64,000 nt of DNA from an uncultured cyanobacterium. GTDB taxonomy: Bacteria > Cyanobacteriota > Cyanobacteriia > PCC-9006 > JAAUQQ01. Positions within the stretch are counted from its first letter, which is position 1. Each line of letters begins with the position of its first letter. The stretch covers positions 3,296,001 to 3,360,000 of the forward strand of contig OY970368.1 of NCBI GenBank assembly GCA_963718615.1, given 5' to 3'. A program made the translations under genes and the position numbers. This document shows positions 1 to 64,000 of the stretch, piece by piece. The notes under the pieces are model-generated. The model did not search any database, was not told the origin of the DNA, and was given only the letters and a program-made list of their open reading frames with translations.

Positions 1-2
1 CC

Positions 3-932
3 TTGCTGTTGCGGTTTGCCTTCGGCGGATCGTTACCTTGCCCCCTCTCGGCGATTTATTTTCGGCCCCTGCTGCACTATCCCAGCTTTCCCCAGTACCA
101 GCCCCAGGGCAGAGAGGCCCTCTGGCAATGGCGCGATCGCCGCTGCCTTCCCCCCCTCCTACGCCATCCCCAACTCCAGACCCTCTTTTGCCTCGATCCC
201 TTCGCGGCGGACTATATCAACACCACCTACAACAGCACCAAAGCCCTGCCCCTCCCTGATCCGGTCCAAATTTATCCCAGCAATTTGGCTCGAGTAGCGG
301 AGCTAACGACCCAGCTTCAGGTGCCGGGCGATCGCCAAGTCTTTCTCCTGTTTGGCGTTTTGACTGAACGCAAGGGGGTCAATCAGGTGCTGGAGGCGAT
401 CGCCCAACTCCCCCCCACCCAAGCTCAAAAACTCTGTCTTCTCTTGGTGGGTCCAGCCCAGCCCGAAGACCGAGCCAACCTCGAAGCCCGCATCGCGGAG
501 CTCCAGCAAACCAGCCCAGCCCAGATTCGGCTCGCGGTCACGTTTGTTCGCGATGAAGATATTCAGAACTACTTCGAACTGGCGGACGTCATTTTGGCTC
601 CTTATCAACGCCACGTCGGCATGAGCGCCATCCTGGTTCGGGCGGCAGCGGCGCAAAAGCCGGTGTTGAGTTCGGATTTTGGCCTCATGGGTCAAATGGT
701 GCAGCGCCATCAGTTGGGTTTGGCCGTGGATTCGACCCAAGCCGAGGCGATCGCCTCGGCCCTGCTCCAATTCCTGCAATCCACCACCACCGGCGTTCAT
801 CCCTGCGGCATCGGCAATCCAGACGCTATGGCCGCCTTCGCCGAGCAAAATACTGCCAGCAAATTTGCCCAAGCAATTTTTTCGGATCTAGAGATTGAGG
901 CCCCGTCTCTAACGCTAGTCAAGGCGGGATGA
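3..932 (+). CDS. Glycosyltransferase family 4 (5' end probably outside the window)
   Basis: FGVLTERKGVNQVLEA, ADVILAPY, S..LVRAAAAQKPVLSSDFG: GT-B/GT4 C-terminal domain motifs. Confidence 0.85.
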   Translation: MLLRFAFGGSLPCPLSAIYFRPLLHYPSFPQYQPQGREALWQWRDRRCLPPLLRHPQLQTLFCLDPFAADYINTTYNSTKALPLPDPVQIYPSNLARVAELTTQLQVPGDRQVFLLFGVLTERKGVNQVLEAIAQLPPTQAQKLCLLLVGPAQPEDRANLEARIAELQQTSPAQIRLAVTFVRDEDIQNYFELADVILAPYQRHVGMSAILVRAAAAQKPVLSSDFGLMGQMVQRHQLGLAVDSTQAEAIASALLQFLQSTTTGVHPCGIGNPDAMAAFAEQNTASKFAQAIFSDLEIEAPSLTLVKAG

Positions 933-944
933 GCGTCTGTTTGC

Positions 945-1004
945 CAATATTTCTTTTATCAATCTCTCTTTCACTAATATCTCTTTTACCAATCTCTCTT
1001 TTAT
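945..1004. repeat. Short tandem repeat, 4 x 15 bp
   Basis: CAATATTTCTTTTAT / CAATCTCTCTTTCAC / TAATATCTCTTTTAC / CAATCTCTCTTTTAT. Confidence 0.85.
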
Positions 1005-1029
1005 CCTTTCCCTCCCTTCCCTCAGGACC

Positions 1030-1836
1030 ATGCCCTCTTCCCCAAGCCCCGTCTCTTCAACTCAATCCGTTCCCTTTGAAGCAATTGAAATTCTTGGCAC
1101 GCGATTTCATAAGCTGCGGGTCCAGGATTTGATTCGGTTTATCGTCGCAGCGGGTCAGGGCGATCGCAAAACCCTCGTGGCCAATGTCAATGTCCATGCC
1201 ATGAACTTTGCCCAAAGATTGTCCTGGTATCGCGAATTTATCAACCAAGCCGATTTGGTTTTTTGCGATGGCTTTGGCGTGTTGCTCGGGGCGAAGCTCT
1301 GTGGCTGTCAACTAGAATCCTGCCACCGCATGACCTGCCCGGACTATATTGAAGCCCTTGCCAAAGCCTGCGAACAGGGTGGTGTTTCTCTATATTTGCT
1401 GGCCGGGAAGCCAGGGGTGACCGATCAGGCTATTGCCAAACTACAGGCGATCGCCCCCAATCTCCGCATCGCTGGACACCATGGTTTTTTTGCTAAAACC
1501 GGTTCAGAAAATGATCAAATAATCGAGCAAATCAACCAATTTAATCCGGATGTGCTCTATGTCGGGTTTGGCATGCCGCTCCAGGAGCAGTGGATTGCAA
1601 ACAATTTCTCGCGGATTAATACAAGGGTTTTTCTACCCTTGGGGGCTTGCCTCGATTTTTATACGGGCACGGTCTATCGCGGACCCCAATGGATGACTGA
1701 TCGCGGTCTAGAATGGCTCAGTCGGTTGTTTACGGAACCCCAGCGGTTGTGGGATCGCTATTTGGTCGGGAATACCGTTTTTTTGAGTCGAGTCGTTTGG
1801 CAGAACGTTGCTCAAAAACTGGGTCGTTCTCGCTAA
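1030..1836 (+). CDS. WecB/TagA/CpsF family glycosyltransferase (GT26)
   Basis: NVH..ADLVFCDG, IAGHHGFF, YVGFGMPLQEQW, GLEWLSRLFTEPQRLWDRYL motifs. Confidence 0.93.
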   Translation: MPSSPSPVSSTQSVPFEAIEILGTRFHKLRVQDLIRFIVAAGQGDRKTLVANVNVHAMNFAQRLSWYREFINQADLVFCDGFGVLLGAKLCGCQLESCHRMTCPDYIEALAKACEQGGVSLYLLAGKPGVTDQAIAKLQAIAPNLRIAGHHGFFAKTGSENDQIIEQINQFNPDVLYVGFGMPLQEQWIANNFSRINTRVFLPLGACLDFYTGTVYRGPQWMTDRGLEWLSRLFTEPQRLWDRYLVGNTVFLSRVVWQNVAQKLGRSR

Positions 1837-1881
1837 AATTTCCTTAAAATTTTCCCAAAACTTCCATCACCAGAGGATGGC

Positions 1882-3099
1882 ATGGGTCACTGGAATCGTC
1901 GGCAATTTCTTCGACAAGTGGGGGCGATCGCAACGGGGGCGATCGCCCTACCCCTGTTTAGCCATCGCTGTTTGGCCCAATATCAAAAAACGTTCCCACG
2001 ACCCCAAACGCAGCAAGACTTAGACCGAATCCAGCAGTGGCTTGCCGCCCAGGATCGACGCTTTACAGTACAGGGTTCAGAAAGCCTACGCCAGCGCGCG
2101 GAACGTCGGGGTCTGCTTTACGGTGCGGCGCTGGGGAGCGTGGGTTTGCAGGATGCTGCATTTGCCCAGGCGTTTCAGCGGGAATGCGGCATCCTGGTTC
2201 CGGAAAATGAGCTGAAATGGCAAAGCCTCTGTCCCGCACCGGATCGCTATGAATTTGGTCCGGCGGATCGCCTTTTGGCCTTTGCCCAGCGCCACAAGCT
2301 ATTGATGCGCGGTCATACCCTGGTGTGGAATCAGGCCATTCCCGATTGGTTTAAAGAGCGGGTCGATCGCAGCAATGCCGAACAGGTTTTAATCAAACAT
2401 ATTCACACCGTTGCCGGTCGCTACCGAGGCAAATTTCATTCCTGGGATGTCGTCAACGAAGCGGTCAATGGTCAACCGCAGCAGGCTAACGGTTTGCAAT
2501 GGTCACCTTGGCTAGACCTACTGGGTCCCGACTATATTGCGTTGGCCTTCTGGACCGCTGCCGAAGCTGACCCCAGCGCCCTGCGGGTCTACAACGACGC
2601 CCGACTGGAGTACGACAATGCCGAAGGCCAACGCTGTCGCCCAGCGGTTTTGCGGCTGTTGGAATCGCTGCGGGCGCGCCAGGTGCCAGTCCAAGCCCTG
2701 GGCATCCAGGCCCATTTGAATGCGGCAGACCCTCGGTTCAACCCTAAGGTTTTTCGACAGTTTCTGCGGGATGTAGCTGACCTAGGGCTCAAGATTTTGA
2801 TTACCGAACTGGATGTGAGCGATCGCCATCTCCCCGCCAATTTCACCCAGCGCGATCGCATCGTCGCCGCGACTTACCAAGACTTTCTCGATGTGGTACT
2901 CGATGAACCCGCCGTGATTGCCATTTTGACCTGGGGACTGAGCGATCGCTACACCTGGCTGAGCAACTATGCCCCCCGAGACGACCAAAAGCCGGTCCGA
3001 GGATTACCCCTAGACCGGCACTTACAGCGAAAACTGGCTTGGCGGGCGATCGCCCAAAGTTTCGACCAGGCCAAAACCCAAATTTCCGCTGAAATTTAG
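1882..3099 (+). CDS. Tat-exported glycoside hydrolase family 10 (endo-1,4-beta-xylanase-like)
   Basis: Twin-arginine NRRQFL; PENELKW, RGHTLVW, WDVVNEA (acid/base Glu), GIQAHL, ITELDV (nucleophile Glu), TWGLSDRYTW. Confidence 0.93.
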   Translation: MGHWNRRQFLRQVGAIATGAIALPLFSHRCLAQYQKTFPRPQTQQDLDRIQQWLAAQDRRFTVQGSESLRQRAERRGLLYGAALGSVGLQDAAFAQAFQRECGILVPENELKWQSLCPAPDRYEFGPADRLLAFAQRHKLLMRGHTLVWNQAIPDWFKERVDRSNAEQVLIKHIHTVAGRYRGKFHSWDVVNEAVNGQPQQANGLQWSPWLDLLGPDYIALAFWTAAEADPSALRVYNDARLEYDNAEGQRCRPAVLRLLESLRARQVPVQALGIQAHLNAADPRFNPKVFRQFLRDVADLGLKILITELDVSDRHLPANFTQRDRIVAATYQDFLDVVLDEPAVIAILTWGLSDRYTWLSNYAPRDDQKPVRGLPLDRHLQRKLAWRAIAQSFDQAKTQISAEI

Positions 3100-3117
3100 C
3101 GGAAATTTAGCAGAAAT

Positions 3118-4641
3118 TTAATAGGCTCCAGACTTTTGTAACACCACGCCTACGGTGCGCAGCAAAATTTTCAGATCCAGCCACAGCGACCAATATTTCA
3201 TGTAGGCCAAATCCAGATTGACCACATCTTCGAAGTTATCAATATCAGAGCGCCCAGACACCTGCCAAAGTCCCGTAATTCCCGGCAAGACTTCGTGGCG
3301 AATAAAATGCAGATCCGAGAACTTTTCCACATCTCGTAGGGGGAGCGGGCGGGGTCCCACAAAACTCATTTCCCCTAACAAAACATTAATAACTTGAGGC
3401 AATTCATCGAGACTATAGCGTCGCAAAAGATGACCTGCTTTCGTAATTCGGGGATCATTTTTAATTTTGAATAGGACGCCGTCCTTGGTTTCATTCTGTG
3501 CTTCTAGCTCCTTCTGAAGCTGATCCGCATTGGTCACCATCGTGCGGAATTTCCACACATAGAACGGTCGGTTATTCAGCCCAATCCGAAGTTGACGATA
3601 GAAAATCGGCCCCGACGAGTCTAGGCGGATCCAGAGGGCGATCGCACCATAAACCGGCGACATCAAGAGCAAAAAGAAAAAAGCAGCTAACCCATCCATT
3701 GTGCGTTTGATGCCAAATTCAAAACCCGACAGCGCTGGCGGAAACAGGGTTTGCACAATCACCGAAGGCGAGGGATCTTCAATCACCCAGCGAGAAATTA
3801 AAGGCCGTTGGGGATCGGCTTCCCGTTCCGCATCAATGTCTTCCTCCAGTTCCGGAGCAAGGCACTGACAGCAATGAACCCGAATCCCAGTATTGCGCAA
3901 TGACCAGTAGGTTGACAGTAGTTGGCGATCGCTCTCCGCTGCCTCAATAAAGACCTGGGAAACCCGCAACTGACTGAGGCGCGCCAAGAGCTCCGGCAAG
4001 CAGGGATCATCTAAACGATCCAGCCTGTAGGAGCGCACAACCTTGTAATGGGAGGACTGGGCGATAAACGCTTTGAGCTGCTTAGCATGGCCCGGTTGGG
4101 AAAAAACCACAACGCGATGGCAGGCAATCTGACGCTGACGTAAACCGTGGGTTATTCGGTCAAACCCCAAACGTCCTACCAGCAACGCCGTCGCACTGGC
4201 TACAAACCCATAGGCCGGTTGCACCTCGCTCACGAGCCCATTGGCCGCACCCTGTTCTAGCAATAAACCAATCAGCAGCCAGCTCACCCCTTGGGACTGA
4301 AGCAATGCCCCATAATCTCGCCGAGCCGGTCCGGCCCCATACAGTCCTCGCAACCACAGCGGAGCAATATTAAGACTTAAACAAAGAAAAATAACAACGG
4401 GAGATAAAACACCTAAGCATCCGGTCAACAGCCAAGCGATTCCTAAACAAGCGGAATCAATCAAAAACAAACTGCACTGTCGCAGAACCGAAAACTTGAA
4501 GCCTTGACCGACTGCAAGCTGAGTTGCAGCACGCAGATCACGCGTATTCCAACGGGTAGAAGAAGTTGTGGTAGAAGAAATCCGGATTGACTGCTTTTGA
4601 GGATTCTCCAGCAGTGGGCCGACCTGAAATTGGGGGAACAT
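3118..4641 (-). CDS. Priming sugar transferase (WcaJ/CpsE-like polyprenyl glycosylphosphotransferase)
   Basis: N-terminal TM helices; C-terminal Bac_transf domain (KFRTM, DPRIT, LRRYSLDELPQ, MSFVGPRP, PGITGLWQVSGRS). ATG at 4641 preferred over TTG 4707. Confidence 0.93.
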   Translation of the reverse strand: MFPQFQVGPLLENPQKQSIRISSTTTSSTRWNTRDLRAATQLAVGQGFKFSVLRQCSLFLIDSACLGIAWLLTGCLGVLSPVVIFLCLSLNIAPLWLRGLYGAGPARRDYGALLQSQGVSWLLIGLLLEQGAANGLVSEVQPAYGFVASATALLVGRLGFDRITHGLRQRQIACHRVVVFSQPGHAKQLKAFIAQSSHYKVVRSYRLDRLDDPCLPELLARLSQLRVSQVFIEAAESDRQLLSTYWSLRNTGIRVHCCQCLAPELEEDIDAEREADPQRPLISRWVIEDPSPSVIVQTLFPPALSGFEFGIKRTMDGLAAFFFLLLMSPVYGAIALWIRLDSSGPIFYRQLRIGLNNRPFYVWKFRTMVTNADQLQKELEAQNETKDGVLFKIKNDPRITKAGHLLRRYSLDELPQVINVLLGEMSFVGPRPLPLRDVEKFSDLHFIRHEVLPGITGLWQVSGRSDIDNFEDVVNLDLAYMKYWSLWLDLKILLRTVGVVLQKSGAY

Positions 4642-5253
4642 TGCGTCAACTTTCCTATGCCTGAACAGGGATGACGTAGCTAATTCCCGGAAGAAGAGTG
4701 CACTCAATTGCTCAAGCCTAAAAGCTCAAGCGTGAAAGCAAGGGCAACAAGTAGATAGATAAATCTAGAGCACCTGCACAGTTGCCCAGACTATAGAGTC
4801 CCTGAGTCAAAAATCCCTGAGTTGATTCACCTTAACCGGTACACCCTAGACCCTAACTCGCTACGTAATACGTGAGGACAAGGCAAAATCTATTAGCTAG
4901 GCCGAGGTTGGGAGTTGCGCTATGCCAAAGCCTAGAGCTGTGTTGTCTCAGCGTTGGCTCGAGCATAGGAGAACCCTAAACGAAGGCAAGCTAAGTACGG
5001 ATCTCGCCGCCTCAGTTAGCCGTTAACTGAATACTATCTTGAAACCAGAGTGACACCTCGAAGCCCCACGCAGGCTTCATCAAAGCTTCATGAAACCAGG
5101 AAAAACTCTCCGGGGGGAAAATTCATAGTTTTGTCTTTTTAGAGCAAAACCACGCAGCCTTTATGTATCTTTTGTAAGTTTTACAAAAACCTAAGATTAG
5201 TCTCTGTGAAGAGAAAGAGTTAAATTTGCTACCATTATGGTCGCCTTATGACA

Positions 5254-6090
5254 TCAGTGCCGTCGTCGGAGTAAGCCGTGTTGCGGACTAAAGATGAGTG
5301 CCAAACTAAAAAATGCCGCAGTGACGAGGGCGATCGCCGGACCCGAGGGCAAATTAAACCAGGCGCTCAAGTACATGCCGGTTAAACTCGACGCGATCCC
5401 CACGGCAGCCCCCACTAACATCACCTGATGCAGCCGAGTGACTAGCAAATAGGCCGTGGCACCGGGAGTAATCAACAGCGCTAACACGAGGACCACGCCC
5501 ACGGCTTTGAGGCTAGCCACCACCGTCAGCGCGATCAACGACATTAACCCAAAGCCCAAGGCATCCACCGGCAAGCCAGCGACCTTGGCCCCTTCAGGAT
5601 CAAAGGTGTAAAACAAGAGTTCCTTATACAACAGCCAAATGACTGAAATCACAATTAAGGCAATGATCGAGGTATCGCGGACATCAGCGGCGGTAACACC
5701 GAGAATATTGCCGAAGAGAAAGTGATTCAGATCAATTTTGTTGTTTTTTTGAATGAGCGTGATCAGCGTCACACCCAAAGCGAAAAAAGTAGATAGAACA
5801 ATGCCCATGGCGGCATCTTCTTTGATGGGCGATCGCGTCCGAATCCAGTTGATCAACACAGTGCCCAACATGCCGCTGACAAAGGCCCCGAAAAATAGAT
5901 TGAGATCCCACCAGTAGGCCAAGGCCAGCCCCGGCAAAACCGAGTGGCTAATGGCATCGCCCAACAACGCCAGCCGCTGTACCAACAGATAGCTGCCGAC
6001 CACCGAGCAAATCAGGCCAACCAAGATGGCGACGACTAACGCCCGCTGCATGAAGCCATATTGCAGCGGCTCCCATAATAAATCCAGCAT
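5254..6090 (-). CDS. mntB: Mn/Zn-type metal ABC transporter permease
   Basis: ABC-3 motifs LLGDAISHSVLPG, DLNHFLFGNILGV; ManR-type boxes upstream of the operon point to Mn. Confidence 0.85.
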   Translation of the reverse strand: MLDLLWEPLQYGFMQRALVVAILVGLICSVVGSYLLVQRLALLGDAISHSVLPGLALAYWWDLNLFFGAFVSGMLGTVLINWIRTRSPIKEDAAMGIVLSTFFALGVTLITLIQKNNKIDLNHFLFGNILGVTAADVRDTSIIALIVISVIWLLYKELLFYTFDPEGAKVAGLPVDALGFGLMSLIALTVVASLKAVGVVLVLALLITPGATAYLLVTRLHQVMLVGAAVGIASSLTGMYLSAWFNLPSGPAIALVTAAFFSLALIFSPQHGLLRRRH

Positions 6091-6092
6091 GC

Positions 6093-6869
6093 CTAGGCCG
6101 CACCCCGCAGAAAATTGACATAGCCGCCATAGGCCTGCTCCATGGGCGCATCTCTCAGCACCCGCTGACGGGGACCACTGGCAATCAGATGGCGATTGAG
6201 CAAAATCAGGTCATCAAAGTTTTGAATGGCCGCGCCCAGGTCATGGTGGACCACGACCACGATTTTGCCGGACTGGGCCAACTCCTGCAAAATGTCAAAC
6301 AGAATCGCCTCGGTTTTCTGATCGACCCCCGTAAAGGGCTCATCCAAAAACAATAGATCAGCATTCTGGGTCAACGCCCGTGCCAAAAAGACCCGCTGCT
6401 GCTGGCCCCCGGAAAGCTGGCCAATGGGTCGTCGGGCCAACTCCAACATTTCCACCCGTGCCAACGCCGCCTGGGCACTGGCCCGACTCGCTGCTGAAAA
6501 CCTCCGTAGCCATCCGGTCTGGGCCACTCGCCCCATCATCACCACATCCCACGCCGTTGCCGGATAGGTCCAATCGATCTGCGCCCGTTGGGGCAGGTAG
6601 GCAAGGCGATCGCGTTGCTCCAACAGCGCTTTCCCCGCCCAAACCGCCGATCCTTGGCTGGGCACCAATCCCAACAGGGCTTTCATCAATGTACTTTTGC
6701 CTGCCCCATTGGGACCAATGACACCAGTTAACCGTCCGGGGGCGATCGCCACAGTAATATCCTCCAGGGCCCGGACCTCTCGATAGGCCACCGTGAGATG
6801 GTTGACCTGAAGGAGGCGATCGCGAGCGCTAGGTAATCCCTGAAGTAAGGCCGAGGAAGGAGCTGCCAT
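6093..6869 (-). CDS. mntA: Mn/Zn-type metal ABC transporter ATP-binding subunit
   Basis: GPNGAGKST, AYLPQR, LSGGQQQRVFLARAL, LDEPFTGVD, VHHDL. ATG at 6869 (TTG 6881 alternative). Confidence 0.85.
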   Translation of the reverse strand: MAAPSSALLQGLPSARDRLLQVNHLTVAYREVRALEDITVAIAPGRLTGVIGPNGAGKSTLMKALLGLVPSQGSAVWAGKALLEQRDRLAYLPQRAQIDWTYPATAWDVVMMGRVAQTGWLRRFSAASRASAQAALARVEMLELARRPIGQLSGGQQQRVFLARALTQNADLLFLDEPFTGVDQKTEAILFDILQELAQSGKIVVVVHHDLGAAIQNFDDLILLNRHLIASGPRQRVLRDAPMEQAYGGYVNFLRGAA

Positions 6870-6881
6870 AGATGCCGACAA

Positions 6882-6935
6882 AATGAAAAGATTATGAAAT
6901 CAGTATAGCGGACCAAAATGAAAGAATTATGAAAG
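6882..6935. promoter_or_regulatory. Two ManR-type direct-repeat boxes flanking a minus-strand -10 element (TATACT, 6902-6907)
   Basis: AATGAAAA-GAT-TATGAAAT (6882-6900) and AATGAAAG-AAT-TATGAAAG (6917-6935) fit the cyanobacterial ManR consensus (T/A)ATGA(G/A)A(A/G)-N3-repeat as I recall it (first box has one mismatch). Confidence 0.8.
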
Positions 6936-7033
6936 ATAAAAGAGATTAAGGTCTTGTATTTTCCGGAAGGTCCCTAGGCTTTGTCTGAAGGAAAAATCAG
7001 AGGTGCATTGCTTTCGAGAACTGGGAACGCTAA

Positions 7034-7165
7034 CCCTAAGGCCAGCCCTAAGGCCCTATGAATGTTTTCAAGCATGTTTTCAAGACTGCTTTCGAGACTG
7101 CTTTTGAGTCAAGCCGCCTCAAGGTTAACCCCCTGGGTTGCATCCCATTGCCTATCCCATTGCCC
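7034..7165. repeat. Three adjacent 12-bp tandem micro-duplications
   Basis: CCCTAAGGCC(AG) x2 (7034-7057); ATGTTTTCAAGC drifting to CTGCTTTTGAGT x4 (7062-7109); ATCCCATTGCC(T/C) x2 (7142-7165). Confidence 0.8.
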
Positions 7166-7187
7166 ATCATTTTGATTGAAAGACAGC

Positions 7188-8384
7188 ATGCAGATATCGA
7201 GTCGAAAAAAAATCGCCGTACTCTATCCTGCGTTTTTGGGGGGTGGAGCGGAAGCCGTTGGGCTTTGGATCTTAGAAGCCCTCAAAGATAAATATGAGGT
7301 CACGCTCTTCACCGTCGCGGGAATTGCCTTTGAGCGGCTCAATGCCATGTATGGGACCCATTTGTGCGATCGCACCATCCAGGTCAAGGCCCTCTTTCCC
7401 CGCTCCCGTGCTGGCTTCGTCAACGCTTGTATTGCAAACAACTGGCATATTCGCATGCTATTGTTTCACACCTTAATTCGCCAGCTCAAGGCACAGCAAT
7501 CTCAGTACGATACCTGCGTTTCGGCCTACAATGCCGTTGACTACGGCTTTAAGGATTGCCCCAGTCAAGGGATTAACTATATTCACTGGGTCAATGTTCT
7601 CGACAGCAGTCGGTTCTACAACTTAATTTCCGAGACCGACCCCGCCAGAATCAAACAGTATTGCAACCTGGCCAACTCAAAAATGGTTGCTGAGCGAATC
7701 CAGACGGTTTATGGCACGACGCCGGAACTGGTTTATCCGCCCGTGGTTATTGATGTCCAGGATGTACCCTGGGAAGAAAAGGAACATGCCTTTATTTGCA
7801 GTGGCCGGTTGACCCTCGCCAAGGAACCCCACAAAGTCATCGAAATTTTGCGACGGGTGCGCGATCGCGGTTTTAACATCAAACTCCACATGACCGCTGG
7901 CGGCGGCGGCGTCTATGCTTGGCAATACCGCAACCGCATTCGGAAGCTGGCCCAGGAGCATGGAGACTGGATCACGCTTTACGAAAACCTCAGCTATGCC
8001 GACTATGTCTCGGTGTTGTCAAAATGTCGGTATGGCATTCACTACAAAACCGAGCCCTTTGGGATTTCCATCGCCGAAATGATCAAAGCCGGAGCAATTC
8101 CCTTTGTGCGGAGTTTTGGCGGACAGGTCGAGATTGTGGGTGAACAGAATCAAGACCTGTTCTTCTTTGACCCCGACGAAGCGGTTGAAAAGATCGTTCG
8201 GGTTTTGGGCGATGAAGCCCTCCAGGGTCATCTGCGGGACGCCATGGACACCCAAAAAACCCTTTTTTCGACGGAACGGTTTATGGCGGAGTTTGAGCAG
8301 GTGGTCGATCGCCATCTCCATCCCGCACCTGCCCAGTGCGAGGAACTGCCTCCGGCCCCTCATCCGGTTGGGGCGGCTTCCTAG
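7188..8384 (+). CDS. Glycosyltransferase family 4 (ALG11-like N-terminus)
   Basis: YPAFLGGGAEAV, ANS, VYPPV, GRL..AKE, EPFGISIAEMIKAG. Confidence 0.85.
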   Translation: MQISSRKKIAVLYPAFLGGGAEAVGLWILEALKDKYEVTLFTVAGIAFERLNAMYGTHLCDRTIQVKALFPRSRAGFVNACIANNWHIRMLLFHTLIRQLKAQQSQYDTCVSAYNAVDYGFKDCPSQGINYIHWVNVLDSSRFYNLISETDPARIKQYCNLANSKMVAERIQTVYGTTPELVYPPVVIDVQDVPWEEKEHAFICSGRLTLAKEPHKVIEILRRVRDRGFNIKLHMTAGGGGVYAWQYRNRIRKLAQEHGDWITLYENLSYADYVSVLSKCRYGIHYKTEPFGISIAEMIKAGAIPFVRSFGGQVEIVGEQNQDLFFFDPDEAVEKIVRVLGDEALQGHLRDAMDTQKTLFSTERFMAEFEQVVDRHLHPAPAQCEELPPAPHPVGAAS

Positions 8385-8443
8385 GCGATCGCCCCCATCT
8401 ACGCAACTGTTGCGCTTTGAATCAGAACTAACCAGAACCCATC

Positions 8444-9379
8444 ATGAAGCTTTTCTTTTACCGACGCAGTGACGACCAGCCCAACTTTGGCGATGAGCTC
8501 AATCTCTGGCTCTGGGACAAAATTATGCCCGGAATACTCGACGAAGATGAATCCGCAGCCTTCTTTGGCATTGGCACCTTGCTCAACAATCTGGTGCGGG
8601 AGCGCGTTCCCAATGCCAAGCAAATTGTCGCCCTAGGCACTGGCGTGGGATACAACCGGGGTCTGCCCCAAGTGGATGATGCCTGGACAATTTATTGTTT
8701 GCGAGGACCTCTCTCGGCGTTGAAGCTGGGCTTAGATCCTAAAATCGCGATTACCGATGGAGCCGCATTGATTCGCCGAGTTTACAAACCAGAAGGCCGG
8801 AAGCTTCACAAGTTTTCCTACATTCCCCACTTCACCCAGTCGATTATTGCTGGAGAAGACTGGGAGGAAATTTGTGCCGAGCTTGGAATTCACTACATCG
8901 ACGCTCGCTGGCCGATTGAGCGGGTGCTCCAGGATCTCTGCGAAACCGAAGTGCTCTTGGCGGAAGCCATGCATGGTGCCATTATTGCCGATGCCCTGCG
9001 CACGCCTTGGATTCCCATCCAGACCAGCCAGTGGATTTTGCCGTCCAAATGGATTGACTGGACCATGTCCCTAGATATGCAGTTCCAGCCCCATCCCATC
9101 ACTGGATTAGAACCCATCCAACCCGAGTATGCACTCAAAAATATTCGGGGTCTCCAAGGCAGCCGCACAGCCTTGCGCAAGTCAGCCACCCGTTGGCTCA
9201 AAAAACAGCAGGCCAAAATTCAGATGGAAAGCATCATGAAGCACGGCAATCCCCAGCTCAGTGCCGATGCCTTGATCGAAAGCAAAACTTGCCAACTGGA
9301 AGAAAAGCTCGAACAGTTTAAGGCCGACGTCGCCGCAGGCCGTTTCCGGAGCGACAATCCCCAGTTGTCTTTGGTTTAA
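8444..9379 (+). CDS. exoV: ExoV-like polysaccharide pyruvyltransferase
   Basis: NFGDELNLWLW, FFGIGTLL, GTGVGY, LRGPLSA, DGA, YIPH, AEAMHGAIIADALRTPW, KWIDW: ExoV family pattern. Confidence 0.85.
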   Translation: MKLFFYRRSDDQPNFGDELNLWLWDKIMPGILDEDESAAFFGIGTLLNNLVRERVPNAKQIVALGTGVGYNRGLPQVDDAWTIYCLRGPLSALKLGLDPKIAITDGAALIRRVYKPEGRKLHKFSYIPHFTQSIIAGEDWEEICAELGIHYIDARWPIERVLQDLCETEVLLAEAMHGAIIADALRTPWIPIQTSQWILPSKWIDWTMSLDMQFQPHPITGLEPIQPEYALKNIRGLQGSRTALRKSATRWLKKQQAKIQMESIMKHGNPQLSADALIESKTCQLEEKLEQFKADVAAGRFRSDNPQLSLV

Positions 9380-9405
9380 TCTGGTTCTGAATCTTCTTGA
9401 AAATT

Positions 9406-9442
9406 AAAAAAGAGGGACATAGCGTACCATGTCCCTCTTTTT
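9406..9442. terminator. Bidirectional intrinsic terminator between convergent genes (REP-like core)
   Basis: AAAAAAGAGGGACAT-AGCGTACC-ATGTCCCTCTTTTT. Confidence 0.88.
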
Positions 9443-9478
9443 GTTATTTAGATCTGAGTTTTTTAGATCTTAGAGTCC

Positions 9479-10456
9479 CTAGCTTCTCGGCGTCAGTTGA
9501 GGCAAGGCTGCCGCTGTTTCGTTAGCCGCACTTCCTTCTGCCGGAGCACCGATCGCCCGAACAACTTCCACGCCGGATTCTTCTAAAATCACCACCGGCT
9601 CCGAGCCATTCATTTCAATGCGCTTGACCAAAACGCGACCGTTGGAAAGCCGCTGTCCCGCCATGACATATCGGCTAGTGGGTTCCTCAGGAGCCTTGAC
9701 GATCGCCTGATAGCGAGAGCCAATCTGAATGACACCTGTGACTTCTACTGCCCTGGCTAGAGCCGGATCGGGAACCGGGTCGCGGGGGGAGAGATCCGGT
9801 AGGTCTGGAGCCTTGGCAATCGGGCCACTGGCACTGGCACCGCTGCCTCTAGAACTGCTGCCGGTGCTAGTTGTTTTAGCGCCCCCAGCAGTACCTGCCA
9901 CAGGCTGCCCACCAGAGGAGGTTGAGCCAGAAGAACCAGCGGCACCGCCAGAGCGGCTGACACTGCTCGAACTGCCACCGGCATTAGCTCCCACGGACCG
10001 AGTTTGATTGCCGCTAGCACGACCTGGATTACTGCCAACACCACCAGGGAAACGCTGCCCCCCGGTCGAGGAGGCGTTGCCTAGAGGAACGTTAAATCCC
10101 GTAGCACTGACGGCATCAGGCTCAGGAGGAACCGGACGCACTAGCACTACGCTGGGACCACTAAACGGATCTTGACGACCGCTGCCCACAGCCTTGATCC
10201 GCAAATTGGCATTGGTGGAAGGGATCAGTCCGGGTACCTGGGTTTCTGCCTGGGTAACGACCACGCCATCAGGGGTTGTAAAGACCTGTGAGGGGGGCGC
10301 ATCCTGCGGTTGAGTTGCCTCCGTTGTAGGGGGCGTTGCCACTTCCGTCCCCGGTGTTGCTGGTTCAATGGCCGTCGGCTCCTCGGGTGTACGATTACAG
10401 CCCGTGAGCGTTAGGACGATGAGACTGGCCAATGCGATCGCCGAATGTTTTTTCAT
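9479..10456 (-). CDS. Lipoprotein with PilP/GspC-HR-like C-terminal domain
   Basis: Lipobox LTG-C; disordered P/T/S/G linker; GRQDPF motif; C-terminal beta domain VTGVIQIG..YQAIVKAP..SRYV.AGQRL.NG.V.VKRI....VILEE. Confidence 0.65.
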   Translation of the reverse strand: MKKHSAIALASLIVLTLTGCNRTPEEPTAIEPATPGTEVATPPTTEATQPQDAPPSQVFTTPDGVVVTQAETQVPGLIPSTNANLRIKAVGSGRQDPFSGPSVVLVRPVPPEPDAVSATGFNVPLGNASSTGGQRFPGGVGSNPGRASGNQTRSVGANAGGSSSSVSRSGGAAGSSGSTSSGGQPVAGTAGGAKTTSTGSSSRGSGASASGPIAKAPDLPDLSPRDPVPDPALARAVEVTGVIQIGSRYQAIVKAPEEPTSRYVMAGQRLSNGRVLVKRIEMNGSEPVVILEESGVEVVRAIGAPAEGSAANETAAALPQLTPRS

Positions 10457-10789
10457 CGTGGCTCCCCCACAATCTCCTCTGACCTTAAGAATAGCGTTTC
10501 TCTTTCGAAGCTGTGTTAATGCTTACCTGCTGTTCATGTAGGCGCTTATTATATGTGGCGCTTAAAGCATGTAGGCGCGTAAAGTTTAACAGGGAATGCC
10601 TCGGGTTGCCCTCGTTATTTCACTGCATTTTGTCCAGCGCCATCTCCTCAAGCGCTAATCCACGACCGGTCTGCCGCTGTTCCATAAATCCAGGCCATAA
10701 TTGAACTAGGCTATTCAAGCCTTCATCAATGTCAAGCACCTGTCACACTGGCTTTAGGTCCATTGCAGGATAGCAGTAAGGAGAGGGTT

Positions 10790-11068
10790 ATGGGCGATCG
10801 CGAAAAAAACGAAAAGCTACGGGATGACTTTCTCTATCCCACAACCAGTTATCAGGGCCCTTTTACGCCCCAGCAATTGACGTTTAATGCCAATCTCCAA
10901 GAGTTTGCGCAACGGGTTTCGCTGCTCTGCGGTTTGGAAACGGGCGGAAAAATTTCCACTGAAGATGCCTACACCCAGATCAAGCTTCTGTGGAAAATGC
11001 TGAAGAACTCAAAAAAAGAATTACTGGATCAAGCCCCTCCAGAGACGCCTGAATTGCCCGAATCCTGA
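10790..11068 (+). CDS. Small conserved cyanobacterial hypothetical protein
   Basis: FLYP..Y.G.FTP..L.FNANLQEFAQRVS....LETGGK.S..AY..IK.LWK pattern; AAGGAG RBS before ATG 10790. Confidence 0.85.
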   Translation: MGDREKNEKLRDDFLYPTTSYQGPFTPQQLTFNANLQEFAQRVSLLCGLETGGKISTEDAYTQIKLLWKMLKNSKKELLDQAPPETPELPES

Positions 11069-11073
11069 ACGGA

Positions 11074-12207
11074 TCAAGAGGAAACGCTGAAATAGTCCTT
11101 GACGATTTGGAGAATTCGCTGGGTGGCTAGGCCATCACCAAAGGGATTCGTTGCATTGGCCATGGCCCGGTAGGCCTCTGGATCGCTCAGCAGTTCCAAG
11201 GCGGCAGGCACCACCCTGGCAGGGTCAGTGCCTACTAATTTTGCGGTGCCTGCCATCACCGCTTCAGGACGCTCTGTCGTCTCTCGCAGCACTAAGACCG
11301 GTTTGCCAAGACCAGGGGCTTCTTCTTGAATGCCGCCGGAATCTGTCAGCAGGAGCGTACATCGCTGCATGGCACCGACGAGGGCAGGATAGTCTAGGGG
11401 CTCGGTCAAAAAGACGCGGGGATGTTCTCCCAGGGCTACTTGTAAGGGTTCGCGCACCAAAGGATTGCGATGCAAGGGCAGCAGCAGAGCAGTGTCGGGG
11501 ACTTTGTCGAGGATTTGGAGAAAGCTGGTGGCGATCGCCGCCAAAGGTTCTCCCCAGTTTTCACGACGATGAACGGTTGAAAGAATCACCCGATGTTGCT
11601 CCCAGTCCAATCCGGCGATCGAACAGTCAGGGGTTTGGGCCGCAACCGTTAGCAATGCATCAATCACCGTGTTACCGGTTTGGTAGAGATGTTCAACCAA
11701 ACCCGACTTTTTCAGATTGTCCACGGACAACGCCGTTGGGGCAAAATGCAGCTGGGCAATTTGCGAAACCAAGCGGCGATTGGCTTCTTCGGGATAGGGA
11801 TTAAATAAATGATCGGTGCGCAGGCCCGCTTCCACATGGCCCACCGGAATTTTTTGATAGAACGCCGCCAGGGCCGCCGCGAAGGCAGTGGTGGTATCGC
11901 CCTGAACCAAGACAATCTGAGGAGCCAGCTCTTGAAACAGCTTTTCGAGCCCCTGGAGACTGCGGCAGGTAATGTCGGTTAGCGTTTGCCCCGCTTGCAT
12001 AATCGCCAAGTCACGGTCGGCATTCAGGCCAAACCAATCCATAACTTGGGTGACCATTTCCCGATGTTGGCCAGTCAACACAACTTGGGTCTCGAAAGCC
12101 GGATCCTGCCGAAATTGTTGAATTACAGGGGCAAGCTTAATCGCTTCAGGTCGGGTACCGAGCGTAATGCAAACCCGAATTGGCTGGGACGGCGACAAAC
12201 CGGACAT
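11074..12207 (-). CDS. wecB: UDP-N-acetylglucosamine 2-epimerase (non-hydrolysing)
   Basis: GTRPEAIKLAP, TGQHREM, QGDTTT, HVEAGLRT, HRRENWG, TDSGGIQEEAP, TERPE. Confidence 0.97.
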   Translation of the reverse strand: MSGLSPSQPIRVCITLGTRPEAIKLAPVIQQFRQDPAFETQVVLTGQHREMVTQVMDWFGLNADRDLAIMQAGQTLTDITCRSLQGLEKLFQELAPQIVLVQGDTTTAFAAALAAFYQKIPVGHVEAGLRTDHLFNPYPEEANRRLVSQIAQLHFAPTALSVDNLKKSGLVEHLYQTGNTVIDALLTVAAQTPDCSIAGLDWEQHRVILSTVHRRENWGEPLAAIATSFLQILDKVPDTALLLPLHRNPLVREPLQVALGEHPRVFLTEPLDYPALVGAMQRCTLLLTDSGGIQEEAPGLGKPVLVLRETTERPEAVMAGTAKLVGTDPARVVPAALELLSDPEAYRAMANATNPFGDGLATQRILQIVKDYFSVSS

Positions 12208-12249
12208 AAATCAACCATGGTGAAGGCCGATTCCCATCCTAACGAAAGA

Positions 12250-12277
12250 TAGGGACATGGCAATGCCATATCCCTAC
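12250..12277. repeat. GTAG-type REP-like palindrome
   Basis: TAGGGACATGGCA-A-TGCCATATCCCTAC; ends in CTAC (GTAG on the minus strand); near-identical core to the 9412-9437 hairpin. Confidence 0.65.
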
Positions 12278-12315
12278 CCTTGATAAATTCAAAAAGATTC
12301 AAATAATTTAAGTCT

Positions 12316-12723
12316 CTACAGACCCGAATTGACTTCGCAGGTGAGCGGGCAAGAGGCGTAAACGGATTGGCTCTTGAGTGCAGCCTTACCGTTGAGCCAA
12401 GTCAGCCAGCTAACATCCTGGGGATGAATGCCTCGGAAGGTGAGGACAGCGGAGGCCATGATAATGCCAAGAAGATGAGAACCGAGGATCGCGCCACTCA
12501 CAACCAGAACTGCACTCATGGGCAGAACAGACTGGAGGGCGATCGCCGCCAAAGCGCTCACCGTGACCACAAGAATCAACAGGGGAAAGCCAATCACGAC
12601 CATACAAACGGTCAGGGCAAAAACCCACATCAAGAAACTTTTCAACCAAATTAATTGGCTGCCTCGATCAAATGTTGAACTCTCTAAATAGGCCATGACC
12701 ATCGCTCCTTGCCGGGAAATCAT
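12316..12723 (-). CDS. Conserved cyanobacterial membrane protein, unknown function
   Basis: About three hydrophobic helices, G.HP..V.WL.WL.G and C-terminal YASCPLTC motif. Confidence 0.8.
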   Translation of the reverse strand: MISRQGAMVMAYLESSTFDRGSQLIWLKSFLMWVFALTVCMVVIGFPLLILVVTVSALAAIALQSVLPMSAVLVVSGAILGSHLLGIIMASAVLTFRGIHPQDVSWLTWLNGKAALKSQSVYASCPLTCEVNSGL

Positions 12724-13114
12724 CTTTTGTTACGGGGTTTCTCTGCAAACAGCCTAGGCTATTCACCCTGGGAAAAGGGAAGATATTTTAGGTAAGAGAG
12801 AAGACTAGCGTAACGCCGGATGGGTGTAGGACCTTCAGTATAGGGAGCAACTCCTGGGATTTCATCAAACGTTTATCAAAATTTACGGAAAGGCTTTTCC
12901 GTAACGTTTTCTTAACAAGAACAGCCAGATTTTACAGCCAAAACGGAAATAAGGTCAGCCAGCCCAAAACACTGTCAAGGTGTCCTGCGCAAGAACGTTG
13001 AATAGGCGATGGCTGAACGATGGCTGAACGGATGGCTGGATGCAGCTCCTACAGTACAAAGCCGGAACTATTAGAGGTTGGTCTAAAGCCAAGCCCTTGC
13101 GCTACAGTGGGATT

Positions 13115-13142
13115 GCTAAAGTGGAAATGATTCCGCTTTAGC
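13115..13142. promoter_or_regulatory. 28-bp inverted repeat just downstream of a TACAGT -10-like element upstream of furC
   Basis: GCTAAAGTGGAA-ATGA-TTCCGCTTTAGC (1 mismatch); TACAGT at 13103-13108. Confidence 0.45.
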
Positions 13143-13282
13143 TTAATTTTATTCAGCGGATACCCGGTTGGTTTCTGCTTTGTCTGGGCCATCTAGGGAA
13201 AAACTTCATCAAGTCTTGTGAAGCTTTTTCAGGGATCGGTGGTCAGAGATACAAAAAGTTTGGAGATTTAGAGGTCGATAAA

Positions 13283-13852
13283 GTGATGGAACGACAATCG
13301 ACAGCATCAGACCTTGCTCCTGACTGTGTCTCCGCAGCTCAATCCTCTCCGGTTCAGGGTTTGGAGGAAGCGGTGGCCAAATGTCAGGCCCTAGGCATGC
13401 GGATGAGCCGTCAGCGTCGCTACATTCTGGAATTGCTTTGGCAAACGCGCGAGCATTTATCCGCGAGAGAAATTTATGATCGCCTCAATCGCCAAGGGTG
13501 CGATATTGGCCACACGTCGGTTTATCAGAATTTAGAAGCGTTGTCGTCTCAAAATATTGTTGAATGTATCGATCGCGCCGACGGACGGCTCTATGGCAGC
13601 GTCAGCGATTCCCACAGCCATGTGAACTGTCTCGATACCCAGCAAATTTTGGATATTCATATTGCCTTGCCAGAGGCAATCCTCCAAGACATCGAAGCGC
13701 GGACGGGGGTTAAGATCGTGGACTATCGCATTGACTTTTTTGGCTATCAGCAAACCCCGCCAACGTCGGACCCTAAGGCGTTGCCGGCAGATACCCCGGA
13801 GACTTCTGAGGGTTTGTCGGAAACTCCGGCAAATGCTTTACCGGAGCTATAG
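13283..13852 (+). CDS. furC: Fur-family regulator, FurC/PerR type
   Basis: MRMSRQRRYILELLW, HLSAREIYDRL, IGHTSVYQNLEAL, GRLYG, HSHVNC match the cyanobacterial FurC/PerR clade. Confidence 0.85.
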   Translation: MMERQSTASDLAPDCVSAAQSSPVQGLEEAVAKCQALGMRMSRQRRYILELLWQTREHLSAREIYDRLNRQGCDIGHTSVYQNLEALSSQNIVECIDRADGRLYGSVSDSHSHVNCLDTQQILDIHIALPEAILQDIEARTGVKIVDYRIDFFGYQQTPPTSDPKALPADTPETSEGLSETPANALPEL

Positions 13853-16800
13853 AGCGATGGTTTCATCCTCACTGGCCAGCCCCGCCTCTACGGGTTCCTG
13901 GGAAGCGGTCCAGCCGTTCGCCGGAGGTTCAGCCCTGGCTTGAGGTGCAGGGAGGGTTGCCGTAGTGGTTTCCTCTTCATCAAAGCGATAGCTACTGGTC
14001 GTATCCAGCGCCGATGCTGGGGGCTGTTCTGCGGAGAGTGTGGCCTCCTCCTCTGAAGCATGGGTGGCGAGGGGTCGGTCGGGCGTCGTGGATCGCGGTA
14101 GGCTGGCGGCTTCCTCCTGGACTAATTGCTGATAGACCTGATATTCCGTCATCGAGAAAAAGGCCCCGGATTGCTGGGCGATGGCGATCGCCGCTGCATC
14201 CAAGTGGGCATGGGCAACGCAGGCATTGCTCAGATTGACCCCCACCAGCGTCGCCCCCGTTAAGTCGGCATAGCGTAAGTCCGCACCCTGGAGATTGGTG
14301 CGACACAAAAGACTATGGCGCAGATTCGCCCGCTGAAGGTTGCAGCCAACGAGGTAGGCATCGGTCAAATCGGCCCCTTCCAAGTTGCTGCCGAGCCAAG
14401 CGGCATCTTCTGCTTGAATGCCCTGCAAATTGGCTCCGGCCAGCATGACTTGGTTGAGATGGGCTTTGGGCAAATGGAGCTGGGCCAAATGTTGACGGGC
14501 ATAGACCCAGAAGGCAAAGGGAGACAGAATGCTGGTGCGACCGATAAATTGACTCAGACGGTTGGGGTTATAGTCCGAGGAGCGCTGACTGTCACCGCAG
14601 GGACAGAAGCCAAAGGTCGATTCCTGGGCGATTCTGCACAGCAGCGTAAAGACATTTAGCCCCACAGCGGCATCCACTTGAAGCATGCTGAAGGGATTGT
14701 GGAGAACCCGGAGCATCTGGTGCGCCGTTTGGGGAATGCCCTCATCCAGCCAACGGCCTCGGCAGTAGTAACGATAAAACTCGTGGAGGCGATCGCTCAA
14801 AATCTCCAAAGAAACCCCCGGCGATTCCCGCTGCTGTTCCCGCCGCAACCGCTCCAAAATAAAGTTGACCAGACGCGGGGAGAGGGGGGCATGGCCCAAC
14901 AGTCGATAGAGATGGAGTGCCACCTGTTCGGCACTTTCTAGGGCAAAGGCTTCACCGTAGGGGGTTTGGATCCGTTGGGTGACCGTTTGGAGGGCGAGGG
15001 CGATCGCCTCCGCTCCGCTGTAATCCCCCAAAAAGGAATGGCGAAAAACCCAGCCCCGCTGCTTGGAAGCAAGGCTCTGTTCCCGGAAATAAAAGTTTGG
15101 TAAGGGCTGCTCCCAACTCCCCCCAGCCAGTTCACCACCGGACTCTGGCAAAAGATTATCCTCTGGGAGAACCGCTTCCTCTGCCCATTGGCCACGCCCA
15201 CTCTGGAGGATTCGGAGGGCCGCCCCTTGAATTTGCTGCCGCACTTGACGGGGCGATCGCCCCGCCAGCAAATTCGCCACCCCATCAGTGGAGCGGCTGG
15301 CATGGGCTGGTCCATTGCGGGACAGATCCGCCAGCAGACCGGGCTGGGGATAGGCATCGGTGGCTGCTCCCAAGAGCCAGGTCTGAAGCCGCTCGAAAAT
15401 TTCAAACTGGAGTGCCTCGACGGAAAGGGAAAAAATGCGCTCATCCAAAAATCCGTCCCGATGCAGCAAGGCCATGAGCAACAAGGTTGAGGGCCAATGG
15501 GCCAGCTCCTTGACCGCCGAATGGGACTGACCGCGAAAGGCTCCGCCTTTTTTGAGAAAGTTGAAATAGGATTGGGCGATCGCCTTGGTTTGCAAAATTG
15601 CCCAGTGGCGGAACCAGAGCTTCAGATCCGCTTGATCCATCGGTTGAATCTGAAGCCGAGGGTAGGACTGTTCCCACTGCATTTCGGGATGGGTTTTGAG
15701 CAGCGTAGCAAACAGTTCTGGCTGGCTGGTGAGCAAAATACGGTGACGTGGCACGCCTTTCTCATTGCGATAGCGATCCTGAAAAGCTTGAATCTGCCGC
15801 AGAAACCGCGAGAGCTGACCTTCTCCATCCGGACCGAGGGGCAATTCTTCTAGACCATCCAGAATCAGCACACAGGGGGGATTGTGGGCAGCGAGCCAGC
15901 TTTCTCGCTCCGTAAACAAACCGCTAGGAAGGGCCGGAGCCAAGGTTTCTTCCAGCGTCGCGCCCAGGAGCAGGCCCCGTAGCGAGATCACAATGGGCAT
16001 CCAATTGGGATAAAAATCCTGGGCCAACCGCACCGCAAACATTTGGCAAAAACAAGTCTTGCCCTGGCCCGCTTCAGCTTCCAAAATCGGAATTTCACCC
16101 GGCTTCACCAACTGTTCTGTGGCCCAGTCCAAGGCATCCTCAAGGGGCTCTGCTGGCAGGGAGGCCTTCGCCAGAGAACTATCAGGGCGATGGGTCGCAC
16201 CCAACCCAGCGGAGTCACCGGTCTTGAGCAGCCCCCGAGGCGGAATATAAAGATCCCGTAGACAAAACACCTGGCCCAACAGCGGCCCATTCAGGCTTTG
16301 CAGGAGCTGTGCCCGATAGAGCTCTTGCTGGGGCTCAATGGTGATGTGGGAAGACCGGCCTTCATCAATCAGCTCATAATCGCGGTCCGGCTGGGTAGGT
16401 CGGCTCCAGGTGGCCAGATGTCCCAATCGTACAAATTTTTGGAGTTGGGCCAGAGGGGTGGCATTTTCCGCGATCGTCGCCAGTAAATGCCCCACCAGTC
16501 CATGCTCCAACCGCTGGATCAACAGTTGAGCCTCCCGCTCCTCTGCCCCATTAAACGTCAGCCAAGTCACCATGACCTGCCGAATTTGCTGAACCAACAA
16601 CGACTGGGAACCCGAAACCAGCGCCTGCTCCGCCTGGGTATCCGTCAGCCGCTGGGGTCGTAAACTGGCAATGAGTGGAGTTAGGGGCGTCTGGGCCAAG
16701 GTTTCTTCCGATAGGGTTTGGGCTGCGGTAAGGGAAATCTGAGCGGCATCGAGCCAGGGGCGGTGGAGACTGGCCTCCTGGGTCAAGAGTTCGTCCAAGG

Positions 16801-17218
16801 CCCGCAAATAGGCAATCTGAAAACTTAGCCAAGTGCCTTCATTGCGTCTCAAGGGACGTTTGCGGCTGAGCTGCCGTAGCAATTGAGACGTCACCATCGC
16901 CAGAGGCTGGAGCATTGGCCAGGCTTGGGTAAAGGGTAGCTCTAATACCTCGGCCAAAACAGCAATGTCAAAAATGGTGCACTGACTCAAACCCATTTCC
17001 TGGGTAATGCGGGCCGCAATGCCCCGCAGCAAAGTGGTCTGCTCAGGCACCTGCCAGAAGGGAGCAGAGGTAGAAATCAGTTCGCTACTGTTGCTGGGCA
17101 AGGTCAACCCAAGCGAACTGCCATAGGTTCTGAGCCAATGGCAAATACTCAAGCCCATAGGGGTCACCGCTAGAGTGTCAAAAACGCATCTATTAATCTT
17201 TTCTACCGGCAAGATCAC
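13847..17218 (-). CDS. NACHT/STAND NTPase with C-terminal pentapeptide repeats
   Basis: Walker A AEAGQGKT, Walker B VLILDGLEEL, F.H..F.DY winged-helix motif, A(N/D)Lxx repeats; the start may be ATG 17158. Confidence 0.85.
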   Translation of the reverse strand: MILPVEKINRCVFDTLAVTPMGLSICHWLRTYGSSLGLTLPSNSSELISTSAPFWQVPEQTTLLRGIAARITQEMGLSQCTIFDIAVLAEVLELPFTQAWPMLQPLAMVTSQLLRQLSRKRPLRRNEGTWLSFQIAYLRALDELLTQEASLHRPWLDAAQISLTAAQTLSEETLAQTPLTPLIASLRPQRLTDTQAEQALVSGSQSLLVQQIRQVMVTWLTFNGAEEREAQLLIQRLEHGLVGHLLATIAENATPLAQLQKFVRLGHLATWSRPTQPDRDYELIDEGRSSHITIEPQQELYRAQLLQSLNGPLLGQVFCLRDLYIPPRGLLKTGDSAGLGATHRPDSSLAKASLPAEPLEDALDWATEQLVKPGEIPILEAEAGQGKTCFCQMFAVRLAQDFYPNWMPIVISLRGLLLGATLEETLAPALPSGLFTERESWLAAHNPPCVLILDGLEELPLGPDGEGQLSRFLRQIQAFQDRYRNEKGVPRHRILLTSQPELFATLLKTHPEMQWEQSYPRLQIQPMDQADLKLWFRHWAILQTKAIAQSYFNFLKKGGAFRGQSHSAVKELAHWPSTLLLMALLHRDGFLDERIFSLSVEALQFEIFERLQTWLLGAATDAYPQPGLLADLSRNGPAHASRSTDGVANLLAGRSPRQVRQQIQGAALRILQSGRGQWAEEAVLPEDNLLPESGGELAGGSWEQPLPNFYFREQSLASKQRGWVFRHSFLGDYSGAEAIALALQTVTQRIQTPYGEAFALESAEQVALHLYRLLGHAPLSPRLVNFILERLRREQQRESPGVSLEILSDRLHEFYRYYCRGRWLDEGIPQTAHQMLRVLHNPFSMLQVDAAVGLNVFTLLCRIAQESTFGFCPCGDSQRSSDYNPNRLSQFIGRTSILSPFAFWVYARQHLAQLHLPKAHLNQVMLAGANLQGIQAEDAAWLGSNLEGADLTDAYLVGCNLQRANLRHSLLCRTNLQGADLRYADLTGATLVGVNLSNACVAHAHLDAAAIAIAQQSGAFFSMTEYQVYQQLVQEEAASLPRSTTPDRPLATHASEEEATLSAEQPPASALDTTSSYRFDEEETTTATLPAPQARAEPPANGWTASQEPVEAGLASEDETIAL

Positions 17219-17488
17219 GGATCCGCCTTAAATCGTATCTCGCTATCCAAACTCGATCTCTACTACATCTCTCTACGGAAATTTCAGGAGAAATTAACAA
17301 GATGAATGGGTGTAAAGGATTTCCTGGTTTATCCCGATTCGGCCCGGAAAAAGTTGAAGTTTACTCAAACAAAGGGCTAGTGCTTCACACAAGCTTTTTG
17401 TAGAAGAGCCTTTTATGGCAACGCTTGCCTGTGGCCATAGGTCGGTCGAGTCGAATCTTATGCGCTCGTTTGGGGGGAGGAAAAGGGT

Positions 17489-18397
17489 ATGCTGCATCAG
17501 CCTTTAATCAATTTGGATCGGCATCGGGAAAACCTGAATCGCGTCTTGGCTTTACCGTGGGTCCAGGGCTCCGTGAAGCAGTGGCAACAGTTGAAACAAG
17601 AGGTGGAGGCGCAAATTGGCCCCCTGCCGTCTCCGGAAGACTGGGCTCGATTGAAGCTGAGTCTCTTACTGTTAGCGCTTCCTTGGAGCGGGGGAGCGTT
17701 AGCCTATCAATGGCTGACAGCGGTTCCTAATGTGCCTAATTGTCATGTTCCACAGTGGTCCCAGGCCGATCTCGATCGCCTAGACTGCATTCAACAAAAA
17801 ATGAAGTCCGGTCAGTCCCGCCAGGTCTTGGCTGGAATTCGTCAGTTAAAAGCTTGGCCGGAAGATAGCCCGATGTACGGGGTTTCTCAGCGGTTGCTAG
17901 AGGATTGGAGTTTGGTGGCCTGGAGTCAGGCCCAGCTTGAGTTTGAGTCGGGTGAATGGGAGACATCAGCGCAACTGGTGGCGGAAATTCCTGCGCAGTT
18001 ACCCCTGTGGACCCAGGTACAAGACCGTTTGGGATTGTGGCGTGAGATTCGGACCCAGGGCGAAAACCTTTACGACCTTGCCCAATCCGCCATTCGGGCA
18101 CAAGACTGGACCCAGGCACTGGACCATGCCAAGGCTCTAGCAAAGCTGGATAATGATTACTGGAAACGGCAGGGTTTGCATGAGTTGCCGCTGCTGATTG
18201 AAGAACGTCAGGCCGCAGTGGGGGATTCAACGAGGCAGCCCTTAGCCCAGTTTTTTTCTGACCCTCGCTCTGGGGCAGATTCCCGCTCCCATCCGGAGAT
18301 TCCTCGATCCCGTTTACCCATGCCGATGATGATTGGCTTAGAACGACCGGCGATCGCCAAACCCCATCTGGCCCAACCCGAATTCTCTACGGTCTGA
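17489..18397 (+). CDS. Membrane-anchored helical-repeat hypothetical protein (cyanobacterial family)
   Basis: One TM segment, P..PNC...RL.C motif, TPR-like helices (A..IP...PL). Confidence 0.65.
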   Translation: MLHQPLINLDRHRENLNRVLALPWVQGSVKQWQQLKQEVEAQIGPLPSPEDWARLKLSLLLLALPWSGGALAYQWLTAVPNVPNCHVPQWSQADLDRLDCIQQKMKSGQSRQVLAGIRQLKAWPEDSPMYGVSQRLLEDWSLVAWSQAQLEFESGEWETSAQLVAEIPAQLPLWTQVQDRLGLWREIRTQGENLYDLAQSAIRAQDWTQALDHAKALAKLDNDYWKRQGLHELPLLIEERQAAVGDSTRQPLAQFFSDPRSGADSRSHPEIPRSRLPMPMMIGLERPAIAKPHLAQPEFSTV

Positions 18398-18485
18398 ATT
18401 TTCTTGGGTTTAGGGATCCGAGGCTAAACTCTGGTGATAAGGTGTGGGGAGAAAATTTCCCCTGCCGCGCCTCTCTGCTGGGACT

Positions 18486-20411
18486 ATGGCCGATCGCCCC
18501 CTCAAACTTCTCCTGATTGATAGCGATGCAATTGTGCGACTGGGGCTCCAAACCGCCTTACAGAGCCATACTGCCATTGGGGCGATCGCGGTTCAGTCTG
18601 CTCTCAATCTGGATCGTCTGGGTGCGCTGGGCCGTCTGGACACACCTCAGGCGGTTGCCGATGAAACGCCCATTGAACAACCGGATATTGAACGACCGGA
18701 TGTAGTCCTGCTCAATCTCCTCAGTCTGTCCCAGGATGAAGGCTTAGAGCGGCTGGAGCGGGCAGTGTTTGAGTTGCGCCAGCGGCTCCCTGGGGTTCCG
18801 CTGCTAGGCTTGGAATACAGCCGACCACCTGCCCTGGCCCGGTGGGCCGAGCGGATTGCCTTGGAAGGATATTGGACCCGCAGTCGCTCTGTGGATGAGC
18901 TAGTTGAGGCGATACAGCAGCTTCAGCGGGGGCAACGGGTTTGGACCTTGTCTACGGTTTCCCAGTCTACGGTTTCCCAGCCTACGGTTTCCCGAGGATC
19001 GCCTCAGGAAGGGGAAGCGCGGGGAGCAGCCACTGTTCAGTATCAGAGGCGATCGCTCAATCCCTGGAGCCGCACCCTAGCGTCAGGCATGGCCCAAATT
19101 GAGACCAACATCCAAGCCTTGGAGCAGCAACGGCAAGATCCCCAGACCTTTGTGTTGGATCAGCTTTGGTTGGCGGGCTGGCAGCGAGAGCTTCGCGCCA
19201 GCCGGTGGCTATTGCAACGACTGGGGGGCCAACCGCTTGGAGGAAAGACTGAACCTCAGGGTTGGGAATTGGAAAATGGCTCATCGGTACCGCTCAGACT
19301 TCAAAAGGATCGCCAGGACCTGAAGACTCCAGAACGGGTTCACCCAGGGACAAGGACTCCAGGGTCTGTCACCCCAGGCTCAGGGATGTCCCAGTTCCCT
19401 CGCGAAAACCTCTCCCCCCGCCTGAATCCCGGAGGCCGAGAGCTACAAACCCTGCTGTTCGATCAAATCAGTTTGCGCATGCCGCCAGGGCTGGTGAACT
19501 ACACCGAAGAGCCCCAAGAAATCGACATTCTCAACGCCTCCCGCCGTCAGGAACTGCTGAGCACGGTGTTGCGGTGTTGGGGAGAGCTCCTGGTAGACGT
19601 CCGACTGTCCAATTTACCCCCGGAAGGCTTTGGCCGTTTTATGGGTGAGAAGCGATCGGAACTGCTTTTAGACCTCTGGCAAGCATCCCTCAGCGACTTT
19701 TTGGGCCGCTATTCGACGCTGACGCTGGAAGGAAATATGGTGGAACTGTTGCCGGTACTCCTCCAGGAACAGGTGGCCGTAGAACGTTCAATTTTGCGAC
19801 CGATTCCAGGGGTTGAGATGCTCGTGGGGGCATTGCTCTTTAGCCAGCCCGTGACAATCGATGGCACGCCCTACCGACCGACCTCGCCGGAAGCCCTAGA
19901 GCGTTTGGGATTGCTGATGGAAAATTTATTAATTACAGTGGCCAATGCCGTTGTCCAGCCGCTGCTCAATCATTTTGCCGAAGTAGATGCGATTCGCGAA
20001 GGATTTTACGATCGCCGCCTCCTCTCCACCCGAGAAATTGAAAAGTTTCGCAATAATCTTTCTTGGAAATATCGCGTGGCCCATCTCTTTCGGGAAGCCC
20101 AGGATATTTATGAAAGTCGGTATGGACTGCTGGGGTTTAGCGATCGCGGCATCGAAAAATGCACCATCTACGCCCCCCGACGCCAAGACCTCACTACCCT
20201 GACCCCCTTGCAGCAATCCGTCACGCTCATGCTCGAAGTCCGGGACGCGGTCGCCCCGCAACTTAAGTTTTTGGCCGGGTGGGTTGGCAGCGGCATGGTC
20301 TATGTCTTGACGCAAATTGTGGGTCGCGGCATTGGTCTGATTGGCCGAGGCATTATTCAAGGCGTGGGCAGTTCGATCCAGGATGTGCGCACCATGGGCA
20401 AAAATCGCTAG
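18486..20411 (+). CDS. ycf55: Ycf55/DUF3685 protein with degenerate N-terminal receiver domain
   Basis: LLLIDSDAIVRLGL receiver-like start; LEIDIL-like, ANAVVQPLLN.F, LSTREIEKFRNNLSW, LEVRDAVAP, GRGIGLIGRGIIQGVG. Confidence 0.88.
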   Translation: MADRPLKLLLIDSDAIVRLGLQTALQSHTAIGAIAVQSALNLDRLGALGRLDTPQAVADETPIEQPDIERPDVVLLNLLSLSQDEGLERLERAVFELRQRLPGVPLLGLEYSRPPALARWAERIALEGYWTRSRSVDELVEAIQQLQRGQRVWTLSTVSQSTVSQPTVSRGSPQEGEARGAATVQYQRRSLNPWSRTLASGMAQIETNIQALEQQRQDPQTFVLDQLWLAGWQRELRASRWLLQRLGGQPLGGKTEPQGWELENGSSVPLRLQKDRQDLKTPERVHPGTRTPGSVTPGSGMSQFPRENLSPRLNPGGRELQTLLFDQISLRMPPGLVNYTEEPQEIDILNASRRQELLSTVLRCWGELLVDVRLSNLPPEGFGRFMGEKRSELLLDLWQASLSDFLGRYSTLTLEGNMVELLPVLLQEQVAVERSILRPIPGVEMLVGALLFSQPVTIDGTPYRPTSPEALERLGLLMENLLITVANAVVQPLLNHFAEVDAIREGFYDRRLLSTREIEKFRNNLSWKYRVAHLFREAQDIYESRYGLLGFSDRGIEKCTIYAPRRQDLTTLTPLQQSVTLMLEVRDAVAPQLKFLAGWVGSGMVYVLTQIVGRGIGLIGRGIIQGVGSSIQDVRTMGKNR

Positions 20412-22108
20412 GGCTGAGGGCTCTGACGGGGCGGTGCCCACCAGGCTAGACCATAGGATTGGGTCGGTTGATGACGTTGCTGCTGATATTGAACGCGCAG
20501 CTTGTACCGACCCGTGACGGGAATAGGATGAAAAATATGCTCCACGCTGTCGACGCTGCTGCGGGATGACCAAATGCTGCGAGAACTATCGGTATCTTCG
20601 GCACGCATGAGGTATAAATCAAGATTATTGAGACCGCGATCGCGAAATTTCTCCCCTAGGTCATAGGCGTCATTGCTGTTTTCGTCGATCAGCTCCACTC
20701 GCCGATCCCAGACCAGCGTTGCAGCCATATAGTCTCCCGCCCGCAACGGTTTTTCTAGGACATAATCCGCATAGGTCACCGGAGGTTGGCGTCCTAGCGT
20801 AGGATCCTGAGAAGCAATCCCCACTTGGCCATAGTCCCACCCCCGAACTGCCACGGTAGTTTGGGGCGTAAACCGACCGGCACTAAACTGCTGATAGGCC
20901 CGCAGGGCATTGAGCTGGCCTGCTCCCATGAGTGGATCTAGGGGCAATGTCTGGGACCGGAATGCAGGTGAGCGGCTCCAATCATGGTTATCTTGGGCCT
21001 GTATCGTTTTCGCCATGCCCAAGAGCCTGCCATTGCCGCCATCCTGAAGCTTGTCCGCAGCATTGAGCAAAACCGCTTTCATCACCTCATGGCGACGCCC
21101 CGCTGGCCCAAACTTGGCGCTATCGCCATATTCCTGCAACAGCGCCACCGTTGCCGTGACATGGGGAGCTGCAAAACTCGTGCCACTCATGGTCGAAAGC
21201 TTGCCATCGGGATTGAGGACCTGGACCTTGTTGCCGGGGGCGACGAGACTGACGGAGTTGCGATCGCCCACATTCCGCTCCCGCCCCGCAAATCGATAGG
21301 CCACGCCCACCAGTTCATCGCCTAAATTGGCAAAGTCCACTTTGCTAAAAATGCCTTTGCTTTTTCTTGTGTAGGCAACTGTCAGACCATTGTATTGGTC
21401 CGTCGGAATCGGAATTCCCCCATCCCCCTGGTTTCCCGCTACGGTATAAAGCGTATCGTGGACGCGGGCAGACCAATCAACGCATTGGGTCAGCAGCGCA
21501 TTGCCATCCAGCAAAGGATTGAGACGCCCATCCTGGCGCAGCGATTCACCAAAGCTGAGATTGATGGCTCGCACATCAGTGCCATTTTGCAACGCCACAT
21601 GATTGAGCGTTAGACATTGTTCCGGTTGACCACTACCCGTGCGCCGAGAGCCCAAGGCCGCAGAATAGAGCCGCGCCTCCGGGGCGATGCCCAAACGGGC
21701 TTTAGCATTGCCAACCATGAGCGATGCGACGTTGTGGGCATGGACATCGACATTATTATTTTCTAGGGCCGCTTTATTTTGGTAAAACAATCCGGCCAAC
21801 GGCAGCCCCAATTCCCCCGGCGCAACTTTTTTGTCAAAACCAAATAGGGCCGGACGACCCGGCTCCACTTGACCAATGGCAATCTTACGGCCCGAAAGCC
21901 GGTAGGGAGCCTTTTGCAAGGCTAGGGCATCGATGCCCTCTGGCCCAATCGAATCTTCGAAGGAGCTTTCGACAGCCTCATCCAACGGAAAAGCCTGTGC
22001 CGGCGCGACCTGAGGACCCAGCAAGCCAGGTAATGCCAAGACCGATGCAGCCCCAAGCCGAATTGTCAGGATAAAGAAACCATCAACCCGGTAAAGATAC
22101 CTACACAT
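20408..22108 (-). CDS. Secreted S8 (subtilase) serine peptidase
   Basis: Signal peptide (AQA), HAHNVA (His), AGN oxyanion motif, GTSFAAPHV (Ser), C-terminal beta domain NLDLYL..SVEHIF. Confidence 0.9.
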   Translation of the reverse strand: MCRYLYRVDGFFILTIRLGAASVLALPGLLGPQVAPAQAFPLDEAVESSFEDSIGPEGIDALALQKAPYRLSGRKIAIGQVEPGRPALFGFDKKVAPGELGLPLAGLFYQNKAALENNNVDVHAHNVASLMVGNAKARLGIAPEARLYSAALGSRRTGSGQPEQCLTLNHVALQNGTDVRAINLSFGESLRQDGRLNPLLDGNALLTQCVDWSARVHDTLYTVAGNQGDGGIPIPTDQYNGLTVAYTRKSKGIFSKVDFANLGDELVGVAYRFAGRERNVGDRNSVSLVAPGNKVQVLNPDGKLSTMSGTSFAAPHVTATVALLQEYGDSAKFGPAGRRHEVMKAVLLNAADKLQDGGNGRLLGMAKTIQAQDNHDWSRSPAFRSQTLPLDPLMGAGQLNALRAYQQFSAGRFTPQTTVAVRGWDYGQVGIASQDPTLGRQPPVTYADYVLEKPLRAGDYMAATLVWDRRVELIDENSNDAYDLGEKFRDRGLNNLDLYLMRAEDTDSSRSIWSSRSSVDSVEHIFHPIPVTGRYKLRVQYQQQRHQPTQSYGLAWWAPPRQSPQP

Positions 22109-22161
22109 TTTGTTAGACTGATTTGTATTGCAGGATGCAGGCAATAAGAGGAACACCCGCC

Positions 22162-22866
22162 ATGACCCAATCGAAAAAGTCCACTGTTATCTCCCCTTCG
22201 ATTCTATCGGCTGATTTTAGTCGTTTAGGCGAGGAAATTCGCGCGGTGGATCAAGCCGGGGCGGATTGGATCCACGTTGATGTAATGGATGGCCGTTTCG
22301 TTCCGAATATCACGATTGGTCCCCTGATCGTCGATGCGATTCGTCCCTATACCCAAAAGCCGCTAGATGTTCATTTGATGATCGTCGAGCCGGAAAAATA
22401 TGTGGCAGATTTTGCGAAGGCGGGTGCAGATATTATTTCGGTTCATGCTGAGCATAATGCTTCTCCTCATTTGCACCGCACCCTGGGGCAAATTAAAGAG
22501 TTGGGTAAGCAAGCAGGGGTGGTGCTCAATCCTGGCACGCCGCTTGCTCTGATTGAAAATGTCTTGGATCTTTGCGATCTGATTTTGATCATGAGTGTGA
22601 ACCCTGGCTTTGGCGGCCAAAGCTTTATCCCGACCATGGTGACGAAGATTGCGCAACTGCGTCAGATGTGTGATGAGCGCGGTTTGGATCCTTGGATTGA
22701 AGTGGACGGGGGCCTGAAGGTCAATAACACTTGGCAGGTGCTTGAAGTGGGTGCTAATGCGATCGTGGCGGGTTCGGCGGTGTTTAATGCGCCGGATTAT
22801 GCAGAGGCGATCGAGGGCATCCGCAATAGCAAGCGTCCGGTAGAGCGGGAGCTGGCTGCGGTTTAG
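22162..22866 (+). CDS. rpe: Ribulose-phosphate 3-epimerase
   Basis: [49 protein letters not shown]. Confidence 0.98.
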
Positions 22867-22920
22867 GACGCTGCGCAATGGGCTTTCAAGGTCCAACAAA
22901 CAGCAAAGATAAAGCTTAAG

Positions 22921-22949
22921 AAAAGCGAGGACATCAGTTCTCGCTTTTT
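22921..22949. terminator. Intrinsic terminator after rpe
   Basis: AAAAGCGAGGAC-ATCA-GTTCTCGCTTTTT. Confidence 0.8.
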
Positions 22950-23042
22950 CTGTGGAGCGAGAAGGGCACGAGGCGCTATTCGACGAAGGGGTGATGACGG
23001 GGGGTTGACTATCGTAGGATGAAGGCAGTGCTCTGAAACTCT

Positions 23043-23924
23043 ATGCTGCTTCCCCTCGCCTCTCAATTTACCTCCCCTGGTCCCGTCATCTTTGACCTGG
23101 GACCCTTCTCGGTACGTTGGTATGGTCTCCTGATTGCGTCTGCGGTCATTTTAGGACTGTCGGTTTCCCGTGGTTTGGCGAAACGACGCGGGGTTGACCC
23201 TGACCTGATGACCGATTTGGCCCTCTGGATGGTGATTGCAGCAATTCCGGCGGCCCGACTCTATTACGTCCTATTCGAGTGGAGGCAGTATGCCGATGAA
23301 CCCCTGCGGGCCTTTGCCATTTGGCAGGGGGGGATTGCGATCCATGGTGCGATCCTGGGGGGGACTCTGGCGGGGCTGATTTTTGCCAAGCTCAACAAAA
23401 TTGCCTTTTGGCAGCTTTGGGATCTGGTGGCTCCGGCCTTAATTTTGGGGCAGGCGATCGGGCGTTGGGGAAATTTTTTCAATTCCGAGGCCTTTGGCGC
23501 TCCGACGAATTTGCCTTGGAAGCTTTATATCCCTCAGGAAGTCGTGGTCCATGGCCAAACCTTTTTTCCGCGACCGGTCCAGTTTGCCAATGTGGACTAT
23601 TTCCACCCCACGTTTCTCTATGAATCGCTTTGGAATCTGGGCGTTTTTGGGATACTGCTGTTTTTATTTTTTCAGGGACTTAAGCACCGTCCCCCCCTCA
23701 AGCTAGGAACCATCGCCCTAACCTATTTCATCGGCTATGGTTTGGGTCGACTCTGGATCGAAGGCTTGCGGATGGACAGTTTGATGCTAGGACCGTTGCG
23801 CATTGCCCAAGTGGTGAGCTTGGTTGCCATGGCGATCGGCGGTTTGGGTCTCTTCTGGCTCTATGGCCTCAAGCGCGAATTACCCGACGTAGTCCCTCAC
23901 GCCATCGAAGAATCGTCAACCTAG
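23043..23924 (+). CDS. lgt: Prolipoprotein diacylglyceryl transferase
   Basis: [46 protein letters not shown]. Confidence 0.97.
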
Positions 23925-24077
23925 GGCTCGGCAGACAAACCTGGCGAATAAAAAAATTACCAACAAAAAACCCGCTGCCAACGAGTGGCGCGGGTATTGA
24001 GTCAGGGTGCATCTACCAATTAAGTCTTCTCCGCAGCCCGTTCTCTTCCGGAACTTTTTCAAAATCTCTTTTGAGCC

Positions 24078-24962
24078 ATGTCCCTTTCTTCTGTTCAGCC
24101 TCAGTCTATTGAGCAGTCCATGAACCAGTCCATGGATGCGATCGCGCCCCAACCCACCCACCGCACGGCCCCGGCTGTCTATATTGTCGGAGCAGGTCCT
24201 GGCGATCCCGAACTGCTGACGGTGAAGGCTGCTCGCCTGCTAGCAGAGGCAGATTTGATTGTCTACGCAGACTCTTTGGTACCGCGCCAAATGCTTCAGG
24301 GCTGTCGTACCGATGTGGAAACCATCCGAACAGCCAACAAAACCCTAGAAGAGATTTTGCCGCCCATGATAGCAGCGGTGCAGGCGGGCAAAGTGGTTGT
24401 GCGGCTCCACGATGGCGACCCGAGCCTATATGGCGCGATTCATGAGCAAATTCAGGCCCTGGCTCAGGCAGAAATTCCCTTTGAAATCATTCCGGGGATT
24501 AGTGCTTACCAGGCGGCGGCGGCCAAACTGGGCCTAGAACTGACGGTGCCGGGATTGGTGCAGACAATCATTCTGACCCGAATGAGCGGGCGGACCCAGG
24601 TGCCGGACGCGGAGGAACTCTCAAGTTTGGCGGCCCACCGGGCGAGTCTGTGCCTCTACCTGAGCGCTCGCCATGTGGACCAGGCCCAGGAAAAACTGCT
24701 GGCCCATTACGATCCAGAAACCCCGGTAGCAGTTTGTTTTCGCATTGGCTGGCCCGATGAACGGATTTGGCAGGTGCCGCTGCGGGAAATGGCGGCGCTG
24801 ACCCAGCGAGAGCATCTGATTCGCACGACGATGTATGTAATTAGTCCAGCCTTGGCTGCCCAGCAGAGCGGGAATGGGGGCGACGGGGAAGTGCGATCGC
24901 GTCTCTACAACCCCGACCATCACCATCTGTTCCGAAGTGGAGCAGAGGCGAGTTCTGTCTAG
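24078..24962 (+). CDS. cobM: Precorrin-4 C11-methyltransferase
   Basis: VGAGPGDPELLTVKA, YADSLV, VRLHDGDPSLYGAIHEQ, ELTVPGLVQTIILTR, RSRLY. Confidence 0.95.
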   Translation: MSLSSVQPQSIEQSMNQSMDAIAPQPTHRTAPAVYIVGAGPGDPELLTVKAARLLAEADLIVYADSLVPRQMLQGCRTDVETIRTANKTLEEILPPMIAAVQAGKVVVRLHDGDPSLYGAIHEQIQALAQAEIPFEIIPGISAYQAAAAKLGLELTVPGLVQTIILTRMSGRTQVPDAEELSSLAAHRASLCLYLSARHVDQAQEKLLAHYDPETPVAVCFRIGWPDERIWQVPLREMAALTQREHLIRTTMYVISPALAAQQSGNGGDGEVRSRLYNPDHHHLFRSGAEASSV

Positions 24963-25102
24963 ATGTCTCTCTTTTGAGTGCAACGCGAACTCTGACCAGA
25001 ACGTAAACCTTGACGACCACACAGCTTTAACATTCCGTTCTAAGAATCGACCAGCAGGTTAAGATAAGTTTATAGATCTTAGTCTTTTCTTAACCTGACG
25101 CG

Positions 25103-25837
25103 ATGGGGCTTCTGCTACTAGGACTGGTTAGCTTTGTTTCCTGGTTTATGAGTTTGTTGGCAGGGGCGGGCAGTCCGCTGGTGCTGATTCCCTTGGTAAA
25201 TGTATTATGTGGCGCAGGGGCGGTGGCTCCGGTGATTACCCTGGGGATGCTGCTAGGAAACGGGCAGCGATCGCTCATGCTCTGGCGGCAGATCAACTGG
25301 ACGATGACGGGCTGGTATCTTCCAGGCATGGCCTGTGGGGCGGTGCTAGGAGCCTATGGTTTTAGCCGAATTCAGTGGGACTGGCTCCAGTGGATTTTGG
25401 CGTTGGGGCTGATTGCCATGGCGTTGAATCAATGGCTGGGGAAGGGAGAGATTCAGGTTAAGATTCGGGCTTGGTATTTTTTGCCCTTGGGTTTTTTGAA
25501 TGCGATCGCCTCGGCCTTTATTGGCAGCACTGGCCCCATTTTGAACCCGCTCTATCTGAACTATGGTCTGGTTAAGGAAGATCTGATCGCGACCAAGGCG
25601 TTCCACAACATGGTCCTGCATCTGATTAAGCTCGTGGCCTATGTTTATTTTGGAATTCTCCAACCCGAACATTGGGGCTATGGTTTGGTGATTGGGGCCG
25701 CAGCCTTACCGGGAAATTGGCTAGGCCAGCGGGTTTTGAGCCGGATGAATCCGGTCCAGTTTAAGCAGGCCGTTGTGGCATTTGTGGCCTTTAGCGGCGT
25801 GGTGATGCTTTGGCAGCAGGCGGTGTTGGTGTTTTGA
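25103..25837 (+). CDS. TauE/SafE (TSUP) family membrane exporter
   Basis: AGAGSPLVLIP, G..GAVLGA, GSTGP, ATKA..HLIKL, GNWLG; about 8 TM helices. Confidence 0.85.
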   Translation: MGLLLLGLVSFVSWFMSLLAGAGSPLVLIPLVNVLCGAGAVAPVITLGMLLGNGQRSLMLWRQINWTMTGWYLPGMACGAVLGAYGFSRIQWDWLQWILALGLIAMALNQWLGKGEIQVKIRAWYFLPLGFLNAIASAFIGSTGPILNPLYLNYGLVKEDLIATKAFHNMVLHLIKLVAYVYFGILQPEHWGYGLVIGAAALPGNWLGQRVLSRMNPVQFKQAVVAFVAFSGVVMLWQQAVLVF

Positions 25838-25858
25838 GAAAGAAGCTGTACTCCTCTC

Positions 25859-27523
25859 CTACTTAGACTCTGGAGAATTGCAGCGTTGCTGGGCCTGTCG
25901 TCGGAAAGCTTTTGCGGTCCCCTGGACGTTGACCAATTGCCACCCCTCTGTTGCAGCGATCGCCTTCACCGTTACCCCCGGCCAAGCCTCTCCCCGGTCT
26001 AACCGCCGCAAGACATAGGTGTCCGGCAAAAAGGGATGGGTGGCTAACTGGAGTGAGCAGAGGGGGATGACCGGGCGATCGCCATAAAAATTGACCGAAG
26101 GTCGATCAATCCGATCCGTCGTGTAAACTACAGCCCCTGCTGGAACTTGCTGCACCATCTCGCCCATGGGCTTTGCCCCAGGCCAACCATTGAGTTCAAG
26201 CACCCAGTGGGGCGAGGCCATGAGCAGGGCAATGCCGATCAGCCAGCTCCAGGCCAGCACCGGAATAAACTGAGGATCCTGTCGCCCTAGCAATCCTAGG
26301 GCCATGGCTGTGCCAATCCCGACAGCGGCGAGGGGCCAGTTGTAGGCGGGGGTTGGGTTTGCGTCCCAGAAATTGAGGTAGAGCAGGCCGCTGAGGGCGG
26401 CGATCGCCATCACCCCCAACCCCCAACCCCAACCTCGCGGATAACGCCCCGGCGTATAGGGTTTGATGCTAAAGCCACCACCGCGATGCCAAGCGTCTGC
26501 TAGAACGGGTCCGATCGCCAAGGCCATCGCCGGATAGAGGGGCATGATGTACCAGGGCAATTTAGTTTGCATCAGCGTGATTGCACCCAAATAGCCTACG
26601 GTCCAGACCAAAACCAGTTTGCTCCAGCTTTGCCAGCGCTCCTGCCAAGCCTGCCGCAGTCCCCAGGGCCAAAACAATAGCCAGGGCCAAGCCCATTCCA
26701 GCAATTCCAACAGGTAGTAATAGGGCGGCTGACGATGGTCTTCGACGGGGCTCCAAACCCGCTTGAGCGACTGGTCGATTAGACTGGCCTGAAAAAACCC
26801 TTCGGCTTGGTTCAAAATCTGGTTAACATACCAGGCTTCCGCCGGAGCCAACCCCAGGAGAATGCCCCCCCAGAGATAGGGCGATCGCCCCAACCTCGGC
26901 GTGTCCCACAGCAAAAACACCAGCAACAATCCCCCCAGGAGCAATCCCAAAATCCCCTTGGTCAGGCACATCAGCCCCATCCCCAGGCCAATGCCCAAGG
27001 CCCAGCGGGTGTCTCGACGCGATCGCACCGCTGCCCAAGCCGTCCCCAGAAAAAAGCACAAAATCGCCCCATCCAGCATCGCCATCCGGCCATGGCGAAC
27101 CACGGGGAGGAGCGTCAAATACACCGTCGTGCTAAAAATTGCGGGCAGCCGCGTCGGCCAGAGCTGACGCCCAATCCCATAGAGGATCGGTACAGATACA
27201 GCCGTGAGTAGGGCTCCAGGAAGTCTTGCGGTCCATTCATTCACCCCGCCAAAATGGTAGGCCAAGGCAATGAGACCGTGAAGCAGGGGAGGTTTGTTGG
27301 CGTAGGGGGTGCCAAAGACCGTGGGGTGGAGCCAGCCGGAGAGACCGGGCGATCGCCAAATCTCCCGCGCCACCTGGGCCACAGTCCCCTCATCCCAATC
27401 CCGCAGGATCGGTCCCCCCAAATTCACCGTAAACAAAATCAGGGCTAGCCCGGTAAAGGCCAGGATCCAGGCCCAATCGAGCAAAACATCCTGCTGTCGC
27501 CAACGGCGGAACGGAGAAGGCAT
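25859..27523 (-). CDS. ArnT/PMT-type (GT39/83) membrane glycosyltransferase
   Basis: DWDEG..AQVAREI, NKPPL, G.NEW.ARLP, GR.AMLD, LTKG, TKLPWYI.PLYP. ATG 27523 preferred. Confidence 0.9.
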   Translation of the reverse strand: MPSPFRRWRQQDVLLDWAWILAFTGLALILFTVNLGGPILRDWDEGTVAQVAREIWRSPGLSGWLHPTVFGTPYANKPPLLHGLIALAYHFGGVNEWTARLPGALLTAVSVPILYGIGRQLWPTRLPAIFSTTVYLTLLPVVRHGRMAMLDGAILCFFLGTAWAAVRSRRDTRWALGIGLGMGLMCLTKGILGLLLGGLLLVFLLWDTPRLGRSPYLWGGILLGLAPAEAWYVNQILNQAEGFFQASLIDQSLKRVWSPVEDHRQPPYYYLLELLEWAWPWLLFWPWGLRQAWQERWQSWSKLVLVWTVGYLGAITLMQTKLPWYIMPLYPAMALAIGPVLADAWHRGGGFSIKPYTPGRYPRGWGWGLGVMAIAALSGLLYLNFWDANPTPAYNWPLAAVGIGTAMALGLLGRQDPQFIPVLAWSWLIGIALLMASPHWVLELNGWPGAKPMGEMVQQVPAGAVVYTTDRIDRPSVNFYGDRPVIPLCSLQLATHPFLPDTYVLRRLDRGEAWPGVTVKAIAATEGWQLVNVQGTAKAFRRQAQQRCNSPESK

Positions 27524-27690
27524 AGAGAGGTGGGGTGAAACGGACACAGTCCAGCACTGCCAAATCCCCACTTTACCGGTTTCCTTTTCTTTTGGCCTGA
27601 CGCCCTAGAGAATGGGAAAGGTCAAAAATCAAACCGATAACCAAACGACCGTAAAAACGACCGTAGCAACGACAGTAGGAGACAACAGTA

Positions 27691-28140
27691 GTGGAACGCA
27701 CGTTTATTGCCATTAAGCCCGATGGTGTCCAACGCAATCTCGTGGGCGAAATTGTGGGCCGGTTTGAAGCCAAGGGCTTTACCCTGGCCGGTTTGAAGCT
27801 GATCAAACCCAGCGTTGAATTAGCGGAACAGCACTATGCCGTTCACAAGGAGCGTCCTTTTTTTAAGGGCCTGGTTGAATTTATTACTTCCGGTCCGCTG
27901 GTGGCGATGGTCTGGGAAGGCGACGGGGTGGTGGCTGCTGCTCGTCTGATGATTGGTGCAACGAATCCTTTGACGGCTGACCCCGGTACGATTCGTGGAG
28001 ATTTTGGCGTCAGCATTGGCCGCAATATTATTCATGGCTCGGACGCGATCGAAACCGCCAATCACGAAATTGGTCTGTGGTTCTCCGATAGCGAATTGGT
28101 GAGCTGGACGCCGGTTGCGACGCCTTGGTTGTACGAATAG
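27691..28140 (+). CDS. ndk: Nucleoside-diphosphate kinase
   Basis: [41 protein letters not shown]; GTG start with AGGAG RBS. Confidence 0.98.
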
Positions 28141-28198
28141 GCTACGCTGGGTTTACCCACTATCGGCTAAGAAAGAATCGGTTGAGTCCCTAGGCCAT

Positions 28199-28222
28199 GG
28201 GGCGTGGAATTCGCGCCCCTAC
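28199..28222. repeat. GTAG-type REP-like palindrome
   Basis: GGGGCGTG-GAATT-CGCGCCCC-TAC; reads GTAGGGGCGCG... on the minus strand. Confidence 0.55.
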
Positions 28223-28386
28223 CATTTGCTTTCGTTATGGTCGTCGCTACAATAGACACTGACGAAATTCGTAGCTACCCAGATTGTCTCGTCTAGAGTA
28301 GTTTGAGATAGCTGTTTCCTCCATTTGGTGGATCTCCGTAGCTTGAGCATTTCATACTTTAAAAGGGCATCGTAGACGATTGTAGG

Positions 28387-29436
28387 ATGATCGCTGTGCC
28401 AGACAATCTTGATAGCAGAAAACTAGTCCTCGGCCAAGTCTCTGAAAATGCAAGGGAATCTCAATCCCATACATCCGTTCAACAATGGCAGATCCGGCGT
28501 ACAGGTAAGATTGGTTTAACCGTTGCCGAAATTGAGCCAGCCACGGACTTCTACTGCCATGCCCTTGGGTTTGAACCGGTTTCAGACCAGAGGTTCGTTT
28601 TGCAGGTGGGCGATCGCAATCCTCAATCTCAATTCCATTGTAATATTCAGGTTCGTATCGTAACGCTTTGCTTGGGTGATGAATCCATCGATCTGATGCA
28701 TTATCCTGACCTAACAAGTCAACCCATTCCTACAGATTCTCAAAGCAACGATCTTTGGTTTCAACACTTTGCGATTGTTGTGCGGGATATGAATTTGGCC
28801 TATGCCCATCTCCAAAAATTGGCATTTGAACCCATCTCCTCCGGCCCCCAGAGATTCCCCGCCGAAAATAAAGCTTCCGCCCATATTCGAGCCTTTAAGT
28901 TTAAGGATCGCGATCGCCATAATCTAGAAGTGATAGAATTTCCACCAGACAAAGGAAAAGAGAAGTGGCATCGTCAAACGGACCGTTTGTTTTTGGGAAT
29001 TGACCATAGTGCGATCGCCGTCGCTCAAACGGAATCTAGCCTTAAATTCTATCGGGATTTATGGGGCCTACAGGTAGCAGGGAGCAGTTTTAATGACCAA
29101 ACCGTTCAGTCGTTGCTCGATCATTTGCCGAATGCCAAGGTTAATGTAACAACTCTAGAGGCGGACCAAGGCGGCATTGGAATTGAACTGCTTGACTATC
29201 TTGAACCGAGCTCGGGTCGGCCTTTTCCCCCCGATTGGACTCCCCATGACCTTGCACATATGCATGTCGAACTGTGGGTTAAAGACCTAGAGGAGGCGAA
29301 GCATATGCTCCAGCAACAGGATCTGGCTTGGACAGCCTTTGAGCTGCGCTCCTCTCAGAATTCGTTGGAATCCTATGGGGGAATTTGGGTAAAAGACCCC
29401 AATGGTCATACTATGCTGATACGGGCAAAGGCTTAA
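28387..29436 (+). CDS. VOC/glyoxalase superfamily protein (two-domain)
   Basis: FY..ALGF, SNDLWFQHFAIVV.D, F.F.D.D.HNLE, LGIDHSAIAV, GIELLDY, DPNGH. Confidence 0.85.
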   Translation: MIAVPDNLDSRKLVLGQVSENARESQSHTSVQQWQIRRTGKIGLTVAEIEPATDFYCHALGFEPVSDQRFVLQVGDRNPQSQFHCNIQVRIVTLCLGDESIDLMHYPDLTSQPIPTDSQSNDLWFQHFAIVVRDMNLAYAHLQKLAFEPISSGPQRFPAENKASAHIRAFKFKDRDRHNLEVIEFPPDKGKEKWHRQTDRLFLGIDHSAIAVAQTESSLKFYRDLWGLQVAGSSFNDQTVQSLLDHLPNAKVNVTTLEADQGGIGIELLDYLEPSSGRPFPPDWTPHDLAHMHVELWVKDLEEAKHMLQQQDLAWTAFELRSSQNSLESYGGIWVKDPNGHTMLIRAKA

Positions 29437-29477
29437 TTTTCAGTTGCCTAATTTTTAGTAGACCAGTTTGAGGATTT

Positions 29478-29963
29478 ATGACCAAGCCATCGCCGGTCGA
29501 TCGGCAGCGGGAACATCAAGCGAATGAACGGACGTTTTTGGCTTGGTTACGAACCTCCATTTCGCTGATTGGATTTGGGTTTGCGATCGCCCGCTTTGGC
29601 CTTTTTCTGCGACAAATTGGAGCAGTCGTGACTGGAGAACCTGGACCACTCCATCCGGTAGCCCATTCTGAAACCCTCGGTGTCTGTTTGGTGATCTTAG
29701 GGGTGATAGTTATTGTTCTCGCAGCCTGGCGATACAACCAGGTATTTTGGCAAATTGAGCAAGCTAATTTTCGACCCAATCGCTGGGCTGTTTGGCTGAT
29801 GACAGGCGTTGTCGCAATTTTGGGAATTGTCAGTCTGCCACTTTTGCTAGTACGAGCGACGCCGACGCTGCCCCGGTCTTCACCTGATGTTTTACCCAAT
29901 TCGTCGCAAAGATCTTCCTTGCTCTATGCAGCATTGAAACAGTTTCAAATTGGATTTTTCTAG
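29478..29963 (+). CDS. YidH/DUF202 inner membrane protein
   Basis: REHQANERTFLAWLRTSISLIGFGFAIARF signature. Confidence 0.92.
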   Translation: MTKPSPVDRQREHQANERTFLAWLRTSISLIGFGFAIARFGLFLRQIGAVVTGEPGPLHPVAHSETLGVCLVILGVIVIVLAAWRYNQVFWQIEQANFRPNRWAVWLMTGVVAILGIVSLPLLLVRATPTLPRSSPDVLPNSSQRSSLLYAALKQFQIGFF

Positions 29964-29984
29964 AGCTGCTGGATTTAGAATTTT

Positions 29985-30704
29985 TTAGTTTTGGCTTTTT
30001 GCTCGGGATCGATGACGATTAAGGCGATGTAAACGCAATAGCGTAATGCAAACCAAAACCCATAAAAAACCAACGCTGTAGCCTGCTAAAATATCTGTAG
30101 GCCAATGAACGCCTAAATAAAGGCGGCTTATGCCAACGGCGATAATCAAAATACCTGCCGCGCTATAGAAGGCCCCGGCATATTGGGGCATATGGGTCGC
30201 GAGAAGATAGCCTAAAAACCCGTAGAGCACCATGGAGCCTAGGGCATGGCCACTGGGATAGCTAAAGGTTGTTTCCGAGATTAACTGTGGCCACAGTTGA
30301 GGTCGAGGCTTATTAAATGCTAATTTCAAGCCCGTATTCAAGATGCTTCCTCCCAAGCAGTTTAGGGCAAATATTTTGGCCTCTGTTTGATAATACCGCC
30401 ACCAAAGGATAGAAAAGACTAAAATTGTAAGGGGGACCACAGTACTAGGATTGCCAAGACGAGTAAAGCTGAGCATGACTCTATCTAGAACAGGATTCGC
30501 AAATTGGTGAATCCAGATCAGAATAGTTTTGTCAAAGTTGAACGCTTCCTGCTCTAGAACATTATCAGAGAGTTTTGCAAACAAAAAAATAGCGAGTAGA
30601 CACAAGCCTAGCCATGCTATCCCTAGGAAGGCTATCAGTGATTCGATTCGAGGATAAATCTTGGTTAGCCAAAATCGAATTAAAGAGTCGAAAAAAGCCC
30701 GCAT
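29985..30704 (-). CDS. PAP2 family phosphatase
   Basis: K....KPRP, SYPSGHA, SRLYLGVHWPTDI.AG. ATG 30704. Confidence 0.93.
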   Translation of the reverse strand: MRAFFDSLIRFWLTKIYPRIESLIAFLGIAWLGLCLLAIFLFAKLSDNVLEQEAFNFDKTILIWIHQFANPVLDRVMLSFTRLGNPSTVVPLTILVFSILWWRYYQTEAKIFALNCLGGSILNTGLKLAFNKPRPQLWPQLISETTFSYPSGHALGSMVLYGFLGYLLATHMPQYAGAFYSAAGILIIAVGISRLYLGVHWPTDILAGYSVGFLWVLVCITLLRLHRLNRHRSRAKSQN

Positions 30705-30714
30705 ATCGGTTTCT

Positions 30715-31257
30715 TTATTGTCTAAGAGAATTGTGAGCAGGAGCTCGATCAATTAACCGCACCTGATTCTGTTTAACAACTACAGTAATTAAAGGCAAAG
30801 GACGCTTGGCAGGTCCTTTTACAGCAATTCCCTGGTTATCAAACTGTGAACCATGGCAAGGACAGATAAAACGATTTTTATCGGTATCCCAATTCACCGT
30901 ACAACCTAAATGGGTACAGACTGGGCGAATCGCATATTCCGCTAGCTTGGGACCCTGGGTAATAATAAGATAGGCGGGCTGTTTCTTCGGTAACCCCTGG
31001 GAAAAGATGGGAATTCCAGGTTTTGCTGTGGTGAGAAGTTGCTGGGCCAAAAAGGGAGCATTATTGCGATCGCGAGCGGCCACCCCCGGCAGATAATCTT
31101 TGCAACGCGTGTTGAGCGGAGAAGCGCTGCACAGGGTCTCTAAATCGACCGCACGGCTTTGTCCGGCTAGAGGTCTTAGAAAACCTAGGGCGATCGAACC
31201 CAAAGCACCACCAATCCAGTACTTGAGAAATTGCCGTCGCTGCTGCTGTGGAGGCAT
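30715..31257 (-). CDS. Tat-exported Rieske 2Fe-2S protein (PetC paralog)
   Basis: RRQFL; CTHLGC and CPCHGS boxes; GPAKRPL; no petA alongside. Confidence 0.88.
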   Translation of the reverse strand: MPPQQQRRQFLKYWIGGALGSIALGFLRPLAGQSRAVDLETLCSASPLNTRCKDYLPGVAARDRNNAPFLAQQLLTTAKPGIPIFSQGLPKKQPAYLIITQGPKLAEYAIRPVCTHLGCTVNWDTDKNRFICPCHGSQFDNQGIAVKGPAKRPLPLITVVVKQNQVRLIDRAPAHNSLRQ

Positions 31258-31553
31258 GGGAGGCTACCGGAATCTCCGGCCTAGAAAGAGAGGAAGAGGC
31301 CATAGAACGAACCATGGGGACTCCTATGGCTTTCAGCTTAACGCAGATTCTCAGGACTCCGCTTCCCCCTAGGGCTGCGCAACAGTTCTATCGTTTTCAC
31401 TGCCTAATCAGGATCCCATCAATACAGACCCTACCAGAGCTCAAAAGATATGAACGAATAATTTTTAGACCTCTGACAGACAAACAGTCAGGGAAGGAAA
31501 AATGCATTTTGCAGGATTTTCTTCTTTTCACTCTTTATTCTTCACACTGTCCC

Positions 31554-32630
31554 ATGACTTATTACGATCTTGGTCAAATTTCGAGTGAGATTACTTCGCG
31601 GGATGACTACTCTGTCACTCAAAGTGATCCCCAGGATGTTTTTGAGTTTGATCTGTTCAACTCTGGTCAGCAGATCAATCTGAACCTTCACGACATGAAT
31701 GGCGATGCTGATCTCTATCTATATTTTGACAGCAACAACAATGGTTTTTTAGATGGGAACGACACCCTTGTTGCTGCATCAATAAGAAGCGGAAGCCAGA
31801 ATGACGTCATTGACTATTCAACCACTTCTTCGGGAACTTATTTTGCACAAGTTGTCAACTTTAGTGGTGGTTCTATTCAGTACGATCTGGATTTTTCGGC
31901 AACCTATGATCTGGGAAGTTTGTCCAATAGTCCCGTGAGCCGAACTAGCTATCATCTCAATGCCACTGACCCCAAAGATGTCTTTGAATTTGATATTTCC
32001 GGGAATCGAACCATTCATCTAAATCTGAACAACATTAGTTCAGGGGACGATGCGGATCTACGTCTTTATCGTGACAATGGCAATGGTATTTTTGATTCCC
32101 ATGATACTATTGTGGCAAGCTCATCCAATTCAGGTCATCAGGATGATTTAATTGATTATTATGCCACAGCGGGAACCTATTTTGTTGAGGTAGCTCGCTA
32201 TGCCAATGGCAGCAATGGAGCAGTCAATTATGACCTTGATCTATCGGCAACCACGAATCGAGAAAGTAATTTGGTAGGAGGCGAAATAACGCTGGGAACA
32301 ATTTCCAGCGATCTCCATCGCTCGGGTTCCCTAAACAACAGCAATACCGTTGACTCCTATGCATTTTCCTTGGGATTTTATGGAGGAGTTAATATTTCAT
32401 TGAGTGGTTTGAGTGCGGATGCGGATATCCGACTCATTGAGGATACAAACAATAATGGTATTGTTGATAGCGGAGAGGTAATTGGAAGTTCGACGCAAGC
32501 CGGTACCTCGTCGGAATCAATTAATGGTATCGATTTTTCTGGTAACTATATTCTCCAGGTCTATCAATACAGCAGCACGGCTACGAACTACTCTCTCTCC
32601 TTAGACTATTTCTCAACACCGTTTGCTTAG
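31554..32630 (+). CDS. Protein of three tandem PPC (pre-peptidase C-terminal)-like domains
   Basis: Three units D.F.F....I.L.L......DADL.L..D.N.NG..D..D...S...G...D.I.....GTYF.V......YDL. ATG 31554; the upstream in-frame extension looks non-coding. Confidence 0.8.
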   Translation: MTYYDLGQISSEITSRDDYSVTQSDPQDVFEFDLFNSGQQINLNLHDMNGDADLYLYFDSNNNGFLDGNDTLVAASIRSGSQNDVIDYSTTSSGTYFAQVVNFSGGSIQYDLDFSATYDLGSLSNSPVSRTSYHLNATDPKDVFEFDISGNRTIHLNLNNISSGDDADLRLYRDNGNGIFDSHDTIVASSSNSGHQDDLIDYYATAGTYFVEVARYANGSNGAVNYDLDLSATTNRESNLVGGEITLGTISSDLHRSGSLNNSNTVDSYAFSLGFYGGVNISLSGLSADADIRLIEDTNNNGIVDSGEVIGSSTQAGTSSESINGIDFSGNYILQVYQYSSTATNYSLSLDYFSTPFA

Positions 32631-32641
32631 AACGCTTGTCT

Positions 32642-33049
32642 TTAGTAAGGATTTTCCATCCGGCTAGGGGGGAGGAGTGCAGACTTTTTTCGATAGCTGG
32701 AGCGCTGGCGATCGAATTGTCGCTCCATGGGATCTTTCTTCATTGCCTTAAATAGGAGGCCAATGGGAAACACAAGGCCATAGAAAACAATCCCCAAAAT
32801 AATGCGGGAGTTAATCCAGCCCAAAATGGCTCCAAACCGCATCCAAAGATAGTAAGCCGGACGGAGCGTCATGGGGGCGATCGCCCCCAACGCAATCAAA
32901 ATCGCCGAAAGAACCCATAGAAAAGTAGGCGCACTATGGCCCTTAATCCAAGGCAGGAATAAACCAAAGATGAGAATCAAGCCAATACCCGTAACAAACC
33001 CAAATTCGCGCAACCGTTTGCGATTAGCCGGTGGAATTTCGTGAAACAT
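32642..33049 (-). CDS. SxtJ-family membrane protein
   Basis: LREFG, P..L.P.Y..WM.FG.ILGWINSRIILG.VFY....PIG, DPM.R, SYR, M.NP(Y/F). Confidence 0.85.
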   Translation of the reverse strand: MFHEIPPANRKRLREFGFVTGIGLILIFGLFLPWIKGHSAPTFLWVLSAILIALGAIAPMTLRPAYYLWMRFGAILGWINSRIILGIVFYGLVFPIGLLFKAMKKDPMERQFDRQRSSYRKKSALLPPSRMENPY

Positions 33050-33095
33050 GATGATCAATTCACAGTACTTATCAACTCATCGGACTCAATCGAAC

Positions 33096-34937
33096 TTAAT
33101 CCAACTCAAATTCCTGTTGCCAGGATTCATCCTTGGGAACGGCTGGCTGCCCAGTCTTTTTCAATAGACAATTTTCGAGCACCAGATAATCCATTTCCGT
33201 ACGCATAAAGCACCGATAGGCATCTTCCGGTGTGCAAACAATAGGTTCACCGCGCACATTAAACGACGTATTGACAATTACAGCGCTGCCGGTCTTTTTT
33301 TCAAATTCCTGAATCAATCGATAGTAACGTGGATTCGTTTCAGGATGGACCGTTTGAATTCGAGCGGAATAGTCAACATGGGTGATTGCGGGGAGTTGCG
33401 ATCGCTCCATCTTCAACTTCTCAACTCCAAACGCCTGCGACTGTTCTGGTGTGATTGGCAAGCGCAATCCTTCCTGCACTTCAGCGACCAAAAGCATATA
33501 GGGACTGGGGCGATCGATCTGAAAATAATCCGCAACGCGCTCGTGCAAAACCGAGGGAGCAAAGGGTCGAAAAGATTCGCGGTATTTGATTTTGAGATTC
33601 ATAACCGACTGCATTTTTGGACTACGGGCATCGCCAATAATCGAACGTCCGCCCAGGGCGCGGGGGCCAAATTCCATTCGTCCTTGGAACCAACCGATGA
33701 CATGTTCTGCGGCAATCAACGCTGCGACTTGGGGCAAAAGCTGCTCATCGGCAAGCCGCTCATAGGGTGCATGAATCGATTGTAAATAGGCTTCAATCTC
33801 TTCATTGCTAAAGGCTGGACCCAAATAGCCTCCGGTCATGGCATCGCCTGTACCTGCCTGTCGAGGTTGGTCACGGTACTGATACCAGGCGGCGAGGGCC
33901 GCGCCCACAGCACTGCCTGCATCCCCAGAAGCGGGTTGAATCCAGATATCTTCAAACGGCCCCTCTCGCAATAACCGCCCGTTGGCCACACAATTGAGCG
34001 CTACGCCTCCGGCTAAACAGAGATAGGGCTGTTGGGTTTCGCGATGGACTGTCCGACCTAGGCGCAACACGATTTCCTCCGTCACCCTTTGAACAGAAGC
34101 GGCTAAATCCATCTCTCGCTGGCTGAGTGGCGTTTCCGGTTGGCGAGGGGGTGCGCCGAAAAGGCGATCGAATCGCGAGTGGGTCATGGTCAATCCGGCG
34201 GCATAGTTGAAATAGTCCATGTTCAACCGGAAGGTGCCATCAGCCTTAAGATCGAGCAGATGTTCCAGGATCAGATCTACATATTTAGGTTCGCCATAGG
34301 GGGCCAATCCCATGACTTTATATTCCCCCGAATTTACCTTAAAGCCGGTGTAGTAGGTAAAGGCGGAATAGAGCATCCCCAAGGAATGAGGAAAATCGAG
34401 CTCCCATTGAGGGGTGAGTTGATTATCTTGCCCGAGCCAGACGGAGGCAGTGGCCCATTCCCCTACAGCATCCAGACAGAGAACCGCCGCTTGCTGAAAC
34501 GGGCTGGGGAAAAAGGCAGCGGCAGCGTGGGCCTGGTGATGCTCGGTGAAGAGCAGTTTGGGCAGGTCATCCCGCTGGCATTGGCCGACTTGGCGTAGCT
34601 CTTTTTTGAGGACGGTTTTAAGGTAGAGCTTTTCCTTTAGCCAAACGGGCATCGCCATGGTGAACGATCGCAAGCCCCGAGGTGCGTAGGCAATATAGGT
34701 CTCCAGCAAGCGCTCAAACGTCACCAACGGCTTTTCGTAAAAGACGACTTCCTCTAAATCCGTCAGACTCAAGCCCGCTGCCGCAAGACAGTAGCGAATA
34801 GCCTGGGCGGGGAAGCGAGCATCGTGCTTTTTGCGGCTAAACCGCTCTTCCTGGGCAGCGGCAACAATGTTGCCATCAATGACCAGAGCGGCGGCGCTGT
34901 CGTGGTAGTACGCGGAGATGCCAAGGATTGCCGTCAT
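33096..34937 (-). CDS. O-carbamoyltransferase (NodU/CmcH/SxtI family)
   Basis: ILGISAYYHDSAAAL, QEERFSRKKHD, EHH.AHAAAAF, GEYKVMGLAPYG, AGGVALNCVANG, EFGPRALG.RS, RESFRPFAPS, NTSFNVRGEPIV. Confidence 0.95.
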   Translation of the reverse strand: MTAILGISAYYHDSAAALVIDGNIVAAAQEERFSRKKHDARFPAQAIRYCLAAAGLSLTDLEEVVFYEKPLVTFERLLETYIAYAPRGLRSFTMAMPVWLKEKLYLKTVLKKELRQVGQCQRDDLPKLLFTEHHQAHAAAAFFPSPFQQAAVLCLDAVGEWATASVWLGQDNQLTPQWELDFPHSLGMLYSAFTYYTGFKVNSGEYKVMGLAPYGEPKYVDLILEHLLDLKADGTFRLNMDYFNYAAGLTMTHSRFDRLFGAPPRQPETPLSQREMDLAASVQRVTEEIVLRLGRTVHRETQQPYLCLAGGVALNCVANGRLLREGPFEDIWIQPASGDAGSAVGAALAAWYQYRDQPRQAGTGDAMTGGYLGPAFSNEEIEAYLQSIHAPYERLADEQLLPQVAALIAAEHVIGWFQGRMEFGPRALGGRSIIGDARSPKMQSVMNLKIKYRESFRPFAPSVLHERVADYFQIDRPSPYMLLVAEVQEGLRLPITPEQSQAFGVEKLKMERSQLPAITHVDYSARIQTVHPETNPRYYRLIQEFEKKTGSAVIVNTSFNVRGEPIVCTPEDAYRCFMRTEMDYLVLENCLLKKTGQPAVPKDESWQQEFELD

Positions 34938-35015
34938 GGGTCTAGGAAAAAGAGCGTTGCAGAACGCTAGCATAAACGATTTGGGGTTTCTTGCTGGGCG
35001 CTTTGGCTTCGAGTG

Positions 35016-35633
35016 CTAATGAACCTGACCCGCAGCTAACAAGGCCTTAGCAGTTAAATTTAGCTCGGGAAACGTTTTCAGATCGATCGGTTGTTCTCCG
35101 CGCAATAATCTGATCTGATACTCGCCCTCTCCCCATTGACAAAGACTAATGGTGGGTTGCTTGGGAAAACCGATATGCCGCCGTCCTCCCAAACCGAGAT
35201 AATCAACGATCAAATATTCCTGAATTCCCATCGCCTCATAATCAGTCAGCTTGTGGCCATAGTCATCGCCCCAATTGCTGCTAACGACCTCAACGACTAG
35301 CGGAGCTGAAGTTCCCTGAGTAATCGTTGAGGCTTTTTTCCAGAGCGGTTCTTGATCAAGCTGGCGTTTGTCTAGCACCACTAAATCTGGTTTGTAGCCC
35401 ATAAACGGTGTTTTAGGTTTCACCGTGCAGGTGCGTGGCAAGAGGTAGGGCAAATTAAGGCGGCGAATCTCAAAATTGAGCTCCGCCACCAGATAGGCAA
35501 TGATTTCCTCATGATCCCCCGTTGGATTCACCTCAACTCGCTCCCCGTTAATAAGTTCGTAAATTCCGCCATCTTCGGGATAGCTCTCTAGATATTCATC
35601 GAACGTTAAGGCTGGAAGACGCGCTTGAATCAT
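35016..35633 (-). CDS. Uma2 family endonuclease-fold protein
   Basis: LTFDEYL, YELINGE, PD.VV, PLVVEVVS.NW.DDY.HKL.DYE..GI.EY.IVD. Confidence 0.92.
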   Translation of the reverse strand: MIQARLPALTFDEYLESYPEDGGIYELINGERVEVNPTGDHEEIIAYLVAELNFEIRRLNLPYLLPRTCTVKPKTPFMGYKPDLVVLDKRQLDQEPLWKKASTITQGTSAPLVVEVVSSNWGDDYGHKLTDYEAMGIQEYLIVDYLGLGGRRHIGFPKQPTISLCQWGEGEYQIRLLRGEQPIDLKTFPELNLTAKALLAAGQVH

Positions 35634-35685
35634 GGAATTTTCCAAGACAAGAATTTAATTGTTCAAGGACTAATTGTCCAAGACC

Positions 35686-36837
35686 CTACAGATTATTGGG
35701 ATCGATGCCTCCTTCCGGAATCACCCATTTTGGTGTTTCCGTGCGTGCCTTTTCAGCCCGCTCCGCGTTGCGCCGCTCCACGGCGATCGCCGCCAACTCC
35801 AGCATCTTATCCAACGAGGTCGTTTCAATAAACGCTGCGGCCTTGGCCTGTTCATCCTTGCTCGGACATTGGTCCCCCAGAATGCAGCCATTCACACAGG
35901 CGATCGCACAGTCAATCGTCTGCCCCGTCGCGGGATGAATCGGTTGAATCGATAGATTCTGAGCGGTTGTGCTCGCACCTGGCTGGACCCTACTGCCCAT
36001 GGCCCCCGAAAAAACCAACTGAGCCGGTCCTGTCATATACAGATGATTATTGGCTGCCGACCATTCGATGATCAGATTGCCGCCGGGGAGTTCTAGGGTG
36101 GCTTGGCGATCGCTCAAATCATTCAACACCGCCGCCACGAGCGAGGCACAGGCCCCCGTCCCACAGGCCAGCGTTGCCCCCGCGCCCCGTTCCCAAACCC
36201 GCATCTTAAGATAATCGCGGCTCACGACCTGAATAAATTCGGTATTGGTCCGGGCCGGGAAAACCGGATGGTTCTCAAATTTGGGGCCAAGGGCCGCTAG
36301 ATCAATGACTTCAGCATCCTCCACAAACGTAATTGCGTGGGGATTGCCCATACTCACGCAGGTCATCGCCCAGGTTTTGCCGTCCACCTCCAAGGGCTGA
36401 GCCACAACCTGATGCGCACGCTCAGGCAGCGTGGTGGGAATTTCCGCTGCGGCCAATCGAGGCTCACCCATATCGACGCGAACCCGCCCATCTGCCTGAA
36501 GCGTCGGTACGATTAGTCCCGCTAGGGTATGGATGCGATATTGCTTTTCCGTGCCTACAGGAATGCCTTCTAGGTCTGCAATAAACCGGGCCATGCAGCG
36601 AATGCCATTGCCACACATCTCCGGCTCTGAGCCATCGGAGTTGAAAATGCGCATCGTGTAATCGGTGCCGTTCTGACCGGGCAAGGCAAAAATCACGCCG
36701 TCTGCACCAATGCCAAAATTGCGATCGCACCACTGCACCGCCTCTTCTGGCGATAGCTGAGGTTCATTGCTCTCGCGATTGTCGATCAGGATGAAGTCGT
36801 TTCCCAGCCCGTGGTACTTGCTAAAGGCGATGCTCAT
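35686..36837 (-). CDS. dapF: Diaminopimelate epimerase with ~105-aa C-terminal Cys-rich extension
   Basis: [48 protein letters not shown]; ORF continues past VFSG into a CX3CX3CX5C domain. Confidence 0.95.
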
Positions 36838-37083
36838 GGTGGATTGCTAAATTTTGCTCTCTTGGCACTCTATATAAAAATATTATGGGCTTTAGACCTC
36901 TGGTGTCAGAATCTAACTAAAGACAAGGCAGGAGACCAATCAAGAGACCAAGCGGCAAATGAAGGCAAAAGCCCCAGGTCTGGGCATTCTCTAGAGAGAG
37001 ACAATAGTGTTACAGTCGCTAGTACTACAGTCGCTACTGAGGCTATTCGGTCCCCAATCATCGTCACGCCTTATATCGTCCCT

Positions 37084-37311
37084 ATGAACATTCCCGTCAA
37101 AGCAGTGGTCGAATCTCCGACCCCCAGCCTACGCCAGCTCCAGGGTTACATTCGCGAAAAACAGCCCTTAGAGATCAAGCTTCTGACTGGCGATCTATTA
37201 TCTGGAACCCTGTTTTGGCAAGATACCGATTGTCTGTGCCTCAAACTGTCTGGCGATCAGACGATTACGGTGTGGAAACAGGCGATCGCCTTCATCCAGC
37301 CGAAGAACTAG
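37084..37311 (+). CDS. hfq: Cyanobacterial Hfq
   Basis: PSLRQLQ.YI.EK..LEIKLLTGD...G...WQD..C......V.KQAIAFI; divergent from dapF, an arrangement I recall from other cyanobacteria. Confidence 0.9.
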   Translation: MNIPVKAVVESPTPSLRQLQGYIREKQPLEIKLLTGDLLSGTLFWQDTDCLCLKLSGDQTITVWKQAIAFIQPKN

Positions 37312-37376
37312 AGTGACGAAGTGATGGGGTGGTATTCTTCAGAGTCATGCAGCATTTGCATCCTCCTCCACCATCC

Positions 37377-38261
37377 ATGGTTATGAAGCTGAAGTCTTTG
37401 CTCGGGTCTCGCCTGGGGCGATTGACCCCGTTTTTTATCGTTGGCCTCCTGATGATCTGGGCGATCCCGGCTAGTGCCCTTGAAGCCCGCCTTAGCCCCA
37501 GCAGCCCGAAACTGGGCGATACGATTTCCGTTGTGGTGACCGATGTTGCCCCAGACACTGAGCCTACGGTCACGTTCCGCAACAAAGCCTATCCCGCTTT
37601 TCCCCTGGGCAACGGTCGCTTTCGGGCGCTGCTGCCAACAACGCCCTTGGATAAACCGGCGCGGGAAACGGTTCAAGTCAGTGATGGGCAGGCGCAGCAG
37701 TCGCTGGCCGTGCAGGTGGGTGATCGCAGTTTCCCCACCCAGAGCATTTGGCTCCCCCCCGGCAAAGCGGAATTGAATGGCTCGGACTACGAATTTGACA
37801 AAGTCGATGCCTTCAAAGCCCTCGTGACACCCCAGAAGTTTTGGAATGGACCCTTTAAGCGCCCAGCGAATGCGGAGGTCACAACGGTCTTTGGTGTCAA
37901 GCGCTACTACAACGGTGTCTTTGCCGATGACTATTATCATCGCGGCGTTGACTATGGCGGCGGCACCGGTGCGCCGGTTTACGCCCCCGCCGCAGGCCGG
38001 ATTGCCTTGATTGGCCGTGAGCGGGATGGCTTTGAAATTCACGGCAACTGCGTCGGCCTTGACCATGGTCAAGGCGTGCTGAGTATCATGATTCATCTCA
38101 GCCGGATTGATGTGCAAGAAGGGCAAATGGTCCAGGCCGGTCAGCAAATTGGGGCGATCGGCTCCACGGGCGCAGCCACCGGCCCCCATCTCCACTGGGG
38201 ACTCTATGTCAATGGTCAAGCCGTAGACCCCGTCGCTTGGCGGTATGACGGCGTCGAATAG
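37377..38261 (+). CDS. M23 family metallopeptidase
   Basis: Signal peptide; HRGVDY, GN.V.LDHGQG, HLS, GSTG.ATGPHLHW. Confidence 0.93.
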   Translation: MVMKLKSLLGSRLGRLTPFFIVGLLMIWAIPASALEARLSPSSPKLGDTISVVVTDVAPDTEPTVTFRNKAYPAFPLGNGRFRALLPTTPLDKPARETVQVSDGQAQQSLAVQVGDRSFPTQSIWLPPGKAELNGSDYEFDKVDAFKALVTPQKFWNGPFKRPANAEVTTVFGVKRYYNGVFADDYYHRGVDYGGGTGAPVYAPAAGRIALIGRERDGFEIHGNCVGLDHGQGVLSIMIHLSRIDVQEGQMVQAGQQIGAIGSTGAATGPHLHWGLYVNGQAVDPVAWRYDGVE

Positions 38262-38934
38262 GGCTGCCGTATCTCCCTTTTCCTGGGCAAATCTCGGAGC
38301 TGTTCTAGCCAGCGGACGGTTAATCCTACGTCCGTAGCGGTTCCGTGTGCCTCGTCAGCAATGCGGATGCGAGAATTTTGGCCTGGGTATGGCCTGGGCG
38401 ATCGCGATCCGCTTTCTGCTTTTGGGCAATCTAAAAACCACATTTATTTGCTTCAAAAAGAGATAAATCAAGTCGACAAAAGGGTTGACCTCAGACCTTG
38501 ATCAAGTCTCCAAATCAGGAATAGCTGAAGGGTTGGCGATCGCTCCAGATTCAACCCTTTCAAAGGTCAATAAAAATATTCGGTCAAACACTAAATTCAC
38601 ACTAACTTCAAAATCATAAAAATGCTTAAAAATCTCGAATCGAGAATAAAAAGCTCGATCTATACGGTTTTAGAAAACCCTAGAGTTCCTATAGATTCTG
38701 AGTTTTGTTTGTCGAAGTAAAATAAGCCAAGAGAATACCCTAGCCTCTCAGCCATTCCTATTTTGCCTTTTTCAACAGGATTAAAAGGGTTTATAAGAGG
38801 GGCCTTACCTAGAGTTTTGTGGAGATTACGGCGACAAATTTGAATCCTATATCAGGATGTTTTCTGATGTTGACGCCTCTGCATGATTGTTAACGTGATG
38901 GGGAACGATAAGCCTAAGGCTCACGACCTGAAGG

Positions 38935-39525
38935 ATGATACAGGAAGCCACTATGAACAGTATTGAAAAAATCGTTCAGCAAGCCATTCAAGATGGTTAC
39001 CTGACTCCCGCTATGGAAGCCGAAGTGGGTCGCATCTGCGATACCGCCTCTGAGCTTTCCATCGAAGAGTACATGGCCCTTGACCGTCTGATGGGCGCGC
39101 TGTTGACCGGTGAAGTGGTTGCGGTTCCCCGTAAGCAGTTCATTAATGTGATGGAAGAGCTGGTCCTAACGGAGGCGATCGCCCGCGTGGGTGAAATCGA
39201 ATCCAACAGCGACCAGACCCTAGACCTCGGCGATATCGCAGCTTATGCCCTGAATCGTCTCCCTCCCCTTTACGCAACCACCGAGGAAGGCGCTCGCTTC
39301 CAGCGGGAACGCGCCCAAGAGCGGCTACGGGAACTGATTGGACAACAGGTGGAAGAGGCCATTTCCCACAGCCTCAACCGTCCCGAATTCTTCCCCGAGC
39401 GTCAAGCCCTTAATAAAGGCGTGACCAGTGGCTCGATTCTAGAACAGGTGACCGCCTTGCTGCGAACCTACGCCCCTGATCTCGATGAACAGGCGGGTAA
39501 AGGGCAACCCATCGCCATCGGCTAA
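38935..39525 (+). CDS. ComFB-domain protein (CdgR-like cyclic-dinucleotide receptor)
   Basis: FINVMEELV, DIAAYALNRLPPLYATTEEG ComFB motif plus N-terminal IE.IV.QA.QDGYLTP..E.E....EEYMALDRLM.AL domain; the start may be ATG 38953. Confidence 0.85.
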   Translation: MIQEATMNSIEKIVQQAIQDGYLTPAMEAEVGRICDTASELSIEEYMALDRLMGALLTGEVVAVPRKQFINVMEELVLTEAIARVGEIESNSDQTLDLGDIAAYALNRLPPLYATTEEGARFQRERAQERLRELIGQQVEEAISHSLNRPEFFPERQALNKGVTSGSILEQVTALLRTYAPDLDEQAGKGQPIAIG

Positions 39526-39676
39526 TCGCCCCAGGGGTTAGCGTCCTTTGTCGTGAGACTTGATCGTCAATCTCGTTTACTGGGATAGGGCCTGAGGGCT
39601 CAGGCTCTATTTCGGCGATGACCCTGAATGCAAGGTTTCATCAAGCGACAAAGCTTGAACAGGACGCTGGCATGGG

Positions 39677-40360
39677 TTAGGGCTGCACCTCCAATAACCA
39701 TCCCGGCTTGACCACGTCATACAGGGCCAAAATATCCGCATTGCGCAAACGCACACAGCCATGGGACACCGCTTCGCCGATCAGCGCTTCATTGGTCGTT
39801 CCATGGAGACCAAAGCTGTAGCCCCCGTTTGACCAAAAGCTAATCCAGGCTGCGCCTAAGGGATTGTCTGGACCCGGTGGCACGATGCGACCCGTCAGCG
39901 GATGCTCCCAGGCCGGATTTCGCTGCATATCTCCAATTAAGTAACGCCCCTGGGGGGTTTGCCAGACTTCGTGGCCGATGGCGACGGGGTATTCGGCGGC
40001 CAGTTTTTTCTTTTTGTATAGATAAAGTTTGCGATCGCTCAGATCCACCACGATCCGTCCCTGGGGATTCGGCAAACCTCGGGGCTCCATCGCAGGCTCC
40101 GCCGCCCAGAGCACACCGCCCAGGGTCCAAAGGGGAGAAAAGGCCGGTAGGACAGCGGTCTGGGACCCACTTTTCATCCAATTCAAGTTCATTCGGTCCG
40201 AGTTCATTCGGCCCGAGTTCATTTGGCCCGAGTTCATTGCAGTTACGCTGCTAAGGCGATCGCCCTCAGTCCCCTGCATCCAGCTCTGCACCATGATCCA
40301 TAGCGAGAGCCCCAGGCACATCAGCATTAAACTGTGGTGAACCGGCAGAGATCGTTGCAT
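39677..40360 (-). CDS. L,D-transpeptidase (YkuD family)
   Basis: IVVDLS.R.LYLY, YPVAIG..TPQG, PGPDNPLG..W, GLHGT, SHGCVRL.N.D. Confidence 0.92.
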   Translation of the reverse strand: MQRSLPVHHSLMLMCLGLSLWIMVQSWMQGTEGDRLSSVTAMNSGQMNSGRMNSDRMNLNWMKSGSQTAVLPAFSPLWTLGGVLWAAEPAMEPRGLPNPQGRIVVDLSDRKLYLYKKKKLAAEYPVAIGHEVWQTPQGRYLIGDMQRNPAWEHPLTGRIVPPGPDNPLGAAWISFWSNGGYSFGLHGTTNEALIGEAVSHGCVRLRNADILALYDVVKPGWLLEVQP

Positions 40361-40551
40361 GCGCTGTCACTCAAAACCCCTTATCTCTTTCCAGTCTCTC
40401 TTCCAGTGTATAAAGATTTCCCTCAACTCAGCGCAAATGCCCGCTTCAGTTCAATTTTTTCGCCCAATATTGAGTATTCTTGAAGGTCAAGGAACCTAAT
40501 ACAGGAGAGCGCGTCTCTAGGGAACAGACAGTTTTGGAGTAAAAGCTGCCC

Positions 40552-41208
40552 ATGAGTGCCTCTCTGTCGGTATCCTGGTTAACGGTCGAGCTCAACGCAG
40601 CCCAGACGCCTGTGCGCGCCGATAAACTCTCAAACACAGACCTTATTCTCGAATGCCAGACCGGGTTCAAACCCAACCGCTCGGCCTTCGCAGAACTCGT
40701 GCGCCGTTATCAGAGCCACGTTGATCGGCTACTCTATCACCTGGCTCCCGACTGGCAGGATCGCTCTGATCTGGCCCAGGAAGTGTGGATCCGGGTTTAT
40801 CGAAATATTAAGCGGCTGCAAGAGCCTAATAAATTTCGGGGGTGGCTCAGTCGGATTGTCACGAACCTCTTTTACGATGAGCTGCGCAAGCGCAAGCGCC
40901 ATCGCCGTCCGCTCTCTCTGGATGCCCCCTATGTCCTCAACGGTGACGAAATGGACTGGGACATCCCCTCCGATGAGCCGGGTCCTTCGGAGAATTTGAG
41001 CACGCGGGAATTTTATTCCCAGCTCCAGACGGCGATCGCAGACTTGCCCGAAGCGTTCCGCACGACAATTATTCTGCGTGAGATTGAAGGACTTTCCTAT
41101 GAAGAAATTGCTGAGATGACCGATGCCTCGCTGGGTACTGTAAAATCACGGATTGCAAGAGCAAGACAGCGATTACAGAGTCAGCTTCAGCCCTATCTTG
41201 ATCTTTAG
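40552..41208 (+). CDS. sigG: ECF sigma factor SigG
   Basis: MSASLSVSW start, AF.EL.RRYQSHVD..LYHLAPDW.DR.DLAQEVWIRVYRNI.RL, LGTVKSRIARAR. Confidence 0.92.
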   Translation: MSASLSVSWLTVELNAAQTPVRADKLSNTDLILECQTGFKPNRSAFAELVRRYQSHVDRLLYHLAPDWQDRSDLAQEVWIRVYRNIKRLQEPNKFRGWLSRIVTNLFYDELRKRKRHRRPLSLDAPYVLNGDEMDWDIPSDEPGPSENLSTREFYSQLQTAIADLPEAFRTTIILREIEGLSYEEIAEMTDASLGTVKSRIARARQRLQSQLQPYLDL

Positions 41209-41375
41209 GGTTTGATCCTTAGGACTGGGTCCTTGGGGCTGACGCGTTGGCACGATCTAGCAGCCGCATGTTGTACCCCACGTCTCCTCCTAACCTTTTC
41301 CAAATCTGTCGTTAGCTCGATTCCCATTCCTTTTTCGAGAGCGATTCTTTGTATATTACGGACAGGCAAACGGCT

Positions 41376-41951
41376 ATGTTACAGCGCGATCGATTTGAAC
41401 TCTTGAGTGCCTACCTGGATGGCGAAGTCACAGCCACCGAACGTCGTCAGGTGGAAGAATGGCTCAACCATGATGAACCCACCCGCCGATTGTATGATCG
41501 CCTCCTCAAACTGCGGGAAGGGTTCCAAGGCATGCCGCTGTATGCTTCCCAGCCAGTGGATGATACGGTAGCCCAAGTGATGGGGCGACTTGATCAGCCT
41601 CGGCGTCCCTCTCGTCGACTGATGGCCTTGGGGGGAGGGGCGATCGCTGCAGCAGTGGTTGCAGCCCTCAGTAGCTTGATGGGAGGTCCGCTCAGCCCTC
41701 AGTTCGCCAAGCAGCCGGTACCGGGGTCTTCTGCCAGTTTGGATCCCGCCCTAGAATCTCCCATCGCGGTGCAACTCCCCGCAACGGTGCCCAATGGGGC
41801 GTCTGGTGATGGCTCCAGCGATATGTCCAGCGACGTGTCCAGCGATGCGTTGATGATCGCCATCGACCAACCGATCCTATCCATGGGCGATGATACGGGG
41901 TCTCCAGCCGGGGGCTCGCCGTTGCCCTCCCCTGGTGCAGACGTCAATTGA
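41376..41951 (+). CDS. Anti-sigma factor cognate to SigG
   Basis: DRFELLSAYLDGEVT..ERRQVEEWL zf-HC2-like region, one TM helix, C-terminal LMIAIDQP. Confidence 0.88.
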   Translation: MLQRDRFELLSAYLDGEVTATERRQVEEWLNHDEPTRRLYDRLLKLREGFQGMPLYASQPVDDTVAQVMGRLDQPRRPSRRLMALGGGAIAAAVVAALSSLMGGPLSPQFAKQPVPGSSASLDPALESPIAVQLPATVPNGASGDGSSDMSSDVSSDALMIAIDQPILSMGDDTGSPAGGSPLPSPGADVN

Positions 41952-41973
41952 TGCTTGCCCGTTAACGCCAGTT

Positions 41974-42456
41974 TTAATGCCAGTGAGACTCGTGCCAGCA
42001 GCCGTCTGGCACATGCTGGCCTGCGTAGACTTGGATTTTGCTGGGACTCATCCAGTAGACCCATACCGTTGCCGAGGGTGGGAGGCTGAGGGGAGGGCGA
42101 TCGCGCCAATCTTCAGGCCCAACGTCGAGCCAAACTTCAATTTGACGCCGTTCGTAGAGATTATCCGCAGCCTGATCGTCAGGATGATAATCCTCTAGTT
42201 CATCGAGCTGGGCGAGAGCGGTGGACGCGAGGGTTAAGACATACCCTTGCACCGTTTCTGTACCTGTTGTCATGGCAGGGTAGCCCAGATTGAGATGATA
42301 GAGGGATCCCTGGGCCCAAGCAGGTTCTGCGGCGATTAAGGTGTCGGCGCAATAGGCATTGTGATAGCGTTCTCCGGGTTTCAAGGTGCCGTAGACAAAA
42401 ACTTTGATGCAGGATAGTTCCTGGACCTGGGACGAGTGGGTTGGGGAATTTTGCAT
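41974..42456 (-). CDS. Gamma-glutamylcyclotransferase (AIG2-like)
   Basis: VFVYGTLKPG, G.LY.L..GYPA, LD.LEDY, Y.R; ATG 42456. Confidence 0.88.
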   Translation of the reverse strand: MQNSPTHSSQVQELSCIKVFVYGTLKPGERYHNAYCADTLIAAEPAWAQGSLYHLNLGYPAMTTGTETVQGYVLTLASTALAQLDELEDYHPDDQAADNLYERRQIEVWLDVGPEDWRDRPPLSLPPSATVWVYWMSPSKIQVYAGQHVPDGCWHESHWH

Positions 42457-42511
42457 GGATGGGCGATCGCTTCGTGTTTCAGGAATATGACAAAAAGGGG
42501 AGACCCACTCC

Positions 42512-43294
42512 CTAAAGTAGATAGCGCCCAAGGGCGATCGCCACCCCCGTCAGCGTCAAATTATCAATATCTCGAAAGGGTAAAGCCTCCACCAGCGTCG
42601 TGGCTATGCCAATGAGCAGTAGGGCGATCGCCGTCTCCCCCAGCCTCAACCCCGGCTGAAAATAGCCCAACCCATTCAACCCCGCGAGCATCACCCCGCT
42701 CAGCCCCACGCCCCCTGCAAACATCGCCGCTGAACCGGCCCAACTTTTCTCCGTGCTCAGGGGCAATTTCACCCGGCCAAACCGTCGCCCTATAATATCC
42801 GCCAGACCATCGCCCCCACACATCATCATCAGCGCCACTACCCCCACCGGGGACGATCGCCAAAACACCAGCGTACAGACCATAAAAACCAAGCCGTAAA
42901 ATAACGGCCCTCGCAAAATCTCCCGAGGATTGCCGCTGCGGGTCATGGCTTGGACAGCAGCCGGATCCTGGAGGAATCCCAGGCCGATTGCAACAAACTG
43001 AAGAACAATCAGCAGCGGGACGCAAACTGCGAAATAGCGGGCTTCGGGGCGATCGCTAAACAGCACCCAGGTTAGGACAAACAGCGGCCCCGTGCCAATG
43101 TGAATAATTTTGCGGCTGAGCTTGGGCTCCAGAAAATTTCGCTGGGCCAGCCCGTTGATCAAGCGTAACCAGGAAAGGGCGATCGCCAGCGACAGAGCCG
43201 CCGCCCCTGCATCCCAAACCCAATCGTTCGTCCAATCGTGAGCCCAATTCCAATTCCAATTCCAAATCTTGATCGTGACCCCGTCAAATTCCAT
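42512..43294 (-). CDS. Phytol/farnesol kinase, plant VTE5/FOLK type
   Basis: SRKIIHI, ARYFA..VP, TRSG..REILRGPLFY, FWRSSP.G..AL.MMCGGDGLADIIGRRFG..KLP...KSWAGS, DNLT. Confidence 0.85.
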   Translation of the reverse strand: MEFDGVTIKIWNWNWNWAHDWTNDWVWDAGAAALSLAIALSWLRLINGLAQRNFLEPKLSRKIIHIGTGPLFVLTWVLFSDRPEARYFAVCVPLLIVLQFVAIGLGFLQDPAAVQAMTRSGNPREILRGPLFYGLVFMVCTLVFWRSSPVGVVALMMMCGGDGLADIIGRRFGRVKLPLSTEKSWAGSAAMFAGGVGLSGVMLAGLNGLGYFQPGLRLGETAIALLLIGIATTLVEALPFRDIDNLTLTGVAIALGRYLL

Positions 43295-43303
43295 AGACAA
43301 GTT

Positions 43304-43342
43304 AAAAGGCTCTGTGTTTGCCGAAGCATTGCACCCAGAGCC
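43304..43342 (-). terminator. Terminator-like hairpin with cUUCGg loop, ~10 nt upstream of the kinase ATG
   Basis: Minus strand GGCTCTG-GGTGCAA-TGC-TTCG-GCA-AACA-CAGAGCC-TTTT. Confidence 0.7.
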
Positions 43343-43546
43343 AAAAGGAAAGTGACTTAAATTTTAAGACTTTGGGAATGAAAATAAAATCCCCGCAGTC
43401 CGTTAGAGGTTTAGAATTAGGAGTCTAGAGATAGAGAGTCGCACCGAAGTGCAGATAGAGGGTCGAAGATAGTGCCTGGGGAAATCCACCGAGCCTTAGT
43501 GGCTTCAGTGGCTGGTGCTAATTGGCACTTAACCCTTCGGCGATGT
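43304..43546 (-). ncRNA. Candidate ~240-nt structured RNA (family not recognised)
   Basis: TATAGT -10 (43551-43556), long nested stem with strand-diagnostic G-U pairs, GCAC-UUCG-GUGC hairpin, terminator at the 3' end, no ORF. Confidence 0.5.
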
Positions 43547-43713
43547 CCTTACTATAACCGTCCCCCTAGGCTTGTGGAACAAGAAACGGTGAAGACCTAC
43601 GGGTAAATCTGTAAAGTTTCGGATACTTGGACCGAATGGGGGTCAAACCGTTGGGAGAGATATCCGTGATTCTCCCTTTGGTCAGTACATTTGAGCACTC
43701 TCTGAGAGTCGAC

Positions 43714-44838
43714 CTAGGCGTCGATCGCCCCACCACAGGAACTCCCCGATCCTGCGGTGCAACCATAGCAGTGTCGCCCTGTCACGACGCTTCGCTGGGC
43801 AAAGTCCTCGGGGCGAAAATTCTGTAGCGTGATCGGTGAACCATCGGGATATTGGGCTTCCAGATCGAGCATTTGATTAAAGTCACAGTCAAAAATCCGC
43901 CCGTCCCAGCCGATGGAAAGCGTATTGCGACACATCAGCCCATCGAGCGTCGCCGGGTTAAAGGCATTGACCAACAGCGTCATGTAGCTTTCCAGATTAC
44001 CGGAGGCTTCTAGCCATTCCAGGTAACGGGAGATGGGCATATTATTGAGGGCAATGAGGCGATCGAAGGTGACGCCATGGTTGCGCTGGAGCCCCCGTTT
44101 CCACTCCTGCTCGGCTTTACCCTGGTTCCCCGCCAAAAATGCACCGACGGGATTGGTCATCAGTGTTAACCGTCGTTTGGGATCTCCCTGGCCATAGCCT
44201 GCGCCATTGAGGCGATGCAGCGCTTCGATGGATTTTTCGTAGGTACCGTCACCGCGCTGGGCATCGGTGTTACGTTGACGGTAGTGAGGCAGGGAGCATA
44301 CGACCTCAACGCCCCGTTCCGCTAGCCATTCGGGCAAATCTTCTCGTCCCGGCAACAGTAAAACCGTGAGGTTACAGCGATCGATCACCTGCTTCCCCCG
44401 GTTCACACATTCATCAACCAGATAGCGAAAATGGGGATTGAGTTCCGGTGCACCGCCGGTAATATCGACGGTGTGGGCCGAGGTCTGATCCAAGGCTTGC
44501 AGACAGGCATCAATGGTGGCCCGGTCCATGTTTTCCTGGGTGCGATCCGGCCCAGCGTCCACATGGCAATGGCGGCAGGTCATGTTGCAAAGTTTGCCGA
44601 TGTTGATCTGAAAAATTTCGAGCGGGGCTGGTTGTAAGGCTGTCTGGCCCGTAGCGGCGATCGCCGCTGCAAACTCACCCCCCTGGGGCAAATCAGCTAA
44701 ATTCAAGGCGTTCAGATCCGCAAGCTGTTGTTGGGGGTCTGCGAGGGGAGAATGGCGACGGTGAAGCGATCGCGTGGGTTTCGCGCCAAATTCAGGGCGA
44801 TCGAGATCGGCGAGGTCGAGGGGTGTGGTATCAGGCAT
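43714..44838 (-). CDS. arsS: Arsenosugar-biosynthesis radical SAM protein
   Basis: QINIGKLCNMTCRHCHVDAGP, DITGGAPELNP, DRCNLT, QRG.G, NNMPISR, MCRNTLS, DCDFNQML, HCYGCTAG.GSSCGG. Confidence 0.9.
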   Translation of the reverse strand: MPDTTPLDLADLDRPEFGAKPTRSLHRRHSPLADPQQQLADLNALNLADLPQGGEFAAAIAATGQTALQPAPLEIFQINIGKLCNMTCRHCHVDAGPDRTQENMDRATIDACLQALDQTSAHTVDITGGAPELNPHFRYLVDECVNRGKQVIDRCNLTVLLLPGREDLPEWLAERGVEVVCSLPHYRQRNTDAQRGDGTYEKSIEALHRLNGAGYGQGDPKRRLTLMTNPVGAFLAGNQGKAEQEWKRGLQRNHGVTFDRLIALNNMPISRYLEWLEASGNLESYMTLLVNAFNPATLDGLMCRNTLSIGWDGRIFDCDFNQMLDLEAQYPDGSPITLQNFRPEDFAQRSVVTGRHCYGCTAGSGSSCGGAIDA

Positions 44839-44876
44839 CGGTTCAAAAAAGGACAGGTTTAATGAGGCTTGAATGG

Positions 44877-44925
44877 AGTGATGGGGAGAGTGATGGGGTC
44901 ATGGAATGATGATGGGGTGATGGGT
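44877..44925. repeat. STRR-like short repeats (GTGATGGG core)
   Basis: GAGTGATGGGGA GAGTGATGGGGT ... GATGATGGG GTGATGGG between the AhpD-like gene and arsS. Confidence 0.55.
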
Positions 44926-44938
44926 GAACCGCTGGGGG

Positions 44939-45268
44939 TTACATGGACATCTGCTGGGCTTGGTCCATCATTTGTAGCCCGTGGATGAGGGAAGCTCCGC
45001 CTCGAATTGCTGTGGCAACGTGGACGGCTTCGGTCATTTCTTCTAGATCTGAGCCCTGCTGGAGTGATTCTTTGGTATAGGCTTCGATGCAGTAGGGACA
45101 TTGCACTGTATGGGCAACCGCGAGGGCAATCAAGGCTTTTTCCCGTTTAGACAAGGCTCCGTCGTCAAAGACGGATTGGTAATAATCAAAGAACTTTTTG
45201 GCGAGCTCCGGGCTGCCTTCGCCGATTTGGCTAAACTGGGGCAAATGTTCGCGCTTGTAGTAGTCCAT
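44939..45268 (-). CDS. AhpD/CMD-like protein of the arsS-associated subfamily
   Basis: YY...L..F..I....PELA.KFFDYY..VF..GALS.REK.LIALAVAH..QCPYCI.AYT, AVHV..AIRGGASL.HG.QM. Confidence 0.88.
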   Translation of the reverse strand: MDYYKREHLPQFSQIGEGSPELAKKFFDYYQSVFDDGALSKREKALIALAVAHTVQCPYCIEAYTKESLQQGSDLEEMTEAVHVATAIRGGASLIHGLQMMDQAQQMSM

Positions 45269-46129
45269 GCAATTAACGATGAAAATGCGATAAATTAAGA
45301 GGCGACCTGCAAGACGTGCCAGCAGATCTTGCAGTTCTTGTTCATCCTAGCGATGAAACCTGAAGGAAAGCTGAGAACTTCAGGAAAATCGAGCGATCGG
45401 GTTGAAGTTTAGTGAGAGTCTAAGATTTAGTTTGAGCCTAGAGGCGTTAGATGCCTTGTGGGTGCCTAGATGCCTTATGGGGGTTGTGGGCGATCGCCCC
45501 TACTCTCCCCCTCCCTAAACCTCCAGAAAAACCGCTAGATCATCCATGCCACGCTCAAACGCCACAGAGTGCGGGGCCTGTAATTCCACGGAGCAAAAAC
45601 CGAAGCTTCTCCGGCAGATTTCAGAGATGGTACTCCAATTCATTCAGTAGTTAAACTCATTTTTTCAAGTTTTGAGCGAGCGTATCTGATGCGCCGATAC
45701 GATTTGATGCACTTTAGTCTAGAAGTTTAGCTAAAAATTGAGATTAAAGCCAGTTGTCATAGGGCTTTTGACAGATCTATTCATGCTCAGTGATTACCAG
45801 GCATTTTGTACAGATTTCCTCCGCAATCATGTTGAGGTCAATCACAACCTCTGACTATTTTAGAGCCGTAGACACTCGATAGAAAAACGGGGAGTGGGGC
45901 AATCGTAAGTTCATCGCTCTCTCGGAGCCTTAGCTAATCGTTGGAAATTAGAATTTAGAGTAAGTTTGGCGATCGCTTCGTCCTGCTCTCGTCCTGCTCT
46001 CTCAGAACGGGATCATGCTGGAGACAGTTTGAGCCATTGCTAAAAATCAGGGTTTTGCAGCTACGGTCTCTGATTAGAGATTGGAGATGAGTTCGTGCAT
46101 TAGATTACTTGTGGGGAGAACTTCTTTCA

Positions 46130-48853
46130 ATGTTTCAGCTAAGCCTTAAGCCCCTTGCTTTAAAGTCTGTTCATTTACTGCTTCTTTTAGGGTCTGCCTT
46201 TCCATTCGCCTGGGGTAATCTTAATCCTGCTTGGGCACAGGAATCTACTCAGCAAGACTCAGTTCAGCAAGACTCAGTTGTACTAGAGACCGGAGCACAA
46301 ACCTTAAAAATTCCCTCACGACTTAGCATTCAGCACAGCAGTTCTAGCGCTGGATTTGACGGTTTGACCAGTCTGAGTGGCTTTATTCCTCTAGAACAGT
46401 TATCTGGTGCTCATATTACCTTTATAGAGGGCGATGTCTTACTGGATAATGGTGCAAACCTTGGTTGGAGTCTAAGCTTGGGTCATCGCGGCTATAGTTC
46501 TCAGGAAAATCGCGTGCGCGGCGGCCATATCGGCATTGATGGCCGTTCAACGGATGAAAGTACCTTTTATCAACTTGCAGCCGGTTATGAAAGCCTAGGC
46601 GATCAGTGGGATGTGCGATTCAATGGCTATTTGCCCATTGGCGAAACCACCAATACGATCCGAGATGTTAACTTCGACAGTGGTTTACAAACTTCGACGG
46701 CCTTTCAATCGAATCAATTGGTTCTTTCTGCAATTCGTGAACGTCAGCGAATTCTTCAAGAAGAAGAAGCCCTCGGGGGTTTTGATGCGGAAGTAGGTAC
46801 AAAACTCAGTCGCTGGAATGGGGGAGAACTGACGGGAGCGATCGGCGGCTATTTGCTAACGGGCGAAGAGACTAGCCTCGGTGGCCAACTGCGTCTATCG
46901 GCGAACTTCAAATCTAACTTTAATGCGGGAGTTGCCGTTCAGCATGACGGCATTTTTGGCACTAATCTTGTGGTTTCTCTCGGGGCAAGTCTGCCCAATC
47001 TGCGATTTCAAAAACAGGAAGAGCAGAAATTTCAAACCGAAAATGAAGTTGCTATTCGTTTAAGAGATCCCCTTCATCGTCGTTCAACCGTCGCAGTTCA
47101 AAGCCGCAATAAGTCTGAAATCTCCTTTGAATCGACAACGGCAGCCCTTAAAAACCCTGAAGAAGAACAGGAGTATCGATTTCTTCATGTAGACCTTGCG
47201 AAGGGAGCGGTTGCAGGGGATGGGACCTATGAAAATCCATTGGGTACAGTGGAGGCGGCGATCGCCCTAATCAACAGCAACCCCAATACCTATAGCGATG
47301 GTAATACGATCGTCTACGTCGATGGTGAATCTGCTCTAAGCACGACGATTCCTGGATTTGTCCTCCCCGATCGCGTCAGTATCCTCTCCCAAGGACCCCA
47401 ACAAACGATTGCGGGCATGTCTTTTCCCGGCTTCCCCACGACCCCGACGCGTTTACCCTTTTCAGCACAAGCCAATTTCAATATACCGAATAATAGCGCC
47501 CCTAAGGCGAATGGCGTAGCGGTGTTGTTACCCGATTCTGGAGATAATGTTTTTCCTGTGATTACGGGAGGAGCAAATGCGGATTTAGTTACACTTGGTA
47601 ATAGCACGGTTCTGGCGGGTTTCCAAATTCAAAATGCATCCCAACATGGCGTTACGGCATCCAATGTCAACAACGTAGAGCTACGCAATAATGCGATTTC
47701 TGGTTCTGGGGGGAACGGCATCTTTTTGGATGATGTGGGGGGTAGCGCGACGCTGTTTGATAACACGGTTACGGGGTCGGGCGATCGCGGTATTTTTGCC
47801 CGCAATACCCAAACCAATCAATCTTTGGATGTTGCGATCGCAGGCTACGACCTCAATAACAACCGAGTGGGGATGGAGTTTGCAGCGATTGCTAGCACCA
47901 CAGGACCTCAGGTGCCTGCTCAAATTATTGCCATCGGCCCGAGTCTTAGCATCAATACCAGCAGCGGTTTACCCGGTGGTACAGCGCTCACCAATTCTGT
48001 CTTGAACAGCACGGATGAAGGGATTCTTGTCCAGGCTACAGGGGATGCCTTACTCACGAGTGCAACCCAGGAATTCACGTTTGACCAAGGCACGATTGAT
48101 GGGAGTGGTGGTGCCGGTTTAAGCGTTTTGGCCAATGTCGGTGCCCATGTTCAGGAAGTTAATGTGAGGAATAGTGCGATCGCCAACAACGGCGGTGCGG
48201 GCATTCAAATCGTCAACGGAACGCCGCCAGCGGGGGCCACGGTAACCGCAGCATCCCAAGAACTGATCATTCGCAATAACAGAATTGACAACAATGGAGG
48301 CGCGGGCATTGATGTGGCGGTAGGCGATGCGAGCAGTCAGGAATTAGTCATTCGAGGGAATCAAATTACTAACAATGCTGGGGGGGGCATTAACTCGATC
48401 GCTCGGAACGTTGCGATTCAGGAATGGCGGACGGATTCTGCGACAGGAGATGCGGGGATTAATGAGAATACGATCACGGGAAATGGGGGTGAGGCGATCG
48501 CCATTAATGCCCAAGATTTGGCTATCTTGCCGATTGTGAGTGTGGTGAATAATGAGATTTCGGGGGGGGGATCGCCGGATGTGGCGATCGCCACCACCTC
48601 TACCCCAAGTTCTCCAGGAACGCCAACGGCTTGTGCTGTAATTTCTGGCAATCGTTTGGGGGGAGCAATTCGCCTGACTGGGGTCTCAACGGTGTTATCG
48701 GGTGGGCTACCGACCTTCCAAGTTCAGGATTTGCTCAGTCTATCTAATTTAAATAATGGAACTCCAGTGGTCTTTTCTTCGAATCTTTTGGGTACTGTAA
48801 CGACACCAGACACTGCTCCATTTAGCAATGAAACGGGTGGCTGTATTCAATAG
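46130..48853 (+). CDS. Inverse-autotransporter-type beta-barrel plus right-handed beta-helix protein
   Basis: Signal peptide AWA-Q; barrel motifs YQLAAGYESLG..WD.RFNGYLPIG, GFDAEVG, HD.IFG, RL.DP..R; GDGTYENP start of PbH1-like repeats (I..N.I..N.G.GI). Confidence 0.75.
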   Translation: MFQLSLKPLALKSVHLLLLLGSAFPFAWGNLNPAWAQESTQQDSVQQDSVVLETGAQTLKIPSRLSIQHSSSSAGFDGLTSLSGFIPLEQLSGAHITFIEGDVLLDNGANLGWSLSLGHRGYSSQENRVRGGHIGIDGRSTDESTFYQLAAGYESLGDQWDVRFNGYLPIGETTNTIRDVNFDSGLQTSTAFQSNQLVLSAIRERQRILQEEEALGGFDAEVGTKLSRWNGGELTGAIGGYLLTGEETSLGGQLRLSANFKSNFNAGVAVQHDGIFGTNLVVSLGASLPNLRFQKQEEQKFQTENEVAIRLRDPLHRRSTVAVQSRNKSEISFESTTAALKNPEEEQEYRFLHVDLAKGAVAGDGTYENPLGTVEAAIALINSNPNTYSDGNTIVYVDGESALSTTIPGFVLPDRVSILSQGPQQTIAGMSFPGFPTTPTRLPFSAQANFNIPNNSAPKANGVAVLLPDSGDNVFPVITGGANADLVTLGNSTVLAGFQIQNASQHGVTASNVNNVELRNNAISGSGGNGIFLDDVGGSATLFDNTVTGSGDRGIFARNTQTNQSLDVAIAGYDLNNNRVGMEFAAIASTTGPQVPAQIIAIGPSLSINTSSGLPGGTALTNSVLNSTDEGILVQATGDALLTSATQEFTFDQGTIDGSGGAGLSVLANVGAHVQEVNVRNSAIANNGGAGIQIVNGTPPAGATVTAASQELIIRNNRIDNNGGAGIDVAVGDASSQELVIRGNQITNNAGGGINSIARNVAIQEWRTDSATGDAGINENTITGNGGEAIAINAQDLAILPIVSVVNNEISGGGSPDVAIATTSTPSSPGTPTACAVISGNRLGGAIRLTGVSTVLSGGLPTFQVQDLLSLSNLNNGTPVVFSSNLLGTVTTPDTAPFSNETGGCIQ

Positions 48854-48984
48854 CTTCGTTGTTCTATGACTCTCAGCTAGATTCTTAAGCCCGCATCGCT
48901 TCCAGTGGGCTATCAGAATATTATCTCTGCATTTCGATTAGTACTTTTGGCGTCTCTGCAAACTTTCTTGAGAATTTCTTGACA

Positions 48985-51900
48985 ATGAATACTGTGCTTA
49001 CTCGTGATCTTCAAGTTCTTTTCGTTGATCCTAGTGTTCAAGATTATCAAAATCTTCTTCACGAATTAGATTCAGGCATTCAGTGCTTTGTTTTAGACAA
49101 TAATCAAGATGGTATAGAACAAATCTCGAAGATTTTAGACAATATTAGGCAAAAGGCAGCAAATATTGAATCGACTTCAATATTTTTGTTAACTCATGGC
49201 TATTCGGGTGGCGTTCGACTTGCAAAATCGGATTTTAACTTATCATCTCTGAGCCAATACGAGAAAGACCTACAGAGTTGGTTTAATCACGAAAACACGC
49301 AATATAATTCGTTATCATTTTGCGCTTGTAATGTTGCTACGGGAGATATAGGAAAAGAGTTTATAGAAAAAATTGGTCAGATCACTCAAGCTACAATTCT
49401 TGCATCAAGTTCTCCACTAGGTAGTAGTCTGCTGAATGGCAACTGGCATCTAGATTATTGTACCACAGAGGGAGTGGAGTCAAAACTCCCATTCTCAAGC
49501 GAATCTCGCAATAATTATCCTTATATTCTTCCTACACTACCTGCCGTTGACACTATCTTTAGTATCAATGGAAATGCATCAAAAATTGACGATGATGAAA
49601 TTCGGCTCACCCCAGATGCCTTTAGCCAATCAGGCTCTGCATTCTCCACAGCCCGAATTGATTTTAATTACGATTGGACTTTTAATTTTGCCGTTTATTT
49701 GGGCGTTTCCGATGGGGGTGCAGATGGTATCGGATTTGTGCTACATAACGATCCTCGCGGATCAAGCGTAACAGGTGAATTCGGTGGTGGTTTGGGTATT
49801 CTTAATATCCAAAAATCTATTGGTATTGAATTCGATACTTGGCAAAATCCAGAGTATGGAGATCCAGTCGCTGACCACACATCTATCCTTTTACCTGACA
49901 CGACAGGTCTTGATCGTCTCACTACAATTGAGAGCTTAAGTAATATCGAAGATGGTCAATATCATAATGTTATTGTCACCTGGAATGCCACAACAAAAAC
50001 CCTTTCTTATACATTAGATAGTGTTCAAAGAGGCTCCGTTGTTCGTGATGTTATTAATCAAGACTTTGGCGGAGAAAAATTAATTTATTTTGGATTTGCT
50101 GCTTCAACTGGTGGTGCAAAAAATGAGCATAAAATTAGGATCTCAAATTTTGAAGGAAGATTAATTAATTCTTCTGGAAATGACATTATTAATACGGCCA
50201 ATGCTTCTCCCGTGATTGCTTCGCCTACTGGTAGTCCAGCCAGTTTCACAGTGGTGGAAAATACGAGCATTGCAACAATTCTTGCAGATGTGAACTCTAG
50301 TGATGCAGAAGATGGTGCTGAAACAAATCTTACCTACTCTTTAAGTGGAGTTGATGCATCACGGTTTAATATTGATTCCAATGGCCGTCTAACTTTTAAG
50401 GCTGCACCTGACTTTGAATCCCCGCTGGACTCCGGAGCTAATAATAGCTATGATTTTACAGTAACTGTAACAGATACTGAAGGTGCAACAGATACTCAAG
50501 ATATCAGGATTATAGTTGCTAATGTTAATGATAATAATCCTGTAATCTCAACGCCATTAGGATCTCCGGCAACGCTAAATGTTTTAGAAAACACAGTCAC
50601 TGTTGTTAATGTTAATGCGAGTGATGCAGAAGATGGTGCTGAAACTAACTTGACCTATTCCTTAAGTGGTACAGATTCATCATTGTTTGTAATTGATAGC
50701 AATGGTAATTTGTCTTTTAAGGTGGCTCCAAATTTTGAAAACCCTCAAGATAATGGAACTAACAACGTCTACGATGTCACTGTTAATGTTACGGATTCAG
50801 GGGGATTAAGCGATCTTCGGGCTATTCAGATCACCGTAATTAATGTCAATGAATCACCCAAGGCTAACGCGGATATAGCTGCTGTGGCAGAGAAATCTGC
50901 TGCTACCATTAACTTAACAAATAATGATACTGATCCAGATGCTGGTACTGATCTAGAAGTTACAGCACTGAATACTACTGGCATTAAAGGGCTTGCCAGC
51001 ATCAATCCTGATGGAGAAGGCGTCACCTACAATCCCAATGGAGCGTTTAATAGTTTGGCTGTGGGTGAAACCACAACGGATAGCTTCACCTACACCGTCA
51101 ACGATGGCAACGGCGGCACTAACACGGCCACAGTTACTGTCACGATTATAGGAGAAAACGATCAGCCCACCGCCAATTTTGATGCAGGCACCGTGGCGGA
51201 AGATGGAACCACCAGTATTAACCTCACAGGTAACGATACGGACCCTGACGGAAGCGATGACTTAGAAGTCACGTCCGTTGGAACCCTTGGAACCCTAGGT
51301 TTGGTTAGCATCAATCCTGATGGGGAAGGCGTCACCTACAATCCCAATGGAGTGTTTAATAATTTGGCCGTGGGTGACACTGCAACAGATACCTTCACCT
51401 ACACAGTCAGCGATGGCAACGGCGGTACCGATACGGCCACTGTTACCGTCACGATCACGGGAGAAAACGATCAGCCGAATCTAGATTTAGACAATGATGG
51501 TGTGAGTGGAGATGTAGACTATGCCACTCTGTATCAACCGGGTACCCCAGTCAGTATTGCTGAAGCGGGGGGCAGCCTTATTACAGATATTGATGGGGAT
51601 ACGCTAACCATCTCCATCGTCTTGGATAACCCTCTAGACGGGGCTTCTGAAACCTTCAGTCTTCAGCCTGGGTTTACAATTCCAGGTTCGCTCAGCATAA
51701 CCCCTATTACGTCAGGCATCAGCATTGCTCCCAGTGGTTCTGAAACTCCGACGGATGCAGAGTACCAAGCCGTTTTGGAGGCAATTCGGTACAACAACAG
51801 CGATATGGCCTCGGATCGGAGCGATCGCACCATCACCATCACCGTCAACGACGGCACCGGCACCCCCAATGCCACCGCCACCGCCACAACAACCATCAAC

Positions 51901-54900
51901 TACGACACCGATGACGATGGTATCGCCGACACCCTAGACCTTGATGATGACAACGATGGCATCCTTGATCTTAATGAGCAATTTGTCGATCAATTTGTTT
52001 ATGCGGCTTTCACTAATGTTGGTGAGCAGCAGGCTAGTGGTCAGATTAACGGGATTAATTTTACCTACACAACGACTCAGACTGTCCTCAACATTACAAA
52101 CTCAATGTATAACCATGGGACTTTCCCATCTGAGTACGATGTTCCCAATGTAAATCCCACCATTCGCAATGACCAAGCCTCAACGAATCAATTGGTATTT
52201 GAGCAGCCAATGCTCAATCCAGTGCTGGTTTTTTCGTCGATTGGCAATCCTTTGACTCCTGTGCCAATTGAGTTTGGAGCGCCAGTTGAAATTCTCTGGT
52301 CTCAAGATGTAACGATTAATAGCCCCACTAGTATCACAGGAGCAGAAGGGTTTGCGATCGTTCGATTTAACGGCCTGTTTGATGTCATTGATTTTCAATA
52401 TCTAGCAGACGAGACATATGTAAACTTTGCCTTTGGGGCTAGCTTTAAACAGGGGGAGGATACCGACGGTGATGGTATTCAGGATTATCTGGACCTCGAC
52501 TCCGATAACGACGGTATTACCGACAATGTCGAGGCGCAAACGACAGCCGACTATATTGCGCCGACCGGCACCGATAACGATGGTGACGGTCTCGATGATG
52601 CCTATGAGGGCGCGGGTAACCAGGGGCTGACTCCGGTCAACACCGACGGCACGGATGCCGTCGACTATCTGGACTCAGATTCTGATAACGACGGCATCAG
52701 CGATGCTGCCGAGCGTGGAACCGGTGGACCCACAACGAATGCAACGGGACTCTCCGACGCGACCACCGATGCTGACGGCGATGGTCTGTTCGACGTTTTC
52801 GAAGGAGGTACGCCCAACGATGGCTTCGACGTCAACGGTGACAACCTGACGGGCACGACTTTTAATCTCGCCGATACTGATAACGATGTCCTCTCTGATG
52901 GCAGCGATGCCATTGCCCGATCTAATGATCTCGACTATCGCGACAACAGCACCGAAGTTTCGATCACCGCTAACGATGCTAACGCGGCTGAAGCCGCCGA
53001 CAACGGTCAATTCACCGTCACCCTAAACCAGCCCTTCAGTAGCGACACCACCGTCAACTACAGCATTAGTGGAACGGCCAGCAATGGCACAGACTACACA
53101 ACCCTGACCGGCTCGGTCATAATTCCTGCTGGTGCCACTTCCGCGCCCATCAATATCGCTGTTACGGATGATCCCTTAGTGGAGCAGGATGAAACCGTCA
53201 TCCTAACCCTTACCAGTGCCACCAACCCCAAGGGCACTGTGACGCTAGGAAGTGAAAATACTGCAACGGTCAACATCACTGATACAGATACGGCTTTAGT
53301 GTCTATCAGTGCTACGGATGCGATCGCGGCAGAAGATATCAACAATGGGCAATTTACCGTTAGCCTCACGAATCCCAGCGATGTTGATACCGTCATCAGC
53401 TACAGCATCGGGGGAGATGCAACCCCCGGCAGTGACTATACGCCCCTTACCGGAACGGTCACCATTCTGGCAGGTAATACCAGCGCCACCATCAACGTAT
53501 CGGTTCTAGATGACAGCCTTAGTGAGCTCGATGAAGCCGTCACGGTTACCCTAATAGCCATAACCAGTGGGGATAGCGATGTTTCCATTAACCTCGCCCA
53601 AAACGCTTCGACAGTAACGATTCTGGCGGATACCGATGGCGACAATGTTCCTGACATCATTGACCTAGACGACGACAACGATGGCATCCTCGACACGGTT
53701 GAAGCTGCCACTGCTCCTGCGAATGGTGACACCGATGGAGATGGCATTCCGGATCGCCTCGACCTTGATTCTGACAACGACGGCATCAACGATGTCATCG
53801 AAGCGGGTCATGGCGTCACCGATACCGATGGCGATGGTATGCTCGATGGGCCTGTCGGTAGCGATGGGATTCCCGATGCCGTTCAATCTAGTCCGAATAG
53901 TGGCATCGTCAACTATGCTCTGGCGAATACCGATGGTGATGGTCAGCCTGACTTCCAAGACCTCGACTCCGATAATGATAGTCTCTCCGACCTGATCGAA
54001 GGCGGCAGTGGCGGAGCCGATGCAAATAACGATGGCGTAGTGGATGGTCCCGATACCGATGGCGATGGCATCCAGGATTCAGTTGATGCAACACCTACGA
54101 CCTATGGTGATGGAGCCAGTCCTGCACTGCCCGATGCCGATAGTGCAGCCAATCCCAATACCCCCGACTATATCGATGTTGATAGCAACAACAACGGAAT
54201 CAACGACATCGCTGAAGCGGGCAATGGCATTCTCGATCCCAATGGGGATGGGGCGATCGATAACATCACCGACAATGACAAAGACGGCATTCCCGACGTC
54301 GTCGACGATTCCGATCTCGATGGAATTCCTGACGCCGTTGATGGCACACCCAATCCAGCTTTCGGGGGGCTGGGAGAGCCCGATAGCGATGGGGATGGCA
54401 TTGCAAACGTTGATGACCTCGACGACGACAATGATGGAATTTTAGATGCGGTTGAAGAAGCAGGAAACGCCATTCGCGACACCGATGGCGATGGAATTCT
54501 CGATCGCCTAGACCTAGACTCTGATAACGACGGCATCAACGATGTGCTCGAAGCGGGCCACGGAGCACCGGATGCCAATGGCGACGGCATCCTCGATGGT
54601 CCCGTTGGAAGTGATGGTATTCCCGATTCAGTCCAGGCTTCACCCAATGATGGCACCGTGAACTACGGTTTACCTGCCAACAGTGACAGCGACCCCATCC
54701 CCGACTTCCAAGACCTCGACTCTGACAACGACAGCCTCAGCGACCTCTACGAAGGCGGGAGCGGTGGCCCCGATGCCAACAATGATGGCGTCGTTGACGG
54801 GATTGATAGTGACGGCGATGGCATTCTCGACGCAGTAGATGGTGTGCCTGCAACCTATGGGGATGCGGGAAGTCCTGCACTGCCCAACGCTGATAATGAC

Positions 54901-57900
54901 CTAGTCCCGAACTACATTGACCCCGACAGCGATAGTGATGGGGTCAATGACATCGATGAAGCTAGCAATGGTAGTTTAGATGTCAATAACGATGGCGAGA
55001 TAGATGACCTTGCTGATGCCGATGGGGATGGTGTTCCCGATGTCATTGATGACTCCGATTTAGATGGCACGCCTGATAAAACTGATACCACGCCCAATGC
55101 TGGCTTTGGTGGTCTGGGTCTTGTGGACACGGATGGCGATGGCGTTGCTGATATTGCAGACCTGGATGACGACAACGATGGCATTCTGGATACTGTTGAA
55201 GAGGCAGGGAATCCGGATCGAGATACTGATGGCGATAGCATTCTAGATCGTTTGGATCTAGACGCCGATAATGACGGCATCAATGACTTGATTGAAGCTG
55301 GACATGGTGCCATTGATGCCAATGGCGATGGCTTGGTGGATGGCAATGTCGGAGCCAATGGTTATGTGGATATTCTAGAGACCACTCCCGATTCCGGCGA
55401 AGCGAATTTTGCACCTCGTAATAGCGACAACGATGCCAATCCCGATTTTCAAGATCTTGATGCTGATAATGACAGCATTAGCGATCTGATTGAAGGCGGC
55501 AGCAATGGTGCAGACGCCAACAACGATGGCGTGGTGGATGGACCCGACACCGATGGAGATGGTATCCAAGATAGTGTGGATGGCACACCCAATAGTTTTG
55601 GGGATAGCGGCAGTCCTGCGGTCCCCAATGATGATGCAGACACAACACCCAACTACATCGACCCAGACAGCAACAATGATGGCACTCATGACATCCTCGA
55701 AACCGGCAACGGTGTTCTAGATGGCAATGGGGATGGGGTCATCGATAATGCCACAGATCTGGATGGAGACGGCATTGCTGATGTCATTGATGATTCTGAC
55801 AACGATGGCACACCTGATGCAGTAGACACGACACCGAATGCAGCCTTTGGCGGTTTAGGGGGGCCTGCACCGGATGCAGATGGGGATGGCATTGCCAACG
55901 ATGCAGATCTCGACGATGACAACGATGGCATTTTAGACAGCATTGAAGAAGCGGGAGACCCAACCAGGGATACGGATGGAGATGGCATTCCGGATCGCCT
56001 CGACCTTGATTCTGACAACGATGGCATCAACGATGTCATCGAAGCGGGTCATGGCGTAACCGATACCGATGGCGATGGTATGCTCGATGGGCCTATCGGT
56101 AGCGATGGGATTCCCGATGCCGTTCAATCTAGTCCGAATAGTGGCATCGTCAACTATGCTCTGGCGAATACCGATGGTGATGGCCAGCCCGACTTCCAAG
56201 ACCTTGATTCTGATAACGATAGCCTTAGTGACTTAGTTGAAGGCGGCAGCGGAGGTAATGATAGCGATGGCGATGGCGTCGTCGATGGTCCCGATACCGA
56301 CAAAGATGGAATTCAAGATTCCGTCGATGGTAACCCAGGTCTCTATGGGGATGGAGGAAATTTCGCACCGCAAAACAGCGATAGCGATCCAAATCCGGAT
56401 TACATCGATATTGATAGTGACGGAAATGGCGTTGATGATATTGACCAGGCCGGAAGTACAATTCTCGACGGGAATAACGATGGCAGAATCGATGACATTA
56501 CCGATAACGATAACGACGGCATTGCTGATGTTATTGACGATTCCGATCAAGATGGGATTCCTGATATTTCCGATAGTGATCCCCAAAGCTTTGGCGGGCT
56601 AGGTAAGGCCGACACCGATGGCGATGGCATTCTCAACTCGGAGGATTTGGATGATGATAATGATGGGATTCTGGATACCGTTGAAGAAGCTGGAGATATC
56701 GATCGCGACACCGATGGCGATGGCATTCTAGACCGTTTGGATCTCGACAGCGATAACGACGGCATCAACGATGTGCTCGAAGCGGGTCACGGAGCACCTG
56801 ACGCCAATGGCGACGGCATCCTCGATGGTCCCGTTGGAAGCGATGGTATTCCCGATTCAGTGCAGGCTTCACCCAATGATGGCACCGTGAACTACGGTTT
56901 ACCTGCCAACAGTGACAGCGACCCCATCCCCGATTTCCAAGACCTCGACTCTGACAACGACAGCCTCAGCGACCTCTACGAAGGCGGGAGCGGTGGCCCC
57001 GATGCCAACAATGATGGCGTCGTTGACGGGATTGATAGTGACGGCGATGGCATTCTCGACGCAGTAGATGGTGTGCCTGCAACCTATGGGGATGCGGGAA
57101 GTCCTGCGCTGCCCAACGCTGATAATGACCTAGCCCCGAACTACATTGACCCCGACAGCGATGGTGATGGGGTCAATGACATCGATGAAGCTAGCAATGG
57201 TGGTTTAGATGTCAATAACGATGGCGAGATTGATGACCTTGCTGATGCCGATGGAGATGGTGTTCCCGATGTCATTGATGACTCCGATTTAGATGGCACG
57301 CCTGATAAAACTGATACCACGCCCAATGCTGGCTTTGGTGGTCTGGGTCTTGTGGACACGGATGGTGATGGCGTTGCTGATATTGCAGACCTGGATGACG
57401 ACAACGATGGCATTCTGGATACTGTTGAAGAGGCAGGGAATCCGGATCGAGATACCGATGGCGATGGCATTCTAGATCGTTTGGATCTAGACGCCGATAA
57501 CGACGGCATCAATGACTTGATTGAAGCTGGACATGGTGCCATCGATGCTAATGGCGATGGCTTGGTGGATGGCAATGTCGGAGCCAATGGTTATGTGGAT
57601 ATTCTAGAGACCACTCCCGATTCCGGCGAAGCGAATTTTGCACCTCGTAATAGCGACAACGATGCCAATCCCGATTTTCAAGATCTTGATGCTGATAATG
57701 ACAGCATTAGCGATCTGATTGAAGGCGGCAGCAATGGTGCAGATGCCAACAACGATGGCGTGGTGGATGGGCCCGACACCGATGGAGATGGTATCCAAGA
57801 TAGTGTGGATGGTACACCCAATAGTTTTGGGGATAGCGGCAGTCCTGCGGTCCCCAATGATGATGCAGACACAACACCCAACTACATCGACCCAGACAGC

Positions 57901-60300
57901 AACAATGATGGCACTCATGACATCCTCGAAACCGGCAACGGTGTTTTAGATGGCAATGGGGATGGAGTCATCGATAATGCCACAGATCTGGATGGAGACG
58001 GCATCGCCGATGTCATTGACGATTCTGACAACGATGGCACACCTGATGCAGTAGACACGACACCGAATGCAGCCTTTGGCGGTTTAGGGGGGCCTGCACC
58101 GGATGCAGATGGGGATGGCATTGCCAACGATGCAGATCTCGACGATGACAACGATGGCATTTTAGACAGCATTGAAGAAGCGGGAGACCCAACCAGGGAT
58201 ACGGATGGAGATGGCATTCCGGATCGCCTCGACCTTGATTCTGACAACGACGGCATCAACGATGTCATCGAAGCGGGTCATGGCGTCACCGATACCGATG
58301 GCGATGGTATGCTCGATGGCCCAGTGGGGGCCAATGGCGTGGATGATGCTGTTGAATCCTCACCGGATAGTGGGATTGTGGATGCTCCTGTCAACAGCGA
58401 CAGTGATGCTCAGCCAGATTTCCAGGATTTGGATGCGGATAACGATGGTCTCTCTGATTTCCTCGAAGGAGGTGCGCTGTTCAATGGCGGATTTGATGCT
58501 GACGATAATGGCGTAATTGATGGACCAGATACAGACAAGGATGGTATTCCTGATTCGGTTGATGGCACACCCAATGCCTATGGAGATAGCGGCAGTCCGG
58601 CATTGCCCGATGGCGATAGTGCTACGGATCCAGATTCGCCGGATTATCGCGATCGCACCAACAACGAAAATGGCCTCAATGACATCAATCCCGATCTAGA
58701 TCTCAACAACGACGGTGAAATCGACGATGTCACCGATAACGATAACGATGGCATTGCCGACATCATTGATGACTCTGACAGCGATGGTATGGTCGATGCA
58801 AACCCCGCAGAAACCGATCCTCAAAGCTTTGGCGGTCTGCCCGCAACGGACACGGATGGGGATGGCGTGCCTGACAGCCGTGACCTAGACGATGACAACG
58901 ATGGCATTCTTGACAGCGATGAAGGCAACGGCAAGATTGATACCGATGGCGACGGAATTGTTGATTCCCGCGACCTAGATACGGATAACGACGGTATCCT
59001 TGATGTGGAAGAAGCGGGCCATAGTCAAGCCGATATCGATGGAGATGGACGGGTTGATGGTCCTGTCGGTAATAACGGACTGCCAGATACCGTTGAATCG
59101 ACTCCCGACAGTGGCATTCCTAGCTATACGGTGTTGGATACCGATGGGGATGGCATTGAGGACTTCAAAGACCTCGATTCCGACAACGACGGTATCAATG
59201 ATGTGATTGAAGGGGGTGGCCAAGACCCCGATGGAGACGGGACGATCCACGGCGGTGGTCCGATTGTGGATGTGGACCGAGATGGCATTTTGGATGTCAT
59301 TGATCCGTCCCAAGGGGGAAGTCCTGTTCCTGTGCTGGATACGGATGGCGATGGCATCGAAAATTATCGGGATTTAGATTCTGACAATGATGGCGTCAAA
59401 GATATTGTCGAAGGTGGAAATGCGGCTGCCGATGCTGATGGGGATGGTCGCATTGACGGGCCAGATGCCGATGGGGATGGCATTCCTGATCGGGTCGATC
59501 CGTCCCTCGGCTTTGGCGACTCGGGCGATGGCACTGCACCGGATAGCAATGGTGATGGTATTCCCGATTTCCTCCAACCCGGCAGCAACACGGGCTCCGG
59601 CAGCCAAGGCACTGGCGGTAGCGATGTGATTAATGGCGGTGCTGGGGGCGATATTATCAATGGTCTCAGCGACGACGACGTTTTGGACGGTGGTGCAGGC
59701 GATGATGTGATCAATGGCGGCAGCGACCAAGATACGACTGTTGGGGGAAGCGGCAACGATATTGTTAACGGCGGTAGCGATGGTGACCAAGTCAATGGCG
59801 GCGATGGCAATGACATCGCGAACGGCGGCAGTGGTAATGACCTCATTGCTGGGGATGACGGTGACGATATCATGAACGGCGGTAGCGGTCTGGATACACT
59901 CTATGGTGGTCTCGGGAATGACATCCTCAATGGCGGCAGTGGAGATGACCTGATCTATGGCGGTGCAGGCAGTGACATTATTCGTGGCTCTACGGGCAAT
60001 GACATGCTGGTAGGCGGCGATGGTTCCGATCTGTTGTTTGGTGGTCAAGGAGATGATCGCTTTGTCTACGAATCCCTGAGCGAATTCGGCGATACGATTC
60101 TTGATTTTGAGATTGTGCGCGATCGCATCGATCTCCAAGGCATTTTCAACGGTAATGCGGCCCTAGGTAGCAATGTGCAAGCGCAACAGCTCGGTCTGCA
60201 TTCGCTGATTCTTGCCAATACAGGCTCCGGTATGCAACAGGTTGCCATGCTGCTCAATGTTAATGCCAGTACCTTAGATAGCAGCAACTTTATCTTCTAA
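48985..60300 (+). CDS. Giant Ca-binding RTX adhesin-like protein (DUF4347, L-type lectin, cadherin/Ig, Calx-beta, TSP3-like repeats, RTX)
   Basis: No Sec signal; DUF4347 (~49010-49470); lectin GADGIGFVL/IEFDTWQN (~49555-50165); APDFE cadherins; Calx-beta x2; D.D.DG repeats; GG.G.D nonapeptides (~59610-60060); D.I.DF....DRIDL and terminal NFIF typical of T1SS substrates. Confidence 0.92.
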   Translation: MNTVLTRDLQVLFVDPSVQDYQNLLHELDSGIQCFVLDNNQDGIEQISKILDNIRQKAANIESTSIFLLTHGYSGGVRLAKSDFNLSSLSQYEKDLQSWFNHENTQYNSLSFCACNVATGDIGKEFIEKIGQITQATILASSSPLGSSLLNGNWHLDYCTTEGVESKLPFSSESRNNYPYILPTLPAVDTIFSINGNASKIDDDEIRLTPDAFSQSGSAFSTARIDFNYDWTFNFAVYLGVSDGGADGIGFVLHNDPRGSSVTGEFGGGLGILNIQKSIGIEFDTWQNPEYGDPVADHTSILLPDTTGLDRLTTIESLSNIEDGQYHNVIVTWNATTKTLSYTLDSVQRGSVVRDVINQDFGGEKLIYFGFAASTGGAKNEHKIRISNFEGRLINSSGNDIINTANASPVIASPTGSPASFTVVENTSIATILADVNSSDAEDGAETNLTYSLSGVDASRFNIDSNGRLTFKAAPDFESPLDSGANNSYDFTVTVTDTEGATDTQDIRIIVANVNDNNPVISTPLGSPATLNVLENTVTVVNVNASDAEDGAETNLTYSLSGTDSSLFVIDSNGNLSFKVAPNFENPQDNGTNNVYDVTVNVTDSGGLSDLRAIQITVINVNESPKANADIAAVAEKSAATINLTNNDTDPDAGTDLEVTALNTTGIKGLASINPDGEGVTYNPNGAFNSLAVGETTTDSFTYTVNDGNGGTNTATVTVTIIGENDQPTANFDAGTVAEDGTTSINLTGNDTDPDGSDDLEVTSVGTLGTLGLVSINPDGEGVTYNPNGVFNNLAVGDTATDTFTYTVSDGNGGTDTATVTVTITGENDQPNLDLDNDGVSGDVDYATLYQPGTPVSIAEAGGSLITDIDGDTLTISIVLDNPLDGASETFSLQPGFTIPGSLSITPITSGISIAPSGSETPTDAEYQAVLEAIRYNNSDMASDRSDRTITITVNDGTGTPNATATATTTINYDTDDDGIADTLDLDDDNDGILDLNEQFVDQFVYAAFTNVGEQQASGQINGINFTYTTTQTVLNITNSMYNHGTFPSEYDVPNVNPTIRNDQASTNQLVFEQPMLNPVLVFSSIGNPLTPVPIEFGAPVEILWSQDVTINSPTSITGAEGFAIVRFNGLFDVIDFQYLADETYVNFAFGASFKQGEDTDGDGIQDYLDLDSDNDGITDNVEAQTTADYIAPTGTDNDGDGLDDAYEGAGNQGLTPVNTDGTDAVDYLDSDSDNDGISDAAERGTGGPTTNATGLSDATTDADGDGLFDVFEGGTPNDGFDVNGDNLTGTTFNLADTDNDVLSDGSDAIARSNDLDYRDNSTEVSITANDANAAEAADNGQFTVTLNQPFSSDTTVNYSISGTASNGTDYTTLTGSVIIPAGATSAPINIAVTDDPLVEQDETVILTLTSATNPKGTVTLGSENTATVNITDTDTALVSISATDAIAAEDINNGQFTVSLTNPSDVDTVISYSIGGDATPGSDYTPLTGTVTILAGNTSATINVSVLDDSLSELDEAVTVTLIAITSGDSDVSINLAQNASTVTILADTDGDNVPDIIDLDDDNDGILDTVEAATAPANGDTDGDGIPDRLDLDSDNDGINDVIEAGHGVTDTDGDGMLDGPVGSDGIPDAVQSSPNSGIVNYALANTDGDGQPDFQDLDSDNDSLSDLIEGGSGGADANNDGVVDGPDTDGDGIQDSVDATPTTYGDGASPALPDADSAANPNTPDYIDVDSNNNGINDIAEAGNGILDPNGDGAIDNITDNDKDGIPDVVDDSDLDGIPDAVDGTPNPAFGGLGEPDSDGDGIANVDDLDDDNDGILDAVEEAGNAIRDTDGDGILDRLDLDSDNDGINDVLEAGHGAPDANGDGILDGPVGSDGIPDSVQASPNDGTVNYGLPANSDSDPIPDFQDLDSDNDSLSDLYEGGSGGPDANNDGVVDGIDSDGDGILDAVDGVPATYGDAGSPALPNADNDLVPNYIDPDSDSDGVNDIDEASNGSLDVNNDGEIDDLADADGDGVPDVIDDSDLDGTPDKTDTTPNAGFGGLGLVDTDGDGVADIADLDDDNDGILDTVEEAGNPDRDTDGDSILDRLDLDADNDGINDLIEAGHGAIDANGDGLVDGNVGANGYVDILETTPDSGEANFAPRNSDNDANPDFQDLDADNDSISDLIEGGSNGADANNDGVVDGPDTDGDGIQDSVDGTPNSFGDSGSPAVPNDDADTTPNYIDPDSNNDGTHDILETGNGVLDGNGDGVIDNATDLDGDGIADVIDDSDNDGTPDAVDTTPNAAFGGLGGPAPDADGDGIANDADLDDDNDGILDSIEEAGDPTRDTDGDGIPDRLDLDSDNDGINDVIEAGHGVTDTDGDGMLDGPIGSDGIPDAVQSSPNSGIVNYALANTDGDGQPDFQDLDSDNDSLSDLVEGGSGGNDSDGDGVVDGPDTDKDGIQDSVDGNPGLYGDGGNFAPQNSDSDPNPDYIDIDSDGNGVDDIDQAGSTILDGNNDGRIDDITDNDNDGIADVIDDSDQDGIPDISDSDPQSFGGLGKADTDGDGILNSEDLDDDNDGILDTVEEAGDIDRDTDGDGILDRLDLDSDNDGINDVLEAGHGAPDANGDGILDGPVGSDGIPDSVQASPNDGTVNYGLPANSDSDPIPDFQDLDSDNDSLSDLYEGGSGGPDANNDGVVDGIDSDGDGILDAVDGVPATYGDAGSPALPNADNDLAPNYIDPDSDGDGVNDIDEASNGGLDVNNDGEIDDLADADGDGVPDVIDDSDLDGTPDKTDTTPNAGFGGLGLVDTDGDGVADIADLDDDNDGILDTVEEAGNPDRDTDGDGILDRLDLDADNDGINDLIEAGHGAIDANGDGLVDGNVGANGYVDILETTPDSGEANFAPRNSDNDANPDFQDLDADNDSISDLIEGGSNGADANNDGVVDGPDTDGDGIQDSVDGTPNSFGDSGSPAVPNDDADTTPNYIDPDSNNDGTHDILETGNGVLDGNGDGVIDNATDLDGDGIADVIDDSDNDGTPDAVDTTPNAAFGGLGGPAPDADGDGIANDADLDDDNDGILDSIEEAGDPTRDTDGDGIPDRLDLDSDNDGINDVIEAGHGVTDTDGDGMLDGPVGANGVDDAVESSPDSGIVDAPVNSDSDAQPDFQDLDADNDGLSDFLEGGALFNGGFDADDNGVIDGPDTDKDGIPDSVDGTPNAYGDSGSPALPDGDSATDPDSPDYRDRTNNENGLNDINPDLDLNNDGEIDDVTDNDNDGIADIIDDSDSDGMVDANPAETDPQSFGGLPATDTDGDGVPDSRDLDDDNDGILDSDEGNGKIDTDGDGIVDSRDLDTDNDGILDVEEAGHSQADIDGDGRVDGPVGNNGLPDTVESTPDSGIPSYTVLDTDGDGIEDFKDLDSDNDGINDVIEGGGQDPDGDGTIHGGGPIVDVDRDGILDVIDPSQGGSPVPVLDTDGDGIENYRDLDSDNDGVKDIVEGGNAAADADGDGRIDGPDADGDGIPDRVDPSLGFGDSGDGTAPDSNGDGIPDFLQPGSNTGSGSQGTGGSDVINGGAGGDIINGLSDDDVLDGGAGDDVINGGSDQDTTVGGSGNDIVNGGSDGDQVNGGDGNDIANGGSGNDLIAGDDGDDIMNGGSGLDTLYGGLGNDILNGGSGDDLIYGGAGSDIIRGSTGNDMLVGGDGSDLLFGGQGDDRFVYESLSEFGDTILDFEIVRDRIDLQGIFNGNAALGSNVQAQQLGLHSLILANTGSGMQQVAMLLNVNASTLDSSNFIF
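54523..58319 (+). repeat. Near-identical internal duplication (54523-56090 vs 56752-58319, offset 2229 bp)
   Basis: Direct comparison shows only scattered substitutions; a further pair 53734-53963 vs 55975-56204 (offset 2241). Confidence 0.92.
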
Positions 60301-60350
60301 GGTGTTGAGCTTGCTTCTCCTCCTGGAGAAAAGGGTGGATGCTTAAAAGT

Positions 60351-60383
60351 CTAGATTGGGTTAATTGACGAAACCCAATCTAG
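60351..60383. repeat. Perfect 12-bp inverted repeat, REP-like
   Basis: CTAGATTGGGTT-N9-AACCCAATCTAG; resembles the cyanobacterial GTAGGTTGGGTT...CGAAACCCAAC repeat family as I recall it. Confidence 0.6.
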
Positions 60384-60477
60384 GCTGAAAAGAGGTTTCG
60401 AAAGAAGGTTAAAAATGAGTTTCAGTGGGGCATTCTAGCAACTTTTAAATTTTGAATTGAAAAGGCAGAGTTTTTCC

Positions 60478-62214
60478 ATGGCTGAGCTGACCCCGGTAGA
60501 GTTGGGTAACCCTGTTTCCTTGCTCAACGAGAGTGATTATGCTGCGCTTCAGGCGTTGTATATTAACACGGATGGTGAGCAGTGGAAAAATAATCAAGGT
60601 TGGCAAGATTGGGATTTTTTAAGCCCAACACCACCCGAACTGTCGGTCATGAATGGCTGGTTTGGAGTCAGTTTGAGTGGCGATCGCATCACCACTCTCT
60701 CCCTCGGCAGCAATCGACTGAAGGGCAACTTACCAACGGCCTTAGGCCAACTCTCCGACCTCAAAACGCTCTATCTTTATGGTAATCAGTTAACCGGTGT
60801 TATCCCGGAATCCCTGGGAAATTTGAGCCAGCTTAATCACCTAGCATTGAGTGGTAATCAACTGGATGGAGCATTGCCTTCAAACCTGGGAAATCTTGCT
60901 AATTTACAATATCTTTATCTGAACAACAATCGTTTACAAGGGGTGCTACCGACAGAATTTGCCGATCTGGAAGAGCTGATTTACCTCTCTCTTGCAGACA
61001 ACCAATTCAGGGGTGAAATCCCGGAGACTTGGGGCAGTTGGCCCAACCTTAAAACCTTGCAATTGGCCAATAACCAACTGAGCGGAACGGTTCCCCCAGC
61101 GCTAATAGATGCAATTCATCAAGGGAGCGGTTCTTACAATCTCAATAACCCGATCGCGGTGACCGGTTTGCCAGCGACCATTGCCCTCATGGAAGCGATT
61201 GAACCCACTGCGATCGCCTTGACGTTCAGCGATCTCGATGCTCTGGGCAGTGACGATCTGGAGACTTTGGCCCTCACCGCAACGGTCGATCATCCCGATC
61301 TCGTGACCCTCGAACTCACTGGAACCGGGGCCGATCGAACCCTCAACCTCATGCCCCAACCCAATCGAGCTGGAACCACAACGCTGCGGCTAACCGCCCA
61401 AGATGACAGTGGCGAACAAACGACGGTGGCGATCGCCCTCACACTCCAGGACCAACCGGAAACCGGAAGTTTTAGCGCTGTTAGGGATTTGTTGTGGCGC
61501 AATCCCACCACAGGCGAAAATCTCCTTTGGCGGATGGCCGGACTCGATCGAGTTGAAACAATTGCGCTCACGGCAGGATTGGATGCTAACTGGGAATGGG
61601 TCGGCCTCGGCCAATTTAATGGGGATGATCAGACGGATTTGGTCGGGCGAAATGCTCAAACGGGCGAGACCCAACTGTGGCTGATGAATGGCAATGCCTT
61701 GGCCGAAACGGTGACTTGGACTGCGAACCAAAACGAAGGACAGTTGGTAGGATTAGGTGATTTTGATGGCGATGCTCAAACCGATTTGATTTGGCGAAAT
61801 TCCCAAACAGGGCAAAATTATATTTGGTATTTGAACGGTAATGCGCTGCGTCAGCGTCAGCCATTGATGGCGATCGCCGACTCCCATTGGCAGATCGTCG
61901 GCACAGGACAATTTAATCAGGATGCCTACAGCGATCTAATTTGGCGCAATCTTAAAACAGGGCAAACTTTGCTTTGGCTCATGCAAGCCGGAAGCCCCAT
62001 GGCGGCCTTACCGCTCCCATCCGTATCCAATCTAGACTGGCAACTGGTGGGGACCCGAGATTTAAATCAAGATGGTGGATCAGACCTACTCTGGCAAAAT
62101 GCCCAGACCGGGGCCGCAGTGGCTTGGTTGATGCAGAGCGGTCAGCGGCTGTCGGCCCATCACTTGAACCCTGCGGGAGATTTGGGAGCATCGGCCCATT
62201 GGAGTTTGAGTTAA
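60478..62214 (+). CDS. Plant-type LRR + Ig-like + FG-GAP/VCBS-repeat protein
   Basis: AL.ALY..TDG..W.NN.GW cap; about 6 L.L..N.L.G.(I/L)P..LG.L repeats; 5 DL.WRN..TG...W.M.G / G.GDF.GD..DL repeats; no signal peptide. Confidence 0.85.
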   Translation: MAELTPVELGNPVSLLNESDYAALQALYINTDGEQWKNNQGWQDWDFLSPTPPELSVMNGWFGVSLSGDRITTLSLGSNRLKGNLPTALGQLSDLKTLYLYGNQLTGVIPESLGNLSQLNHLALSGNQLDGALPSNLGNLANLQYLYLNNNRLQGVLPTEFADLEELIYLSLADNQFRGEIPETWGSWPNLKTLQLANNQLSGTVPPALIDAIHQGSGSYNLNNPIAVTGLPATIALMEAIEPTAIALTFSDLDALGSDDLETLALTATVDHPDLVTLELTGTGADRTLNLMPQPNRAGTTTLRLTAQDDSGEQTTVAIALTLQDQPETGSFSAVRDLLWRNPTTGENLLWRMAGLDRVETIALTAGLDANWEWVGLGQFNGDDQTDLVGRNAQTGETQLWLMNGNALAETVTWTANQNEGQLVGLGDFDGDAQTDLIWRNSQTGQNYIWYLNGNALRQRQPLMAIADSHWQIVGTGQFNQDAYSDLIWRNLKTGQTLLWLMQAGSPMAALPLPSVSNLDWQLVGTRDLNQDGGSDLLWQNAQTGAAVAWLMQSGQRLSAHHLNPAGDLGASAHWSLS

Positions 62215-62215
62215 C

Positions 62216-63334
62216 CTAATCCTTGGGTAAGCGATTGCCTCGGGACGATTGCCATTGATTCAGCCAAACCGCTAACAGCGTCACCACCGACAGCGGAATC
62301 ACAAATAGAATCATCGCTCCACTAAAGGGACCTAGGACCGCATGGTCCATAGTTCGCAGCACCAAATAGGCAACGTAGGCCGCGTAATAGCCCACAAACA
62401 CCAGCCCTTCCCAGCGGCTAATGACATTTCCCGTAAAGAAAATCGGCAGACAGGCGATCGCCACCGCAATCATAATCGGAATATCAAACCGGACCGCTGC
62501 GGAGGATACCGCCAACCCCGCCGGAGAAAACAAACTGGAAAGACCCAAAACCACCAAAATATTAAAAATATTGCTGCCAACCACATTGCCCACGGCAATA
62601 TCCCGTTCGCCCTTCAGCGTCGCCACGATCGAGGTTGCCAGCTCCGGCAGCGATGTTCCGGCGGCCACAATGGTCAAGCCAATCACCAGTTCACTCACCC
62701 CGATGGCTTGGGCGATCGCGATCGCAGAAGTCACTAACCACCGAGACCCCAAAAGCAACAACCCAACGCCCAAACCAATCCAGCCTAGGTTAATGGCCCA
62801 TGTCTTTAGCGTCATTTTCTGATTGCTCTGGTCTCCGCCTCCATATTCCTGCGCATATTCCGCCCGCACGGCTTCATTTTGCTCTCGGCGGGATTGGATA
62901 ATCTGAAAGGCCGTATAGCCAATACCACCTGCGCTCAGGAGCAGCCCATCGGGCAACGTCAGGCGACCATCAGCACCCAGAACCAGCATCAGAATCGAGA
63001 CCCCGATCATCACTGGCACATCAATCCGAACCAGCTGTTGGGCGACGACAAGGGGGGCCGCAAGGGCAGACAATCCCAAAATCAGCAAGACATTAAAAAT
63101 ATTGCTCCCCACGACATTGCCCACGGCGATATCAATCTGGCCCGTAAGGCTCGACTGAATACTCACCGCCAGCTCCGGCGCACTCGTTCCGTAGGCAACA
63201 ATCGTCAATCCAATAATTAACGGCGAAATGCCCAGACTCGTGGCTAAGTTTGAGGCTCCCCGTACCAGCGCATCCGCGCCAACCACCAATAGTGCAAGAC
63301 CCGCAACTAACAGAACGATCGTAGCGATGCTCAT
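62216..63334 (-). CDS. Ca2+/Na+ (CaCA, YrbG-like) antiporter
   Basis: Two alpha-repeats GTSAPEL..GNVVGSNIFN and GTSLPEL..GNVVGSNIFN. Confidence 0.95.
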   Translation of the reverse strand: MSIATIVLLVAGLALLVVGADALVRGASNLATSLGISPLIIGLTIVAYGTSAPELAVSIQSSLTGQIDIAVGNVVGSNIFNVLLILGLSALAAPLVVAQQLVRIDVPVMIGVSILMLVLGADGRLTLPDGLLLSAGGIGYTAFQIIQSRREQNEAVRAEYAQEYGGGDQSNQKMTLKTWAINLGWIGLGVGLLLLGSRWLVTSAIAIAQAIGVSELVIGLTIVAAGTSLPELATSIVATLKGERDIAVGNVVGSNIFNILVVLGLSSLFSPAGLAVSSAAVRFDIPIMIAVAIACLPIFFTGNVISRWEGLVFVGYYAAYVAYLVLRTMDHAVLGPFSGAMILFVIPLSVVTLLAVWLNQWQSSRGNRLPKD

Positions 63335-63539
63335 ACACAAAGACAGCCGGAGACATCTCTCGGAGGAAAAGGTTGACGATGTTTAAGAATTTGAGTTAGC
63401 CCTCGATTTTCCCACGAAAGCCGGGTCTGGGGATCACGCTGCGATAAATCTTGATTCCTCTGCACGCTTCCTAGGGAGAGCTGCTACGCTAAAATCGTTA
63501 ACTTACGTAACAGATTCGCTGAAACTGTTTAGTGAAGTC

Positions 63540-64000
63540 GTGGTGGAATCCCGTGAACGTCAAATTCGCCGCGAGCTTATTGCCGCCATCTTGCTCTTCT
63601 TGGGGGTTCTGCTGATCGGCACGGCAGGATATCGGACGATTGAGCGATGGAGCTTGCTGGACTCCGCTTATATGACCATTATTACCCTAAGCAGCGTAGG
63701 GTTCGGCGAAATCCAGCCCCTCAGCCCCCCAGGAAGACTCTTTACAATTTCGCTGATTTTGATGGGCCTTTTGAGCATTGGCTATATTGTCAATCGATTT
63801 ACAGAGGCTATTGTCCAGGGCTACTTTCAAGATAGCCTGCGTTCTCGCCGGAAACGACGTGTGATCAAGAAACTACGCAATCACTATATTTTATGTGGCT
63901 ATGGCAGGGCCGGTCGCCATGTGGCCCATGAATTTGCCGAGGAGCAGGTACCGTTTATCGTCGTCGATCCGCAGCCCGAAGCAATTCTGGATGCAAAACA
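63540..64000 (+). CDS. Two-TM potassium channel with RCK/TrkA-N domain (3'-truncated; absent from the ORF track)
   Basis: Manual translation from GTG 63540/63543: ...GTAGYRTIERWSLLDSAYMTIITLSSVGFGEIQPLS..GRLFT...HYILCGYGRAGRHVA. Confidence 0.92.
   Translation, partial: MVESRERQIRRELIAAILLFLGVLLIGTAGYRTIERWSLLDSAYMTIITLSSVGFGEIQPLSPPGRLFTISLILMGLLSIGYIVNRFTEAIVQGYFQDSLRSRRKRRVIKKLRNHYILCGYGRAGRHVAHEFAEEQVPFIVVDPQPEAILDAK

Follow-up and report, generated by a model that had tools for sequence, protein, structure and literature searches.

A predicted small RNA gene with a putative, Pho-box-like promoter directly downstream of arsS in three related cyanobacteria

On the minus strand of an uncultured cyanobacterium, the arsenosugar radical SAM gene arsS and the kinase-family gene that follows it are separated by a spacer that carries promoter-like, foldable and terminator-like sequences, raising the question whether it encodes an RNA of its own, a regulatory leader of the kinase gene, the tail of the arsS transcript or nothing functional at all. 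The window analysed here, that is, the whole stretch of 64,000 nucleotides, belongs to a 6.1-Mb single-contig cyanobacterial genome. A sequence-only reading had proposed for this spacer either a novel sRNA or an attenuator or riboswitch controlling the kinase-GGCT genes. The coordinates of the neighbouring genes and of the predicted parts of the element are collected in Table 1. Among the neighbours, the kinase-family gene gave no match in Pfam or NCBIfam. Its protein has thousands of relatives, the best 120 listed being 57–74% identical (own protein aside), and those at 60–74% identity are named phytol kinase or diacylglycerol/polyprenol kinase family by their sources, which makes the earlier label of an isoprenol kinase a reasonable one.

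Table 1 Neighbouring genes and predicted features of the arsS–kinase spacer, in positions of the window.
Feature	Position	Strand	Basis or remark
arsS, arsenosugar radical SAM gene	43714-44838	minus	TIGR04167, 410.8 bits, cut-off 300
Arsenosugar-associated peroxidase-like protein	44939-45268	minus	TIGR04169, 172 bits
Diacylglycerol/polyprenol (phytol) kinase family gene	42512-43294	minus	names of relatives
GGACT/AIG2-like protein	41974-42531	minus	
Predicted sRNA, ~242 nt	43304-43545	minus	predicted start to end of U tract
-10 box TATAGT	43551-43556	minus	sequence, promoter scan and alignment; TATACT in both homologs (G001, G003)
-35-like hexamer TCCACA	43573-43578	minus	promoter scans and alignment; overlaps last repeat; ACA(A) part invariant in three genomes
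Predicted transcription start, invariant ACA 5-7 nt past the -10 box	43544-43546	minus	inferred from alignment
Four 8-bp direct repeats in 11-bp phase	43576-43616	minus	proposed OmpR/PhoB-type response regulator array; resembles Pho box
5' domain, 'rod' of nested helices	43459-43545	minus	fold; specific to the window's genome
5-bp hairpin UGCAC-UUCG-GUGCG, conserved	43440-43453	minus	pairing kept in three sequences
Unpaired CU-rich core, CUCUAUCUCUAGACUCCUAAUU and the bases after it	43395-43439	minus	candidate base-pairing seed
Small hairpin GGGGAU/AUUCCC, then conserved CCAAAGUCUUAAAA motif	43362-43394	minus	fold and alignment
Terminator-like interrupted stem, cUUCGg loop, UUUU tail	43304-43342	minus	sub-canonical, probably leaky

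All minus-strand features named by the sequence-only reading, from the TATAGT box through the rod helices, the UUCG hairpin and the pyrimidine-rich stretch to the terminator and its 10-nt distance from the kinase gene, were recovered in the sequence or in the computed folds. The promoter scan paired TATAGT (43556-43551) with TCCACA at a 16-nt spacing with 9 of 12 matches. The helices AGUGCC/GGCACU, CCACUG(A)/(U)CGGUGG and GCC/GGC are present in minimum-energy folds; the outermost helix of the rod differs by fold, being GGGUU/GACCC in one and CGAAGG/UCUUCG in another. The hairpin GCAC-UUCG-GUGC corresponds to 43453-43440 once a fifth U-G pair is counted, and ACUCCU lies 3' of it at 43424-43419, inside the pyrimidine-rich stretch. 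Likewise, the three G-U pairs that had been used to assign the strand could be located, two of them in the rod fold and the third at the foot of the UUCG hairpin. The terminator-like hairpin GGCUCUG...CUUCGG...CAGAGCC occupies 43342-43308 and is followed by UUUU (43307-43304), the U tract thus ending 10 nt ahead of the kinase ATG at 43294. Of the terminator claimed in front of the kinase gene, the interrupted stem and the four U residues are present, but the consensus terminator scan did not call the site.

The stability of these folds was compared with that of shuffled sequences. For the whole stretch we obtained a folding z of -1.98 on the minus strand (9 of 200 shuffles equally stable) and of -1.64 on the plus strand (14 of 200). 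The 5' rod, comprising the first 87 nt, reached a z of -2.61, with 3 of 200 shuffles equally good, and the terminator stem -1.82, with 11 of 200. Folding energy alone is a weak argument for the element, and we judge it to be real because it is conserved in two other genomes rather than because of its folding energy.

The element resembles the cyanobacterial sRNAs held in Rfam (Yfr1, Yfr2, NsiR1, 6S) in being a candidate for a short, intergenic, structured transcript. No Rfam 15 family matched the region, however, be it at gathering score or with E values up to 10, nor its homologous loci at E up to 1, in agreement with the earlier reading, which had seen no resemblance to 6S, SRP, tmRNA, RNase P or a riboswitch. 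The best Rfam match within 43200-43800 was mir-7918, with 19.5 bits against a threshold of 80 and covering the terminator stem only; the homologous loci gave only terminator-driven leader matches far below the Rfam threshold. NsiR1 at 23963-24018 was the only gathering-level match in the 64,000-nt window. A narrow literature search found no publication on the RNA and brought up only papers on aminoacyl-tRNA synthetases, which have no bearing on it.

Homologs and covariation had been named as the check on a novel RNA, and here the outcome depended on the search method. A BLAST-type DNA search with the intergenic region returned the own genome only (1 of 61 genomes), and a sequence-pattern search matched 2 of 5 genomes. 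Synteny together with a covariance model, in contrast, gave two homologous elements, with 121 and 50 bits and E of 1e-8 or better, and with them two compensatory pair changes. The first, in a genome of another genus of the same family (G001), was found by synteny in the arsS–kinase spacer and exhibits a TATACT box, a GUCC-UUCG-GGAC hairpin, the segment CUAGAC..CUAAUU, a CCAAAGU motif and a strong terminator. The covariance model (R1) was built from two cores, those of the window and of G001. Run over 151 genomes of the class, it yielded five matches at E up to 1, three of which are real: the window's own genome as contained in the searched collection (G000), G001, and a further genome of the family (G003; 50 bits, E 1e-8). 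The matches in G037 and G146 (E 0.4 and 0.98) were noise once their sequences were inspected. The predicted RNA measures ~241 nt in G001 and ~258 nt in G003, and with one copy per genome the element has three known members in all.

This distribution is narrow. The order to which the window's genome belongs comprises, in the collection, one family with eight genomes. In the third genus of that family, g3, arsS was found in two of five genomes and no element follows it, one of the contigs compared stopping ~390 nt past arsS. A promoter pattern gave 0 matches over metagenome contigs, and R1 matched none of 80 metagenome arsS loci, which had been selected from 554 relatives and are at most 78% identical. 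With a looser promoter pattern, the species-representative genome collection returned 10 stretches, two of which R1 confirmed, their scores being identical to those of G001 and G003; the remaining eight were chance matches from unrelated phyla. In a comparison with four DNA runs, a 362-nt contig of a relative covers 43411-43746 with 9 differing letters and 13 gap letters, and near-identical fragments of the region are present in one metagenome.

The genes around the element were compared in its three members. It lies directly downstream of arsS in all three genomes, and the kinase gene lies 3' of it in only two, those of the window and of G001. From the window alone one would think of a leader, as the terminator runs right up to the kinase start and the interval between the element and that start has no other promoter-like site. 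In this case the RNA would form an extended 5' leader or an attenuator of transcription, perhaps a riboswitch, for the kinase-GGACT operon, its promoter serving the kinase and its terminator being the regulated stop. The kinase gene found after the element in two of the three genomes fits such an arrangement, but in G001 a strong terminator (z -5.2) ends ~245 nt ahead of the kinase ATG, and in G003 a convergent tRNA gene and then unrelated genes come after the element, with no kinase found in that genome (88% complete). An attenuator or riboswitch is disfavoured because the constant partner is arsS and the linkage to the kinase is not constant.

The folds bear on the same alternative. The sequence-only reading had described a switch in which the 5' CGCCGAAG pairs with CUUCGGUG and opens the UUCG hairpin. 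This pairing exists and forms part of the fold computed for the 242-nt transcript; between the 5' end and the UUCG hairpin it is predicted at -13.4 kcal/mol in the window and -15.2 kcal/mol in G003, but is weak in G001 (-5.4), the hairpin itself having a probability of 0.6, 0.38 and 0.97 in the window, G003 and G001, respectively. A switch in which the 5' end engages the UUCG hairpin may thus exist, the pairing being predicted in two of the three homologs, but it leaves the terminator uninvolved. Furthermore, the homologs share no aptamer-like core of several helices, conservation does not extend to the 5' domain, and there was no match to an Rfam riboswitch or leader. Weighing these points, we consider a leader or attenuator of the kinase genes unlikely.

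To set the similarity among the three genomes against a neutral background, we used as proxy the four-fold degenerate sites in those arsS codons that specify the same amino acid throughout. These sites are close to saturation, with pairwise identities of 41–48% and 28 of 110 (25%) invariant throughout. Compared with this proxy, the promoter block from -80 to -1 exhibits 42 invariant columns out of 79 (53%) with a single gapped column (binomial p 1.4e-7), and the RNA core, consisting of the UUCG hairpin and the CU-rich segment, 25 of 43 ungapped columns (58%; p 5.6e-6). Because identity was what the underlying alignments had been optimised for, the count for the core is somewhat inflated; the alignment of the promoter block needs no gaps. 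Over the full length of the RNA, 66 of 207 ungapped columns are invariant and 104 further columns are gapped, so that its body outside the core appears to be near the neutral level. Sequence upstream of about -95 and past the terminator could not be aligned among the three genomes. On these alignments, two islands, the promoter block and the RNA core, are conserved well above the neutral proxy, and the most conserved part is the promoter block ahead of the RNA, not the RNA.

These counts also speak to the view that the element has no function, its similarity being residual ancestry and its folds chance. The modest folding z-scores, the very narrow distribution and the near-neutral level of much of the RNA body would all fit. 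Against it stand the values just given for the two islands relative to nearly saturated four-fold sites, the flanks that cannot be aligned, and hairpin changes that are compensatory. We regard absence of function as very unlikely.

The conserved block is laid out as a promoter. The -10 box and the ACA at the predicted start are conserved in the three genomes, and a partial -35 overlaps the last of the upstream repeats (TCCACA in the window, CGAACA and CTGACA in the homologs); the promoter scan calls the site in the window and in G003. The consensus -35/-10, the conserved start and the conserved gapless block are the features to be expected of an sRNA with its own promoter, from which transcription would start at ~43545 off a sigma-70-type promoter (partial -35, TATAGT -10). 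At the other end, a terminator is found at the equivalent place in all three genomes, with unrelated sequences and in canonical form in G001 and G003. Between the arsS stop and this terminator no terminator-like site was detected in any of the three. Because no other such site follows arsS, the terminator would be shared, and the transcript of the arsS operon probably ends there as well.

The same observations could be read to mean that the element is a mere 3' UTR and terminator of the arsS operon, maybe acting in stability or processing, and that the promoter-like block is some other protein-binding site from which no independent transcript arises. The position after arsS in three of three genomes and the uninterrupted path from the arsS stop to the element's terminator argue for it. 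A 3' UTR does not need a promoter layout, however, and it is the most conserved block, aligned without an indel in three genomes, that has this layout. We give the 3' UTR reading a low probability, and retain a separately transcribed RNA as the preferred one.

Upstream of the predicted promoter, four direct repeats are arranged in the window (43616-43576, 5' to 3') as CTTTACAG att TACCCGTA ggt CTTCACCG ttt CTTGTTCC, followed by 19 nt and TATAGT. The corresponding boxes are CTTTACCA, CAACCGGA, CTTCACGG and CTTAACGA in G001 and CTTTACCA, TAGCCCGC, CTTCATGG and CTTAACTG in G003, and the alignment shows repeat number and 11-bp phase to agree in all three genomes. PhoB-type regulators bind to direct repeats laid out in this way, with units of eight bases and linkers of three. 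For cyanobacterial SphR, the site is described as at least three copies of the 8-bp repeat CTTAACCT separated by 3-bp linkers (PMC1906773). The window array is like the SphR/PhoB Pho promoters in having tandem 8-bp repeats, 3 bp apart, ahead of a TAnnnT -10 box, and differs in that its last box ends 19 nt before the -10, compared with the 10 bp quoted for E. coli.

How closely the arrays approach a Pho box was assessed with a simple score built from the consensus. The window array scored 33.5, corresponding to the 99.9th percentile, with 11,052 windows of the genome scoring at least as high; its boxes 1, 3 and 4 carry T, C and G at position 4 in place of A, and box 2 is degenerate. The arrays of G001 and G003 reached 39.5 and 38.5 when summed by hand, about the 99.999th percentile of the G000 background, and only their box 4 is close to CTTAACCT. 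For comparison, a pstS-like gene of the window's genome is preceded by a clean six-box, 11-bp-phased array of the CTTAA type with a score of 40. The highest-scoring windows of the genome were a noisy mix, and a look-alike promoter upstream of a radA-like gene was dropped after inspection. No clear phased repeats were seen upstream of the arsS operon. Judged by the phased repeats, a response regulator of the OmpR/PhoB family probably controls the promoter by binding the four repeats upstream of it; SphR is the leading candidate, and another OmpR-family protein is possible. As the repeats resemble the cyanobacterial Pho box, our best guess for the signal would be phosphate stress, with a link to arsenate.

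Within the RNA, conservation is restricted to a few parts. An RNAalifold consensus of the three full RNAs supports reliably the UUCG hairpin alone. Across the three sequences, this hairpin keeps 15 of 15 cells paired, with two pairs changed on both sides (C-G to U-A, A-U to C-G) and one on one side; 51 of 500 shuffles did equally well, and because there are only three sequences the covariation cannot reach significance. A short hairpin followed by CCAAA(G/A)U is likewise conserved in the three RNAs. The 5' rod, prominent in the sequence-only reading, is not conserved and is specific to the window's genome: the sequence of the 5' domain is barely alignable across the three genomes, and the homologous domains of 108 nt (G001) and 123 nt (G003) fold no better than shuffles (z -0.27 and -0.48). 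The suggestion of an anti-SD-like segment is half supported: the homologs have not kept the word ACUCCU as such, yet each of the three RNAs has UCCUA in its unpaired core. Regarding coding capacity, an all-against-all BLASTP of 30 ORFs of at least 15 codons from the three genomes revealed no conserved ORF; the best cross-genome match spanned 25 residues (E 7e-4) and was between two genomes of the same genus.

A further recurrent feature are CUAU(A)UCU words, with three copies in the window, four in G001 and five in G003, partly as tandem units of ~16 nt. As each of the three RNAs contains them, both within the conserved core and close to it, the RNA might be a protein-binding or sponge RNA that titrates a protein or another RNA through these repeats instead of pairing with mRNAs. 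In each single RNA, however, the repetition stays within the range of shuffles: the top 5-mer count was reached by 113, 852 and 109 of 1000 shuffles, and the top 6-mer count by 132, 996 and 144 of 1000, for the three RNAs. We also know of no cyanobacterial partner with CUAU(A)UCU specificity, and consider this alternative highly improbable.

For an independently transcribed RNA, the arrangement of these parts would be a variable 5' domain, a UUCG-capped hairpin, an unpaired CU-rich segment and an intrinsic terminator, the latter probably ending the arsS operon transcript as well. Such an RNA would most likely act in trans, its CU-rich core with the anti-SD-like UCCUA pairing with purine-rich, SD-like sites of mRNAs. 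A duplex scan for targets with a 34-nt seed against 5108 crude gene starts gave neither an outlier nor a functional theme, the neighbouring genes and the pstS-like genes ranking 1314 to 4234 of 5108; a long-seed scan of this kind was uninformative with regard to targets. In the window, the weak terminator could in addition let read-through supply the kinase-GGACT transcript, the kinase being a possible read-through partner in the window's genome only.

Two types of described sRNA offer a comparison. In enterobacteria, RNAs of the DapZ/MicL type are 3'-end sRNAs with their own promoter that share the terminator of the upstream mRNA. The element is similar in having its predicted promoter at the 3' end of an operon, an apparently shared terminator and a conserved linkage to the upstream gene, but its promoter in the window lies in the intergenic spacer, 95–135 nt past the stop codon, and not within the coding sequence. 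To our knowledge, Hfq-type chaperoning is not established in cyanobacteria. The second is PsiR1 of Synechocystis sp. PCC 6803, a phosphate stress-induced sRNA with putative Pho boxes in its promoter that accumulates as an sRNA and also forms a joint transcription unit with the downstream sll1552 (PMC6596454). The two are alike in putative Pho boxes ahead of the RNA, a discrete RNA (predicted in our case), a possible joint unit with the downstream gene and a narrow phylogenetic distribution. They differ in that PsiR1 is ~500 nt long with two similar small ORFs and precedes an N-acyltransferase gene (sll1552-type), whereas the window element has no conserved ORF and precedes a gene of the polyprenol/phytol kinase family. 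On this comparison PsiR1 would be an analogue and not a member of the same family.

Together, the proposal of a novel sRNA has gained support from the recurrence of promoter, core and terminator in three genomes, from conservation above the neutral proxy and from compensatory changes in the hairpin. We therefore lean, with moderate confidence, towards a non-coding sRNA gene of ~240–260 nt that is predicted to be independently transcribed directly after arsS in a narrow group of cyanobacteria, this leaning extending to the whole explanation with promoter, trans action and read-through. In a more far-reaching version, to which we attach little credence, the RNA would have a dual function: activated by a PhoB-type regulator, sharing the arsS terminator and acting in trans through its CU-rich core, it would also gate the phytol/polyprenol-kinase and GGACT operon of the window's genome through leaky termination, which pairing between the 5' end and the UUCG hairpin might modulate, and so tie arsenic and phosphate stress to isoprenoid-lipid metabolism.

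If the predicted RNA is expressed, it would found an sRNA family of its own, confined to a lineage of cyanobacteria that has been little studied; beyond that, it adds one candidate to the common class of lineage-restricted bacterial sRNAs and brings no new principle. Through its conserved place after arsS and its response-regulator-type promoter, an expressed RNA would also provide a handle on how these organisms coordinate arsenosugar synthesis, phosphate stress and, possibly, the recycling of prenol lipids.

In the DNA run that included a related organism's contig (X1), this contig carried two indels: 12 bases are inserted directly past the stop codon of arsS, and a single base is deleted farther on. 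The conserved promoter block of the sRNA element lies downstream of both. Between G003 and G001, the two same-family genomes with homologous sRNA elements, synteny breaks immediately past the sRNA terminator, toward which a tRNA gene (64.7 bits) is oriented convergently in G003. The spacer from the terminator to the kinase start in G001 is 245 nt long and harbors a short tandem duplication.

Since the relatives among the matches listed cover only 81–98% of the query, the N-terminal extension of the kinase-family protein looks, from sequence comparison, specific to this genome. This extension, with which the protein starts, is a tryptophan-rich run, IWNWNWNWAHDWTNDWVWD, part of which is encoded by TGGAAT hexamer repeats.

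Coordinates of features in the window, elsewhere in its genome (G000) and at the homologous loci
Feature	Location	Strand	Remark
12-base insertion	window 43714		X1 contig
1-base deletion	window 43637		X1 contig
Tryptophan-rich run	window 43225-43294	-	kinase-family protein
ORF, 914 residues	window 46109-48853	+
NsiR1 match	window 23963-24018	-	Rfam scan
tRNA gene	L016:1796-1868	-	G003
Tandem duplication, ggcccaacgtttct x2	L003:1268-1300	+	G001
Six-box CTTAA-type array, clean, 11-bp-phased	G000:C1 about 4352300-4352373	-	outside window

Searching the 914-residue ORF against NCBIfam at E 1e-5 yielded no match. The six-box array is located upstream of a pstS/sphX-like gene, and this organism probably uses it as a true Pho box. 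Finally, the Rfam scan gave a match to nitrogen stress-induced RNA 1 (NsiR1) with 41.2 bits, barely above its gathering score of 39; as NsiR1 was described in heterocyst-forming cyanobacteria, its match in the present lineage is perhaps of interest.
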